Positions 1 through 64,000 of a stretch of DNA of 64,000 nt are shown here, one piece after another; within the stretch, counting starts at the first letter, position 1, and each line of letters begins with the position of its first letter. The notes under the pieces were generated by a model. That model was not told the DNA's origin, did no database searches, and saw only the letters and a program-made list of their open reading frames with translations. The stretch comes from a virus, in IMG/VR virus record IMGVR_UViG_3300009127_000250, positions 1 through 64,000 of that record. One strand, given 5' to 3'. The position numbers were made by a program, and so were the translations under genes.

Positions 1-12
1 ATAGGTGTTAAT

Positions 13-2457
13 ATGAAGTATACAGAGAAAATGCCCGACATCAGCATCGAAAGCGAAATGAAAAAATCGTATCTCGATTATGCCATGAGCGTGATCATTG
101 GCAGAGCTTTGCCGGAGGTGCGAGACGGCCTTAAGCCGGTCCATCGTCGGGTCCTGTTTGCCATGCGCGAACTCAGAAACGATTGGAACAAGGCCTATAA
201 GAAATCTGCCCGTATCGTGGGTGATGTTATCGGAAAGTACCACCCCCATGGCGACACGGCCGTTTATGATACTATCGTGCGGATGGCCCAGGATTTTTCT
301 CTGAGGTATCCCCTTGTAGACGGTCAGGGTAATTTTGGTTCCATCGATGGTGATCCGCCTGCTGCCATGCGGTATACCGAGATCAGAATGATGCCTTTGG
401 CCCATCAGATGTTGGAGGATCTGGATAAGGAAACCGTTGATCTTGCAGCAAATTATGATGAATCGTTAACAGAGCCTACGGTGCTTCCGGCCAGAGTGCC
501 TAATCTTATCGTCAACGGCTCTTCCGGTATTGCCGTCGGCATGGCAACCAACATCCCACCTCATAATCTATCGGAAGTGATTGAGGCCATCAAGGCCATC
601 ATCGACAATCCCGGTCTTACTTGGCAGGATATCATGAATTACATTCCGGGGCCTGACTTTCCTACCGGCGCCATGGTTTACGGAACCAAAGGAATCCATG
701 AAGCCTATCAGAACGGGCGCGGGATAATCCGGATACGGGCCAGGGTGATCATTGAAAAAGACAAAAGAACCAAACGAGAGACCATCATTGTTACCGAACT
801 TCCCTATCAGGTCAACAAAGCCAGGCTTATCGAAAAGATTGCGGGCCTTATGCGAAACAAACAGATCGAGGGGATCAGATATATAAGAGATGAATCCGAC
901 AGGGAAGGCATGCGGATCGCACTGGGCCTGAAAAAAGATCAGATTGCCGAAGTAATTATCAATCAGCTTTACAAGCACACGCAGATGGAGAACAGCTTCG
1001 GCATCATTTTTCTTGCAGTTGTAGACAATCAACCCCAGCTTTTAACTTTAAAAGAGATTCTCGAATATTTCATCCTGCACCGCAAGGAAATTATTATTCG
1101 GCGGGTGCGGTATGACTTAAAGAAAGCCGAAGCGCGGGCTCATATTCTGGAAGGCTTGAAAACCGCCCTTAATAATATTGATGATGTAGTTTCCATGATT
1201 CGGGAATCAAAATTGCCGGAAGAAGCCAGAACACGCTTGACCCAGACATTCGCTTTGACCATGATCCAAGCCCAGGCCATATTGGATATGCGTTTGCAGC
1301 GCCTTACCGGCCTTGAGCAGGAAAAAATAATCGAAGAATACAAGCGTATTCTTAAAGATATCAACTGGTATAAGGAAATTCTCGGCAGCGAGCGTCTGGT
1401 CAAAAATATAATCAAGGATGAACTTGCCGAATTACAACAAGAGTTCGGAGACCGGCGCCGGACCGAGATCGTAGAAGCTACCAAAGAAATCACCATTGAA
1501 GATATGATTGTTGAAGAGGACATGGTGGTTAGTATTTCCAATACCGGTTATATCAAGCGTAACCCGATTACCCTTTACCGGAGCCAGCAACGTGGCGGTA
1601 GAGGCAAGACCGCTATGGGCGTAAAAGAGGAAGATTTTGTCAGCCATCTCTTTGTTGCTTCCACCCATCATACCTTTCTGTTTTTTACGAATCTGGGAAA
1701 GGTTTACTGGTGCAAGGTGTATGAAATCCCGCAGGCCGGGCGTCAGAGCCGCGGCAAAGCGATCGTCAACCTGCTTAACTTTGGCAAGGATGAAAGGCTG
1801 ACGACGGTGTTGCCGGTGGAATCCTTTGAACCAGGCTACCATATTATTATGGCGACCCGCAACGGACTGGTTAAAAAGACGGATATTATGGCCTTCAGCA
1901 GGCCCAGAGCAGGCGGTATTATTGCCTTGAAACTGATGCCTGGCGACGAACTGATCGCTGCCAGGATTACCGACGGCACCTGGAATGTTTTTTTATGTTC
2001 GGCCATGGGCAAATCGATACGTTTTCACGAGTCGAATGTGCGTCCCAGTGGCCGTATCGCCAGAGGAGTTTTTGGACTGCGGCTCGCTCCTGATGACCGT
2101 ATTGTGGGCATGGAGGTGTTAAGTCATGGCCAGACCCTGTTCACGGCTACGGAGAATGGTTTCGGCAAGCGAACGTCTATTGATGAGTATCCTCTCCGTA
2201 ACCGCGGCGGCAAAGGCGTTATTACGATTAAAACTACCGAGCGCAACGGGCAGGTTGTCGGCATGCTGCTTGTTGATGATGATGATGATTTAATGGTGAT
2301 GACGGACAGTGGCAAGCTCATCCGAATGGCTATTAAGAATATTTCGGTAATAAGCCGCAATACCCAGGGCGTAAAACTGATCGGGATGATGGCTGAAGAA
2401 AGGGTTGTCGGTGTTGCCAGACTTGCGGAGAAGGAGGATGATGTCAGCACATCATAA
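13..2457 (+). CDS. gyrA: DNA gyrase subunit A
   Basis: YHPHGD and AAMRYTE catalytic motifs, GyrA-box QQRGGRG, C-terminal beta-pinwheel repeats. Confidence 0.98.
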
Positions 2458-2469
2458 GGTAAGTTGCGG

Positions 2470-3504
2470 ATGAAAGATCAGATTAATGCAAAGGATATTA
2501 AAATCGGTGTTGTGGGAGCCGGAAGCTGGGGAACTTCTCTTGCCAATCTTCTGGCTTTGAAAGGCTACAAGATCGACTTGTGGGTATTTGAAAAGGAAGT
2601 CAAAGACCAAATTGAGACATATAGAGAAAACAAGGTGTTTCTTCCCGGTTTTTCCCTTTCCGACAATTTGTTCCCATCCAATGATATGGCCCGGGTTGTC
2701 AAGGGCAAAGAACTTGTACTGATTGTAGTTCCGTCACACGTAATGCGGGAAACCGCGCATAAAATGTCCGGTCATCTTTCAAATAAAACGATGGTGGTTT
2801 CGGCTTCCAAAGGCATTGAGAACCAAACCCATTTGACCATGACCGGTGTGTTGCAAGAGGTCCTGCCCGCAATTCCTGAAAACGCCTTTGCAGTCCTTTC
2901 GGGTCCGAGTTTTGCCCAGGAAGTTTCTAAAAAATTTCCTACCGTTGTTACTGCGGCATCAAAAGATCCCCAGGTCGCCAGAACTGTGCAACATGTTTTT
3001 GCCACGGATTACTTCAGAGTCTATACCAGTGATGACGTTATCGGAGTTGAACTGGGAAGTGCCGTCAAGAACGTAATAGCGATTGCCGCCGGCATTATTG
3101 ACGGTCTTGGGCTGGGATTAAACACCAGGGCCGCCCTGATTACGAGAGGTCTTGTAGAGATTCGCCGGCTGGGTATTGAGCTTGGCGCCAACCCCCGTAC
3201 TTTTACAGGACTTACCGGTGTCGGGGATTTAGTACTGACCTGCACCGGCGATCTTAGCAGAAATCACACTTTGGGGAAAAAGATCGGTGCGGGCATGCAG
3301 CTAAAGGATATCTTGTCTGAAATGCATATGGTCGCAGAGGGAGTCAAGACCGCCAAGTCCGTTTACAATTTGTCACGCAAGCTTGGGGTTGAGATGCCCA
3401 TTGCCCATGAGGTATACCACATCCTATATGAAGATATTGCACCCATCGAAGCCGCGCGCCGCTTGATGACCCGTGATCTTAAAGACGAGCTGGATGAATA
3501 TTAG
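2470..3504 (+). CDS. gpsA: NAD(P)H-dependent glycerol-3-phosphate dehydrogenase
   Basis: GAGSWG Rossmann motif, SGPSFA, KNVIAIAAG, GDLVLTC, SRN. Confidence 0.96.
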   Translation: MKDQINAKDIKIGVVGAGSWGTSLANLLALKGYKIDLWVFEKEVKDQIETYRENKVFLPGFSLSDNLFPSNDMARVVKGKELVLIVVPSHVMRETAHKMSGHLSNKTMVVSASKGIENQTHLTMTGVLQEVLPAIPENAFAVLSGPSFAQEVSKKFPTVVTAASKDPQVARTVQHVFATDYFRVYTSDDVIGVELGSAVKNVIAIAAGIIDGLGLGLNTRAALITRGLVEIRRLGIELGANPRTFTGLTGVGDLVLTCTGDLSRNHTLGKKIGAGMQLKDILSEMHMVAEGVKTAKSVYNLSRKLGVEMPIAHEVYHILYEDIAPIEAARRLMTRDLKDELDEY

Positions 3505-3886
3505 GCGCTGCATTGGTTTGGAAAAACGCCGGGCTTCAAGATTTTACTGCAAGGCGATATCAACAACGCTATAAAAGGGCGCCCCAATATTTGTGATTTG
3601 TCAAAGTTTTCGAGAAGTTGTAAAATGTTTTCGCAGCAATCATAAATATTGGGTCACCGTGATATACCCTGGCAGACGACCAGGATATCTTCTTGCAGCA
3701 AAACCCTGAAGCCCTTTTTCCCGAAGTTACTGAGAAGTTACTATTTTTATAGATTAATTGTCTTAAGTACTGTTTTTTATTAAGGCTCATCCTGCTGAAA
3801 GCGGGACTCAGGCAGCCAGATTTTTTACATTTTATCACCAGCAGGCTTAACTTAACGAGCAACCAGCAACGAGTAACCAGTTATCT

Positions 3887-4552
3887 ATGACCGCAAGCAA
3901 ACCACATAAAGGTGAAGGTCACCGCCAGCGTCTGCGAGAACGGTTTCTTAAATCGGGTTTGTCAGGATTTCATGATTATGAAGTGGTTGAACTCCTATTG
4001 ACCCTTGTCACTCCGCGCAAAGACTGTAAGTCTGCGGCCAAGGCTGCTTTGCGGCGCTTTAAAACACTGCAGGGGGTACTGGAGGCCTCTCCCCAAGAGC
4101 TTTGCGAAGTTGAAGGGATCGGGCCCAAAAATCTGCTGGGCGTCAAGCTGATAAAGGCTGTTGGTGATCGGTATCTAAAGCAGAAATTGATTGAAAAAGA
4201 TCCCTTGAACAACTCGCAAGCCCTGTTCGATTACCTCTACCATAGTATAAGAGATAAGAATCGGGAATGCTTCAATGTTATTTTTCTGGATGCTAAAAAC
4301 CGGGTTATTACTTCTGAAACCCTTTTTGAGGGGACTTTGACGGCAAGCTCTGTTTACCCGCGGGAAGTGGTCATCGCGGCCTTGAATCATCATGCCGCCG
4401 CCCTCATATTTGCCCACAACCACCCTTCGGGTGATCCCCAGCCGTCCCAAGAAGATATCGGCATTACGCGCCGGCTTATATTTGCTTGCAGGGTGGTGGG
4501 AATTACGGTTCATGAGCATTTGATTATAGGGGCTAATACACGCCATGAATAA
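3887..4552 (+). CDS. radC: RadC/JAB-domain protein, C-terminus altered by prophage insertion
   Basis: GHRQRLRERF, VYPREV, HNHPSGDP. Ends HEHLIIGANTRHE, lacking the usual ..YFSF.. tail; integrase lies 50 bp downstream. Confidence 0.9.
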   Translation: MTASKPHKGEGHRQRLRERFLKSGLSGFHDYEVVELLLTLVTPRKDCKSAAKAALRRFKTLQGVLEASPQELCEVEGIGPKNLLGVKLIKAVGDRYLKQKLIEKDPLNNSQALFDYLYHSIRDKNRECFNVIFLDAKNRVITSETLFEGTLTASSVYPREVVIAALNHHAAALIFAHNHPSGDPQPSQEDIGITRRLIFACRVVGITVHEHLIIGANTRHE

Positions 4553-4601
4553 TATCAATCACTTACAAAGGCACATTACCAAATTATTACCAATTTGGAC
4601 T

Positions 4602-5762
4602 TTATGAGACAGGTTTTTCGTCCTTTTTTTCGTTCCTTTTTTCTTTATCCATCACCCTTTCAAAAGCCGATCCGTCATCTCTGGTCAAATTCGGAATAAA
4701 GCGATTATATCTTTTTAACGTGGTTTCCACATCTGTATGGCCGAGCATCTTTGATACCCATGTGATCGATTCCCCAGCTGCAATATGGAGTGTAGCAAAA
4801 GTGTGGCGCATTTGCTTTTGTGGCCTGTATTTCAATCCGGCCAACCTCAGATAATGCCTCCATTTCTGGCGCATGGTACAAACCGTCCATTGTCGGTTTG
4901 TATGAGTTAACCAAACAAACTTACCCATTAATCCGGTTCTGGCTTCCTGACGGTGCAAGGCATCAATTGCAATCGGTTTAAGATCAACATCACGGATGGA
5001 CGATTTTGTCTTGGGTAATCCGGTTGAGCCGTTCTGTCGACGGTTTTCCCTTATAAGAGTTTTACGGTTGAAATAATCTATATGCTCCCATTTTAAAGCA
5101 TATAGTTCTCCCGGCCTCAATCCGGTCCTTGACCAAAATATAATTAGATCCCGCCAGTTGGGATATTTTTCAAGATAACTAAGCCAGTACTTTAGTTCTT
5201 CAAACGAAAAAGGATCTATTTCAGAAGGGCGTTCATCCAGTTTGCCGATTCCTGCACAAGGGTATTCAGGTATTAGTTTTCGTTTCGTGGCAAACAACAG
5301 CACCATGCAAAGCGTTATCATATACTGATTGACAGTTGACTCTGATAAATTTTTTCCCTGTAATAATTTTCTAAAAACCAAGACATCATGTTCTTCAATG
5401 TTCCCGATGGACCAACCGCCAAAGTACGGCTCTATATGATTAGTAAAATGGCGTTCATAGTTTCTTTGCGTTCCAAACGTTATAGTCTTTTGGGATAACC
5501 ATATTTCGAATACTTCGGAAAGGGTAATATCGGTTACCGTTTTTTGGAAATGTTTGGCCTTTGAGCCGTTGGGGAAAAATTTAAGATAGTCGAACGTACC
5601 GGTTTTAACATGGTATTCAATAGCCTTCCATTTGGACTTAACCCTGGCCTGATTCTTTTTAGTGATGTCACCTTCATATTCGACACATCTTACCCGCTGA
5701 TCGTTTGGTAAAGTGCACCGAAAATCTATTACCAGCTTGTCACCCCGTCTGCCGACTGCCAT
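4602..5762 (-). CDS. int: Tyrosine integrase with N-terminal arm-binding domain
   Basis: TGLRPGEL, MRHTFAT, LGHTD..Y catalytic residues. Confidence 0.95.
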   Translation of the reverse strand: MAVGRRGDKLVIDFRCTLPNDQRVRCVEYEGDITKKNQARVKSKWKAIEYHVKTGTFDYLKFFPNGSKAKHFQKTVTDITLSEVFEIWLSQKTITFGTQRNYERHFTNHIEPYFGGWSIGNIEEHDVLVFRKLLQGKNLSESTVNQYMITLCMVLLFATKRKLIPEYPCAGIGKLDERPSEIDPFSFEELKYWLSYLEKYPNWRDLIIFWSRTGLRPGELYALKWEHIDYFNRKTLIRENRRQNGSTGLPKTKSSIRDVDLKPIAIDALHRQEARTGLMGKFVWLTHTNRQWTVCTMRQKWRHYLRLAGLKYRPQKQMRHTFATLHIAAGESITWVSKMLGHTDVETTLKRYNRFIPNLTRDDGSAFERVMDKEKRNEKKDEKPVS

Positions 5763-5952
5763 CTTGCTCCTCCATCCATTCTATGAACTCTTTGCGTTTG
5801 ATAACGACCTTTTTACCCACCTTAAGATAATGAACACCCCTGATCAATTTGCCGTCATTAATATACTGATATAATGTGGCAATGGCAAACCCAAAATGTT
5901 CAGCAGCACCTTTTACTGATAGAGTGTAAGGCGGGATTAAGGAAGATTTCAA
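5740..5952 (-). CDS. Excisionase-like HTH protein
   Basis: 70 aa xis-type HTH overlapping the integrase start. Confidence 0.8.
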   Translation of the reverse strand: MKSSLIPPYTLSVKGAAEHFGFAIATLYQYINDGKLIRGVHYLKVGKKVVIKRKEFIEWMEEQDGSRQTG

Positions 5953-6187
5953 CTATATAGCCCTTTCTAAAAAAAAAATTGGGAAGGGGCGCGGCAACCC
6001 CCCTCCCCAATAAAATAAATGCCGTTAGACTGTTGGCCTCTATCCATTACCGCTGCCCGGGGTGCAGCGGTCCCCCGCGAAAGCCGGTCGTCCTTGCTGT
6101 TCTTGGGTAAACGGCGATACCCTCAAGGAGACGCAGGGTGACAAAACCAAAACCAATAAAGGGTATAAGGTTGTTGGAAGTGGCTAA

Positions 6188-6241
6188 TTCTTACTATATG
6201 TAAAATACTGTGTCAATGAGAATGTTTACTTTTGGTAAGAA
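6188..6241 (-). promoter_or_regulatory. Leftward promoter with two operator-like sites
   Basis: TTGACA on minus strand at 6211-6216, flanked by TTCTTACTATATGTAAAA and TTTACTTTTGGTAAGAA. Confidence 0.5.
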
Positions 6242-6477
6242 TTAAGGTAAAAAATATCTTTCAGAAAATATCATTAATTTTCCACTGGATATTTTTACAG
6301 TCATTATTATACTTGTTTATTAAGTAATAATTTTTTGAGCTTATAATAAACCAACGGTTTGTCATGTATGAGTTTTCGCAATTTATCCATTAAGTACTGT
6401 TTTTGGTTTGTTTCAACCCCATGCTTCAATGCAACTTCCCCCATCTTGCCTCCGTTTATAATTTATTTTAAGACATT

Positions 6478-7485
6478 TTATATTAGTCTGTCTGCAAAAT
6501 ATTTTTCCAAATTTCTTATTTTAGATGGAATATTGAGTTTGTTCCGTAAATTTCTTCGATGAACTTCAATAGTTTTAGGGCTCAAATTAAATATTTCAGC
6601 TATTTCAATAGTTGATTTACCTTGCCTTATCTGTTCGACAATCTTTAGCTCCATTCTGGTTAGATTTTTAAATATTTGGCGGGCTTTTAATTCGGCCTTC
6701 TCCCGCTCTCTTTCCTTTAACAAAACCCTTAAAGCTATAATAATTTCTTCTTTTTCTTGTTCAGCCTTTTTACGATCAGTAATATCAATAACTGTTGTAC
6801 GAATTCCAACAATTTTTTCATTTTTTTTTATAGGAGCAGAAGATGAAACTCCCCACCGTTGCGTACCATCCTTACAAATAATCTGAAATTCAGCCGGTGG
6901 AACTTCTATTCCTTGCGCCATTTGTGAAAGACGACTAATATATTGGTCATGGTTGCTCGGATCTATTAACTGTTTTATATTCAACCCTTTAGCCAGGTCT
7001 TCACGTGTATATCCAGTTATGTCATGACCATATTGATTGCTGTAAGTACATTTTCCTGCAAGATCAGATTCGACAATAACAGTTGGTAATTGATCGGCAG
7101 TTTCTCTCCATCGTCTTTCACTTTCTTCCAGTTGGGTAATATCTCGAAAAATTCCTATAACATATCTATTTTCGTTAACAGCAATTAGCTCTAACGTCAT
7201 TTCACCAACAATGGTTCTGCCATCTTTTCGTTTTAATGTCACCTGAACCGCTGATATACATTTTTCATCTTCGAGTCTTTTATAAAAACCTGCCCTTTGT
7301 TCCGGATTTACCCACATATTTAAATCTTGGGTAGTTTTTCCGATCATTTCACTGGCACTAAAACCTAATAATTTCTCTCCTTCTCGATTGACTGCAATAA
7401 ATTGTTGTGTGGCAAAGTTTATAATACCAATACCAATAGGAGCCAATTGGAATATTCTAAAAAAAATATCTCGATCTAAAAACAA
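6478..7485 (-). CDS. PAS-PAS-LuxR HTH transcriptional regulator
   Basis: Two PAS/PAC domains (..DITQ, ..DITDRK) and LuxR HTH GKSTIEIAEIFNLSPKTIEVHRRNLRNKL. Confidence 0.88.
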   Translation of the reverse strand: MFLDRDIFFRIFQLAPIGIGIINFATQQFIAVNREGEKLLGFSASEMIGKTTQDLNMWVNPEQRAGFYKRLEDEKCISAVQVTLKRKDGRTIVGEMTLELIAVNENRYVIGIFRDITQLEESERRWRETADQLPTVIVESDLAGKCTYSNQYGHDITGYTREDLAKGLNIKQLIDPSNHDQYISRLSQMAQGIEVPPAEFQIICKDGTQRWGVSSSAPIKKNEKIVGIRTTVIDITDRKKAEQEKEEIIIALRVLLKEREREKAELKARQIFKNLTRMELKIVEQIRQGKSTIEIAEIFNLSPKTIEVHRRNLRNKLNIPSKIRNLEKYFADRLI

Positions 7486-7674
7486 CTAAGCCCCGCTCTC
7501 ATTTACTAAGTCATTGAAGTAATTGCAAGATTTTTTATCCCTATTTAATCCCTTAGTTTTCCCTTAGAAAGACTAAGGGATATTTCTTATATTGGCAATA
7601 ATTGATAAATATTAAAAAAAAAGCCACGATTATATATCGCGGCTTTCAATTAGATTTATTATTTTGTAAAAATT

Positions 7675-8013
7675 TTAACTATTTTCCAATAAAAGTCTAA
7701 CAGACTCAAAATGTTTCGGCCTTTTATCTGACGGAAGATCGAGCCATTCCTGTAATTTTATAATCATTTTAAAATCATCTCTGGAATACCGTTTATTAGA
7801 CAAAAGATCTATCATTGAAACATTAAAAATTTGTGAAAGTTTAAAAATTTTTTCCTGGTCCATCCCTTTGGTTCCATTTTCAATTTGAGATACCATACCA
7901 GAACTCTCATAGCCAAGCTTATGGGCAAGATCCATTTGTGTCATGCCATGAATATCCCTAAGTGTTTTAATTTTTTCACCGAGCATTTTTTTAAATTGCT
8001 TTTGTTTAGCCAT
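7675..8013 (-). CDS. XRE-family CI-like repressor
   Basis: HTH_3 MTQMDLAHKLGYESSGMVSQIENG, divergent from the early operon. Confidence 0.85.
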   Translation of the reverse strand: MAKQKQFKKMLGEKIKTLRDIHGMTQMDLAHKLGYESSGMVSQIENGTKGMDQEKIFKLSQIFNVSMIDLLSNKRYSRDDFKMIIKLQEWLDLPSDKRPKHFESVRLLLENS

Positions 8014-8063
8014 GCAGCCACCTCCTTCTTTTATAACCTGAACAAATAACAGAATAAGTTATA

Positions 8064-8140
8064 TCTTCCTAAAAGTAAATCTCTAATAGTAAGAAAAAAA
8101 CAACATATACCTTGACATACATTCTTACTTATAGTAAGAA
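8064..8140. promoter_or_regulatory. Immunity-region operators and rightward promoter
   Basis: Perfect inverted repeat TTCTTACT-tat-AGTAAGAA at 8122-8140, degenerate copies at about 8064-8095, TTGACA at 8112-8117. Confidence 0.7.
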
Positions 8141-8213
8141 CTGCTCATATATATCTAAACTGCAAATAAATTTTCGACGCTATTAATTACATAAGACGCA
8201 AACAGGGGAAACA

Positions 8214-8420
8214 ATGCAAAATCAAGCTTTTAAGGATGTCGAAATGGGTAAAAAAATCATTCAGGAAAACTTTAAAATGGATGATGAAATGCAATCCAAA
8301 CTCCTGAAAGCCGCCGGCACCCTGGATGAATCAAAATCTAAGGTTATTCGGGCTTGTATCCATCTTGCCTTACCAACTTTAGAAGCCAACCCTTTATTGA
8401 TTCGTCTTATCGAAGACTGA
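8214..8420 (+). CDS. Small DNA-binding protein (RHH/Cro-like)
   Basis: First gene of the rightward operon; RHH-like pattern. Confidence 0.5.
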   Translation: MQNQAFKDVEMGKKIIQENFKMDDEMQSKLLKAAGTLDESKSKVIRACIHLALPTLEANPLLIRLIED

Positions 8421-8503
8421 CCTGATTAACAATACAATTTTGGTATTACCTAAACCTATTTTTAGTTGTGGGCTTGTAATTTAATATTATCAAGGAGCTA
8501 TGT

Positions 8504-9967
8504 TTGTATCCCAAGACTAAAACAAAGCCCTGGCTACACCAAGCCGAAGGCTGGAATCTCGCTAAAAACCACCCTGCTTTTTACTATGCCGTAGACATGG
8601 GTGGCGGAAAAACCAAGATGGGCGTGGACTACTGCACAGGAGTCAACGCCCATCTTGTTTTAGTCCTGTGTCCTAAAAAGGTAATACCGTTGTGGCCCCG
8701 CCAGTTCGATCTGCATTGCGGAGTTGATTTTAGGTTCTTTGCACCTGAAAAGAAAATATCAGTCGCTAAAAAGGCCGTTCTCCTTGAAGATGAAATCCAA
8801 ATGATGCAGGCCGCTAATCTCCGACTGGCCGTTATCCTCAACTATGAAGCCTTCTGGCGTCCACCATTAGGGCCGACCTATAACAAAAAGAACCGCATGG
8901 TCAACCGTGGCCTCCTGATGAAATACCCGTGGGACGTCATGATCTGTGACGAAGCCCACCGGCTTATGGCCCCGGGCGGCACAATGTCCTGGGCGGCCAT
9001 GCGGGTCGGAAAACAGGCCAAACGCAGATTATTCCTATCCGGCACGCCCATGCCATCTTCACCTATTAATATATACGCTCAATTCAGAGCCCTAAACACT
9101 GATATCTTTGGAACAAGATTTACGGACTTCCGAAGGCGCTACTGTGAAATGGGCGGATATGAAGGGCGTCAGATTCTTGAATACATCAATCAAGACGAAC
9201 TGCATCAAAAATTCTACAGCATTGCCTTTCGTGTCGAAACCGATGAAGTCCTCGATCTTCCCGGCGTAAGGCACGAATTACTTAAATGCAAACTCGATCC
9301 CAAAGCCCGCAGAATTTATGACCAGCTTGAAGAAGAATTCGTTGCCCAGGTGGATAGCGGTGAAATCACCGTCCAGAACGCTCTGGTTAAGGGACTTCGC
9401 CTTTCGGAAATCACAGGTGGATTCGTTAAACCTGACGACGGTGTCCGTAAACAGATCGATACCAACAAAATGGACACCCTGATCGAACGGCTCCAAGACC
9501 TTGGAACTGAGTCGGTAGTTATCTTCTATCGTTTCAAGCCCGAAGTTGCCGAAATGAAAAAACGAATCGCTAAAATTAAAATCGGAGACTACAAAGGCCA
9601 GCCCATTTACCGAACTGTAGGCGAAATCTCCGGAGATATTAACGATGAATTAAGATGGATACATAAAGAAATTGATACCGTCTGTGTCCAAATACAGGCA
9701 GGGGGCGAAGGGCTTGATACCCTGAAAAGAGCCAGGTACGGCTTTTTCTACTCTAAGGGCATGTTGGGATACGGCAAGTGGAAACAGGCCGTAAAACGGC
9801 TGGATCGTCCTGGTCAGACACGTAAAGTTTTATTCTATCATCTTGTTGCTCGGAACACTATCGACATGAAGATCGAACGGGGAATCAAGAAGGGCGGCAA
9901 TGTCATAGAATACGTTTTAGAGGAAATGAGAACGCAAAAACCTAAACCATTTGCAAAGGTCGCATAA
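8504..9967 (+). CDS. SNF2-family helicase
   Basis: DMGGGKT, DEAH, LSGTP, RLDRPGQ. Confidence 0.9.
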   Translation: MYPKTKTKPWLHQAEGWNLAKNHPAFYYAVDMGGGKTKMGVDYCTGVNAHLVLVLCPKKVIPLWPRQFDLHCGVDFRFFAPEKKISVAKKAVLLEDEIQMMQAANLRLAVILNYEAFWRPPLGPTYNKKNRMVNRGLLMKYPWDVMICDEAHRLMAPGGTMSWAAMRVGKQAKRRLFLSGTPMPSSPINIYAQFRALNTDIFGTRFTDFRRRYCEMGGYEGRQILEYINQDELHQKFYSIAFRVETDEVLDLPGVRHELLKCKLDPKARRIYDQLEEEFVAQVDSGEITVQNALVKGLRLSEITGGFVKPDDGVRKQIDTNKMDTLIERLQDLGTESVVIFYRFKPEVAEMKKRIAKIKIGDYKGQPIYRTVGEISGDINDELRWIHKEIDTVCVQIQAGGEGLDTLKRARYGFFYSKGMLGYGKWKQAVKRLDRPGQTRKVLFYHLVARNTIDMKIERGIKKGGNVIEYVLEEMRTQKPKPFAKVA

Positions 9968-9971
9968 CTGA

Positions 9972-10046
9972 GCGGGCATAACTCAACGGCAGAGTGGGAG
10001 CCTTCCAAGCTCTTGGTTGAAGGTTCGAATCCTTCTGTCCGCTCCA
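9972..10046 (+). tRNA. tRNA-Gly(TCC)
   Basis: GCGGGCA/TGTCCGC acceptor stem, CTTCCAA anticodon loop, GGTTCGAATCC, CCA. Confidence 0.92.
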
Positions 10047-10069
10047 ATTTAAAATTAGAAAGGTAAATA

Positions 10070-10336
10070 ATGGCCAGAAAACCCATACCCGACAACACTA
10101 TTAATTCCGTATTAGCCACGATTCCGATGGCGATCCAAGCCAGACTCGCAGAAAAAGGCCCGGGAACTTTCGCCAGCCGTCATGAAATTCAGGGCGTACT
10201 GGACGAAGAATTTCATGAGCTACGTGAAGCTCTGCAAAGCAATATAGAAAAAGATTACTACAAAGAGTTGATGGATATCGCCGTAGGCGCTGTGTTCGGA
10301 ATGGCCTGCATGGTCGAAGGAACAATGGATTGGTAA
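10070..10336 (+). CDS. MazG-like NTP pyrophosphatase fold protein
   Basis: EEFHEL...KELMDIA pattern. Confidence 0.55.
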   Translation: MARKPIPDNTINSVLATIPMAIQARLAEKGPGTFASRHEIQGVLDEEFHELREALQSNIEKDYYKELMDIAVGAVFGMACMVEGTMDW

Positions 10337-10524
10337 TGGAAATATACAGACTCGTCAAAATGACCGACCAATGGTACGCCCTGAAAATAACAAGCATAGA
10401 ACTCGATGCAGACAATATCGAAAATTTCATAATGAGCGGAGAAGTTGTTGTTCTCGGCGACGACCTTGAATGGATCGCCAGCGAATTAGGCATCACTTTA
10501 GATGACATAAAAGAGGTTGAATAA
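10336..10524 (+). CDS. Hypothetical phage protein
   Basis: Coupled ORF in operon. Confidence 0.55.
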   Translation: MEIYRLVKMTDQWYALKITSIELDADNIENFIMSGEVVVLGDDLEWIASELGITLDDIKEVE

Positions 10525-10699
10525 AATGGAATTTGAATTTGAAACTGAAGAAAATTTGGAATTCTTCGACAAAAGCTATCTGGACTGGCTGATACCCGCT
10601 TTGGACTTGGGGCTTAAAATCGGCATGGGCCTGGCCGGTCTTTATATTCTACTGGCAACCGCAGCAAGCATCATAGACAAATTACACTAAAGGCTAAAT

Positions 10700-11113
10700 A
10701 TGGCACAACCTGAAAAGCTAAGACCCGTAATACGCTACGACTGTCTCCATGGAGATCATAAAGAACGGCCCTGTCCGTTCATCGGCTGTAAGTACCATCT
10801 TATATGGCTGTTCCATAATGAACAGTGGCTCTCCCAAACTCCCATCTATGCCATTATTAAAAGAATCGCTAAATTGCGAGAAACATGCTTGCTCGATGTT
10901 GCCGACAAAGGACCGCAAACTTTACAACAAATTGCCGATATCATGGGCGGGATCAGCCGTGAAAGAGTACGGCAAATAATCGACAATGAACGTGGCGCCT
11001 TGGATCGGCTCAGGCATCCCTCCAGAAGAAAAAAACTTATTGAATTCACCCAACCGCTAAGAACAACCCCAATACTTGACATAAACCATAGAACAAAGAG
11101 GTACGCAGCATGA
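10700..11113 (+). CDS. Sigma70 region-4-like HTH protein
   Basis: TLQQIADIMGGISRERVRQI...RLRHPSR with N-terminal Cys motif. Confidence 0.75.
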   Translation: MAQPEKLRPVIRYDCLHGDHKERPCPFIGCKYHLIWLFHNEQWLSQTPIYAIIKRIAKLRETCLLDVADKGPQTLQQIADIMGGISRERVRQIIDNERGALDRLRHPSRRKKLIEFTQPLRTTPILDINHRTKRYAA

Positions 11114-11204
11114 CAAAATACATCCAGACCCCAACAGAAAGGAAAATGGCAGACCAGCAGCGAATGAGAAAAATGATAGCCGCCAAAGAAAGGAACCCGA
11201 ATCG

Positions 11205-11978
11205 ATGCAAAAGGAAAAAATAAACCCAAACGGTGATGTCTGTATTTTTGATAAAGACAAGTATAAATACATTATCGAATCCACAGGGCAAGTTCTGGCA
11301 GGCGTTGGCAAGTTCGTTAACAGCTTCTTTCCGAAGTTCGATACCGAAGCCGTTTCCCAAAATTGTGTCGGCAAGCCGAAATACAAAGACATGACCGCAG
11401 AGCAAATCCGGCAACAATGGAAAGCCAAGGCCAATTGGAGCCGAAATGAAGGAACCAACGTCCACGAATACGCTCGCTACAAGTTCTCCGAAGAATTTCC
11501 CGAAGAACAAATAGTCGAACCATCACCGATTTCCGACCGGTGTGAACGGCTCTTTAAATGTACGGACAATTCTATTACTCACCTTAAGATGCACTATGAG
11601 ATTCTCGGTGTTGAAATGTTCGTATTCTCCGCCACGCTCGGCCTGTGCGGATTCATAGATCTTGTTTTACGAGATAAGGCCGAACCTAAACGGATCATTG
11701 TACTGGACTGGAAGCAAAATCAAAACCTTACCATGGAAAATCCGTGGGAACGCGGCCTTGAACCGATCACCCACCTTCAAAGCTCAGACTACAATAAATA
11801 TAGTCTTACATTGTCCGTTTATAAAAGTATTCTTCAAGTTGAAAAATATTTCCCACCCGATACCAAATACCGATCCGGTATTGTTCATCTTCAAGAATTT
11901 GCCGATGCCATCAATATTCGCGGCAAGGTAATGGACGAAGAATTAGAAAGGATGTTGAAGCAATGGCAGAAAAACTAA
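11205..11978 (+). CDS. PD-(D/E)XK exonuclease
   Basis: GT.VH, E..GFIDL..VLDWK, Y..Y motifs. Confidence 0.8.
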   Translation: MQKEKINPNGDVCIFDKDKYKYIIESTGQVLAGVGKFVNSFFPKFDTEAVSQNCVGKPKYKDMTAEQIRQQWKAKANWSRNEGTNVHEYARYKFSEEFPEEQIVEPSPISDRCERLFKCTDNSITHLKMHYEILGVEMFVFSATLGLCGFIDLVLRDKAEPKRIIVLDWKQNQNLTMENPWERGLEPITHLQSSDYNKYSLTLSVYKSILQVEKYFPPDTKYRSGIVHLQEFADAINIRGKVMDEELERMLKQWQKN

Positions 11979-12313
11979 CCGATCAGGAACGTATCAAAGC
12001 CCACCGCCAATTGTGGAACTGGCTTGCTGATAATCCCTGGAAAGAAAAAGAAGACTGGCCTGGCTGGAAACTCAATGGCGGAGAATATGAAGATCTCCAT
12101 CCTTATTACTGTTTTATGTGTATCCATATGGACGGCATGCCCATGTGCCATCTATGCCTTTTAGAATGGCCGGAAAATAATTATGGCACTAAGAAATGCA
12201 TTGATGGCGGTCTTTTCAGTCAATGGATCGATGCTGAAACTGACGAAACCAGGATAAACTGCGCCCGTCAAATCGCCGAATTGCCGGTAAAGGAGAATAT
12301 CAATGACAATTAA
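11963..12313 (+). CDS. Cys-rich hypothetical protein (paralog 1)
   Basis: HRQLWNWLA..CFMC..CLLEWP. Confidence 0.7.
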   Translation: MAEKLTDQERIKAHRQLWNWLADNPWKEKEDWPGWKLNGGEYEDLHPYYCFMCIHMDGMPMCHLCLLEWPENNYGTKKCIDGGLFSQWIDAETDETRINCARQIAELPVKENINDN

Positions 12314-12758
12314 ACTGTCAGACGAAGAACGTATCTCCCTGCACAGGGAGCTTTGGCTCTGGTGTTCTGAAAATCCGGACAAAGATAAAACAGACTGGCC
12401 TAAATGGAGACATAACGGCGGTAAGTACCCGATGGACGATCTTAAAACAGCCCATGCCGCATGCTTTCTGTGCGGTAAATCCTGCTGTTTGCTTGAATGG
12501 CCGGGAAATCACTGCTTTGGAATAAAAGATGAAGTCAATGGACTTTATTCGCAATGGTTCCGCCTGAATGGAAAAAAGAGCAAATTGGCCGAACGTGCTG
12601 AACTCGCCCTACAGATCGCTCAGCTTCCAGAACGAAGTCCGGATGAAGTCATCACCACAGACGGTTTTAAACTCCAACGACAACCGGACGGTTCTTACTC
12701 TGATGGCGATATATCCTTTTACGGCTATTACGATCTTGTCGAAGGCGGGCATGTATAA
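12303..12758 (+). CDS. Cys-rich hypothetical protein (paralog 2)
   Basis: HRELWLWC..CFLC..CLLEWP. Confidence 0.7.
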   Translation: MTIKLSDEERISLHRELWLWCSENPDKDKTDWPKWRHNGGKYPMDDLKTAHAACFLCGKSCCLLEWPGNHCFGIKDEVNGLYSQWFRLNGKKSKLAERAELALQIAQLPERSPDEVITTDGFKLQRQPDGSYSDGDISFYGYYDLVEGGHV

Positions 12759-12781
12759 ACTTTAAATCAAGGAGAAAATCT

Positions 12782-13909
12782 ATGGAAAATGCAGGAGTAC
12801 ATCAAGAACCTTTGTATATGAAATCGCCTAAAACCGGCAAAATCAAAGTGTATCATATTGGAGTTACGTCAGTAAACGGTCATGGGCAGATCCTTACCAA
12901 AACCGGATTGGTCGGCGGTAAGCTTAAAACGCATCCCAAAACAATCAAGGTCGGTAAGAATATCGGCAAATCCAACGCAACAACTCCCTTTGAACAGGCA
13001 TGCCTCGAAGCCAAAGCCAAGTGGACGAAAAAGAAAAAGAAAGGCTATACCGAAGACCCAAGCGGTATCAGCGACGTTCAGCTTCCCATGAAGGCCGAAG
13101 ACTACAAAGATGCCGGACATCGTATGTCCTGGCCGGCCGATGCTCAAATAAAGCTCAATGGTGTCCGGTGCGACGTACTGCGAAAAGATATAAATACCAT
13201 TTTGTATAAATCCAATGAAGGTAACTTTTTTCAAAGCGTCGGGCATCTTACGCCTCATTTTTTGGACTTTCTGCCGATCGGCGGCAAGCGTGACGGTGAG
13301 CTTTATGTCCATGGCTGGACATTGCAAAAAATAAGAAGGGCCATGAACAAACCCCGGCCTTACACCAAAGATCTTCAATTCTGGTCGTTTGATGTTTCCG
13401 ATCCGACACTTCCCAGCGAGGAACGGTTGTGGATCAATGAAAACGAAACCCAGGAAAGCTCGCACATCAAAATTGTCAAACATGAAACCGTCAAAAACCA
13501 TGATGATTTTATGGCTTTCCACGACAGATCTTTTGCAGATGGTTTTGAGGGCGCAATGGTCAGGATGAAGGGCGGCATGTATCTCTTTAATACCCGCAGC
13601 CACATGCTCCAGAAATTCAAAAAGTTCTTCGATAAAGAGGTCACAATTATCGGCTATGAAGTCGAAGTCGTTGAAAAGATGGAGGACGATGGCTCTATCA
13701 CCGAAACAGAATGCGTTATTTTCCGCGTGAAAGACGAATTCGGCAACGAGTTCACATCGGTTCCAAGAGGCGGACATGACTTACGCGCAAAGTATTTGCG
13801 TAACATGATTTCACTGTTGGGTGAAAAACTGACTATCCGGTATCAGGAACTCAGTGAAGATAAAGTGCCGATCTTTAATGTCGGCATAGCGATCAGGGAT
13901 TATGAATAA
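12782..13909 (+). CDS. ATP-dependent DNA ligase
   Basis: KLNGVR (motif I), DGELY, FDV, EGAMVR, KFK, C-terminal IRDYE. Confidence 0.9.
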   Translation: MENAGVHQEPLYMKSPKTGKIKVYHIGVTSVNGHGQILTKTGLVGGKLKTHPKTIKVGKNIGKSNATTPFEQACLEAKAKWTKKKKKGYTEDPSGISDVQLPMKAEDYKDAGHRMSWPADAQIKLNGVRCDVLRKDINTILYKSNEGNFFQSVGHLTPHFLDFLPIGGKRDGELYVHGWTLQKIRRAMNKPRPYTKDLQFWSFDVSDPTLPSEERLWINENETQESSHIKIVKHETVKNHDDFMAFHDRSFADGFEGAMVRMKGGMYLFNTRSHMLQKFKKFFDKEVTIIGYEVEVVEKMEDDGSITETECVIFRVKDEFGNEFTSVPRGGHDLRAKYLRNMISLLGEKLTIRYQELSEDKVPIFNVGIAIRDYE

Positions 13910-14790
13910 TGGATGCCATAGATTTTTTCAACCACTACAACCCTGACACTCAGGAATTTTACCTACTTCCTTATCAACGTAAAATTTTAAAAAGAATGGA
14001 AATTAATATGGATCAATCACGATGCCCTCTTAAATTCAAAGGCCATGCCTGCGGTTATACCGGCCCTGGATCTTGGTGTGACAAAACTTATATACGGTGC
14101 CGAAAATTGGGAAATCAAAAAAGCTATGTATACGGTGAGTTCAAAACCACACCAGATATATATAAAAAACGATGCCATTATTTATTTAAAGGCCACATCT
14201 GTCAATACAGCGGCGCTCAAATTCAATGCGACAAAACTTTTAGCCGCTGCAAAGAACTCGGCAACGAACACCGCTTTCCGTTGGGATGGCGTGTAGATTT
14301 ATACAATCCAAACAAAGAAGAAAGGAGTAAAGCAAAAATGAACCAAGAGCCCGTAATCGAACAACGCAAAACCTTCCAGCCTTTTATCGCTGTCGATGGC
14401 GATCTGTTCGGTGAAGAAGTTATCTGGACATGCACCTTATTTAAAAAGGTGCAAAAAAACGGACACATCATTCTTAAAACTTCCCGTGGAGTAGCTATCT
14501 GTTCGGAACTGGACGAACCCTGCGCCGATACCGGCAAACAAATAGCTGAAAGCTACGCTGTACTCGGCATGAATGGCCGTGAACCTCACCGTGACGTTAC
14601 TTGTTCCCATGCGGTTGATGTACTGCTCAATACGGACTGTCCGTTTACAAAGCATATCGAATCGAACCCCAAGCTGACATTTCAGGAACAAAAGAAATTG
14701 TTCGGTAAAAAATTCACCGGTAGCCCTGATAATTTAACGCTTAACGGCTTGTCCGAAGGATGGAATTTCACTGGCGCTAAATCAGGATAA
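13909..14790 (+). CDS. Hypothetical protein with duplicated 4-Cys motif
   Basis: Two C..FKGH.C.Y.G....CDKT..RC..LGN repeats. Confidence 0.7.
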   Translation: MDAIDFFNHYNPDTQEFYLLPYQRKILKRMEINMDQSRCPLKFKGHACGYTGPGSWCDKTYIRCRKLGNQKSYVYGEFKTTPDIYKKRCHYLFKGHICQYSGAQIQCDKTFSRCKELGNEHRFPLGWRVDLYNPNKEERSKAKMNQEPVIEQRKTFQPFIAVDGDLFGEEVIWTCTLFKKVQKNGHIILKTSRGVAICSELDEPCADTGKQIAESYAVLGMNGREPHRDVTCSHAVDVLLNTDCPFTKHIESNPKLTFQEQKKLFGKKFTGSPDNLTLNGLSEGWNFTGAKSG

Positions 14791-14797
14791 CTGCACC

Positions 14798-15091
14798 ATG
14801 CTTAGAGACGTTTGTATAATAATGGCAGCCCTATCACTGGTCTATGAGTTCGATCAGTTTGGATTTTATGTCTTTAAAGTTCCGTCCACCAGACCGGTCT
14901 TTTGGATCTGTGGATTTATTTACTGGATCTTTACCATTGCCATGCTGTTCATTCCAGGCTTTCAGGCTTACGGATTAGTCCTGATCGCCTACGTCATAAT
15001 GAGAGCATTGAAAGATACAAAAATCACGGCAATTACAGATACAGCAGCCAGTATTATAATCTTACTCATGGCTCTAAAACAGTTAATATAG
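14798..15091 (+). CDS. Small membrane protein
   Basis: Hydrophobic segments. Confidence 0.55.
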   Translation: MLRDVCIIMAALSLVYEFDQFGFYVFKVPSTRPVFWICGFIYWIFTIAMLFIPGFQAYGLVLIAYVIMRALKDTKITAITDTAASIIILLMALKQLI

Positions 15092-15094
15092 CAA

Positions 15095-15179
15095 GGGCAG
15101 GCTCGACTATGTGGTGAAGACAACGGACTGTAAATCCGCCGGGCAACCTGTGTAGGTTCAACTCCTACCCTGCCCACCA
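15095..15179 (+). tRNA. tRNA-Tyr(GTA)
   Basis: GGGCAGG/CCTGCCC stem, CTGTAAA loop, long variable arm, CCA. Confidence 0.9.
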
Positions 15180-15196
15180 AATTGTAAAGTTTAATT

Positions 15197-15427
15197 ATGT
15201 AAAAAGAATATAAATATATCTATTTTATTTGGGTCGAAGACAAACCTAAAACATCTGTTTGGCACTGTCGCAACAATAAAAGCCATGCTTTATTGGGTGT
15301 TGTTAAATAGTACGGCCCCTGGCGGCAATATTGCTTTTTCACTGAACCTAACATTGTGCTTAATACTGGCTGTCTTACAGATATTAATCATTTTATCAAG
15401 CAATTAAACAAGAAAAGGAAATCTTAA
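15197..15427 (+). pseudogene. Small phage gene with two in-frame stops
   Basis: ATG-TAA-KEYKYI...LGVVK-TAG-YGPWRQYCFF...; frame otherwise intact for 77 codons. Confidence 0.55.
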
Positions 15428-16070
15428 CTATGAAAAACGAAGTTAAAGAAGGTTTTAAAATAGGCGGACTCGGACTTGCAGGGATCATCGTGGTGTCCCC
15501 GTTTCCACTTCATAGTTAAAAAATATAATGTCGGCGGAGTATGAAAAAAGCACAACCCCTATCAGCAGTAGTTGGGGAAAACGGGCGCTGATAGCGATTC
15601 TCCGGACGTGGTGACGGGTGAGTAACCAGGGTGTGAATCCGACATTTCCATCTTTAAGGATTAAAGTATGACATATTGCTGTGATAAATTCGAAAAGCAA
15701 ACCAAAGAGGACGCTGGTGGGTTCGAATATTGCAAAGGTTGGAATATTAATGGGTGCTGCGGCGGTGGATGCTATGTGCTTACTGATATAGAATATTGCC
15801 CATTTTGTGGAACAAAACTGGAGAAATCATGACAGACAAAATCAAATGCCCGAAGTGCGGCCATGATGAAGTAAACGTGGCTATTTGGGGATCCGCCAAT
15901 ATTAAAAGCCATAGTGCTGCTTTTGAAGATGATTTTGACCAAGTTAGTATTAATGTAGACCATACAAAGATGAATATAAAGAAATCCAGACAGAATTAAT
16001 CAGAACGTTCGGCAGGAATGACTTTATTTTTAAAACCGAAGTCTGGCCGCACCAATTAAAAAACGACAAG

Positions 16071-16394
16071 GTGGATATCTATATAATGGATTTCGGCGGT
16101 GTCGGCCCGGGGTGCGAAGATAGTATCATATCGCTTTTTGGCAGCCTGATCGAGCAAATCCAGGAAAAACCAAATTGTCTGTTCGTTATTTATTCAACAT
16201 TCACTCAAAGATGGTACGAAAATGCTATCCAAAAATACGCCCCCGAACTCGAAGCACCTAACGTGGTCTATTGGTCAGCAGAAAACTGTTTTGACAGGCT
16301 CAAACAGTGGGTTGATTGTGATGAATTTAAAATCCAGGAACCCCAACCAAAAGGCAAACTCACTACACCAGCCAGAGGGCTTATAAATACATGA
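16071..16394 (+). CDS. Hypothetical protein (reading frame is open further upstream)
   Basis: ORF track. Confidence 0.55.
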   Translation: MDIYIMDFGGVGPGCEDSIISLFGSLIEQIQEKPNCLFVIYSTFTQRWYENAIQKYAPELEAPNVVYWSAENCFDRLKQWVDCDEFKIQEPQPKGKLTTPARGLINT

Positions 16395-16753
16395 TTGCAA
16401 CAGCTACCAGTAGACCAGACCCTTTTGATACTTCTTCAACAATTTCTGAAGAAATAACCATCGTCATAATCAATGGCCAATATTACGAAGTTACAGGCTG
16501 TATCAAAGTCATCGATGAAATCTATGATCTGCCACCCATCGACGAGGTGCTGTTTGAAACGCTACCCGATTTTGAATTCGAAATTGCTTTGGATATAGCC
16601 CAGGAAAAAGCACGCTCCGATTATTACAACCAGATCCAAAAATTCAAAACACCGCAAGTTGAATTTGGAATTTGGGGCCTAATTAGAACAGCAAGATTTT
16701 CCAAAAGCGGACATCTACCTAAACGTATAAATAAAATACGGAAAGGACGCTAA
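16391..16753 (+). CDS. Hypothetical protein
   Basis: Coupled ORF. Confidence 0.6.
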   Translation: MIATATSRPDPFDTSSTISEEITIVIINGQYYEVTGCIKVIDEIYDLPPIDEVLFETLPDFEFEIALDIAQEKARSDYYNQIQKFKTPQVEFGIWGLIRTARFSKSGHLPKRINKIRKGR

Positions 16754-16758
16754 TTTAA

Positions 16759-16953
16759 ATGAGTACAAAAAGACAAAAATTAATAAGCTTATTAAATGAT
16801 CAGTTGTTTCATGTCAAAGTGCTAAATGCCGGACCAGACTGGCACGCTGAACAATTTAGCAGTGAAACCAGAGTGGATATCGAATTTATAGACGGACCAC
16901 TATCAGGTAAAAGTTTTACTCTCAATGTTAATGCTTCAGATTTGGTTTTATAA
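16759..16953 (+). CDS. Hypothetical protein
   Basis: ORF with RBS. Confidence 0.55.
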   Translation: MSTKRQKLISLLNDQLFHVKVLNAGPDWHAEQFSSETRVDIEFIDGPLSGKSFTLNVNASDLVL

Positions 16954-17726
16954 TATGAGTAAATCCCGATAAAAACCGTCCAAATGAAATCTAAAGACGA
17001 TCTGTACGGCCACCGTCTTTGCCACAGAGGGAATAATAATCCAATGATACCTTTATCAGAATGTAACAATTGGCATTTGTATATAAATGGAAAATGCACC
17101 GAATGCCCCTCGAAGCCTAAATGTGATCTAAAGGTCAAGTTAATGATGGTGCAAAGAGAAATCGACAGCATCACTAAGAAAATGTGTTCAATAGCAGACA
17201 ACCTGGAGCAAGCATGATGCCGTTTAAGAAAGAGATGTTCTGGGAGTGGTTGTACGACCTGCAGAACGTTTCATGGGGCAACATAAGACCATGCCCAAAT
17301 TGTGGCTTCCGTATATGCTCTGACTGCGGATATGGGGTGAAAGATTATTGGGGCGAATTCGACTGCATGGCTCCAAATGCCGAAGATCTGGACTGCGGCG
17401 ACTGTTGGCATCTATATTGCCCGGACTGCAAACGTAAAGAAATCTTATTCCGAAATTTCAATGTTGGAATATCTTCTTAACTATAAAGGACCAGCCAAGA
17501 TCATCTCAGCCCATGAAATTATATGTAGCCCTAATGATGAATTGGCCGCAATAGCCATCATATCTTGGTGTATCTGGCTGATGTGCAAATTATGGGGCAA
17601 GGGCATAACAATCTGCTATTATCACCTAAAAAAGTTCCTAAAAAATAAAATTTTTTAATTGTATTCTTACTGATAGTGTGATAAATGTGTCAGCATTCTT
17701 TGAAAATCTTACTAAAGGAGAATCCC

Positions 17727-18119
17727 ATGTTAGACATGGAAGGATTACGGGAATTTGCTCAACTTGAAAATGAAATAGCTGACCTTGACGCCAAGGTCAA
17801 TAAGCTCAAAAAACGCAAAAACGATATCGGCCCGGCGCTGGTGGAAAATCTCGCAGACGAAAAGATCGACAAAATAACTATCCTGGGCCGAACAATCCAC
17901 CCGCATGTCCGTATCGTGTCTCAAGTTAAATCCAAAAGGGACGCCATCGAAGCACTCAAAGAGGCAGGCTTCCAAAGCTATATTGACGAAGGGTATAACA
18001 CTACTTCACTCAATGCCCTGCTTGCCGAAATGACCAGAAACGGCGAAAAGCTCCCCGAAGCATTCGAAGGCCGTATCAGTATCAACAGCGTTATTACGCT
18101 CCGGTCAAAAACATCATAA
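17727..18119 (+). CDS. Phage coiled-coil protein of replication cluster
   Basis: AAGGAG RBS; coiled-coil N-terminus. Confidence 0.7.
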   Translation: MLDMEGLREFAQLENEIADLDAKVNKLKKRKNDIGPALVENLADEKIDKITILGRTIHPHVRIVSQVKSKRDAIEALKEAGFQSYIDEGYNTTSLNALLAEMTRNGEKLPEAFEGRISINSVITLRSKTS

Positions 18120-18141
18120 ATACCTATAGAAAGGAAAACCA

Positions 18142-18483
18142 ATGGGTAAAATTATCTTTCAAGCAATTAAAGTCGGCAGGGGCCGTAATGCGCCCCAAAA
18201 AAGATTTAAAATCTGCGCCGAATGCGGACTGAAATGCACCGATCACCGGATCGATATCAGCGAACCTGATAAAGAATCGATCTGCATCGTGTGCCTCGCC
18301 CGCGCCTACTTCAACCAAAAGAAACGAAAAGCAAAGTGGTATAATAAAATTTTGTCTTCTTTGTTTTCTAACAAACCTCAAACAGATGTGATTGTCTCCA
18401 AAAGGAAAATTAAGGTAGTCCCGTCTGTAGGAGAAACCGTAACAGTGGACAAACCTGCCGACGCTCAGACCAAGGCAGCATAA
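18142..18483 (+). CDS. Zn-finger hypothetical protein
   Basis: CAEC..CIVC. Confidence 0.6.
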   Translation: MGKIIFQAIKVGRGRNAPQKRFKICAECGLKCTDHRIDISEPDKESICIVCLARAYFNQKKRKAKWYNKILSSLFSNKPQTDVIVSKRKIKVVPSVGETVTVDKPADAQTKAA

Positions 18484-18576
18484 CCACTAAACCGGAATCA
18501 AATAAGAGAGGGGGTGGAAAAACAAACTTTGAACTTTTAAACTTTAGACCACTTAAACAAGGAGTATTGAAGCTTT

Positions 18577-19368
18577 ATGAGTAAAAAAAATACAAAAGGC
18601 AAGGAAGTGGCTGTAGTCGGCATTCAAAATTATGCCATTATGCGTCAGGACATTGACATCAAAGAGGTTATCGAAAACAACCTCGGCGGAGAACAGCTTT
18701 CCGCTCTGGATCTGGAACGGGTAAAAATCCCCGGCTCCGGCGGAACCACATGGGAAGTTCCGAAATTCGGCGGCATCGATGAAATAAAAGAATTGAATGT
18801 TCTTATCATCTATAATGCCGTCAATCGTACCTATTGGGAAGTTCCCTACGGCGAAGGCGATCCAACTCCACCGGATTGTTTCTCCGAAGATGCAGTCAAC
18901 GGCATCGGCAACCCCGAATGCCCGAGCGCATCCGGTAAGTGCAAAGATTGCCCCATGGCCAAATTCGGAACCGCTAAGGGCGGCAAAGGCGATGGTCAGG
19001 CGTGCAGCAAAAAACGCACGTTCTTCTTCCTGCGGGAAGGGAACATCCTGCCCATGACCCTAAACGCTGCTCCGGCCTCATTGAAGAACGCCCTTCAATA
19101 CCTGATTGGGCTAACTTCGGCCGGTATGGAACCGCATCACGTGGTTACACGGCTGACTCTGGAAAAGGATAAATCCCGCACCGGAAGCGTGGAGTACAGC
19201 AAGGTTATCTTCACTCCGTTGAAGGATTCAATTCCGGCCGAGCAAATTCCGGCCATTAACGAGTATGTCGCAAACATCACTCCGTTCCTGAAAAAGACAG
19301 CCAAGGAAATGGCGCACACCGAGGCCGGATACGATGCTCCGGCCGCCGAACAAAAGGCAGCAGCCTAA
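18577..19368 (+). CDS. Phage ssDNA-binding/recombination-associated protein (putative)
   Basis: PDC.S.D..C..CP..FG...AC motif typical of proteins beside phage primase/helicase genes. Confidence 0.55.
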   Translation: MSKKNTKGKEVAVVGIQNYAIMRQDIDIKEVIENNLGGEQLSALDLERVKIPGSGGTTWEVPKFGGIDEIKELNVLIIYNAVNRTYWEVPYGEGDPTPPDCFSEDAVNGIGNPECPSASGKCKDCPMAKFGTAKGGKGDGQACSKKRTFFFLREGNILPMTLNAAPASLKNALQYLIGLTSAGMEPHHVVTRLTLEKDKSRTGSVEYSKVIFTPLKDSIPAEQIPAINEYVANITPFLKKTAKEMAHTEAGYDAPAAEQKAAA

Positions 19369-19657
19369 CTTGCTATAAACTTAGTGTCTGTCGGGCGCTG
19401 CAAAACTCGCTTCCTGTCCAATAAGACCGAATAAGCCCGGACGACGGCAATAATGTCTCAAGCGCAAATGTAGCCGTAAAGCATTAGCCCTGGGGAGCAA
19501 TCAGACACTCCAACTTAATCCCCCAAAAAAAATAGGGCGGCAATCAGTTGAACCATATGTAGCGATAAGCCATGTGAGTTTCAACTCAAAAAGCCGCCCT
19601 GTTTTTATGTTGGAACCATGCCAAAAAATGGGGAAAAACAGGGCAAAGGGGAACACC

Positions 19658-20146
19658 ATGAAACGGCCATGGAAATACGATCCTGGCATCATCAATGGAA
19701 CCATAGATCGGACAATTAAAAACGTCATTAACTGGCATCAAGGATCAGAATACGATGAAAAGCAAATCCGGAGTGACCTTCTTAAAGCAATTAAATTCGA
19801 AGGTGCAAGTAACGGATACAAACTTGCAAAATTTCTGGACGACAAATGCTGTTGGTATGGCATTAATACAGAACTCATAGAAATACTCGAAGAAATTTAT
19901 TACGACCACAACACTGTCTATACGGAATGGGTAATGAAATGGGTAAACTGGTGTAATATTAGGCCGGATTTTAAATTTGGAGACTATGTCGTTATTCAAC
20001 AGTTTGGAGAAGGTATTATCATTGGTATTTCCCATAAAACAGCCCGGTATAAAGTCAAAAAAGTCTTCACCGACAAATACTACTATCTGATCGATTATGA
20101 AAGAGTGCTAAGAAAAGCAATCTATACCGAACAGGAGAAATTATAG
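19658..20146 (+). CDS. Hypothetical protein
   Basis: AAAGGGG RBS and ORF. Confidence 0.6.
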   Translation: MKRPWKYDPGIINGTIDRTIKNVINWHQGSEYDEKQIRSDLLKAIKFEGASNGYKLAKFLDDKCCWYGINTELIEILEEIYYDHNTVYTEWVMKWVNWCNIRPDFKFGDYVVIQQFGEGIIIGISHKTARYKVKKVFTDKYYYLIDYERVLRKAIYTEQEKL

Positions 20147-20152
20147 TCATTT

Positions 20153-29759: not shown

Positions 29760-30304
29760 TCGGCCGGTCTAAAAACTGGCTGAAATACGTGGCCTTGATT
29801 TTATCTATCATGGGATTGGTCACATTCAGCCTCTTTATACTTGAAGAAAGCTTCCAAACCGTCATGTTCGGCACTTGGCCGGCCCAGGACGCCCAAAGGT
29901 GGGACATAGTTTACGATGGATGCAAGATGATGAAGCGAATCACTGGCACCATGAAGGTCGTAAACTACACTTTAGGCTGGATTCAGCCAATTGCCTTTAT
30001 ATCATACCAATCTTACGCCGAATCCGGCGATTATTACACCAGGGCTCTAAGAGCCAAGGTGCTTGCTCATTCGCCAAAGCAATTTGAGGGTGAGGAAATC
30101 ACCCTTACCTTCCGATATAATGAACTCAAGGCAATGCCAGACGGCTCCATATTGCTTATTAACGGAAAAAAGGGAATCCGAGTATGGACAAAACCCGAAA
30201 AATCCGTTGTAAGTGCCTCTGGGATTCTGACAAGGCATAAAAATCTGTTCATTATAGACAATCGGAAGGAAAATGGGCGCAATCCCGCCCGCCAAGTCCG
30301 GTAA
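29756..30304 (+). CDS. Membrane-anchored hypothetical protein
   Basis: N-terminal TM, coupled ORF. Confidence 0.6.
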   Translation: MIGRSKNWLKYVALILSIMGLVTFSLFILEESFQTVMFGTWPAQDAQRWDIVYDGCKMMKRITGTMKVVNYTLGWIQPIAFISYQSYAESGDYYTRALRAKVLAHSPKQFEGEEITLTFRYNELKAMPDGSILLINGKKGIRVWTKPEKSVVSASGILTRHKNLFIIDNRKENGRNPARQVR

Positions 30305-31166
30305 GAGTCCGGTTCAATCGGGATCATTGAGCAGAGCTTGGCTTCCACTATAACAATTTGGCCTATATGTTGCCGAGAGTGTGACACATAGGACTTCGTG
30401 AGGGGATTGCGGTGGCACCGGTATCGCCTCATGTATAAGTAGCAAGGCCAGCCACCTTGTTCCAAAACCGCCCAGCCCCTTTCGCTGTCGTGGCGGCATA
30501 TAAGTCCGGGTTAAACAGCATAAATTAAGCCCCTTCTCTCTAAGTTGGGGCTTTTTTTATGTTAGATTAGTGCGATCCCCTCCGGGTCGGTTGTCTTCCA
30601 GGCTCGCTGTTCGCTCGGTCCCAAGGGACTACACCTTCCAGCCCCCCTATCGCCTGACGCCCTCCGGTTGTCAAAAGGAACGCCGCAAGCGGCTTCTTTT
30701 CGCCCATTTCTGTAAGGCTTGGATTCGCGGAAGCTCTAAAAATCAAAATCAGACGAAAAAGATTTAAAGGAAACATCTGATTTTTATTTTATAGAGCTTC
30801 TTACGCGCCAAGCCTAACATAAATCGGCGACTCCTTGACAGATGCGGAGAGCATCCAAAAAAAGATTTTTGTTGTTCTTGGAGAAATCGCTCAGAACCTG
30901 TCAAGACCTGTTTGATCGGGAGTTTTTGGGCAAACTTTCAGGACGATAGAACTTTGAAAGTTTACCAAAAAACGAACGTTCCGACCAAACAGCGAGTCAG
31001 CAAAGCCCACGCCAGCAAGCTGTCATGTACTTTGCATGAGTCTTGACAGAACCCTCACGATTTCCCTTGGTGGAACCAAAAACTTTTTTTATTTTATTTG
31101 GCTGATTATAGTTTCCGCTTTTTGAAAAAAGCTTGGCAAAAACTTTAAGATTATAAGGGGGCTCTT

Positions 31167-31505
31167 ATGGTTATCGTCCACAATTATCGAAACGAGATTC
31201 CAAGTATTATGTGTGATTCTGATACTTGGGCTGAAACTGGAATTATGCAGTCTAAAGGAGCAATTCTCGGCAATCCGTTTTATAAAGAACCGAGAAATCA
31301 GGCTGTTAAGAAGTTTCGGTCTTATTTATGGGCTGAAATGCAAAAAATGGACAGTCTGATTAGGTTGGAACTCTACAGGCTTGCTGGAGAAATTAAAAAT
31401 GGAAAAACAGTGATTTTAACATGTTGCTGCGCTCCGAAAGCCTGTCATGGAGATGTTATTAAAAACGCTATCGAATGGATTAATTCCGAAAGGAGCGTAT
31501 CATGA
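31167..31505 (+). CDS. DUF4326 family protein
   Basis: LGNPF...L.C.CAPKACHGDVI. Confidence 0.8.
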   Translation: MVIVHNYRNEIPSIMCDSDTWAETGIMQSKGAILGNPFYKEPRNQAVKKFRSYLWAEMQKMDSLIRLELYRLAGEIKNGKTVILTCCCAPKACHGDVIKNAIEWINSERSVS

Positions 31506-31936
31506 ATAAATCAGGACGTAATTGGTTTAGTAATTTTTTGCCATTTGAAGAATCGTTAAAGTACCAAGGACTTTTCTTTGTAACGCCTGAACATTTCTAC
31601 CAGGCTATGAAAAGCAAGGACTTTAACGACCGGCATCACGTTAGCCTGGCACGAACACCTGGTCAAGCAAAGCGCCGAGGCAGGTCAATCAAGCTTCGCT
31701 CCGATTGGGAGCAAATTAAACAAGACGTTATGGAATATGCTTTGCGTTATAAGTTCCAAGCATCAACATGGCGCAAAAAATTGCTCGCTACCGGCAATGA
31801 TGAAATAATCGAATGGAATTATTGGCATGATAATATTTGGGGCAATTGCACCTGCAACAAATGCCAAAATATTAAAGGCCAGAATTTGCTTGGAAAGTTG
31901 CTTATGAAAATTCGGGCAGAATTAAATAAATCTTAA
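31502..31936 (+). CDS. NADAR family protein
   Basis: FSNF, EHFYQAMK, KF, LLATG, E..WHD..WG, G.NLLG..LM..R. Confidence 0.9.
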   Translation: MNKSGRNWFSNFLPFEESLKYQGLFFVTPEHFYQAMKSKDFNDRHHVSLARTPGQAKRRGRSIKLRSDWEQIKQDVMEYALRYKFQASTWRKKLLATGNDEIIEWNYWHDNIWGNCTCNKCQNIKGQNLLGKLLMKIRAELNKS

Positions 31937-32025
31937 ATTGTTCTTAAATTAAAACGCCCGTGGGCAACGCCGCAAACGAAACCCACGGGCAAATTGCAAC
32001 TCTCTCTGGTGAAAGGAGCAATATC

Positions 32026-33618
32026 ATGCGTAATACTGCAAAATCAATTTGGCGTCAAGCGTGGATCGATAAACACATTGCTATTCACACATCAGTCAAG
32101 TCTCATCTACCCGGCTGGCCAACTCCTAAAGAAATTCACTTCACCCAACCCAAATCTGAACTTGTCGAAAACATCGTCACCCATGAACGTGACGTTGACG
32201 TGTTCACCCACGATAATCGCTCTATGGATATCGTGGCCTTCTTGCCGCCTACGGAATACATCATTACAAGGTACAGCCCCGAAGGTAAAATCTGCGGTGT
32301 TGTCAAAGAACACACCGACGATCAGTACCAGCAGATTGCCGATGATCTGGCTGACCGGCCAGTTTACGATTTTGGCGAATGCTGGACAGCCGTTGGCGCT
32401 CACGTTACCGAAATGACCGGCCTTGATCGTATGATCTTCGAAGACGGCCACAACGGATCCGGCAAAGTCCAACGTCAAGGCATGAATATACCAATCGTTT
32501 CCAAGTGGCGCCGACCCGACTGGCTGCATTATAAATTCAAGGGCGCTGGCCTTGAAGTTACATTCGACCAGGCCGAAGATCTGATAGATTTTTGGAATAT
32601 CATCGATCCCGACTGTAGAATCTGGACGGATTTCTTCGTATGGACAGTCAAAGGCGGCATAGAACAAGCCCTTGACTACTTCGAAAATCTGGCCGGCTCA
32701 TTGGTTGATGATGAAGTCTGCATCAACGATAAGCCTATGAACAACGGTTCGCCCCACCAGGAAATAGGCGAAGGCGACTACGAGCAGGCCATGATCGCTG
32801 ATATCATAGAATCAGGCTCCATCGAAGATATCGGCACTTTCAAAACCTTCGATGAACTGGCTGATGCTTGGGACGCGTTGTTCGTTGACCACGAAGAATA
32901 CGCCGGAGAAAACTATCTTGATCACGAAATTGACGAAATCTTCGGTAAATTCACCTATGAAACAGAGTGCGGCCAACTTCGCCTTGATCGTGGGTTTGGT
33001 ACGCCGGATACGTTCAGGTACAACGTCATCAATGACGACCTGTACTGGCCTCAACATACACCGGCTGTTCTTGATGATGGTACACGCACATATCCCAAGC
33101 TCTGGTGGGCTTGGGGTTGTCCACGCTACGCCAAGATACGCCGCTTCATCGAGAATGCGAACCTTGCCCAGATAAACGCCATCCGTCGCAAAGCACATAA
33201 CAACTGTGACTGGATGAACTACTACCAACGCTCTATATTCTGGGGCGTTACCAAGCAACGCAAAAGCTACCTTGAAGGATGCAAGGCGATCTACGTACAA
33301 ACGTTGCTTGATAGTATTACGGCAGTTGAGAAACGCTCTCTGACCATGATGCGTAACACTAAAAGCATCAAGCAGGCTAAGTTCTATTGGTACTTGATCT
33401 ACTCAAACACAAAGAACCTTGGCCGCCCACGGTTTGTCGAGTACGTGCTCAAGCCTGAATTGAACAAACGTCAGCAGATGCTTGAAAAACTGCCGGACAT
33501 GACGCCGCCTGAACCGGAAATGCTCTTTGATAGCTACGATGATGCGTTCTACCATGAACACACTTACGAGGAGTTCGACGACTGGACGGTGCATGTGCCC
33601 AACGAACAAGTAATTTAG
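32026..33618 (+). CDS. Large hypothetical protein
   Basis: AAGGAG RBS, 530 aa ORF, no recognisable motif. Confidence 0.75.
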   Translation: MRNTAKSIWRQAWIDKHIAIHTSVKSHLPGWPTPKEIHFTQPKSELVENIVTHERDVDVFTHDNRSMDIVAFLPPTEYIITRYSPEGKICGVVKEHTDDQYQQIADDLADRPVYDFGECWTAVGAHVTEMTGLDRMIFEDGHNGSGKVQRQGMNIPIVSKWRRPDWLHYKFKGAGLEVTFDQAEDLIDFWNIIDPDCRIWTDFFVWTVKGGIEQALDYFENLAGSLVDDEVCINDKPMNNGSPHQEIGEGDYEQAMIADIIESGSIEDIGTFKTFDELADAWDALFVDHEEYAGENYLDHEIDEIFGKFTYETECGQLRLDRGFGTPDTFRYNVINDDLYWPQHTPAVLDDGTRTYPKLWWAWGCPRYAKIRRFIENANLAQINAIRRKAHNNCDWMNYYQRSIFWGVTKQRKSYLEGCKAIYVQTLLDSITAVEKRSLTMMRNTKSIKQAKFYWYLIYSNTKNLGRPRFVEYVLKPELNKRQQMLEKLPDMTPPEPEMLFDSYDDAFYHEHTYEEFDDWTVHVPNEQVI

Positions 33619-33622
33619 TTAC

Positions 33623-33656
33623 CAGGCCGGGACTCTACGGAGTCTCGGTCTTTTTC
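33623..33656 (+). terminator. Intrinsic terminator
   Basis: GGCCGGGACTC-tacg-GAGTCTCGGTC followed by T-run. Confidence 0.7.
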
Positions 33657-33810
33657 GCATTGATAAGGATGAACATCATGTTCATACTCAGGCCAATCTT
33701 ATGTGCAACGCATAGGTAGGCAGGAAGGGAAGGTATGTAGGCTGATTACATAGAGGTAGGACAGGTTGGACTTGTCTCTAAAATTTTACGAATTTCCGCA
33801 TTTTTATTTT

Positions 33811-34239
33811 TCAAATCGGACCTTTTAATTCCGGACATTTATCAATATTATTTTGTACCCAATCCATAATAACAGGGCTGATTCTTTTTAACCACCTATC
33901 AGTCTTATAATAACTAACAACCAAAGTCCCCTGATCTCCGTCATTTCTAATTTGAACAACGAATAATTCGCAAAAATCTGAGGAAACGGTAATATGTCCT
34001 TCTTTAATGTCTGGATAGAGGTTTCCGTCTACGTAGCTACCCGGGCGCAGCATTGGAATTGCTGATCGAGCAAAGCAATTTACGGTTTTTTCCAGCAGGT
34101 CACGATAAACGTTCTGGTAGTCTCCGGCCACTTTGAATTTACTAATATTGGGATTAGCGGAGCTTTGTTTTAATGTGCTGCTGCCGCATCCAGCTAAAAT
34201 TAACATCAACATAATTATTATAGTAGTAATTTTCCGCAT
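33811..34239 (-). CDS. Lipoprotein (moron-like)
   Basis: Lipobox LAGC; oriented opposite to neighbours. Confidence 0.75.
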   Translation of the reverse strand: MRKITTIIIMLMLILAGCGSSTLKQSSANPNISKFKVAGDYQNVYRDLLEKTVNCFARSAIPMLRPGSYVDGNLYPDIKEGHITVSSDFCELFVVQIRNDGDQGTLVVSYYKTDRWLKRISPVIMDWVQNNIDKCPELKGPI

Positions 34240-34405
34240 AAAATTCCTCCAAAGAATATTTTTATAAAAACCGATCATAAAAGTTATTAAGATGTCAAGG
34301 GAATTTTAAAAAATATTATAAAATTGTTATGAATATGAAAATAACACTTGCTTTTTTATAATTATTTGTTACTAATAGTAAGAATTACAAAAAGGAGATA
34401 TCTAA

Positions 34406-34651
34406 TTGAAAGATTTTTGGAGTACCCATCCAGGTCAAAGATTCCGCTCTATTTTAGAATCATCCCTACCTCTGATTGCTAACAGTCTGGCAGCAGTTGC
34501 TATCCATCTTGAAAAAAGTCCCAAGTCCCAAGTCCAAAATACACCGATCGTATTTAATAGTCAGGAAGAATTTGAAAAAGCGGTCAGGCTTGCCATAATG
34601 CAGGCTTATCGTGAAAATACCAATAATTTTCGCCAATATTTTAATTGTTGA
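34406..34651 (+). CDS. Hypothetical protein upstream of tas
   Basis: AAGGAG RBS with TTG start. Confidence 0.55.
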   Translation: MKDFWSTHPGQRFRSILESSLPLIANSLAAVAIHLEKSPKSQVQNTPIVFNSQEEFEKAVRLAIMQAYRENTNNFRQYFNC

Positions 34652-34695
34652 AAAAATTTTATTAACCATCTTACTGAAAGTAAGGAGAATTATTC

Positions 34696-35565
34696 ATGAA
34701 ACAGTATTTAAAGACTATGGTTCGGGGTTGTTATACCGTTCAGAAATTAAGAATTCAGACTGGCAATCGGTTGGTTGCCAACTTTAGGGCCAAGTTGGGT
34801 TTGGATCCGAGTCAGAAGGAAGATGAGCTTGACAAGGAAGGTAAGCGGATCATGGAAGACATTCGGGCTGCTTTTCGGAAGATTACTGACGGTGTTTTGA
34901 GTTTGCCGAACCGGAAGAAATTTAAGGCCGAGGGTGTTATTTCGTCATACACGGAATTTGCTTTGATTTCTCAGTACATTGGACTTGAGGAATCGGAGAA
35001 GCGTCATTTTAAGCAATTAGAGGGTATATTGGCTGAATTTCCGCTTTGGACGAAGTATTTGGAGTCGGTTAAGGGCGTGGGCCCCGCTATGGCCGGTGTG
35101 ATTATTTCGGAGATTGACATCGAAAAGGCGGAGTATCCGTCCTCACTGTGGAAGTATGCGGGTTTGGACGTTGCTGAGGACGGCAAGGGTCGGAGTAAGC
35201 GCAAGGAGCATCTTATTGAGGTTGAATATAAAGCTGCTGACGGGGAGGCCAAGCTTCGAAACAGCATAACGTTCAATCCGTTTTTAAAGACGAAGTTGCT
35301 TGGTGTTCTTGGGACTTCATTTTTGAGATTGGGGCCGGATCGGTCTAATTATGCCAAGACTTATTATGATTACAAGAATCGTCTTGAGAATCATCCGGAC
35401 CATCAAGAAAAGACCAAAATGCATCGTCATCGTATGGCTTTGCGGTATGCGGTGAAGCGTTTTCTTGTGGATCTGCATATTGCGTGGCGTGCGATTGAGG
35501 GTTTACCTGTTTCAGTTGAATACAGTGAGGCCAAGCTTGGCATGGAGCATAAGAAGGCTGCTTAA
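34696..35565 (+). CDS. TIGR-associated Nop-domain protein, TasA-like (IS110 C-terminal-like, no nuclease domain seen)
   Basis: Coiled coil, KGVGPAMAGVIISEI, SSLWKYAGL, FNPFLKT, H..ALR..VKRFL..L..WR..EGLP; directly followed by the array. Confidence 0.85.
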   Translation: MKQYLKTMVRGCYTVQKLRIQTGNRLVANFRAKLGLDPSQKEDELDKEGKRIMEDIRAAFRKITDGVLSLPNRKKFKAEGVISSYTEFALISQYIGLEESEKRHFKQLEGILAEFPLWTKYLESVKGVGPAMAGVIISEIDIEKAEYPSSLWKYAGLDVAEDGKGRSKRKEHLIEVEYKAADGEAKLRNSITFNPFLKTKLLGVLGTSFLRLGPDRSNYAKTYYDYKNRLENHPDHQEKTKMHRHRMALRYAVKRFLVDLHIAWRAIEGLPVSVEYSEAKLGMEHKKAA

Positions 35566-35992
35566 GTCCGTTAGTAACCCTAAGTGTCATAGCGAGTCAT
35601 TGGCATTAAGAAATCCAACATCTTGTAGCGAGTCATCGATATACAGAAACCCTGACATCTTTAGCGTACCGTCCCTGGCAAGAAAACCAGATTAAAGTAG
35701 TGGATCAGAAAGGGTTAGAAATCCAATAAGTTTGAAGTGTGCCAGAAAGGGGGAGAAACCCAATTTACCACAGCGAGTCTATGGAAAAATTAACCCAACA
35801 TAATTTAGCGAGTCATTTGGTGTAAGCAAACCAGCACAATATAGCGAGTCAGGAGGACAAAGAAATCCATTGTCAAATAGCGTGCCAGGAGGTGAGAGTA
35901 ATCCAGTCATTTGTTAGCGAATCAATCCTTACAAGAAATCCAACGAGCAGTAGTGGGTCAGAAAGAAGAAGAAAACCAATCTTGTTCAGCGA
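35564..35992 (+). ncRNA. TIGR array: 11 full units plus a partial leading unit, about 36-nt period
   Basis: Alternating AG(C/T)G(A/T/G)G(T/C)CA-like and AG(A/T/C)AA(T/C/A)CCA-like 9-mers separated by variable 8-10 nt spacers. Confidence 0.9.
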
Positions 35993-36036
35993 TTTTAAAG
36001 TAATTTTAGTTGTTCTTTTTAAATTATAGTTTATAT

Positions 36037-36110
36037 GGCGCGTTGGTGAAGCGGTCGAACACACCGGTCTTTCACGCCGGTATTCACGGGTTCAAATCCC
36101 GTACGCGTCA
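36037..36110 (+). tRNA. tRNA-Glu(TTC), CCA not encoded
   Basis: GGCGCGT/ACGCGTC stem, CTTTCAC loop, GGTTCAAATCC. Confidence 0.88.
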
Positions 36111-36274
36111 CTTTTGTTTTCTTTGGCCTAAGTGCTTTGACCTGATTGTGTCCAGACCATGAGGTACGGGGAGTTCGAAAAATTCGTTCAATGATCCTAT
36201 CAAGGAAGTGTGGCGAGAACAAAAGGGTGACACTCCGGAGAGACGGAGTTTTAGACCAAAGAAAACAGTTTTAT

Positions 36275-36353
36275 AGTCCAGTAGTGAAGTCTGGTCTATC
36301 ACGTCGGCCTGTCACGCCGAAGATCGCGGGTTCAAATCCCGTCTGGACTGCCA
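36275..36353 (+). tRNA. tRNA-Asp(GTC)
   Basis: AGTCCAG/CTGGACT stem, CTGTCAC loop, CCA. Confidence 0.92.
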
Positions 36354-36499
36354 GTTTGGGGAATGTGGATCGTCGTATCACGGGAGAACCGGCGTAGGGT
36401 GTGAAATAGCACTTACGGCTCCGGAACTGGCCTGTCGGTTGGGCTAAAACACCGACCTTCGACCCTGCCCCATTAAACAAACAAACAGGAGAAAAATAA

Positions 36500-36832
36500 A
36501 TGTTACATTATGAAGCAACGGGAAAAAAGCTAACATTAGCTAAAATTGCCAAAGTGGTAAATTGTATGGTGCTCGCAGAGTTTATGTTTGACCATCTCAA
36601 ATACAATTTCCAAGATGGCATATTACGTGCCAATAAGGCAATTGTAGTAGATTCTCAACTCATTTCTTATGCCGAAAAAGATCGGTACTTTATGGGGTTT
36701 TTACTTAAAGATGGATATCTCGGCCTAAAACAATCTAATTGCAATAAGTGTTTCGGACCATGTCCCCATGAGCTTGAATCTCACAGGGATAAGCTTGTCC
36801 ATTGGGCCAAGCAAATGCCAATAGCAGCTTAA
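36500..36832 (+). CDS. Hypothetical protein
   Basis: AGGAG RBS. Confidence 0.65.
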   Translation: MLHYEATGKKLTLAKIAKVVNCMVLAEFMFDHLKYNFQDGILRANKAIVVDSQLISYAEKDRYFMGFLLKDGYLGLKQSNCNKCFGPCPHELESHRDKLVHWAKQMPIAA

Positions 36833-36977
36833 TATCGATTTTAGATCTGGTTGATTTGTATTTCCAAATTGGTTCTGAAGGTCTTGAGTTAAAAATCAAA
36901 AACATCGGCAATTGCCCGTATGTGCCGACGTTTTTGTACCAAGCCGTACAACAATTTGCATACAGAGATACAAAATT

Positions 36978-37367
36978 ATGTATATCGAAAAAACACGAAT
37001 ATATTATAAAAGCACAGAGCAAAGAACTATGCCCGCCAGGTTTTTGATTCTGATCCAACACAAAGATAAACCTCTTGGCCCTGACAATTTTCGCGCAATA
37101 GTGCGCAAGGTTGCTTTGCACCAATTTGGTCATTTCATGATGGGAACTGCCAGGATTAAAGGCCATAGCATAACGCTCAGCGGTTCTTACGGCAGTGATG
37201 GATTGCCGCACACCACGGACATCGATGAAGTTTATAATGCTGCCATACCTGTTCCGAAAGAGCTTTATGATGCTTGGAGTGAAGGCGGCGGTCATAACAG
37301 TTGCGGAACCGAAGCCTGTGCTATGCGGGATTGGGCTTTAAAAAACATAAAGGAGCTAACGAAATAA
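36978..37367 (+). CDS. Hypothetical phage protein
   Basis: ORF track frame, internal ATG. Confidence 0.6.
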   Translation: MYIEKTRIYYKSTEQRTMPARFLILIQHKDKPLGPDNFRAIVRKVALHQFGHFMMGTARIKGHSITLSGSYGSDGLPHTTDIDEVYNAAIPVPKELYDAWSEGGGHNSCGTEACAMRDWALKNIKELTK

Positions 37368-37535
37368 TGGCTGAAATAACGGAAGTTTTAAACAAAGTGG
37401 ATAAGGCTTTGGCCGAAGGTCGGATTACAGTAGGGCAGGTTATTGATGCCGCCCCGCAGTCGGTCAAGAGGGAACTATTTAAAGTCCCCGTATTAAATTC
37501 CGATGATATGCCTAAATATGACGGAAAATTCGACA

Positions 37536-38312
37536 ATGGGTGAGCATATTGGCGATCTTATCGACAGAGTTTACGATCAAGAGCGTGACAGACGGATGAT
37601 GGAAGGAGTGGAAAATATGGTTATTGAAGCCGTTGAAACAGGATTTGACTGCCCTGTATGCAGTTGCCCGAACGAAAAATTAGAGTTTTACGATACCAAT
37701 GAGGCCGGGACTGGCGGTTGGTATCGTTGTCCGGAGTGTGGAAGAAACACTATCTGGAAGACCTTGAAAGCCGAAAGTGCTACTGATGTTTTGTCCATGT
37801 TCGCGGATCCGGAAGTTCTGGCAAAATATCAGGCTAAAAAGCAGGCCAGGTTCGATCAAATAGCTCAGGCTGAGCAAGATATTAAGGTTTTGCTTTGTAC
37901 TTTTATGAACGTCAAATGCGAAGCTGTTGAGCGTTATGTAGGCCTTAACACCAAAGATGGATTTCCGCAGTATTTCACCGATGCGGACATAGACGCCATT
38001 TTTGATTTTAATCGTGTCCAATTGTGGAAAATAGCCCATTTGTTTGAAAGTTCTCGAAACGACATATGGTCTTGTCCGTTCTGTCTCGCTTTTTCAACCC
38101 AAATTAGCCATGAAACCAAAGTGGTTTCAAAGAACTGCACTCGATGCACTTATGCGGCTACTCATAAGCCTTGCATGGAACATGATTCTACTTATGGAAA
38201 AATTCAGGACATTATCGGAGTACCAATTCTGGTCATTTTAGAAGAAATGGACGTTATACCTGAACTTGCAAAAATTACCAGCGCAATACGCCGCAAACTA
38301 ACGGAGATGTAA
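37536..38312 (+). CDS. Zn-ribbon/Cys-rich hypothetical protein
   Basis: CPVC, CPEC, CPFC, CTRC. Confidence 0.65.
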   Translation: MGEHIGDLIDRVYDQERDRRMMEGVENMVIEAVETGFDCPVCSCPNEKLEFYDTNEAGTGGWYRCPECGRNTIWKTLKAESATDVLSMFADPEVLAKYQAKKQARFDQIAQAEQDIKVLLCTFMNVKCEAVERYVGLNTKDGFPQYFTDADIDAIFDFNRVQLWKIAHLFESSRNDIWSCPFCLAFSTQISHETKVVSKNCTRCTYAATHKPCMEHDSTYGKIQDIIGVPILVILEEMDVIPELAKITSAIRRKLTEM

Positions 38313-38313
38313 T

Positions 38314-38940
38314 ATGCCAGAAAGTTCAATTGCCTTCGACCTTGATGGAGTTCTGATAGATATTGTTACACCGATCAAAAGGCTTCTATTAGAACTTTAT
38401 GATTTTGATTTACAGGATAACGACCCTGAATACGACCAATTCAATTTAGTCAAAGCAACCGGCATATCTTCCAAGAAGTTATGGGAGATATACCGGATGG
38501 TTTACACGGAAGTTAAAACTACACCTATTTACCCGGGCGCAACGGAACTTCTGGCCAAATTATATGAAAAGACCAACGAACCGCCGCTGATCGTCACGGC
38601 CAGGCCGCCGGATTCAGCCAGCCTGACTTATCAGATAGTCAAAAGGGTTGCCAAGAAAACGCCCTTTGCTGTCGTCTTAAAGCATCCCAGATGCCATAAG
38701 TCGCAACATTTATCCGGTTATTACTATTTTGTTGAAGATCGCAGACGGACGGCCTTGGAGCTTGCTGATTTAAACTTTGTTATTCCGTTAGTCCGGAAGA
38801 ATTACAATCCCATTCCGAACATCAAGAAATATCGGAATATTTTTTATATCGAGGGAGTGCATGAACTGATCCCTCATGTGGATGAGTTTACCAACAGGAA
38901 TAAATACTTTGATGTTAGCCTTTTTAAAAAATGTGCGTGA
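38314..38940 (+). CDS. HAD-family 5'(3')-nucleotidase-like protein
   Basis: FDLDGVL, VTAR, VEDR. Confidence 0.8.
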   Translation: MPESSIAFDLDGVLIDIVTPIKRLLLELYDFDLQDNDPEYDQFNLVKATGISSKKLWEIYRMVYTEVKTTPIYPGATELLAKLYEKTNEPPLIVTARPPDSASLTYQIVKRVAKKTPFAVVLKHPRCHKSQHLSGYYYFVEDRRRTALELADLNFVIPLVRKNYNPIPNIKKYRNIFYIEGVHELIPHVDEFTNRNKYFDVSLFKKCA

Positions 38941-39001
38941 TTTTGTTCTTTTAACAATTGTTTTGGCCTGTGTAGCGTTCTATCTGGCCAGTTTAATTTG
39001 A

Positions 39002-39074
39002 CGCGGGAAGATCAGGTGATCCGCTTGGGCTCATATCCCAGGTCGCAGGGGTTCAATTCCCCTTCCCGCTCCCA
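39002..39074 (+). tRNA. tRNA-Met(CAT), initiator-like, with short D-arm
   Basis: C1:T72 mismatch, GGG/CCC anticodon stem, CTCATAT loop, GGTTCAATTCC, CCA. Confidence 0.75.
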
Positions 39075-39729
39075 ATTTAAAAGGGTTAAAAATGGACAAA
39101 CCAATTCCAATTCCGCAAGATGATCGGCCCATGATGCCAAAAAGCTTACTTCCTAGTTTTTCAGTAAAGAAAAGCCAGTTTAAGAAAAGCACTCATGGCA
39201 ACATGGCTCGCAATCAAATAGCCAGGCGACGTATGCGTCGTAAAATGGCCAGAAAATCAAAGTAAAGGAATCGCAGATAATGGTTCAAATTAATTTGTTG
39301 GATGCTGATATGGCTAAGTTAAAAGAACTGGCTAAAAAATTAGGTGTTGATGTCAATAATTCCAACGGTAACAAAGCTGTTTATAGGGACGGCCATGTTG
39401 ATTCCTGGTTTGTTGATATGATGGCTATTATTACTAAAGAGGTTTTACTAAACAAATGGATGCTTTAATGATCGAAGAAACAGTCTTAAAGGGCAAAGCA
39501 GCACGCTCAATGATTCAAAGCCTTGTCACGGTTTATGACAGACACACCGGTAAAGCCGTTGCAGAATATTCATGCTCTCCCAAAGAAGCGATCGTTGCCT
39601 GTTGGGAACAGCATCATGGCAATAACAATACATGGGAGTATGCTCAGAAAATTAAAGCCGAGGTTTATCCTTTGGAAAGAACTAAATTCGGCTGGATTCT
39701 CGGTAAGTTTTGGGTAATGGACTTATAAA

Positions 39730-40569
39730 ATGGCACGTTTTTTATGTAAACAAGCTAAATTTGAAGCAAAGTACAAAGGTGCAAGCGCGGGATTATTTAA
39801 TCCCGGTGCAGAAGCATATCGTATTTTGGGTGAATTAAACTACGGCAATGTGTTTGCTTATCTTTTCAGGCGTTTTGGATACCCATGTTATGGATGGGAT
39901 GATTATAAGGAATTAACTATTTACTATTTAACAACTTCCATGGACGGAGTTGTTTTAAGCATAAAGCCAAGTGTATCTACTGCCACTTCTTTTGGATATA
40001 TGCTTCGGCATGATGTTCACGCAAAATGCAAATTTGAAAGTTTCAAGCCGTTAGTTTATTGGACTAAAAAATTTAAAAAATGGGTGGCAATTAAGTACAG
40101 AATTATAGCCTTTGACGGTTTTTACGTTAATTGCAGTAAAAAAGAGATAGATCGCGCTGCAAGGGTTTGGATTCGTAAAAATTGTTTCAATAGAACGCCA
40201 ACACAGAAAGATAGCATTGCTTTTTGGGAATATAAAAGAAAGCAGTGCGATAAATTAAGAAAAGAATACCAGCGCATAGAACCAAGTTTTCCGCATCCTG
40301 ATATTTGGAATTGGCGTTCATTATCACCAAGCTGGACAAGTTATCAAGTTATGCAAGCACTCTGCGAAACCATTAAAAACTTACTTATCCCCGTTAATGT
40401 TAGGGATTGGTATATCAACATTCAAGGAAAAATCAGAAATAACCTGCCATTAATTCCCGATCCGGATGATCCAAATGAAATGATAGTTGACTCAGCACCA
40501 TATTCAGAAACGGCCGGCTATGGTGTTACGATTAATTCTAAAAATAATAGACCAGAGGTACGACTTTAA
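39730..40569 (+). CDS. Hypothetical protein
   Basis: 279 aa ORF. Confidence 0.65.
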   Translation: MARFLCKQAKFEAKYKGASAGLFNPGAEAYRILGELNYGNVFAYLFRRFGYPCYGWDDYKELTIYYLTTSMDGVVLSIKPSVSTATSFGYMLRHDVHAKCKFESFKPLVYWTKKFKKWVAIKYRIIAFDGFYVNCSKKEIDRAARVWIRKNCFNRTPTQKDSIAFWEYKRKQCDKLRKEYQRIEPSFPHPDIWNWRSLSPSWTSYQVMQALCETIKNLLIPVNVRDWYINIQGKIRNNLPLIPDPDDPNEMIVDSAPYSETAGYGVTINSKNNRPEVRL

Positions 40570-41490
40570 ATGGAAGCTGCTCTTAATTTCAATTATACAG
40601 ACGATGTTGAAGCAACCGAAATGCTGAAAAGCATTCATGCCGGTGAGTCAACATGGGATGATTATACATTTGAGCAGAAAGCTTATAAGGGCTGGTTCTG
40701 GCCGTATATGCTTCAAATTGACGAATTGGTCGGCAGTAAGCGCTGGAATTATTGGTTTAGAACCATACTGAACGGCGAACTATTTGATGAACCGATTCCT
40801 CAGATCAAGTTTCTTGGTCATGCTGATCCTGAACCAATGAAAAATCTACGTAATTGTTTGGAACATCATCATTGTCTGATGCACTCAGTCGGTCATTCGG
40901 AGTTTTTCGATTGGCTGCTATGGGGGTTCGGAGAAGGGAATGAAAAGCCGCGAATTTCCGAAAAGGTCAATGAGCTTTGGTATCGGACGTTCAACCTGGG
41001 CCCGTTTATCCAAAAGCCCCACGATTATTTAGGCGAGATTATTTCGGAAGCTAAGGCAGGCAAGACTTACTGGACAAACCCGAATGCTTTTTTCCCTACG
41101 CCACATCATATAGTCGATTTTATGACTCAAATGAGTTTTACAGATGCTCCCGAAGATAAAGATCAACACACTATGTCGGTCTGCGATCCCTGTGTAGGTT
41201 CGGGTCGATTTCTTATGTACGCCAGTAATTACAGCTTGAATTTATATGGTGTTGATATCGATCCGATCTGCGTTAAAGCCTGCAAGCTTAACGGCTATTT
41301 TTATGTTCCGTGGCTAGTCAAGCCGGTTAATTTTTTCGATGGTCCGCCGTCCGGTATTGTTCAAGGCAATTCACTAAAAATGGGTTTTTCAACAAATGCT
41401 GAAAAAGTCAGCCCTACTGAGAAAACCAGAACCATTGAGCGCAAACCCATAATGCCAAGGTTGATTAGAGATGATAACGACAGCGATTAA
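40570..41490 (+). CDS. N6-DNA-methylase-like SAM-binding protein
   Basis: FFPTP, DPCVGSGRFL, GVDID; no NPPY/F motif found. Confidence 0.7.
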   Translation: MEAALNFNYTDDVEATEMLKSIHAGESTWDDYTFEQKAYKGWFWPYMLQIDELVGSKRWNYWFRTILNGELFDEPIPQIKFLGHADPEPMKNLRNCLEHHHCLMHSVGHSEFFDWLLWGFGEGNEKPRISEKVNELWYRTFNLGPFIQKPHDYLGEIISEAKAGKTYWTNPNAFFPTPHHIVDFMTQMSFTDAPEDKDQHTMSVCDPCVGSGRFLMYASNYSLNLYGVDIDPICVKACKLNGYFYVPWLVKPVNFFDGPPSGIVQGNSLKMGFSTNAEKVSPTEKTRTIERKPIMPRLIRDDNDSD

Positions 41491-41938
41491 TACCAAGTTT
41501 GACGAACCTCAGCCGGTTCTCGATGGATCGGAACAATGGCCGGTTATTGGCAATGCCCTATCTGAACAGCAGCTCGCAAGTATCAATTTTCAAATGGTGG
41601 GTTTAACCCGTCATTGGAACTGCGAAACAAAGGTAAAGATTGTTTTGGACGTCATTGGTAGTGGATTTGTCGTTATAGGCTCGATGTATGTTCTCAGTCC
41701 AAATAATTATGGTGAGTATGGTTTTGAGTTTAATCCGCCTTTTGAGTTCCATGCATGGGTACAACTTCTTAACAATGATATCGTTGATGTTGCCTTGCCG
41801 GGAGTTATAGAAAAAGGGCTTAACACTTCTGACCATATAGGCCCGATGATTATTAACAGAGAACCAGCAATCCTTGCCGGCAGGCCACCGGATTGGCTGC
41901 AATATAAACCTATAGCGGTTTATAAGATTAAATTTTAA
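41471..41938 (+). CDS. Hypothetical protein
   Basis: Coupled ORF, FHAW motif. Confidence 0.6.
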   Translation: MITTAINTKFDEPQPVLDGSEQWPVIGNALSEQQLASINFQMVGLTRHWNCETKVKIVLDVIGSGFVVIGSMYVLSPNNYGEYGFEFNPPFEFHAWVQLLNNDIVDVALPGVIEKGLNTSDHIGPMIINREPAILAGRPPDWLQYKPIAVYKIKF

Positions 41939-41997
41939 TTGTTTTCACGGCAAGAAATTTGCCGTGTAACTATAATTTTAAAAAGGAGATTTACCAC

Positions 41998-43686
41998 ATG
42001 ACGGAAGAATTAAAGCACGTATTATTTGCCGACATTAACATCGTTAAGGGTTTTAATGTCAGGGGTAGAGGGCGATTCAAGGGGCCGGACTTTGATGAAC
42101 TTGTTGAATCGATCAAAACACAGGGCATTTTGCAACCGGTTCTTTTAAGGCCAAATGGCAAGGATTACGAATTGATTGCCGGTGAACGGCGTATCAAGGC
42201 TGCTAAGAAAGCCGCTAAGGGCAACGGCGGAGTGAAAGAGCTTCAAATTCCCGCATTGGTTCGTGAAATGACGGACGATCAAGCCATTGAGTTCATGCTG
42301 ACTGAAAATATTCAACGGGACGATCTGACGCCTTTGGAAGAAGCCGAAGGGTTCAAAAGGTATATTGACAACGTTGAAGACGCCGACATCAACGTTATTG
42401 CCGACCGCTGTGGGAAGCCGGCACCGTATGTTCAAAAACGGATTAAGGTACTGGAACTTCCAAAGAAAGTCCTCCAGGCATGGAACAAAGGTTTTCTTAG
42501 TTATGGTCATCTGGAACAATTTATTCGTATTGAACCGAGTGTTGCTTTGAAGCTGTTTAATGAAATGGTTGATGACCATGAAAGTTATGGACGCAAAACC
42601 AGCGTAGATCAACTTCGCCGTTCGATCAATAATTTTTCACCTCAGCTCAAAAATGCTAAATTCAAAACCAAAGAAGCTGGCTGTACGCAATGTCCTCATA
42701 ATTCGGACATTCAGAAGTCTTTATTCGCCAAAGATGATATCGAAAATATGAGCTGTTTGAAGCCGGACTGCTTTGCTGAAAAGCAAGGAGAACATCTAAC
42801 AAAGCACTGGAAAAAAACTGGTTATTATAAGGACCATAAAACTACAGGGTTTGAGTTCAACGAACAGGTTGACAGGGATGCTTACAGGGAATTCGGATTT
42901 GGTGACGGCAGTTTAAAGGAAAAATGCGCTTCTTGCGATTATTTTAAGTCCGTTATCCGGCTGGACGGAAGCGTATGGGCGCAAAAAGCTTGCTTCGGTG
43001 AAGAAAGTTGTTTCAACGCTAAAGAAAAACAGGCTCCGAAAGACCCACAGGCCCAAGCTACTCTGGATATGCAGGCTAAAAAGGAACGTACACAGCAACG
43101 TTCTCAAAAGCATGGCGTTGAGTTTCGGGAAATTCATTTTGAAACATCTATTCCAAAAAAGATTCAGGCCATCAAGTCGAACAATGAAAAGTCCTATCGG
43201 CTGTCTTTAATTGCCATCATCAGCGCCAGGCCGGAACTACATGAAAAGCTCAATGAAGATTTCAAGCTTGGCGGAAGCAAATGGTTCCGTATGGGCGACA
43301 AGGACATCGTTGATTTTGTCAATGGCCTGGACATTAGTTCGGTTAAACAACTTCTGCAAACCACGGCAGTTGAAACCATTATGAGTTCAGGATTTTCAGC
43401 AAGCGGCCGTTTCAAAATTGCTGATCTTGTCGGTGTTGATCTTCAAGCAGAATGGATGATAACCGAAGATTTCCTTAAAAAGAAACAAAAAGCTGAAATC
43501 ATCACTCTGCTCAACGATGATAAGTTCAAGATTGCAGAACGTCCGGAAATTAAGGACTACCTGGGGCAAACTCTTGGTAACGGCAGCTTTGAAGTTTGCA
43601 AAAAGGGCGAGTTGATCGATTTGCTTATTAAATCCGGAACTGATCTGGCCGGCATTGTTCCCGAAGAAATCTTAAAAGATTCTTAA
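41998..43686 (+). CDS. ParB/Spo0J-domain protein with long Cys-rich C-terminus
   Basis: GILQPVLLR, IAGERR, ENIQRDDL.PLEEA. Confidence 0.88.
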   Translation: MTEELKHVLFADINIVKGFNVRGRGRFKGPDFDELVESIKTQGILQPVLLRPNGKDYELIAGERRIKAAKKAAKGNGGVKELQIPALVREMTDDQAIEFMLTENIQRDDLTPLEEAEGFKRYIDNVEDADINVIADRCGKPAPYVQKRIKVLELPKKVLQAWNKGFLSYGHLEQFIRIEPSVALKLFNEMVDDHESYGRKTSVDQLRRSINNFSPQLKNAKFKTKEAGCTQCPHNSDIQKSLFAKDDIENMSCLKPDCFAEKQGEHLTKHWKKTGYYKDHKTTGFEFNEQVDRDAYREFGFGDGSLKEKCASCDYFKSVIRLDGSVWAQKACFGEESCFNAKEKQAPKDPQAQATLDMQAKKERTQQRSQKHGVEFREIHFETSIPKKIQAIKSNNEKSYRLSLIAIISARPELHEKLNEDFKLGGSKWFRMGDKDIVDFVNGLDISSVKQLLQTTAVETIMSSGFSASGRFKIADLVGVDLQAEWMITEDFLKKKQKAEIITLLNDDKFKIAERPEIKDYLGQTLGNGSFEVCKKGELIDLLIKSGTDLAGIVPEEILKDS

Positions 43687-43777
43687 AAATATCGTCGTTA
43701 TTTAACAAGCAACGTCGTTACTTTAATGGTAACGGCGTTGTTTTATGCCAATGGTCTTACTGAAAGTAAGGTGAACT

Positions 43778-44035
43778 ATGTCAGTATTAGATGAAGTTAG
43801 AGAATTAACGCAACATATTCTCGACACCGAACGCAATAGTTTTAAGGACAGTATCGGTAATTCCAGTTTAAGCCCGGCAGATGATTTTATCAATAAGGAA
43901 GAATGGCTGAAACTGCAAAACAAATGCCTTAAAATGCCAAATTCAAGATTGCATTTAGTAAAATTCGCAAGCCGGACAGAAGGCCACATTTTTTGTACCG
44001 CAGTTCGTGTTTATGAAGGTTTATTTGAGGATTAA
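43778..44035 (+). CDS. Hypothetical protein
   Basis: ORF downstream of operator/RBS. Confidence 0.55.
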   Translation: MSVLDEVRELTQHILDTERNSFKDSIGNSSLSPADDFINKEEWLKLQNKCLKMPNSRLHLVKFASRTEGHIFCTAVRVYEGLFED

Positions 44036-44037
44036 AA

Positions 44038-44487
44038 ATGAATTATTGGCATTATACTTTATGGGAAAAAATTACAAGCATAATTACTGATGGGAAGATC
44101 AAATTTGCCAATCCGTACAACAAGTCTGAATTACCTGCTGTATGGTTTTCTTCTAATTCGGATTGGGAACAAACAGTTAGAAAAAGCCTGTTAACAAAAA
44201 AAGGAATTTCCGAATTATTTTCACGCGATTCCCTTTATAAGCACAGCAAGTCCTATCATCAAATTCTGCCGGTCAGAATTGAACTCGACACTCAAAAGGT
44301 ATCACTCGTATCATGGGATGATCACAAGAAGCATAGCGGAATTACGAAAAAATTGGCATTTGAACTGGAAAGGTACGCAGAGAAATGGGGTGCCAATACT
44401 GATGAATGGGGAATTTGTTACACCGAAGTATCGATTAAGTTTTGTCATTTGCCGTTTGAAATTTGGAATGGCAGGCAATGGCTATAA
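44038..44487 (+). CDS. Putative ADP-ribosyltransferase-fold protein
   Basis: YWHYT....I...G.I....AVWFSS pattern. Confidence 0.45.
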   Translation: MNYWHYTLWEKITSIITDGKIKFANPYNKSELPAVWFSSNSDWEQTVRKSLLTKKGISELFSRDSLYKHSKSYHQILPVRIELDTQKVSLVSWDDHKKHSGITKKLAFELERYAEKWGANTDEWGICYTEVSIKFCHLPFEIWNGRQWL

Positions 44488-44540
44488 TTAAAAACAATCT
44501 TTTTTGTTATGAATCAAAAATCAATTCAAGTGAGGTTTAA

Positions 44541-45611
44541 ATGAACGATGTAATGGACAATGAAGATATTGGCAAAAGTATTCAAACTGGATTAACCCCG
44601 AAACAGATGATTCAGCTTTTAACGATAGGTGTCAAGCATTGCATGTCGATTTTGATTAAAGGCGCTCCGGGCATTGGTAAGACTGAATTGGTCTATGAGG
44701 CTGCTAGAAGGAACAATGCCCATGTCATTTTGAGCCATCCGGTAGTTGACGATCCGGTTGATTATAAAGGCATGCCGTATGTTCTTACGGACGAAAACGG
44801 CAAAGAATATGCCACTTTTTTGCCTTTTGGCAATCTAAAGGCTGCTATCGATGTCACAGAACCAACGATTTATTTTCTGGATGATTTAGGACAGGCAGCT
44901 CCGGCGGTTCAGGCAGCAGCCATGCAGTTGCTTTTGGCCAGAAAGATTAATGGCCATGATATTTCGAAGCACGTTACATTTATGGCTGCCACTAATCGCA
45001 AGAAAGACAAAGCCGGAGTCGCAGGTATATTGGAACCGGTCAAGTCAAGGTTTGCAACGATCGTTGAACTTATAGTTCACGCTCCCGATTGGATTGAATG
45101 GGCTTTACAAGCTGGAATACCCACAGAGCTTATCCATTTTATTCGGTGGAAAAATGATATGCTTTTTCAGTTTGAGCCTACCGCAGACCTGACCAATTCA
45201 CCGTGTCCACGGACAGTTGAAAATGTCGGCACGCTTTACAAAACAGGAATTCCTAAAGAGATTGAATTTGTAACTTATGCCGGAGCCGCCGGAGAGGGTT
45301 TTGCAACGGAATTTATTGCATTCCTCGATGTATTCAGGGATCTGCCCGATCCCGATTGGTGTTTGATGAACCCGCACCTTGTGGACATTCCGAGCTTTGA
45401 CGACAAGCCTTCTGTTCTCTATGCACTAGGCGCTGCTGTTTCCAAAAAAGCTTCACATAACAATATGGAAAGATTTGTCACATTAGCCAATCGGTTCCCC
45501 GATGATTTTTCAGTAATGATGATGCGGGATGCTCTGGTCAATGATGAAACATTAAAAGAAACCCGCGCTTATATCGAGTGGGTTGTTGATCACGAAGATG
45601 TATTAACCTAA
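44541..45611 (+). CDS. MoxR-like AAA+ ATPase
   Basis: GAPGIGKT, FLDDL, AATN, SRF, PRT. Confidence 0.85.
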   Translation: MNDVMDNEDIGKSIQTGLTPKQMIQLLTIGVKHCMSILIKGAPGIGKTELVYEAARRNNAHVILSHPVVDDPVDYKGMPYVLTDENGKEYATFLPFGNLKAAIDVTEPTIYFLDDLGQAAPAVQAAAMQLLLARKINGHDISKHVTFMAATNRKKDKAGVAGILEPVKSRFATIVELIVHAPDWIEWALQAGIPTELIHFIRWKNDMLFQFEPTADLTNSPCPRTVENVGTLYKTGIPKEIEFVTYAGAAGEGFATEFIAFLDVFRDLPDPDWCLMNPHLVDIPSFDDKPSVLYALGAAVSKKASHNNMERFVTLANRFPDDFSVMMMRDALVNDETLKETRAYIEWVVDHEDVLT

Positions 45612-45629
45612 AAAATAAGGAGCAAGTAA

Positions 45630-46562
45630 ATGGACGATCGTATATCAGCAATTCAAGAAGTTGCCATTAAGGTCAAACTCAATGTTAGTTGCTGGCCTGC
45701 AAAAAAGGAAGATAAAGAAGCTACAAAAGCCACGCATTTACAACAAGGCGCCAAGCAAGATGCCGGTACTTACCGCAAAAACATGGTATCCAAAAAGCAT
45801 CTCAAACCTATCAGGGACATTGAAACCGAAGCCAGGAAATTCCACAGGGAAGTCACGCTTCCATGGGGACAAGATGGCGAACGGGTACTTCCGGCCAGCA
45901 TGGTTGATGAATATACCGCTGAAATGCGAAGGCTTCATCAAGATTTTGATCTTGCGGTTGCCGAGTTTAAACAGAAATATCCGGCTATTGTTATCGATGA
46001 AAAGAGCACCCTGGGATCAATGTATAATCAAAGTGAATATCCTTCGCTCAGGGAACTTGAAGACAAATTTGATTTTAGGGTATCTATTACACCTATTGAA
46101 TCCGCTGATGATTTTAGGATTAAACTGTCTGAATCCATAATCGACCGGATTAAGGATGATGTCAGAAGGCAAGAAAACGAAAATCAGCTTAACATAACGA
46201 CAGATCTTTACAATCGGCTTCAAAATGTTATCGAAGATATGATTGGCAGGCTTACAGCTACCAAGAAAGATAAGAAAACCGGCGAAACGATCTATAAGAG
46301 TTTTTCATACACGGCACTTACGAACATTACCGATCTTGCCGCTCTCTTGCCAAAACTCAATATCAATAATAATTACGGCCTTTCAGAGCTTCATAAGGAA
46401 ATTATGGATAAACTTGGCAAAATTTCCGTTGAGGATATTCGTGAGAGTGAAGCCGTGAGGGAAGTTACTGTCCAGAAAGGCCAGGAACTTCTGGACGACA
46501 TTGGCCAGAAAATGAGTTTTTACACCGGACCCGTTGAACAAAATCAAAAAGAGGCCGCATGA
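45630..46562 (+). CDS. Helical phage protein associated with MoxR/vWA (DUF3150-like)
   Basis: TLPW, Y...YP..L..KF pattern and synteny. Confidence 0.55.
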   Translation: MDDRISAIQEVAIKVKLNVSCWPAKKEDKEATKATHLQQGAKQDAGTYRKNMVSKKHLKPIRDIETEARKFHREVTLPWGQDGERVLPASMVDEYTAEMRRLHQDFDLAVAEFKQKYPAIVIDEKSTLGSMYNQSEYPSLRELEDKFDFRVSITPIESADDFRIKLSESIIDRIKDDVRRQENENQLNITTDLYNRLQNVIEDMIGRLTATKKDKKTGETIYKSFSYTALTNITDLAALLPKLNINNNYGLSELHKEIMDKLGKISVEDIRESEAVREVTVQKGQELLDDIGQKMSFYTGPVEQNQKEAA

Positions 46563-46945
46563 AAAAAAGAGAAATAGCGGCTATTGTTTTAATGATAGCC
46601 GCTGCAATTCTTGCACAGTTTGAATTCACCGCAGCTACAGTAATTGCTATTGGATCCTTGGTTGTTGTTGCAATAATTATCTTAACTGTAAAAAAGGAAG
46701 ACCCGAAATTAAAAGGCAAATATTTAACAAACGAAATAACCGTAAAGATATCCTACACATTTATGGATCCGGCATCTCAAACAGCCCTCTGTGCGCTTGA
46801 TACCGTTATTACTATACCGCCACAAAAAGTAGACACGCCACCAGATCAGGAAACATACAAAAAGATACTCAATATGGCCGGAGAAACTTGGTTAAAAGAT
46901 AACGTACAGCCTCAATATCACATAATTGCAGTAAAGCAGAGCTAA
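46559..46945 (+). CDS. Membrane protein
   Basis: Two N-terminal TM segments. Confidence 0.6.
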   Translation: MKKREIAAIVLMIAAAILAQFEFTAATVIAIGSLVVVAIIILTVKKEDPKLKGKYLTNEITVKISYTFMDPASQTALCALDTVITIPPQKVDTPPDQETYKKILNMAGETWLKDNVQPQYHIIAVKQS

Positions 46946-46947
46946 CA

Positions 46948-48267
46948 ATGAAATATATAGACGAAATTCAGCAAAAAGCACTTAAAGCCCGTACTGGCCT
47001 TGTATTGGATCAACCGTTTTTCGGAAGTCTTTGTTTAAAGATGAAAGTCCATGAAGACCCAACCTGTGAATCTGTTTACACAAATGGAGTTTCATTCGGT
47101 TATAATCCGCAGGCTATTAAAGACCTTTCATTGCAAAATGTTAAAGCTTTAATGGCTAAGTCTGTCATTCACTTGATTCTCGGCCATCACGTTCGCAGGG
47201 GAAATCGAGATGAAAATAAATGGAAAAAGGCTTGCAATCTTATAGCCGAAGCCATCATCAAAAAAGCCAAATTTGTTCTACCAAATGAAGACAATATAGA
47301 TCTTAGCTATGTTAAAGATCACGTTGAAAATGTCTATGCCAAGCTACCCGATGATCCGGAAGGAGATAACGAAGACCAACAGCCGGATCCGGACGGTGAT
47401 GATTGTATGGACGGTTGTTCGGGCGGAAACGGAAGCGGCTCTGGTGATGGTGATGATAATGATGACCAGGGTGACCAAAATCAGGACGACCAAGATCAAA
47501 ACGACCAGGACGATCAAGGCCAAGAAGAATTTCCAAACGGCGAAGTCAGAGATCTCCCGTCACAAACCAACTCTGCTCAGGCTTCAAATTCGGAAAAAGC
47601 TAATTCTGAACAGGATTGGAAGATTGCAGCTATGCAAGCTGCCCAAACCGCAAAACAAATGGGCGATCTCCCGGGCGGCATAGAGCGTATTATTGAATCT
47701 CTACTTGAGCCGTCACAAGACTGGCGGGATGTGCTTCGGGAATTTGTCGAAAAAACGACTTATGGTGATTATACTTGGATGAGACCAAACCGCCGGTATT
47801 TTCCGCAAGGTTTAATACTCCCAAGTTTGGCTGCCGGGCTGGATTTACTCAAAGCTGAATGTGATGTTGATGCTTCCGGTAGTGTTTATGATAAGGAACT
47901 GGCACAATTTGGTGCTGAAATTTCAAATGTTCTTGAAGAATTTCCGCAAATTGAACTGACTGTTCGGTTTTTTGATACTGATGTTAAACACAAAGATACT
48001 AAAGTTTACACCCATGAGGATGTCCCCGTGGTTTTAGAAACTCAGGCGGGTGGTGGTACTGATTTTGTGCCAATTTTTGAAAATATCTACGAAATTGAAA
48101 AACAAACCGGAGAAAGTCCCAAATTCTTGATTGTCTTTACTGATCTTGAATGCAGCCGATTTCCAAAACAGCATCCGGATTTTCCGGTTCTATGGGCAAA
48201 AGTCGGCGACAGTGATTGGGCAGAAACTCCGCCTTTTGGCGAAATCGTTCAAATTGAGGTAGGATAA
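46948..48267 (+). CDS. DUF2201-type metallopeptidase-like plus vWA protein
   Basis: PFFG, acidic linker, DASGS MIDAS, GGGTDF, FTD. Confidence 0.85.
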   Translation: MKYIDEIQQKALKARTGLVLDQPFFGSLCLKMKVHEDPTCESVYTNGVSFGYNPQAIKDLSLQNVKALMAKSVIHLILGHHVRRGNRDENKWKKACNLIAEAIIKKAKFVLPNEDNIDLSYVKDHVENVYAKLPDDPEGDNEDQQPDPDGDDCMDGCSGGNGSGSGDGDDNDDQGDQNQDDQDQNDQDDQGQEEFPNGEVRDLPSQTNSAQASNSEKANSEQDWKIAAMQAAQTAKQMGDLPGGIERIIESLLEPSQDWRDVLREFVEKTTYGDYTWMRPNRRYFPQGLILPSLAAGLDLLKAECDVDASGSVYDKELAQFGAEISNVLEEFPQIELTVRFFDTDVKHKDTKVYTHEDVPVVLETQAGGGTDFVPIFENIYEIEKQTGESPKFLIVFTDLECSRFPKQHPDFPVLWAKVGDSDWAETPPFGEIVQIEVG

Positions 48268-49534
48268 AATGTTTATTAAGAATTTAGAATATGGCTATAC
48301 TCAGCTTCTTGACCATGCCGATGAAAGGGCTATGGTTGTAAAGCAACACGGCCCTTTTCATATCGGGGAGCAATTTATAGCATTGGTCGATGATAGGGAT
48401 AACGTAGCATCTTTTGTTCTGTCCGGCTATACAAACGAATCAATATGGGAGTGTATTTATACAGATTTTAAACTTGAATTGGTAAAATAATGCACATCAG
48501 ACGATTCTTAAAAGGCGCACATGAACATGCCGGAACAACGGACGGCACAGGTCAATGGACTCCTAAATCGGAATTCATCGTTTCTGGAACTTTTCACGGG
48601 CCTTGCAAAAATTACTTGAAACATTTCTACACGGTTAGATACGCCAGATTATTACATAAACACAAGCCCAAATTATACCAATGGCTACACATGATTACCA
48701 AGCCCCAAATATATATGGGCATGCTTGGTGTTGACCCTAAATCGGACGATGGCCGTAAAATACTGGCCGAAAATGTAGCGTTTAGAATGACCAAAAAGGT
48801 AGGTGGATGACGTTCAAAGAACAAGAAATGCTCGATCTTTTTATACGGATCATGGAGCAAAATCCGGTAGTTGAAAAGATAGTCACCATTAAGGAAAATC
48901 CAGATTGCGGACTATATGCCAGAATCAACGGCAATCCATGTGATATTCCCTGCTTTGCCGTAGCTAAAACAAAAGAAGACCATTGGTTCGGTCTTAGCAG
49001 AAAATCATGTCAACTTTTATATTTCAACAATAAGGATATTTTGTAATTTTAGTTCAAACCAAATCCGACACTATTAGCTATCCATTACGTATCAACACCA
49101 GCTACTTTTCCGCTTTTTGACCGTATCACAAATCGCATACGATTAAATTTGGCGGATTTTATAAATTGAAGATTCGGCATCCCCATCGATTCCAATATTG
49201 AGGTCGCCGAAGTTTGCGGTTCAAGGCAGTAACCTTCAATCAGGCTAAATTGAAGATTTGAATTTTATCCATGCGCGCCGTGATAAGTTGGAGAAAGCAC
49301 AGTTTTTAGAACTAAATGAAAGCTGTGATATCATCAGAAACCAGCAATCCAACCTAATTTGGCTTAACCACCAGATATAGTGGATTAACCGCTAACAACT
49401 CAATAGAATTAAGATTTGACGTTATACATTTGATGATATATATGATTTTTAATTATTCGAACTTCGTACTTAACCTGACCTGATGCATGAATTCTTTTGT
49501 TGGATCGAGATAGCTTTTTAAGGGGTAAAATATT

Positions 49535-52500
49535 ATGAAGGATTTACTTAAAACTCTTGGCTTCAAGCAAAAAAAGAATGGAACCCTATCTCAGAAAATC
49601 AATAAATATGAGTTAAGAATTCTTTATAACGAATCATCTCCTAAAAAGTCAAAGATTGACTATGGCGACAAAATAACGGTTTGGAGAAAAACAACTAATA
49701 ATCTCTCTAAATCAGAAAATTTAGTGATCTTGGAATGTATTATCCGTTTGTTGAAAAAAGGCTACCTTCCTGAATCGATTGAATTAGAAAAGACATGGAA
49801 ATCAGGTCACGGCACGAGTGGCCGTTTAGATATCCTCGTAAGAGACAGAAAAAAGCAAGTGTTTTCTATGATTGAATGTAAAACATGGGATGAAGAGTTT
49901 GAAAAGGAAAGAAACAAAATTCTTGAGGATGGTGGCCAGCTCTTTAGCTATTTTATACAAGAGAAGTCCACTAATTTCCTCATACTTTATGCATCTAAAA
50001 TTGGTCCTCCAATTGAATTTCTTGCCGTAACTATAGATGCAAAACCATTAAAAGGCTCAAACTCAGAGGAACTACATAGATCCTGGAATAAATCTTTTGT
50101 TTCTGGCAGTATTTTTGAAAGTGCTGCCTCGCCATATAGCCTCAAACAGAAACACCTGAAAATAAGTGACTTAAAAGAGCTGGACCAAGATACCGGCAGG
50201 GGATTGTTTAACAGCTTCGCAGAAATTCTAAGAAGGCATGCTGTTTCTGATAAGTCTAATGCATTTAATAAAATATTTAACCTTTTCGCTTGTAAAATTT
50301 ATGATGAGGATACCCATAATCTTGATGATGTTGTTGATTTTCAATGGAAGCCGAACGATACTTTACAGTCTCTGATTGACCGGCTGTCGGATTTATATTC
50401 AAAAGGAATTAAAGATTATCTCGGTGTATCAATTGATGATCAATATTTTTCGCCTTATTCAGAGTTCGCATTTATCGATATTTACAACAAGGAATCTTAT
50501 GAAGAAAATTTTGCAATCGTAAAAGAGATTGTGGAACTATTACAAAAATACCAGATTAAATATACAAAAAAACACCAATTTTTAGGGGACTTTTTTGAGG
50601 ACCTATTAAACACGGGAATTAAGCAAGAGGCCGGCCAGTTCTTCACGCCGACCCCCTTGTCCCGGTTTTTTATAAGGTCTATTCCGGTTGAACATTTAAT
50701 TGAAAATAATATTTCTGATAAAAAGCCTGATATCTTGCCAGCATTAATTGATCACGCTTGTGGCGCCGGCCACTTTCTTACAGAATCTATTGATGAAATC
50801 GAATATTTCATACAAAATCTTGATTACAAGAGACTTGTTGGTCGTACACAAAAACATTTTTTGGCAATAAAAAATGATTTCTACTGGGCTAAAGATTATA
50901 TTTATGGCATCGAAAAAGACTATAGACTGGCAAAAACGACAAAAATTGCCTTATTTCTAAACGGCGATGGAGACGCAATTGTACTGAACTCTGATGCACT
51001 TGATTCATTTCGCAAATCAAAAAAGTTCATGGGGCTTTTATCAACAAAGAAGAAAAAACAAACTAATGACGTTTTTGATATTTTAGTTTCTAATCCACCT
51101 TTTTCAGTAAGCGGATTTAAAAAAGACCTCCGTAATGGCAAATCTGATTTTAATTTCTTCCCATTAGTTTCTCCAAAAAGCAGCGAAATTGAATGCTTTT
51201 TTGTTGAAAGATCATTTCAATTACTTAAAGAAGGTGGCTTTCTTGGCATTATTCTGCCTTTAAGCATATTAAACAATGAAAACCGCGTATATATACAGGC
51301 TCGTCGCCTCCTCTTAATATTTTTCGAAATAAAGGGAATCGTTGAACTACGCGACAAAACTTTCAAGCCAACGAATACAACAACAGTTGGTATGTTTGCT
51401 AAAAAACGTAAAAAATCTGATGTTATAAATGCTACCGGTAAGCTTTTAAAATCAATTCAAGCTGGCCCAAAAAACGCATTATTAAATGAATTCTGCCAAG
51501 AATCATCATTTAAAGTTGATGATGTACTATCAATTTTAAAGCCTCTTGCATCTTTATTAAAATCTTTAAAAAAGGATAATGTTTATAAAAAAATTATTGG
51601 CAACGGACTGCCAGCCGAATTTTATCTTTTTTTGATTTATATTTTAAACAAAGAGTCATCTATTGTAATTTCTTATTCTGGCGAAAAAAAGGAGCAGGAG
51701 GATTATTTGGGCTATAGGTTTTCTAAATCTCGTGGACAGGAGGGATTAGAAATTCTATACAACGACGACGGCTCTATCGCCACCAAAATGTTTTCATCAA
51801 ATAGAAAACACGAAGAAACGAAAGTCGCATTCTATATACGAGAGGCATTTGTTGGAAATACACATGACATTAATGAAGAGGTTGAAAAACATCTTCAATA
51901 TAAAAACATAGCGTCTCTTATCAAATTTAGTAATAGTCTAATCATTGATAATCCTTCTAAACATTTCACTTCAAACAGAATAAAAATTGAAAGTAATAGC
52001 CCGTTCGGAGACTTTATTGATAATTACAAACAGAAAAAGCTTTCCTTGAAAAAGCTTTTATCTTCGGACAAGCTTTTTTATGATAGTGGGTTAATTTACA
52101 ACAAAACTGAAGCTGAGGTTCCATATGAGACAAAAAATCGGGTCCTTACCGCCAGTAATTTAGACCTTAAATCAGCCTCCATTGTTTTAGAGGATAAAAT
52201 GATTTACCTGAAAGAGGGCTATCCGGTGCCCAGTGAACTAAAGCCCAAAAAAAATGACATTATAATTTCTAATGCGAGCGGAAGCCTAACACATTTAGGC
52301 AAGGTGGCATGGGTAGATGTTGATTATCCCGAGTATGTGATAGGTGGATTTTTAGGTATTTATCGATTCAGAGATTTGAAAATTGCTAAAGCTGTGTTTT
52401 ACAGGCTTATGTCATTAAGATTTCGAAAATACATATGGAGTCTAAGAGGGCAAAATATCAACAATTTAGATTTTGATAAGGTCGATTCGTTCGGAATACA

Positions 52501-52597
52501 AATTCCAAAAGACTTAAACACTTTCTATAAAGAGGTTGTTAAAAAGGAAAAAGAGCTAAAGGAAATTAGAAAAAAACTCCTTAGTCTACATCTTTGA
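49535..52597 (+). CDS. Fused restriction-modification enzyme (type IIG/type I-like: REase, N6-MTase, TRD)
   Basis: D..IECK nuclease motif, GQFFTP, DHACGAGHFL, SNPPF, C-terminal TRD-like region; AT-rich. Confidence 0.88.
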   Translation: MKDLLKTLGFKQKKNGTLSQKINKYELRILYNESSPKKSKIDYGDKITVWRKTTNNLSKSENLVILECIIRLLKKGYLPESIELEKTWKSGHGTSGRLDILVRDRKKQVFSMIECKTWDEEFEKERNKILEDGGQLFSYFIQEKSTNFLILYASKIGPPIEFLAVTIDAKPLKGSNSEELHRSWNKSFVSGSIFESAASPYSLKQKHLKISDLKELDQDTGRGLFNSFAEILRRHAVSDKSNAFNKIFNLFACKIYDEDTHNLDDVVDFQWKPNDTLQSLIDRLSDLYSKGIKDYLGVSIDDQYFSPYSEFAFIDIYNKESYEENFAIVKEIVELLQKYQIKYTKKHQFLGDFFEDLLNTGIKQEAGQFFTPTPLSRFFIRSIPVEHLIENNISDKKPDILPALIDHACGAGHFLTESIDEIEYFIQNLDYKRLVGRTQKHFLAIKNDFYWAKDYIYGIEKDYRLAKTTKIALFLNGDGDAIVLNSDALDSFRKSKKFMGLLSTKKKKQTNDVFDILVSNPPFSVSGFKKDLRNGKSDFNFFPLVSPKSSEIECFFVERSFQLLKEGGFLGIILPLSILNNENRVYIQARRLLLIFFEIKGIVELRDKTFKPTNTTTVGMFAKKRKKSDVINATGKLLKSIQAGPKNALLNEFCQESSFKVDDVLSILKPLASLLKSLKKDNVYKKIIGNGLPAEFYLFLIYILNKESSIVISYSGEKKEQEDYLGYRFSKSRGQEGLEILYNDDGSIATKMFSSNRKHEETKVAFYIREAFVGNTHDINEEVEKHLQYKNIASLIKFSNSLIIDNPSKHFTSNRIKIESNSPFGDFIDNYKQKKLSLKKLLSSDKLFYDSGLIYNKTEAEVPYETKNRVLTASNLDLKSASIVLEDKMIYLKEGYPVPSELKPKKNDIIISNASGSLTHLGKVAWVDVDYPEYVIGGFLGIYRFRDLKIAKAVFYRLMSLRFRKYIWSLRGQNINNLDFDKVDSFGIQIPKDLNTFYKEVVKKEKELKEIRKKLLSLHL

Positions 52598-52710
52598 ATA
52601 CCTTAACTTATCCCGTGTTTGCGACAACCAGTGATTTGTTGAGACTATCTCAACTTTTATTATAGTTGGGATATTTATTGCAATTTAAAGAGATCAAGTT
52701 TCACTTCTAT

Positions 52711-52989
52711 CTAATATTCAATATTATAATGTCTTCCTATATATTCCAATAATCCCCACTTTCCTGGTGACACTCGCACAAACCTCTGTTCTCTATTTGA
52801 TTTCTCTCTTCTTTTTCTTTCGTTAATAAAATTAGAATTCAATGTTGCATCAGGAGTTTTACCTTTCATAACAAGACCAAAATCGTTAATTGCAATGTTA
52901 ATTATTTCACTTGTCCTCATTGGGCGCTTTTTTCGTTTCAATATTTCATATGCTATTTCAGTTGAAGTTCGTTTTTGTTTTGTAGCCAT
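52711..52989 (-). CDS. HARE-HTH domain protein
   Basis: AYEIL...M...EI...GKTPDATL...F....G.WGL. Confidence 0.8.
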   Translation of the reverse strand: MATKQKRTSTEIAYEILKRKKRPMRTSEIINIAINDFGLVMKGKTPDATLNSNFINERKRREKSNREQRFVRVSPGKWGLLEYIGRHYNIEY

Positions 52990-53095
52990 AAAATCCCCCT
53001 TAGAATTTTAATAATTCAGATTCACACATCAAATAATTTAGATTAAGCCAATATAACTTTCAACAATCCTTCCTCTTCAGTCTTCAGAATACTTT

Positions 53096-53209
53096 AGTCC
53101 ATACCGACAGCTTCGGCAGCTTCTCCGACCGTTCGATGATCGAGCAGAGCTATTATAGCTTTCGTCTGATATCTGGTTGCTTCCTCGACAATTTTGCTTC
53201 GTGACCTAT
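53096..53209 (-). pseudogene. Frameshifted HTH gene remnant
   Basis: GHEAKLSRKQ and KAIIALLDHRTVGEAAEAVGMD* lie in different frames. Confidence 0.4.
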
Positions 53210-53480
53210 GTATTGTATGAATTTAGATATCATGGCAGAAAAGCAAATATCATTGAGCTTGTGATTAATTGAGATTATCTTCAGTTTTTATTGGCTTGTA
53301 AAACTGACGATCCCTTGCCTAAATGGTGAATTGCACGAATTTAAAGATTACGAACCAAAATCGTGAACGCGTTATTATAATTTGATTCCGGTCACATTGG
53401 ACCAGCAAACAATTTTTTATACCAGATTATTGTGATGTTTTCAATTCAAGGTGGGCAAGCTATTATTTAATGTCCATAAT

Positions 53481-54935
53481 TTATTTAACCGCAGGCTTGT
53501 CATTGGCTTTGGCAGCACTTTTAACGCCTTCGATATTGGTTTTATCAAGGTCTTCAATACTGCCTTTATTGCCTGTAATTTCCTTATCAACTTCAGCTTT
53601 GTCCTTTTCCGACATATCCGGTAAAGTCCTTTTGGCAATGTTTTGCTGAATAAGAATTCGGTATTTTTTACTGACAACAGCCTTCATTGAGGTAATCATA
53701 TTTTCAAGGGCAATACTCAGATCGTCAATCGAAAATTCTTTTGATCGTCTAATATCGATATCCTTGTCCTCGTATTCCGTTTGTTGCCACACAAAAAAGA
53801 ACCGGACAATATTGCGCTCTGCTTCGGTCATGCTGTCCGATTTTTTGGTCAACACACTTCTTAGTTGACCATACTCATACCTTAAAGCCAATCCGGATCC
53901 CACATTTTTATTGTTGCTTTTTCGTTGTCCATGAACACCGGACAAATGCGCTATTCTGTAAATTTCATCAGCCTTCCGATCAGTCCACTTCAAGATAGCC
54001 TCAATCGGTTCCAAAACCTCTGTCTTCATCCAATCCGCTTTACCGTAATCTCCATAACTCGGATCGAACTCAACAACTGCCTCCGGCCCTGATTCGTCTT
54101 TTGATTCTCTACCTTCTTCTTCCATTGGTTTTCGCATAATTGGAAAACCCGCAAATTTGATAATTTCATCCCCCATGCTAATATCACGAATGATGCTCGC
54201 TGTAATTTTGCTGATATTAACAATATCCGATTTTCCAAGATACGGAGTATTTATTTTCTTGACATTCTGCATCCAAGTAAACGGTATTTCACCAAGTGGA
54301 TTATCACCATTTTCAATCAACTTGGGCGTTCTCCGCATGCTTACATCTTCCCAAGTTTCCCATTTGTTCGGCCACCACAAATAATATAGATCCCCATTTC
54401 GAAGCTTAAGATAAGTAAGTATAGGTCTGCCGGAATCAGGATGCTTTCCGAATTTCCAGTCTATAATATTAGGCGGAGTAAAAATAGCAACGTATGGATA
54501 AATCTTCTGCTGAATTTCCTGTTCACGGGTCTGGGTATTCGTTTGAGGCTTGTTCGTTAAAATCCCAACCGCACCGAACACGGAAGCAAGTTTTTGAGCT
54601 TCGTTCATAAAAACGTCAAAATCAGTACCGATAAGATCGCAATCCTCAAGAAACATTTCCCATTGTCGATCTTTTTTCAGTTTTTCAATCGTACGGATAG
54701 CTGCTTTTTCAGTCAGGTAAAAATTAAAAAGATCAACGATCGCTTCCGTATAATTAAAGCAAATACCTTCCTCTATTCGCATTCTCCAATTTGCCATTGA
54801 CTCCCTTAAATTCCGGTTGCCAATAGCCTTTCTAACAAAAGGCACTCCACCTTCATAAGCCAGATGATAAAAATTCCAATCATTGATATGCTTGTCATAT
54901 TCTTTGTGCTTTTTGATCAGATCTTTTCTTTTCAT
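53481..54935 (-). CDS. Portal protein
   Basis: Follows terL; N.LGEIPF and SG.AL motifs of SPP1-like portals. Confidence 0.85.
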   Translation of the reverse strand: MKRKDLIKKHKEYDKHINDWNFYHLAYEGGVPFVRKAIGNRNLRESMANWRMRIEEGICFNYTEAIVDLFNFYLTEKAAIRTIEKLKKDRQWEMFLEDCDLIGTDFDVFMNEAQKLASVFGAVGILTNKPQTNTQTREQEIQQKIYPYVAIFTPPNIIDWKFGKHPDSGRPILTYLKLRNGDLYYLWWPNKWETWEDVSMRRTPKLIENGDNPLGEIPFTWMQNVKKINTPYLGKSDIVNISKITASIIRDISMGDEIIKFAGFPIMRKPMEEEGRESKDESGPEAVVEFDPSYGDYGKADWMKTEVLEPIEAILKWTDRKADEIYRIAHLSGVHGQRKSNNKNVGSGLALRYEYGQLRSVLTKKSDSMTEAERNIVRFFFVWQQTEYEDKDIDIRRSKEFSIDDLSIALENMITSMKAVVSKKYRILIQQNIAKRTLPDMSEKDKAEVDKEITGNKGSIEDLDKTNIEGVKSAAKANDKPAVK

Positions 54936-54945
54936 TTTACCCTCT

Positions 54946-57498
54946 CTATTTCCAATACTGTTTTTTCTTACTTTTCACGAATTTAGGTTTCCCGACCCAC
55001 CTGAGAAATTGGGAAGTCGCATCCACCATATCGTCATGCTTGGAGAACGGGAATTGGCAAAGCTGTGTTTCGTAATCAACAAGCCACGCTGATTGTTCCG
55101 GTAAATACACACGGCCGGCCTCGATGATTGCGGTTACTTCACTAAGCCGAACTTGTTTATTGGCATCGGCCTTGATCGCAATAACAGGAATATTGGTGTA
55201 TCGTTTTAATTCCTGAATTAAACTCTGACCGCTGGCCCTATCTTCAACCAGGACAGGACACTGCCCTGTGGTAAAATTAAAATGTTTTTTGTTGCGTTCA
55301 TGGACTCTGATGGCTTCTTTGACAAGCTCCGGAAATTCAAGTCGCTTATTAACAACCCAAAGCAGATAATAAAGATTGTCATTAGTAACGCCCCATATAG
55401 TACAGGCTGAAGGGTCTGCAAGCTGAGATTCTTTAAACGCCGTATCCCATGACGCAACGATTTTAACGAACTTCCGTGATCCGAATTGTTTTTCGCCAAG
55501 CATTCGGTTTGCTGTTTTTTCAGCAAGAAGTTTAACCCGTTCCTTTTCTGTCATGGTTTGCCTTGAATTAACTTCAAGGTCTCTGTGTTCTCTAAAGCTG
55601 TATCTTTTAAACCAATCAAGCTTGACCATCCCACCTTCTTCGGGAAGCGGTCTTTGCTGATATTGGGAATTCCATTCTCTTGTACCAACTGCTTTTTTAA
55701 TATTTCGCAACACCGGAACATCGTAAGCATCCGGCCATAATGCCTGATCTCTTTCCCTGCCGATTTCATCCGGGCCTTCTGCGATCGCTGGCAAATCGAT
55801 AGTTACCCAACCTTCGTGCTTTTGTTCTTCAAGCAGATAGCCGGCTAGATCGTAGTAACTCCATCGGGTCATAATAAGAATAATACCGCTTTTCCCCGGC
55901 ATTAATCTCGTATATGCAACCGATTGATACCATTCCCTAAGCTTACGCTGTACAACTTCGCTTTCAGCATCAGCCCTGCTTTTAATAGGATCGTCTATTA
56001 AAAACAGATGCGCTCCACGTCCGACAGTTGCTCCGCCGACACCAACGCTAAAATAATTACCGCCTTGCAGAGTTCCGAGTTTGTTGGCGCTTTTGGAATC
56101 GCTTGATATTTCACAGTCAGGAAAAATTTCAGAATAAGTCTGGTCAATAGCTTGGTTCCTGACTTTCCGGCCAACATCACCGGCACGCTCAAAAGAATAA
56201 GTAGCAGCAATTATTTGTTTCTGAGGATTTCTTCCCAAAAACCATGCAGGAAAAAATTCACTCGTCAGCATTGTGTTGTGTGTTGGAACTAATTTGCGAC
56301 CAACAAGATATAGGCCATCTTCGCTCTCTACGCTAATTGAGTGTCCAGGTTCAGGTATGCATGGTGTAATAGATTTAATCGATGTTCTTCTGCGCAGTGC
56401 ATACCTGATAATTTTTTTACGTTTAAGACAGACCGGGATATTCAATGTTGGCTGAAATCCAATATAGCTTATCTTTTTTTTTCCAATGATTCCAGAACTT
56501 GAGGTTGTTGGCGCAATTTTAGAATTGCAAACATGCCAACCAAACGATTGCACAAGCTCGATGATATTGCGTGCTAAAACTGAATCTCCAGTAACAATGC
56601 GCACACGTGAATCCTTATCAACACTTCCATCAGTATCAATTAAGCCTGCAAGTAGCTGAAGTCTTTGTTTAACAGATGCTCTTTGGTAAATATCTGGAAT
56701 ATGTTTATTGTTTAGAAGTTTATTCTTCTTTAATGCAAGTTTAAGTTCTCTGGAATAATTTTGGTACAACACGCCAGTAGTTTTATGAATCGTACAAGTG
56801 GTTTTAAGGTATCCACACTTTTCTATATGATCCAAAACGGCAGAATCTTTAGGAGCTGCACATATTCGTGCTCTATCCGAATTACCATCACCAAGCCATG
56901 CGCCCAAGACATACGGATGTATGGGAAGTTTTGCATCAGGGAATTCAATAGGATCAATTAGCGAAAGTTGATATATAAAACGCCCAGCACTTTCTAATTT
57001 GCGCTGTTCACCGAACTTTGTAGTCGAAATAAAATATTTTGTTTCATAAGTAGCAAATGCGTTTTTCGTCCTATCCCATACAGTCCATTCATGATTTTTA
57101 TGACATTTAATTTTGGTTCCATTAGTAAATTCAATCTCAAGCGTAGCAAGGGTTTTCGGAGCAATCCAATTTATGCGCACAGGGCGGCCATTAATTCCAA
57201 AAACAAAATCTCCAATTTTTAAGTCACCATGCTTTTTCCACCCAAGTGTTGTTAAAATATCAGTATTATCAGCAAGTTGTTTGCCGTGGCGGGGCGGCAT
57301 AAAGATCATTAATCTTGTTATGTCCCCCCGCTCAACGGCCATTAAATGCTGTGCTACATACTCAATATGCGGAGCAACTTGATAGTCGTTATACATCAAT
57401 GCGGCATAAGCAAGCAGATTGGAAAACGCCAAATCTTCAACAGGTAGCGATCGCAACCTGTTAAGCTGCTGCTGTGTGGGTTGTGTCGCTATTTCCAT
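54946..57498 (-). CDS. terL: Terminase large subunit with intein
   Basis: PPRHGK/T Walker A, LIDDP, YQQRP, WDTA, HDDMVDA. Confidence 0.93.
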   Translation of the reverse strand: MEIATQPTQQQLNRLRSLPVEDLAFSNLLAYAALMYNDYQVAPHIEYVAQHLMAVERGDITRLMIFMPPRHGKQLADNTDILTTLGWKKHGDLKIGDFVFGINGRPVRINWIAPKTLATLEIEFTNGTKIKCHKNHEWTVWDRTKNAFATYETKYFISTTKFGEQRKLESAGRFIYQLSLIDPIEFPDAKLPIHPYVLGAWLGDGNSDRARICAAPKDSAVLDHIEKCGYLKTTCTIHKTTGVLYQNYSRELKLALKKNKLLNNKHIPDIYQRASVKQRLQLLAGLIDTDGSVDKDSRVRIVTGDSVLARNIIELVQSFGWHVCNSKIAPTTSSSGIIGKKKISYIGFQPTLNIPVCLKRKKIIRYALRRRTSIKSITPCIPEPGHSISVESEDGLYLVGRKLVPTHNTMLTSEFFPAWFLGRNPQKQIIAATYSFERAGDVGRKVRNQAIDQTYSEIFPDCEISSDSKSANKLGTLQGGNYFSVGVGGATVGRGAHLFLIDDPIKSRADAESEVVQRKLREWYQSVAYTRLMPGKSGIILIMTRWSYYDLAGYLLEEQKHEGWVTIDLPAIAEGPDEIGRERDQALWPDAYDVPVLRNIKKAVGTREWNSQYQQRPLPEEGGMVKLDWFKRYSFREHRDLEVNSRQTMTEKERVKLLAEKTANRMLGEKQFGSRKFVKIVASWDTAFKESQLADPSACTIWGVTNDNLYYLLWVVNKRLEFPELVKEAIRVHERNKKHFNFTTGQCPVLVEDRASGQSLIQELKRYTNIPVIAIKADANKQVRLSEVTAIIEAGRVYLPEQSAWLVDYETQLCQFPFSKHDDMVDATSQFLRWVGKPKFVKSKKKQYWK
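56275..57279 (-). mobile_element. LAGLIDADG intein (335 aa) in terL Walker A, atypical
   Basis: Starts QLADNT, HEW, LGAWLGDG, LAGLIDTDG, ends PTHN/T. Confidence 0.9.
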
Positions 57499-58024
57499 TA
57501 GAAGATTTTATTTCCTCAAATTCCACATCGATTGCATCTCCGGTAAAACCAATTTTAGGATTGTACTCAATGCCTTCCGGAAGCCGGTTACCAAGAGCAG
57601 CTAAAACAACTTGGTCGCGTTTTTCCTTGGTGATAATGGTCAGCTCACGCTTAACGCTCATTTTTTGCTCTGCATCCAGGCCGAGCAGTTTTGATCGGCG
57701 TTCTTTGATCTTCCGGCGTTCTTCCATCCAGCGTGATCCCTGATGTGGATTTTTTGCTAATTTTTCCAATCTTTCGATGCAAATTCGTTCCATGTCATCC
57801 AAATCGGCAAGCTCCCGTAATCTTACTATATGTAAATTATCGAGAGCTTCGGCTTTCCATTCTTTTTGGATCGCTTTTATGTCTTTGGTAATTGTGGAAC
57901 GATCAACGCCGAGCATTTGGGCTATTTCATAATGTTTATATCTCTTTTTAAATAGCTCACTTACCTTCACACGGCGCTCTATAATTTCGTGCATTTTGGA
58001 AGGATGAACAGGTCTTCGGAACAT
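57461..58024 (-). CDS. Terminase small subunit (HTH)
   Basis: HTH EIAQMLGVDRSTITKD, RSKLLGLDA; upstream of terL. Confidence 0.75.
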   Translation of the reverse strand: MFRRPVHPSKMHEIIERRVKVSELFKKRYKHYEIAQMLGVDRSTITKDIKAIQKEWKAEALDNLHIVRLRELADLDDMERICIERLEKLAKNPHQGSRWMEERRKIKERRSKLLGLDAEQKMSVKRELTIITKEKRDQVVLAALGNRLPEGIEYNPKIGFTGDAIDVEFEEIKSSNGNSDTTHTAAA

Positions 58025-58073
58025 AGAAACCTACACTTTTGTAAGAAAATTATTGGAAAGTTACATTTTTGTC

Positions 58074-58110
58074 TTGACATTTAATCTCACTATCAGTAAG
58101 AATTGTCAAG
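58074..58110. promoter_or_regulatory. Divergent promoters with central operator
   Basis: TTGACA at 58074 (+) and 58104-58109 (-), with TCTCACTATCAGTAAGAA between. Confidence 0.55.
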
Positions 58111-58325
58111 AAATTTATAAAGGGGTTCTGTATTTTGGGGTCTGGCCACCTTAAAAATACGAATTCAATGAAACAAAAAATCCAAGGGCAGTACGGTGTC
58201 CGTACACATCGTGCTGCCCTTTTTTTGTTTCTCCCCAAGCTAAAGCCGAGCGTGAAGCTCACCCAAGTTTTTGGCATGAAGCCAACCCAAAGGTAATACG
58301 GCGAGAAGCCGAAAGGAGTGTAAGC

Positions 58326-59162
58326 ATGTGGAAATTAAAACTCGATGAAAATGGCAATGTCGTAGTTCAGGATGGAAAACCTGTCTACATCAAAGAGATC
58401 GAAGGTGGTGAAGCCGAAGAAATGGTTTTTGATGCACCGGATGCACTGTCGAAGATCGCTGCTCTTAACAACGAAGCCAAAGAACACCGGCTGGCAAAGG
58501 AAGAAGCTCTGGAAAAGCTGAAAGCTTTTAAAAGTATTACCGATCCTGCCAAGGCTCTGGAAGCTCTCAAGACGATTCAAAATCTTGAGGATGAAGAATT
58601 AGTCAAGGCTGAAAAGGTCGAAGAATTGAAAAAGCAACTCGGTGAAATTTACGAAACCGAGAAAACTCAGCTTGTTACGGAACATGAAAAGATTGTTGGT
58701 GAAAGAGATACAACGATTGCCGATCAGGAAAACACCATTCGGCATCTTTCGCTTACGTCTGAATTCGCCAAGAGTCCCTGGTTTAACGGCGAGAAGCCTA
58801 AAACCATTCTGCCACCGGACATGGGCGCTGACTTTTTCGGAAAATACTTCAAGGTTGAAGGCTCCGGAAGGGATGTAAAAATCGTCGGTTATCTTAACGG
58901 TGCAAAAATCCTTTCCAAAGATCCGCAGAAACTTGGCGAACCGGCTGGTTTTGAAACTGCCATTTCAGCGATTGTTGAAGCTTACCCCGACAAAAACAGA
59001 ATTCTCCGTTCGACCCCGGGAGGTCCAGGGGCGCACGGCAACGACAACATCGGAGAAGGCTCAATTATCACCCTTTCTAAAGCAGAAGCCAAAGACCCAG
59101 GCACTTATAAGGCTGCCAGGGACAGGGCGGAAAAAACGGGTGCTTCTCTGAACATCGTTTAG
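58326..59162 (+). CDS. Capsid scaffolding-like protein (DUF6651-like)
   Basis: KLKLDENGNVVVQDGKPVY, coiled coil, precedes capsid gene. Confidence 0.75.
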   Translation: MWKLKLDENGNVVVQDGKPVYIKEIEGGEAEEMVFDAPDALSKIAALNNEAKEHRLAKEEALEKLKAFKSITDPAKALEALKTIQNLEDEELVKAEKVEELKKQLGEIYETEKTQLVTEHEKIVGERDTTIADQENTIRHLSLTSEFAKSPWFNGEKPKTILPPDMGADFFGKYFKVEGSGRDVKIVGYLNGAKILSKDPQKLGEPAGFETAISAIVEAYPDKNRILRSTPGGPGAHGNDNIGEGSIITLSKAEAKDPGTYKAARDRAEKTGASLNIV

Positions 59163-59175
59163 CGAGGTAAAATAA

Positions 59176-60366
59176 ATGTCCAATTACATTGATCCTTATA
59201 ATCCAATTTTTTATGCCCAAGAAGCACTGATCGTCCTTGAAGACTGCCTGGGCATGGCAGGACGTATCCATCGTGGCTACGATGAAGAACGCAAAAGCGC
59301 AAACAAGGGCGACACCATCCAGATCTCCAAGCCTGGTACTTTCACAACCCAGTCTGGCGGTGATGGAACCGTAAACGACGTCAATCCAACAAAGATCGAC
59401 ATTACCGTCGGCACATGGGAAGAAGTTAAATTCGGCCTTACCGACAAAGAGTTGGCCCACACCACGGAAAAGATCATCACCGATCATATTTCCCCTGCCG
59501 TGTACGCTATCGCCCACAGCATCGAATCCGATGTTACCGATCTTTACGTGGACTGTCCATGGTCTTACAACCTGGCAAGTTCTCTCACAACCGCCGATAT
59601 CGTCAATGCCCGTAAGGTTCTTCGGGATACAGCCGGTACGCTGATTGATCAGGACATGGTTCATTTCGGTCTGGATTCCACCCTTGAGGCGGCCCTGTTG
59701 AACATGACCCTGTTCCACGCTGCTAACGTAGCCGGCGAGCAAGACTCCAAGGCTACCCGCCGGAGGGGTTCTCTCGGTACTCGGTTCGGTGTTGAACATT
59801 TCGTTCAACAAACCCTGACCGATCATACTTCCGGTACGGTTGTTTCGGCCGAAACCGACGTGGCTGGTTCCCTGGGCGCTAACATGGCAATTCGCGCCAC
59901 CACAATGAATCTGGCCGATCTGTCTCTGGTAGAAACTTTGAAAGCCGGTGACAGTTTCGTGATTGCCGGCAACACACAGCGGTACGTTGTTACTGCCGAC
60001 GCCACCCTGTCGAGTGGTGCCAACGCTGCCGTTTCGATCTATCCGCAAGCAGTTCAGGCCTACAGCTCTGGCGCGGTTGTGACGTTTGAAACCATCGGTT
60101 CGGCTAACTACGCCGATCGCTACTTCGCCAACCTGATGTTCCATCGGAACGCTTTCGCTCTGGCTATGGCTCCATTGCCGGAAATCGGCGACGGTGCAGG
60201 CGCGAAAATGGCCGTTGTTCAAGATCCTCGAACGGGTCTGTCTATCCGATCACGGCTGGCCTACGACGACACAAACGCCAAAGTGGTCGTAACCCTTGAT
60301 GCCCTATGGGGCGTTAAGACCCTCGATCCCAACCTGTGTGTAGTCGCCAGACGTAACTACGCATAA
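59176..60366 (+). CDS. Major capsid protein (P22 gp5-like)
   Basis: GDTIQI, NLMFHRNAFALA, D.LWG.K.L.P. Confidence 0.88.
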   Translation: MSNYIDPYNPIFYAQEALIVLEDCLGMAGRIHRGYDEERKSANKGDTIQISKPGTFTTQSGGDGTVNDVNPTKIDITVGTWEEVKFGLTDKELAHTTEKIITDHISPAVYAIAHSIESDVTDLYVDCPWSYNLASSLTTADIVNARKVLRDTAGTLIDQDMVHFGLDSTLEAALLNMTLFHAANVAGEQDSKATRRRGSLGTRFGVEHFVQQTLTDHTSGTVVSAETDVAGSLGANMAIRATTMNLADLSLVETLKAGDSFVIAGNTQRYVVTADATLSSGANAAVSIYPQAVQAYSSGAVVTFETIGSANYADRYFANLMFHRNAFALAMAPLPEIGDGAGAKMAVVQDPRTGLSIRSRLAYDDTNAKVVVTLDALWGVKTLDPNLCVVARRNYA

Positions 60367-60385
60367 ACCGTTTATCCATTAAAAT

Positions 60386-60422
60386 AAAAGGGGCGGTGGC
60401 TCTACAGCCCCCGCCCCTTTTT
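60386..60422 (+). terminator. Intrinsic terminator after capsid gene
   Basis: AAAAGGGGCGG...CCGCCCCTTTTT. Confidence 0.75.
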
Positions 60423-60451
60423 CCATTTTAACCATAAAGGAAGGATATAAA

Positions 60452-60748
60452 ATGAGCGAAATGAGATCTCTGGAAACGATTACAATCGTTAATCCGAAGA
60501 AAAAAAAGAATAAGGATGCGCCCGAGGTTGTTATTATCAATTTAGAGGACTTTGACCCTAAGAAACACACCAAGGCCAAAGCTCCGGAACCGGTGAGCGC
60601 ACAAGCTCAGGCTGAGGAAGTTCTGAAAAAGGCCGAGGAAATGATGAAAGACGCCACGGCTATGATGGAACAGGTTCAGGCCGCTGCCGGAAAACCTGGA
60701 TCCAAAAAGGACGATAAAGATAATAAGGACGACCCCAAAACAAAGTAA
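60452..60748 (+). CDS. Hypothetical virion-associated protein
   Basis: IIN..DFDP..H motif after capsid gene. Confidence 0.6.
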   Translation: MSEMRSLETITIVNPKKKKNKDAPEVVIINLEDFDPKKHTKAKAPEPVSAQAQAEEVLKKAEEMMKDATAMMEQVQAAAGKPGSKKDDKDNKDDPKTK

Positions 60749-60758
60749 GAGGTAAAGC

Positions 60759-61625
60759 ATGGAAATTCTAACCTTGCTCGATGGGGTTAAAGCAACCGGC
60801 GCAAGCGAAGCCCTTAACATCGTAAACATATTACGCGCCCCTGAAACGTACATAAGCCAGATTCCTGCCCATATTTTCGGTACAACGGTTCCAGCTGTAT
60901 CAGCAACGGCTCCCGGACTTGATGATTGCACATCCGGCGGGACGTTCACCGGCGTTGTGGCAACCGATTACCAGGTTAAAATCGATGCGATTGCAGATAT
61001 TGCTGCTGCGGTGCACGCTGGAAGCGGACCGGATGATATAACATCCGGCGGAACATATACCGGTCCCGAGGATTTGGTTTATGTTGTTGAAATTGACGCT
61101 GAAGGCACACCGGATACATTTCAATGGTCAAAGGACGGCGGGCTAACATGGGAAGCCACCGGAGTTGCAATCACCGGTTCGGCCCAAGCTCTTGACAATG
61201 GTGTTACGGTTACATCTGTAGGCACCGATAATCATACTGCTGGTGATACCTGGACGTTTACATGCACCGTGGATACGTTTAAATGGTCGAGTGATGGCGG
61301 GTCAACATTTCCGATAACAGGCGTTTCAATCACGGCCGCTGCTCAAACCCTTGAATTGGGCGTTATCGTAACATTCGGTTCCGCCACTGGACATGCGCTC
61401 GATGATCTTTGGGACATTGCCTGCACTCTGGCCTTTGTCGGAACGGTTTTGATCGAAGCCACACTTGCCACCGATGCCGAAGTTGCCGCCGGAACTGCCA
61501 GGTGGGATACGTTACTCAGTAAAACAGCCGCCGCTCTGGATGAAGTAGCAATTGCATACACCCATATTCGGGCTAACGTAACAGCTTATACGTCTGGAGC
61601 TATTTGGGCGAAGGTGCTTATATAA
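60759..61625 (+). CDS. Virion structural protein with duplicated beta-domain
   Basis: Two DTF.WS.DGG repeats. Confidence 0.65.
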   Translation: MEILTLLDGVKATGASEALNIVNILRAPETYISQIPAHIFGTTVPAVSATAPGLDDCTSGGTFTGVVATDYQVKIDAIADIAAAVHAGSGPDDITSGGTYTGPEDLVYVVEIDAEGTPDTFQWSKDGGLTWEATGVAITGSAQALDNGVTVTSVGTDNHTAGDTWTFTCTVDTFKWSSDGGSTFPITGVSITAAAQTLELGVIVTFGSATGHALDDLWDIACTLAFVGTVLIEATLATDAEVAAGTARWDTLLSKTAAALDEVAIAYTHIRANVTAYTSGAIWAKVLI

Positions 61626-62192
61626 ATGGCTTTAACATTAATCGCTACTGCGGGCGCTGTTGACGCTAACACGTACAGCACGCTCGCAGAGGCAAACACA
61701 TATTTTGAAAGTCGTCTGAACGCCACTGTTTGGGCTGGTGAAACCGATCCCAATAAGAACATAGCTTTGGCTATGGCCACACGGTTGTTTGACCAGGGTA
61801 TCGATTGGAACGGCTTAAAGGCCGCTTCAACTCAAGCCCTTGGATATCCCCGAATTGGTGTTACCGATCCCGAAGGATATCTGGTTGATGAAAGCTCAAT
61901 TCCGGATTTTTTAAAAGAAGCAACGGCTGAATTCGCCATGTGGCTGCTTTCTTCTGACCGCACTGTTGAAGATGGCATGAAAGGCATGAGGCGCATGAAG
62001 CTCGGCAATCTTGATTTAACAGCCGATAAATATGATCGCAAATCTGTCATGCCGGATTTTGTTTATCAGATGGTCAGAGAATATGGCGTCAAGAAAAGAG
62101 GTCCGGCCCGCAGGCTTCAACGAACAAGGGGAGCAAATTACGCTTCGGACGACATTTTAACAATGAATATTGCTGACGGTAGGATCTTTTAA
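61626..62192 (+). CDS. Head-tail adaptor (DnaT-like family)
   Basis: ANTY..LAEA..YF, Q.L..PR, IP...K.A..E.A. Confidence 0.75.
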   Translation: MALTLIATAGAVDANTYSTLAEANTYFESRLNATVWAGETDPNKNIALAMATRLFDQGIDWNGLKAASTQALGYPRIGVTDPEGYLVDESSIPDFLKEATAEFAMWLLSSDRTVEDGMKGMRRMKLGNLDLTADKYDRKSVMPDFVYQMVREYGVKKRGPARRLQRTRGANYASDDILTMNIADGRIF

Positions 62193-62557
62193 TGGGATTG
62201 CAAGATGCGTTTAAAAATGCAGCAGTTGCCGCTTTTAAAGCAGCAAGCGATTTGCTTGAAACGGTAACATTTAAATATATCGAAGACGATTCTGGTTACG
62301 ATACTGAATCAGGAACGCCTTCTGACAGCATTAACGAATATACGGTAGAAATGCTTTTTCTGGATTGGAGTGTCAATGAAGTTGATGGTGTCACAGTGCT
62401 TCCCACGGATATGAAAGCCCAAATCCCTGTGGAAAATATGTCTGTCACTCCAAATCTTAAATGCAAGATCGAGCATAACAGCGTTGATCTTGACATTAAG
62501 AATATTAAAACCGATCCGGCTAAAGCAATCTGGACGTTTCAATTGAGACAGTCGTGA
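62192..62557 (+). CDS. Head closure protein (putative)
   Basis: Synteny, YD..SG, W..QLR. Confidence 0.6.
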   Translation: MGLQDAFKNAAVAAFKAASDLLETVTFKYIEDDSGYDTESGTPSDSINEYTVEMLFLDWSVNEVDGVTVLPTDMKAQIPVENMSVTPNLKCKIEHNSVDLDIKNIKTDPAKAIWTFQLRQS

Positions 62558-62994
62558 AAAATGATACAAGCCAAATAAAAAAAGCATTCGGCCAAGCCAA
62601 ACAGGGTATCAAAGAAGCGTCCAGAGAATTCCGTATCGATGTTGCCACCAAAGCATTTAAACGCATCGTAGCACGCTCTCCTATCCATACCGGCTCATAT
62701 GTTTTAAGCCATCGAATCGGCGTTAAAGCCAAAGACAGCTCCGTGGCAATGCGCTTGTTTCCGGCCGTCAATAAAGAAGGCGTTAAGAAAGAAGCCCTTG
62801 GTGAACTGATTAAATTAAAACAAGTCGGACCTTTTGACACTATCATCATATCGAACTGTATTCCTCATAATATCAATGTTGAATACGTTGGATGGAAGCA
62901 TACCCCGGCTTATCAAGTTTACGGCTTAACGTTCATTGAACTTTTTATGGGAACGCAGATTAGAGGGTTTGTTCCAACTTTAAAATTTGGATAG
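62554..62994 (+). CDS. HK97 gp10-like neck protein
   Basis: SPIHTG, ISN.IP....VEY. Confidence 0.65.
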   Translation: MKNDTSQIKKAFGQAKQGIKEASREFRIDVATKAFKRIVARSPIHTGSYVLSHRIGVKAKDSSVAMRLFPAVNKEGVKKEALGELIKLKQVGPFDTIIISNCIPHNINVEYVGWKHTPAYQVYGLTFIELFMGTQIRGFVPTLKFG

Positions 62995-63000
62995 GCAATT

Positions 63001-63396
63001 ATGTCTTTCGAAGATGAAGCAAAGGCCATAGAGCAACGATTTGAAACCGAATGGGGAGCCACAACGCCCATTAAATGGGAAAACACAGATTATACCCCTG
63101 ATCCGGATGTGACCTTTACGGAACTTGAAATTCATCACGGCCAGGGCGTTCGGCTCGATATCGGATCGTCACAGCGTTACCGATATCCCGGGATCATTTC
63201 AATTAACATTCGGGGGCCGCTGACTAAAGGAACACGGGCTTTAAAGACTCTGGCCGACACAGCACAGGCTGTTTTTCAGGGCGTAACTTTCTCAGGAATT
63301 ATCTGCTACACATCGAGTATAACGCGCATTGGCGAGGTCGATGGGCGGTTTGTATATAACGTATCAACCCCTTTTACAAGGGACGAATCTTTTTAG
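63001..63396 (+). CDS. Tail terminator protein (DUF4128-like)
   Basis: Synteny, WEN..Y, G.I.I.I. Confidence 0.65.
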   Translation: MSFEDEAKAIEQRFETEWGATTPIKWENTDYTPDPDVTFTELEIHHGQGVRLDIGSSQRYRYPGIISINIRGPLTKGTRALKTLADTAQAVFQGVTFSGIICYTSSITRIGEVDGRFVYNVSTPFTRDESF

Positions 63397-63408
63397 TGGA
63401 GGCTTATT

Positions 63409-64000
63409 ATGTCTGACTCAAATAGAGGGCAACTCAGCTACTTAAAGGAAAGTACATGGGGAGAAACCCCTTCCTCGGCTCTTACCGATCTACGTTTTAC
63501 CGGAGAGGATTTCGGCCACGGAGTTGCAACCCGTGAGTCCAATGAAATTCGATCAGACCGACAGGTTCCCGATGCTGTCAGGGTCGGCGGAGAAGCAGCC
63601 GGCGGATTTGATTTTGAACTATCCTATGAAGCACCGCCCGATGAACTTCTGGAAGGTGCGCTGTTCGGCGCCTTTGTGGGCGTCGGTACAGGATCAACCA
63701 CTACGATCACATCCGGAGCCACCGGCTCAAATCTGGATTTCACCCTTGCTTCCGCAGGCAATACCATTACCTTCGGCTCATCTGTGACACACGGAATCGT
63801 AGCCGGTCAATGGGTCGAACTTTACGGTTCAGCCGGCGATGATGGTTATCATCTGGTAACAGCGGTCGATGGGCAGGAACTCACCGTGGAAAGCATCACA
63901 GGCGATGAAGTTTTGGACGAAATTGATGCTGCCACAATCAAGGGCTCAATGCTCCGGAACGGTACAACAATGTCCAGCTTTACGTTCCAACGTCAATTGG
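63409..64000 (+). CDS. Tail tube protein (partial, runs off window)
   Basis: GGAGG RBS; MSDSNRGQLSYLKESTWGETP...SNEIRSDRQ...GGFDFELSY. Confidence 0.8.
   Translation, partial: MSDSNRGQLSYLKESTWGETPSSALTDLRFTGEDFGHGVATRESNEIRSDRQVPDAVRVGGEAAGGFDFELSYEAPPDELLEGALFGAFVGVGTGSTTTITSGATGSNLDFTLASAGNTITFGSSVTHGIVAGQWVELYGSAGDDGYHLVTAVDGQELTVESITGDEVLDEIDAATIKGSMLRNGTTMSSFTFQRQL

Follow-up and report, generated by a model that had tools for sequence, protein, structure and literature searches.

The tasA gene and the array behind it in a 64,000-nt stretch of viral DNA (the window; positions 1 to 64,000 of IMG/VR record IMGVR_UViG_3300009127_000250) very likely constitute a TIGR-TasA system of the dual-repeat type that belongs to a tailed phage, with a mechanism that probably relies on DNA binding without cutting and would be directed against DNA outside the phage genome. 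The identity is supported by sequence homology and predicted fold, by the way in which the array is built and covaries, by a linkage of gene and array that is conserved in relatives and by the lack of a nuclease domain. These findings bear out the core of the original prediction, which had described a nuclease-less Tas protein accompanied by a dual-spacer TIGR array. Guide processing, dimer-guide stoichiometry, DNA binding and repression are carried over from published relatives and would hold here by analogy. The system is of a known kind, the TIGR-TasA family having already been published (2025-2026); the one unusual point is the occurrence of further guide units in frame inside the phage primase gene.

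In the mechanism that we propose, tasA and the array behind the gene would be transcribed together. TasA would bind both edge and loop repeats where they begin with box D (AG) and end with box C (YCA), and a C-terminal Tyr/His loop would probably cut the precursor inside each edge, releasing guides of ~36 nt that harbor two 9-nt spacers. A TasA dimer loaded with one guide would then open an 18-bp DNA site whose sequence is that of spacer A and then that of spacer B in reverse complement, so that the two spacers pair with different DNA strands. Since TasA is devoid of any nuclease domain, the complex is expected to bind this site without cutting it, and would most likely block transcription or replication of DNA outside the phage genome. 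Repression by a TasA has been demonstrated for MbTasA (preprint 10.64898/2026.09.09.750476). This evidence stems from distant TasA relatives with stem-loop guides, outside the dual-repeat clade, which counts against the proposed reading.

Predicted architecture and homologs of TasA

The tasA gene (34696-35565, + strand) encodes a nuclease-free Tas protein of 289 aa, as assessed from its open reading frame, Pfam, phmmer and an AF2 model compared by Foldseek. The predicted layout comprises an N-terminal coiled coil, a C-terminal domain of the Nop/IS110-RBD type and a C-terminal loop carrying Y276 and H285. Above the curated cut-offs, Pfam returns a single match, PF02371, the C-terminal domain of the IS110 family (residues 120-172, E 5e-6), and none of its DEDD/RuvC or HNH families is matched, in agreement with the motifs that had originally been read from the protein. 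Within PHROGs, TasA falls in PHROG 4285, which is labelled 'transposase'. The best phmmer matches in the PDB are TaTasR (9mty, E 2e-8) and SpTasH (E 1e-6).

The AF2 model, based on an alignment of 28 homologs, reaches a mean pLDDT of 82. Residues 1-170 are modelled as helical without strands, and the Nop-type domain follows them, so that the expected Nop fold is present in the model. In a Foldseek comparison with the PDB, the top ten matches are all TasH/TasR chains (E 2e-8 to 6e-7, probability 1.0), followed by a next tier represented by the IS621 bridge recombinase (8wt9, E 5e-3). In the comparison that the original prediction had suggested, sequence and fold alike point to TasR/TasH, and the fold favors them over IS621 and Nop5. 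The N-terminus of TasA aligns to TasR from approximately residue 124, indicating that the RuvC part of TasR has no counterpart here. Judged from sequence and model, the architecture is that of a nuclease-free TasA. Identity as a box C/D snoRNP was also considered and discarded: the Nop5 and Nop56/58 chains appear in Foldseek at E > 0.5, and the repeats are too short for k-turns.

The C-terminal loop deserves separate attention. In SpTasH, two residues cut the guide precursor, among them the catalytic Y289 (PMC13421893). It is with this tyrosine that Y276 aligns, and H285 lies two residues off H296. Both Y276 and H285 are invariant across the alignment of 28 homologs. The Tyr/His pair has been described as a mark of dual-repeat systems (preprint 10.64898/2026.09.09.750476). 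The predicted TasA homodimer passed the ipSAE mark (0.52 versus 0.00 for the best control). Among proteins solved as same-chain pairs, 20 of 30 reach this mark, compared with 1 of 23 among those solved as single chains. Contact agreement between runs is at least 94%, with a partner pLDDT of at least 75, and the interface is formed by helices 1-29 and 85-114. Because Tas dimers have already been solved, this outcome may reflect likeness to them only and does not amount to independent proof of dimerization.

TasA has more than 2,400 homologs of ~285-295 aa, the closest being 68% identical. The link between gene and array can be followed in 80 IMG/VR loci that encode relatives with 52-64% identity to TasA. 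Clusters of the repeat motifs lie directly beside the gene in 51 of these loci, and 23-24 of the remaining 29 display a 36-nt periodicity beside it, bringing the total to ~75 of 80. The repeat consensus of these relatives (edge AGCGAG(T/C)CA, loop AGA(A/C)A(A/C)CCA) differs little from that of the present array. None of their 726 distinct spacer pairs recurs in the window, the smallest distance being 6 of 18 positions. The same repeats are also found in the complete chromosome of Sporomusa aerivorans, beside a protein with 42% identity to TasA. Across 102 related loci, none of the eight neighboring ORFs recurs beside tas, except in a syntenic Desulfobacterales contig; as no neighboring gene is conserved together with tas, the gene and its array form a self-contained module.

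Array anatomy and pairing between neighboring edge repeats

The main dual-repeat TIGR array (35573-35992, + strand) was delineated by repeat parsing, motif counts and inter-repeat covariation. It opens with a leading loop repeat, AGTAACCCT, and a spacer B (35573-35590), continues with 11 full units in the order edge, spacer A, loop, spacer B (35591-35987), and is closed by a 3'-truncated edge, AGCGA (35988-35992), all on the + strand. Each unit is built from an edge with the consensus AGCGAGTCA, a 9-nt spacer A, a loop with the consensus AGAAATCCA and a 9-nt spacer B. The unit length is exactly 36 nt in 8 of the 11 cases, which upholds the predicted periodic array of ~36 nt with alternating edge and loop repeats and spacers of ~9 nt. 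Two units (4 and 9) extend to 37 nt owing to a 10-nt spacer B, and one (unit 6) is shortened to 35 nt by an 8-nt spacer A; we counted these three deviating units against the TIGR-TasA reading. All 12 edge starts that had been listed are present at their coordinates, the one at 35988 being merely the truncated AGCGA. The array does lie directly behind the gene, as had been stated, but begins 8 nt after the TAA (35563-35565) rather than at the stop codon itself, with the loop repeat at 35573.

Pattern counts set this arrangement well apart from chance. A relaxed dual-repeat pattern yields 22 matches in the window, compared with 1.7 expected, and none of 100 shuffles reaches this number. With a stricter full-unit pattern applied to the whole 74-kb genome, 16 units are detected, all on the + strand, versus 0.1 expected in shuffles.

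Several units resemble each other. Units 4, 5 (35699-35771) and 11 (35952-35987) have in common an AGTG edge variant and a spacer that starts with GAAAG, and GGAGG is common to units 8 and 9 (35843-35915). In the Sporomusa array, two units (2443-2478 and 2694-2729 of the fetched sequence) are identical at 17 of 18 spacer positions. As some units look like copies of one another, this resemblance suggests that arrays may grow by duplication of units followed by point mutation.

In the TasR structure, both repeats open with box D and close with box C, and the loop repeat contains an A-rich tetraloop (PMC12045711). In addition, one extra base pair of the edge repeat joins the two ends of the processed guide, that is, adjacent edge repeats (PMC12045711). 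The edge and loop repeats of the present array both follow the form AG...YCA, the loop consisting of AG, AAAW and CCA. We examined covariation in 74 sources, which together contribute 935 units. Throughout this set (100%), position 3 of an edge is complementary, as C:G or U:A, to position 6 of the edge before it; between positions 2 and 7 of the same two edges, complementarity holds in 99%. Both pairs covary, and mutual information is greater between neighboring repeats than inside one repeat.

The main array follows this rule throughout, with both closing pairs kept in 11 of 11 guides, three of them through a compensatory A:U. A occupies position 6 in three edges, and these three, and no others, precede an edge in which position 3 is T; the chance of such a coincidence is 1 in 165. 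Edge variants that appear 'aberrant' are thereby explained by compensatory pairing with the next edge. Since neighboring edge repeats display compensatory changes, they provide evidence at the level of sequence that guides would be processed and folded as in the solved complexes. This inter-edge covariation is the strongest indication obtainable from sequence alone that the locus would produce guides of the published form, and the compensatory rule could help to annotate or validate arrays.

Guide targets, genome context and alternative readings

Published cleavage data, with their 8-nt 3' overhangs and the C-5 rule (PMC12045711), define a target site in which spacer A comes first and spacer B follows in reverse complement, and the formula put forward in the original prediction agrees with this geometry. 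The 18-mer search that had been suggested along with it yielded no natural target in the phage's own genome, in the syntenic relative or, for three guides, in IMG/VR. When all 16 guides were compared with the 74-kb genome at a gap of 0-2 nt, no self-target was found with up to two mismatches, and the four matches at three mismatches compare with 4.3 for shuffled spacers. Targeting of kin was probed on a 148-kb contig of a Desulfobacterales MAG (TasA 66%), the closest accessible syntenic relative found. Scanned both ways, it displays no match with up to two mismatches; the reverse test is weak, with three guides passing the strict pattern. Six guides of Sporomusa aerivorans gave one 1-mismatch match to its own chromosome, in a coding region (~0.06 expected over the six), which we find unconvincing, and matches at two mismatches are no more common than for reversed controls. 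For comparison, a perfect match to a reconstituted 18-mer would be expected by chance at ~1e-4 to 1e-3 per guide and genome.

Guides 10 and 3 have one and two matches in IMG/VR, respectively, which corresponds to chance level. The reconstituted site of guide 9 reads GGAGG, 9 nt, ATG, and has 11 exact matches in IMG/VR, all of them gene starts with a ribosome-binding site and ATG. Three of these represent one gene, and most of the genes are unrelated. We therefore regard the matches as generic and do not accept them as a specific target; that guide 9 may aim at a translation-start region is a lead. In the opposite geometry, the reverse complement of spacer A followed by spacer B, guide 6 matches 36973-36991 (- strand) with one mismatch. 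This geometry would give 5' overhangs, as opposed to the published 3' overhangs, and the match was treated as probably due to chance. The same stretch also holds the exact reverse complement of spacer A of guide 2. Our negative results agree with the literature, which reports no natural targets for the TIGR-Tas family as a whole.

The assembly is a single virus record of 74,264 nt without terminal repeats. The locus had been described as prophage-encoded, which is more than a 74-kb virus contig can demonstrate, albeit one with an integrase. This tyrosine integrase (4605-5762, - strand; PHROG 1, E 1e-58) makes a temperate lifestyle plausible. The genome further encodes topoisomerase II, helicases, ligase, a primase-polymerase, a portal protein and five tRNAs; the combination of integrase, topoisomerase II, ligase and several helicases suggests a large temperate phage. 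A primase identical to that of the record is encoded on five contigs, the longest of which measures 91 kb, and the 74-kb record may for this reason be incomplete.

Behind the array, tRNA-Glu (36037-36111, + strand) begins after 45 nt and is followed by tRNA-Asp (36275-36353). Rfam identifies these two tRNAs and nothing else between 34000 and 36600. A terminator behind the array is typical of the TIGR-Tas family. No terminator-like site was found after the array and before tRNA-Glu, where the sequence folds no better than shuffles, and we counted this against the TIGR-TasA reading. As no terminator separates them, co-transcription of the array and the tRNAs is possible. On the upstream side, a perfect palindrome, CTTACT-N3-AGTAAG (34670-34684, + strand), overlaps the ribosome-binding site of tasA, and a copy with one mismatch (34368-34382) is located 300 nt upstream, just downstream of a promoter-like site. 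With up to one mismatch, the palindrome occurs five times in the window (8124, 34368, 34670, 43756 and 58086), compared with 0.05 expected. It is a candidate operator or RNA hairpin controlling tasA, and may serve as a phage-wide operator.

Additional guide units reside in and behind the primase gene. A pattern scan revealed a second array (20825-20990, + strand) composed of a leading loop repeat, four full units and a truncated edge, AGCG, and preceded by a 5'-degenerate edge, GAGCCA (20810-20815). This array is held in frame and on the sense strand by the ORF of a 639-aa primase-polymerase (20153-22072, + strand). A third, mini-array (22068-22126, + strand) has the same layout as the main array, with a loop-like repeat over the primase stop codon, one full unit and a truncated edge, AGCGA. 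Since a 36-nt unit equals 12 codons, the second array translates as SEPxxxSNPxxx, with the embedded edges read as Ser-Glu-Pro/Ser and the loops as Ser-Asn-Pro.

In an alignment of nine primase homologs, the array segment extends a linker by an insertion that the two closest (61% and 49% identity) possess and the more distant ones lack. In these two homologs, the SE(P/S)xxx(S/C/N)NPxxx period recurs with 'spacer' residues that differ throughout, a comparison made at the protein level only, as no primase relatives above ~30-40% identity were returned from IMG/VR or the metagenome collection. Published work describes arrays located within tas genes (preprint 10.64898/2026.09.09.750476), and we found no literature report of an array inside another essential gene. 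One might imagine that the units embedded in the primase gene and the one behind its stop codon are functional, with TasA cutting the primase mRNA to release guides and thereby coupling guide production to replication shut-down, a scenario that we consider doubtful. If true, it would represent a guide array inside an essential gene other than tas, maintained by the two closest orthologs despite turnover of its spacers. The in-frame primase units add a further gene to the published cases of arrays within tas genes and suggest a possible link between guide biogenesis and replication control.

These units also bear on a broader alternative, in which a working TIGR-TasA does its job inside the phage by timing the phage's own genes, helping the integrase to bend DNA or controlling replication, the primase units tying guide production to cleavage of the primase mRNA. 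Such a role would accommodate the four sense-strand, in-frame units and the one behind the stop codon, an arrangement that the two closest primase homologs retain, as well as the phage-wide palindrome on the tasA ribosome-binding site. The phage does encode an integrase, and assistance to an integrase is one of the possibilities raised by Faure et al. (PMC12045711). However, the guides lack matches to the phage's own DNA below three mismatches, with those at three remaining at shuffle level, and that TasA would cut the primase mRNA is purely conjectural. Taken together, we judge a role confined to the phage improbable.

Two further readings depart from DNA-binding TasA altogether, and both are extremely unlikely. 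According to one, tasA is the remnant of a decayed or domesticated IS110-family transposase and the neighboring tandem repeat has no guide function. The sole Pfam match (Transposase_20), the PHROG label and the annotation of a phiRSL1 homolog as transposase point in this direction, yet the protein has no DEDD domain and its many full-length homologs are of the same size, Foldseek places solved Tas proteins far ahead of IS621, and gene and array are linked in nearly all examined relatives. Moreover, compensatory changes in adjacent repeats are hard to explain without RNA structure, and a single scan, restricted to 35500-36100, detected no inverted-repeat ends. We regard the transposase remnant as effectively refuted. 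The other reading assumes snoRNP-like targeting of RNA, with guides leading TasA to translation starts of mRNAs, for example, and not to DNA. It draws on the Nop-type fold, on guides with box C/D-like motifs and on the guide 9 site, a Shine-Dalgarno sequence and ATG, whose exact IMG/VR matches are gene starts in 11 of 11 cases. Against it, TasR is inactive on RNA substrates, and its two spacers read opposite DNA strands (PMC12045711). The reading of guide 9 as ribosome-binding site and ATG requires the reverse complement of spacer B, and a single mRNA strand would consequently pair with one spacer only. Furthermore, none of the ~20 ORFs scanned (of ~66) matches the fibrillarin or L7Ae families, and few spacers of the clade (0.4%) contain GGAGG. 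A dual-repeat TIGR-TasA acting on DNA beyond the phage genome remains the preferred reading.

Relation to known systems

The IS110/IS621 bridge-RNA recombinases share the RNA-binding domain PF02371 with TasA and form the second tier of fold matches. They differ from the present system in their DEDD catalytic domain and their single bridge RNA, in place of which a guide array is found here; the locus bears no sign of an IS, the ends having been sought in 35500-36100 only. The best sequence and fold matches are instead SpTasH of Salicola phage CGphi29 (PDB 9W03, 9W04, 21KL) and TaTasR (PDB 9MTY). They resemble TasA in forming a coiled-coil dimer, which for TasA is a prediction, and in possessing the Nop domain, the Tyr/His loop for processing, the framing of both repeats by box D and box C and the A-rich loop repeat. 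Identity is ~20%, TasA contains neither HNH nor RuvC, and box D reads AG here and UG there. As the HNH/RuvC domain is absent, no cleavage is expected of TasA.

With respect to the missing nuclease, TasA resembles MbTasA and PlTasA, which are nuclease-free as well (preprints 10.64898/2026.09.09.750476 and 10.64898/2026.08.11.744272). MbTasA binds its target DNA and represses transcription (10.64898/2026.09.09.750476), and the same function is presumed here; in its preprint, MbTasA was tested among stem-loop systems (10.64898/2026.09.09.750476). PlTasA employs stem-loop guides (10.64898/2026.08.11.744272). Stem-loop clades are without the Tyr/His loop, whereas the TasA described here belongs to the dual-repeat type and retains it.

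A system of this kind is also present in a cultured phage, Ralstonia phage phiRSL1. Its ORF034, annotated as 'transposase', is 39% identical to TasA over its full length. The unannotated stretch of 1.4 kb behind ORF034 (NC_010811.2, 14218-15642) corresponds to a degenerate dual-repeat array, in which AGYG..CC / AGWCACCC repeats are spaced by multiples of 36 nt. The public 'transposase' annotation of ORF034 is therefore misleading. In contrast to the present locus, phiRSL1 is a jumbo phage of a proteobacterium, and its array is much longer and more degenerate.

The closest counterparts by description, rather than by direct sequence comparison, are the dual-repeat TIGR-TasA systems of which FpTasA of Flavonifractor plautii is an example (Faure et al. 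2025, Science; PMC12045711). In both cases, a solo, nuclease-free Nop-domain Tas is phage-borne and accompanied by an adjacent array with two alternating 9-nt repeats, 9-nt spacers, a 36-nt unit and a truncated final edge. The present system differs in having tRNA genes, and no terminator, behind the array, and in harboring further units 12-15 kb away, some of them inside another gene. The locus offers a cleanly parsed example of a dual-repeat TasA.

Follow-up and report, generated by a model that had tools for sequence, protein, structure and literature searches.

The window, by which we mean the whole analysed stretch of 64 kb from a 74,264-base IMG/VR virus record, carries a bona fide but ordinary TIGR-TasA locus. 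We consider it likely that its guide array is functional and serves a bind-and-block mechanism, and that the resemblance of several of its reconstructed targets to translation-initiation sites arises mainly from base composition together with a few related units. The record is linear and ~73% complete, was found in marine/seawater metagenomes, and encodes a topoisomerase II, a helicase, a ParB-like protein, a large terminase and a portal. No DNA-level relatives of the phage were found in the phage collection, nor did a single-protein scan of viral contigs recover any. The locus itself is represented in DNA contigs of four marine runs, by parts only and at low depth, with the array portion being identical where covered; among the runs listed for it, none is of RNA. 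The elements of the locus and its neighborhood are as follows:

34696..35565, plus strand: tas gene of the TasA type, encoding 289 aa with a coiled coil and a Nop domain and without a nuclease domain
35566..35590, plus strand: 5'-truncated leading unit, comprising a loop-like AGTAACCCT and one spacer B, starting right after the tas stop codon
35591..35987, plus strand: dual-repeat TIGR array with 11 full units (U1 to U11), each consisting of edge AGCGAGTCA, 9-nt spacer A, loop AGAAATCCA and 9-nt spacer B
35699..35771, plus strand: U4 and U5, with spacers A GAAAGGGTT and GAAAGGGGG, respectively, and spacers B that begin with AT
35843..35915, plus strand: U8 and U9, with spacers A GGAGGACAA and GGAGGTGAG, respectively
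35952..35987, plus strand: U11, with spacer A GAAAGAAGA and spacer B ATCTTGTTC
35988..35995, plus strand: 3'-truncated terminal edge repeat AGCGATTT
36037-36111: tRNA-Glu gene, directly after the array
36275-36353: tRNA-Asp gene, after the array and past the tRNA-Glu gene
41959-43686: ParB-like gene, 6 kb downstream of the array

The protein encoded by the tas gene is of the TasA type, i.e. a Nop domain with a coiled coil and no nuclease, and the preliminary description had rightly called it nuclease-less. In phmmer searches its central part recovered TaTasR (9mty, 2e-8) and TasH (21kl, 1e-6). As query residue 15 is aligned to TaTasR residue 124, placing the start of the phage protein at about TaTasR residue 110, the RuvC part of TasR has no counterpart in it. 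An AF2 model based on 23 homologs (pLDDT 81) displays long helices and one hairpin only; Foldseek searches with this model returned the TasH/TasR cryo-EM structures as the best matches (E ~1e-8, probability 1.0), followed by the IS621 recombinase. The sole Pfam match was to Transposase_20, the related IS110 C-terminal family, with no nuclease family being detected by Pfam in the protein. Thus, the Nop domain and coiled-coil dimerisation typical of TIGR-Tas are present (phmmer, AF2 model), and the N-terminal RuvC/HNH module is absent, as in the TasA subtype (alignment start, model and Pfam). Homologs of the phage Tas number >2400. Two residues of its C-terminal tail, Y276 and H285, are invariant in the 23 homologs; dual-repeat Tas proteins possess a tigRNA-processing tyrosine/histidine dyad in that tail, which hints that Y276/H285 might be such a dyad. 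Separately, we observed a palindrome, CTTACTGAAAGTAAG, at window positions 34670-34684, which lies immediately 5' of the tas SD and overlaps with it.

The array begins at the tas stop codon with the truncated leading unit; in published TIGR arrays, the first element is a truncated edge repeat. A letter-by-letter check revealed that the units are mostly 36 nt in length, with U4 and U9 being 37 nt and U6 a degenerate unit of 35 nt. The same check found every spacer quoted in the preliminary description, whose range (35699-35992) spans U4-U11 in the distal part of the array, at the place given for it. Both the edge and the loop repeats start with AG and end with (C/T)CA, the CA being box-C-like. 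The dual-repeat architecture of TIGR-Tas is hence plainly present, and it is shared by ~90 related loci with arrays on the tas strand only; in the window too, the repeat profile detected units on that strand only. For comparison, we fetched 102 relatives of the locus from viral and genome contigs, in which the repeat profile identified ~1100 units, with the tas strand carrying almost all of them; 980 unique guides from these related arrays constitute the family reference used below.

A striking regularity links adjacent units: position 6 of the edge repeat of one unit pairs with position 3 of the edge of the next unit in 11/11 cases in the window (8 G-C and 3 A-T), the partner of G6 in the U11 edge, a C, being contributed by the terminal edge repeat at 35988..35995. 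Among ~1050 such pairs in the family there are 962 G-C, 71 A-T, 10 G-T and 7 other combinations, i.e. 1043/1050 are canonical or wobble pairs. The covariation of edge position 6 is with the edge of the next unit and not with the same edge, and corresponds to a covarying extra pair between the edge halves of one tigRNA, as expected of TIGR-Tas. In the TasR structure the processed tigRNA is closed by an inter-edge pair. This covarying pair, present in both the window and the family, argues for selection acting on the array. The covariation can also be seen as direct sequence evidence, in its own right, for the closing pair of processed tigRNAs.

Downstream of the array lie two of the five tRNA genes of the window. 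At some TasA loci, the operon includes parB-like genes (Faure 2025, PMC12045711); in contrast to these, the ParB-like gene of the window and its tas/array are not adjacent. A contig from marine run X1, corresponding to window positions ~35975-36004, ends in a variant of the last unit with ATCTTGATC as spacer B in lieu of ATCTTGTTC and with different flanks. Hence, a related strain with a diverged array co-occurs with the phage.

A whole-contig scan with the repeat profile uncovered further guide units outside of the main array:

20807..20986, plus strand: second guide set of five units, built on the same repeats and located within ORF 20153-22072, which is intact
22086..22121, plus strand: single extra guide unit (edge 15.3 bits, loop 15.1 bits), just past the stop of ORF 20153-22072

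ORF 20153-22072 is primase/polymerase-like (PHROG match). Arrays inside tas genes are on record in published work, which does not mention arrays inside other genes. None of the six extra guides of the window phage has a start-site-like target. In a complete 106-kb relative (G001, the record of locus L078), we observed 35 units divided among three array blocks, at 2184-2581, 7751-8202 and 9263-9983, one of which is at a distance of 5 kb from tas; the window phage is thus not alone in having dispersed arrays.

Any reading of these guides in terms of targets depends on how the two spacers are assembled. The spacers of tigRNA1 of TaTasR are UGCAAGCCC and UUGCCUUAG, and its DNA target is TGCAAGCCC followed by CTAAGGCAA, i.e. 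A + rc(B) (both from Table S3 of Faure 2025, PMC12045711). The text of that paper is ambiguous on the cut position; accordingly, it is from its oligo table that we take the geometry to be A + rc(B), the very geometry that had been assumed in the preliminary description. As gaps of 1-2 bp are tolerated between the target halves (Faure 2025, PMC12045711), gaps of 0-2 were allowed in all our target searches. The published oligos dispose of two alternative readings of the degenerate, AT-rich U6: as rc(A)+B it has one 1-mismatch match with a 2-nt gap at 36973-36992, and as rc(B)+A it acquires an 'ATG AAA G' look. A colinear complement of the form rc(B)-N7-11-rc(A) was searched for in the 74-kb contig and yielded nothing at <=2 mismatches. 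We also set aside a likeness spanning the junctions of units (GAGAACAA in U9/U11 and AACAAGAT in U1/U11), for which permutation gave P 0.02-0.4 and the wrong geometry scored alike.

We then evaluated the start-site look with a fixed rule, namely an SD core followed 3-10 nt later by ATG, GTG or TTG. Three of the 11 window targets (U5, U8 and U9) conform to it, with the combination of SD and ATG found in U9 only, while the targets of U4, U5 and U11 have just a GAAAG start and an AT end. The SD and start-codon look is genuine in U9 and U8 and less pronounced in U5, U4 and U11; the assertion that about half of the 11 units look like translation-initiation regions is overstated. The nonsense reading A+B also gives 3/11 in the window under the same rule, and 4.2% in the family. 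Among the family guides, the rule is matched by 2.9% of the true A+rc(B) pairs and by 2.9% of randomly re-paired ones. SD-like 4-mers occur in 10.4% of family A spacers and 9.4% of B spacers, which is about the expectation from composition. What does set the window apart is a spacer A starting with G[GA]A[GA]G, which is seen in 5/11 units as against 0.7% of the 980 family guides.

A more graded measure was obtained from a start-site profile built from 70 start sites of the window phage, which favor GAAAGG/AAGGAG SD sequences, with the 95th percentile of the family as the threshold. Scored in this way, the guides of the family do not resemble start sites more than random genome 18-mers do. When read as A+rc(B), 4/11 window targets exceed the threshold (U4, U5, U6 and U9; the scores of U4 and U5 are 6.0 and 5.8), with the implied start codon consistently at the 3' end of the site (offsets -17 to -11); the other three readings give 0, 0 and 1 above it. 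At face value, before controls, the significance of 4/11 is ~P=0.002. Shuffling letters within spacers leaves 2.1/11 above the threshold (P=0.13; for the summed score P=0.037), and random re-pairing of the window's own A and B spacers leaves 3.3/11 (P=0.40). Against its own shuffles U9 stands out with P=0.009, and U4 weakly with P=0.04. Since shuffles and re-pairing retain most of it, the signal is mostly one of composition, i.e. of purine-rich A and pyrimidine-rich B spacers.

This compositional skew is itself a feature of the family. The purine content of the A and B spacers is 68% and 44.5%, respectively, in the window, versus 59% and 60% in the family, making the window the second most A/B purine-asymmetric of 65 non-redundant arrays. 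Throughout the family, arrays differ in the sign and extent of their A/B asymmetry by more than sampling allows (9.68 observed versus a null of 4.68 +/- 0.83). As the asymmetry is specific to each array, the reconstructed targets within one array share strand polarity. We observed opposite signs in different arrays: L078 and L076 are skewed in one direction, and L009, L027 and the window in the other.

Neither in the window nor in the family is there an enrichment at -20..+5 of coding starts beyond the composition and pairing controls. The proposals that the guides are enriched at gene starts and that the system silences genes there are thus countered by the lack of a family trend, by the largely compositional nature of the window signal and by the six ordinary guides elsewhere in the phage. 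As a property of the array, the aiming of guides at gene starts is not supported.

Direct searches for targets are in keeping with a locus that does not address its own genome. Within the 74-kb contig, even the best matches to A+rc(B) contain 3-5 mismatches and are no better than those of mispaired controls. We extended the search to 221 own guides of 11 phage genomes (ten fetched ones and the 74-kb record of the window, 7 of them >=94% complete) and found 0 self-targets at <=1 mismatch, 1 at 2 and 26 at 3 mismatches, with mispaired sets in the same 11 genomes giving 0-2 matches at 2 mismatches and 33-37 at 3. The phage TasA arrays examined are not aimed at their own genomes. A self-regulating phage guide system was rejected on account of the absence of own-genome matches at <=1 mismatch in this set, and autoregulation of tas was likewise discarded, with the tas start region AAGGAGAATTATTCATG matching none of the guides. 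An all-against-all comparison of 937 guides with 0.59 Mb of related loci showed no excess over mispaired sets; a guide match on the tas start of another phage is one of two 1-mismatch cross-locus matches, a number equal to that of mispaired controls.

Exact scans were conducted against IMG/VR for U3, U4, U5, U8, U9 and U11, and against JGI metagenomes for U5. The U9 target has 11 exact IMG/VR matches in nine distinct sequences, and every one of these has the ATG after GGAGGTGAG as the first codon of an ORF; six distinct ORFs are >=49 aa, and the genes differ. The U8 target has 9 exact matches, with an ORF >=100 aa beginning at the 3' end in 6/9. For U3 there are 2 matches, and for U4 there are 6, of which 0/6 are at gene starts and none is followed by G. 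U5 has 1 exact match in IMG/VR and 50 scattered metagenome matches; a G comes next in 17/50, and an ORF >=85 aa follows in seven distinct cases among those. The 61 exact IMG/VR matches of U11 are mostly within coding regions of abundant phage groups. The exact public matches are scattered over unrelated contigs, and no contig was matched by two guides in these scans. Hence, U8 and U9 resemble start sites, yet nothing in their exact matches identifies a target.

A side lead came from a tas prophage relative in the complete chromosome of Sporomusa aerivorans (L099), with 42% identity and 14 guides. Thirteen of the prophage guides were compared with the 6.5-Mb chromosome, and three have 1-mismatch sites against ~0.4-0.7 expected. 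The places concerned are:

L099:2230-2301: S. aerivorans prophage guides, adjacent units
L283:2001-2018, L284:2001-2018 and L285:2001-2020: sites of the three guides in the chromosome

The first site, with 17/18 bases matched, is in the codY-flgB intergenic region, downstream of codY and ~65-82 nt upstream of flgB, and sits on the only block of this region that is conserved in three Sporomusa species. One of the other two sites is inside an NlpC/P60 hydrolase gene and the other is intergenic. The two gap-free matches both cover 17/18 bases with the mismatch at spacer A position 5, and their guides are adjacent units with an aberrant edge ending in TCG; the site of the third guide combines one mismatch with a 2-nt gap. 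No perfect guide match was found in genomes of the genus Sporomusa, and the four guides of a lysogen-like Selenomonadales MAG (L102) gave no match at <=1 mismatch. As a candidate target the flgB-upstream match is suggestive at best; if real, the target class would be a host promoter (that of flgB in the flagellar operon) and not a ribosome-binding site.

Taken together, we favor a model in which the array is transcribed with or after tasA and would be cut into 36-nt tigRNAs, each of which would load a TasA dimer. The two 9-nt spacers would then each pair with a different strand of a DNA site of 18-20 bp, read as A + rc(B). With the nuclease absent, TasA would block rather than cut such a site, presumably as a repressor or roadblock, and the targets would lie outside the phage's own genome. 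The start-site look of the array, in this model, would stem mainly from the A/B strand asymmetry in composition and from a few related, non-independent units. Repression of this kind has precedent: the stem-loop TasA MbTasA and dead TasR repress transcription in E. coli with engineered guides (Xu et al., bioRxiv 2026, 10.64898/2026.09.09.750476). RNA-guided repression by TasA is therefore already known from that 2026 preprint, and by analogy the dual-repeat TasA may act likewise. The CRISPRi-like component of the preliminary description is thus well founded for those relatives, while its focus on gene starts is unsupported.

We think it unlikely that, as that description would have it, a subset of the units (U4, U5, U8, U9, U11 and perhaps U6) targets the translation-initiation DNA of host or rival-phage genes, with TasA at the 5' end of a gene blocking transcription as a natural CRISPRi. 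The window array is a clear outlier of the family in its SD-like spacer A starts and in the targets above the 95th percentile; the signal is tied to reading the sites in the correct geometry and orientation; the purine-rich spacers resemble the phage's own SD style; natural U8/U9 sites are mostly at an SD and start (11/11 U9 and 6/9 U8 matches); and guided TasA proteins do repress transcription (Xu 2026). Set against this, most of the signal disappears with composition and mispairing controls, the five SD-like units are related to each other, there is no trend in the family, the six other guides of the phage are ordinary, exact U4/U11 matches are not at gene starts and two guides never match one contig. 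Moreover, the array was picked by eye as one among thousands, for which a P of ~1e-3 is not compelling. The stronger proposition, that the phage specialised part of its TasA array for SD and start-codon DNA of host or rival-phage genes, with spacer A always being sense, strikes us as doubtful; if true, it would be the first natural target class for any TIGR system.

Another account of the same units holds that one or two ancestral units gave rise to the SD-like spacers through duplication and divergence, such that their 5' ends were inherited and not selected by targets. U4, U5 and U11 share the edge variant AGTG, a spacer A with GAAAG and a spacer B with AT; the edge end TGCCA is common to U5/U9, and GGAGG is common to spacer A of U8/U9. 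Three spacer pairs of the window array share 7-mers, as against 0.1-0.3 expected, and unit pairs with a Hamming distance <=6/18 are ~10 times commoner within arrays (0.9%) than between them (0.08%), on the basis of which unit duplication and divergence may be one route of array growth. We nevertheless rate the chances of this account for the SD-like spacers as low: in other respects the B spacers of these related units resemble one another only at chance level, the likeness resides mainly in the five leading letters of spacer A, a pattern that neutral drift following duplication of a whole unit would not predict, and AGTG is explained by pairing with A6 of the preceding edge rather than by linkage to the spacer.

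Action on RNA fares worse. The suggestion in the preliminary description that the system works on mRNA is unlikely, because spacer A equals the sense strand, leaving only spacer B to pair with a sense transcript, and because TasR did not cut RNA substrates (Faure 2025, PMC12045711). In a box C/D snoRNP-like version, SD-like A spacers would pair not with DNA but with RNA, such as the anti-SD tail of 16S rRNA or another structured RNA. The reverse complement of the U9 spacer A, CTCACCTCC, does contain CACCTCC, which is a widely conserved anti-SD core, and Tas is a Nop-domain protein related to the snoRNP proteins; however, an SD-like sequence complements the anti-SD by definition, TasR is inactive on RNA substrates and the solved Tas complexes have DNA on both spacers, making this version highly improbable.

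What the natural targets of TIGR-Tas are is a question posed by both Faure 2025 (PMC12045711) and Xu 2026 (10.64898/2026.09.09.750476), the latter stating that they cannot yet be determined. A genuine bias of guides to gene starts would name a biological role for the nuclease-less TasA. The present results narrow the field, in that the phage TasA arrays examined lack own-genome targets and their guides are no more start-like than random DNA, and they add the consistent strand polarity of arrays as a feature that any target model must explain. They also teach that mispaired and shuffled controls are needed before 18-nt reconstructed targets are read by eye.

Among known systems, the locus is closest to dual-repeat TIGR-TasA as exemplified by FpTasA of Flavonifractor plautii (Faure et al., Science 2025, PMC12045711). 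Both feature a solo, phage-borne Nop-domain Tas, a downstream series of 36-nt units in which edge repeats alternate with loop repeats, two 9-nt spacers and truncated first and last edges, as well as adjacent edge repeats that pair with the support of covariation. The window departs from the published examples in having AG instead of UG as box D in both repeats and TCA as box C of the edge. Its repeat motif differs from the UG...CCA of TasR arrays and is common to edge and loop, as in the published divergent arrays. Further differences are the guide units at two more places in the phage, one of which is in a replication-gene ORF, and the region 3' of the array, where no terminator-like hairpin was found and the tRNA-Glu gene is present instead.

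In terms of mechanism, MbTasA and dead TasR (Xu 2026) offer the nearest parallel, with a nuclease-less Tas, guided DNA binding and a transcription block, i.e. the mechanism advanced in the preliminary description; unlike the dual-repeat TasA of the window, they use stem-loop tigRNAs and were studied with engineered guides in E. coli. At a further remove, dCas9 CRISPRi and the nuclease-free CRISPR types IV and V-M similarly hinder transcription or replication by guided DNA binding without cutting. These are, however, unrelated proteins that employ one long spacer on one strand along with a PAM, whereas TIGR-TasA has two 9-nt spacers on opposite strands and no PAM. Finally, the box C/D snoRNPs of archaea and eukaryotes, in which Nop5/Nop56/58 is combined with a two-guide snoRNA, base-pair with RNA and bring in a methylase, in contrast to the Tas complexes solved so far, which pair with two DNA strands.
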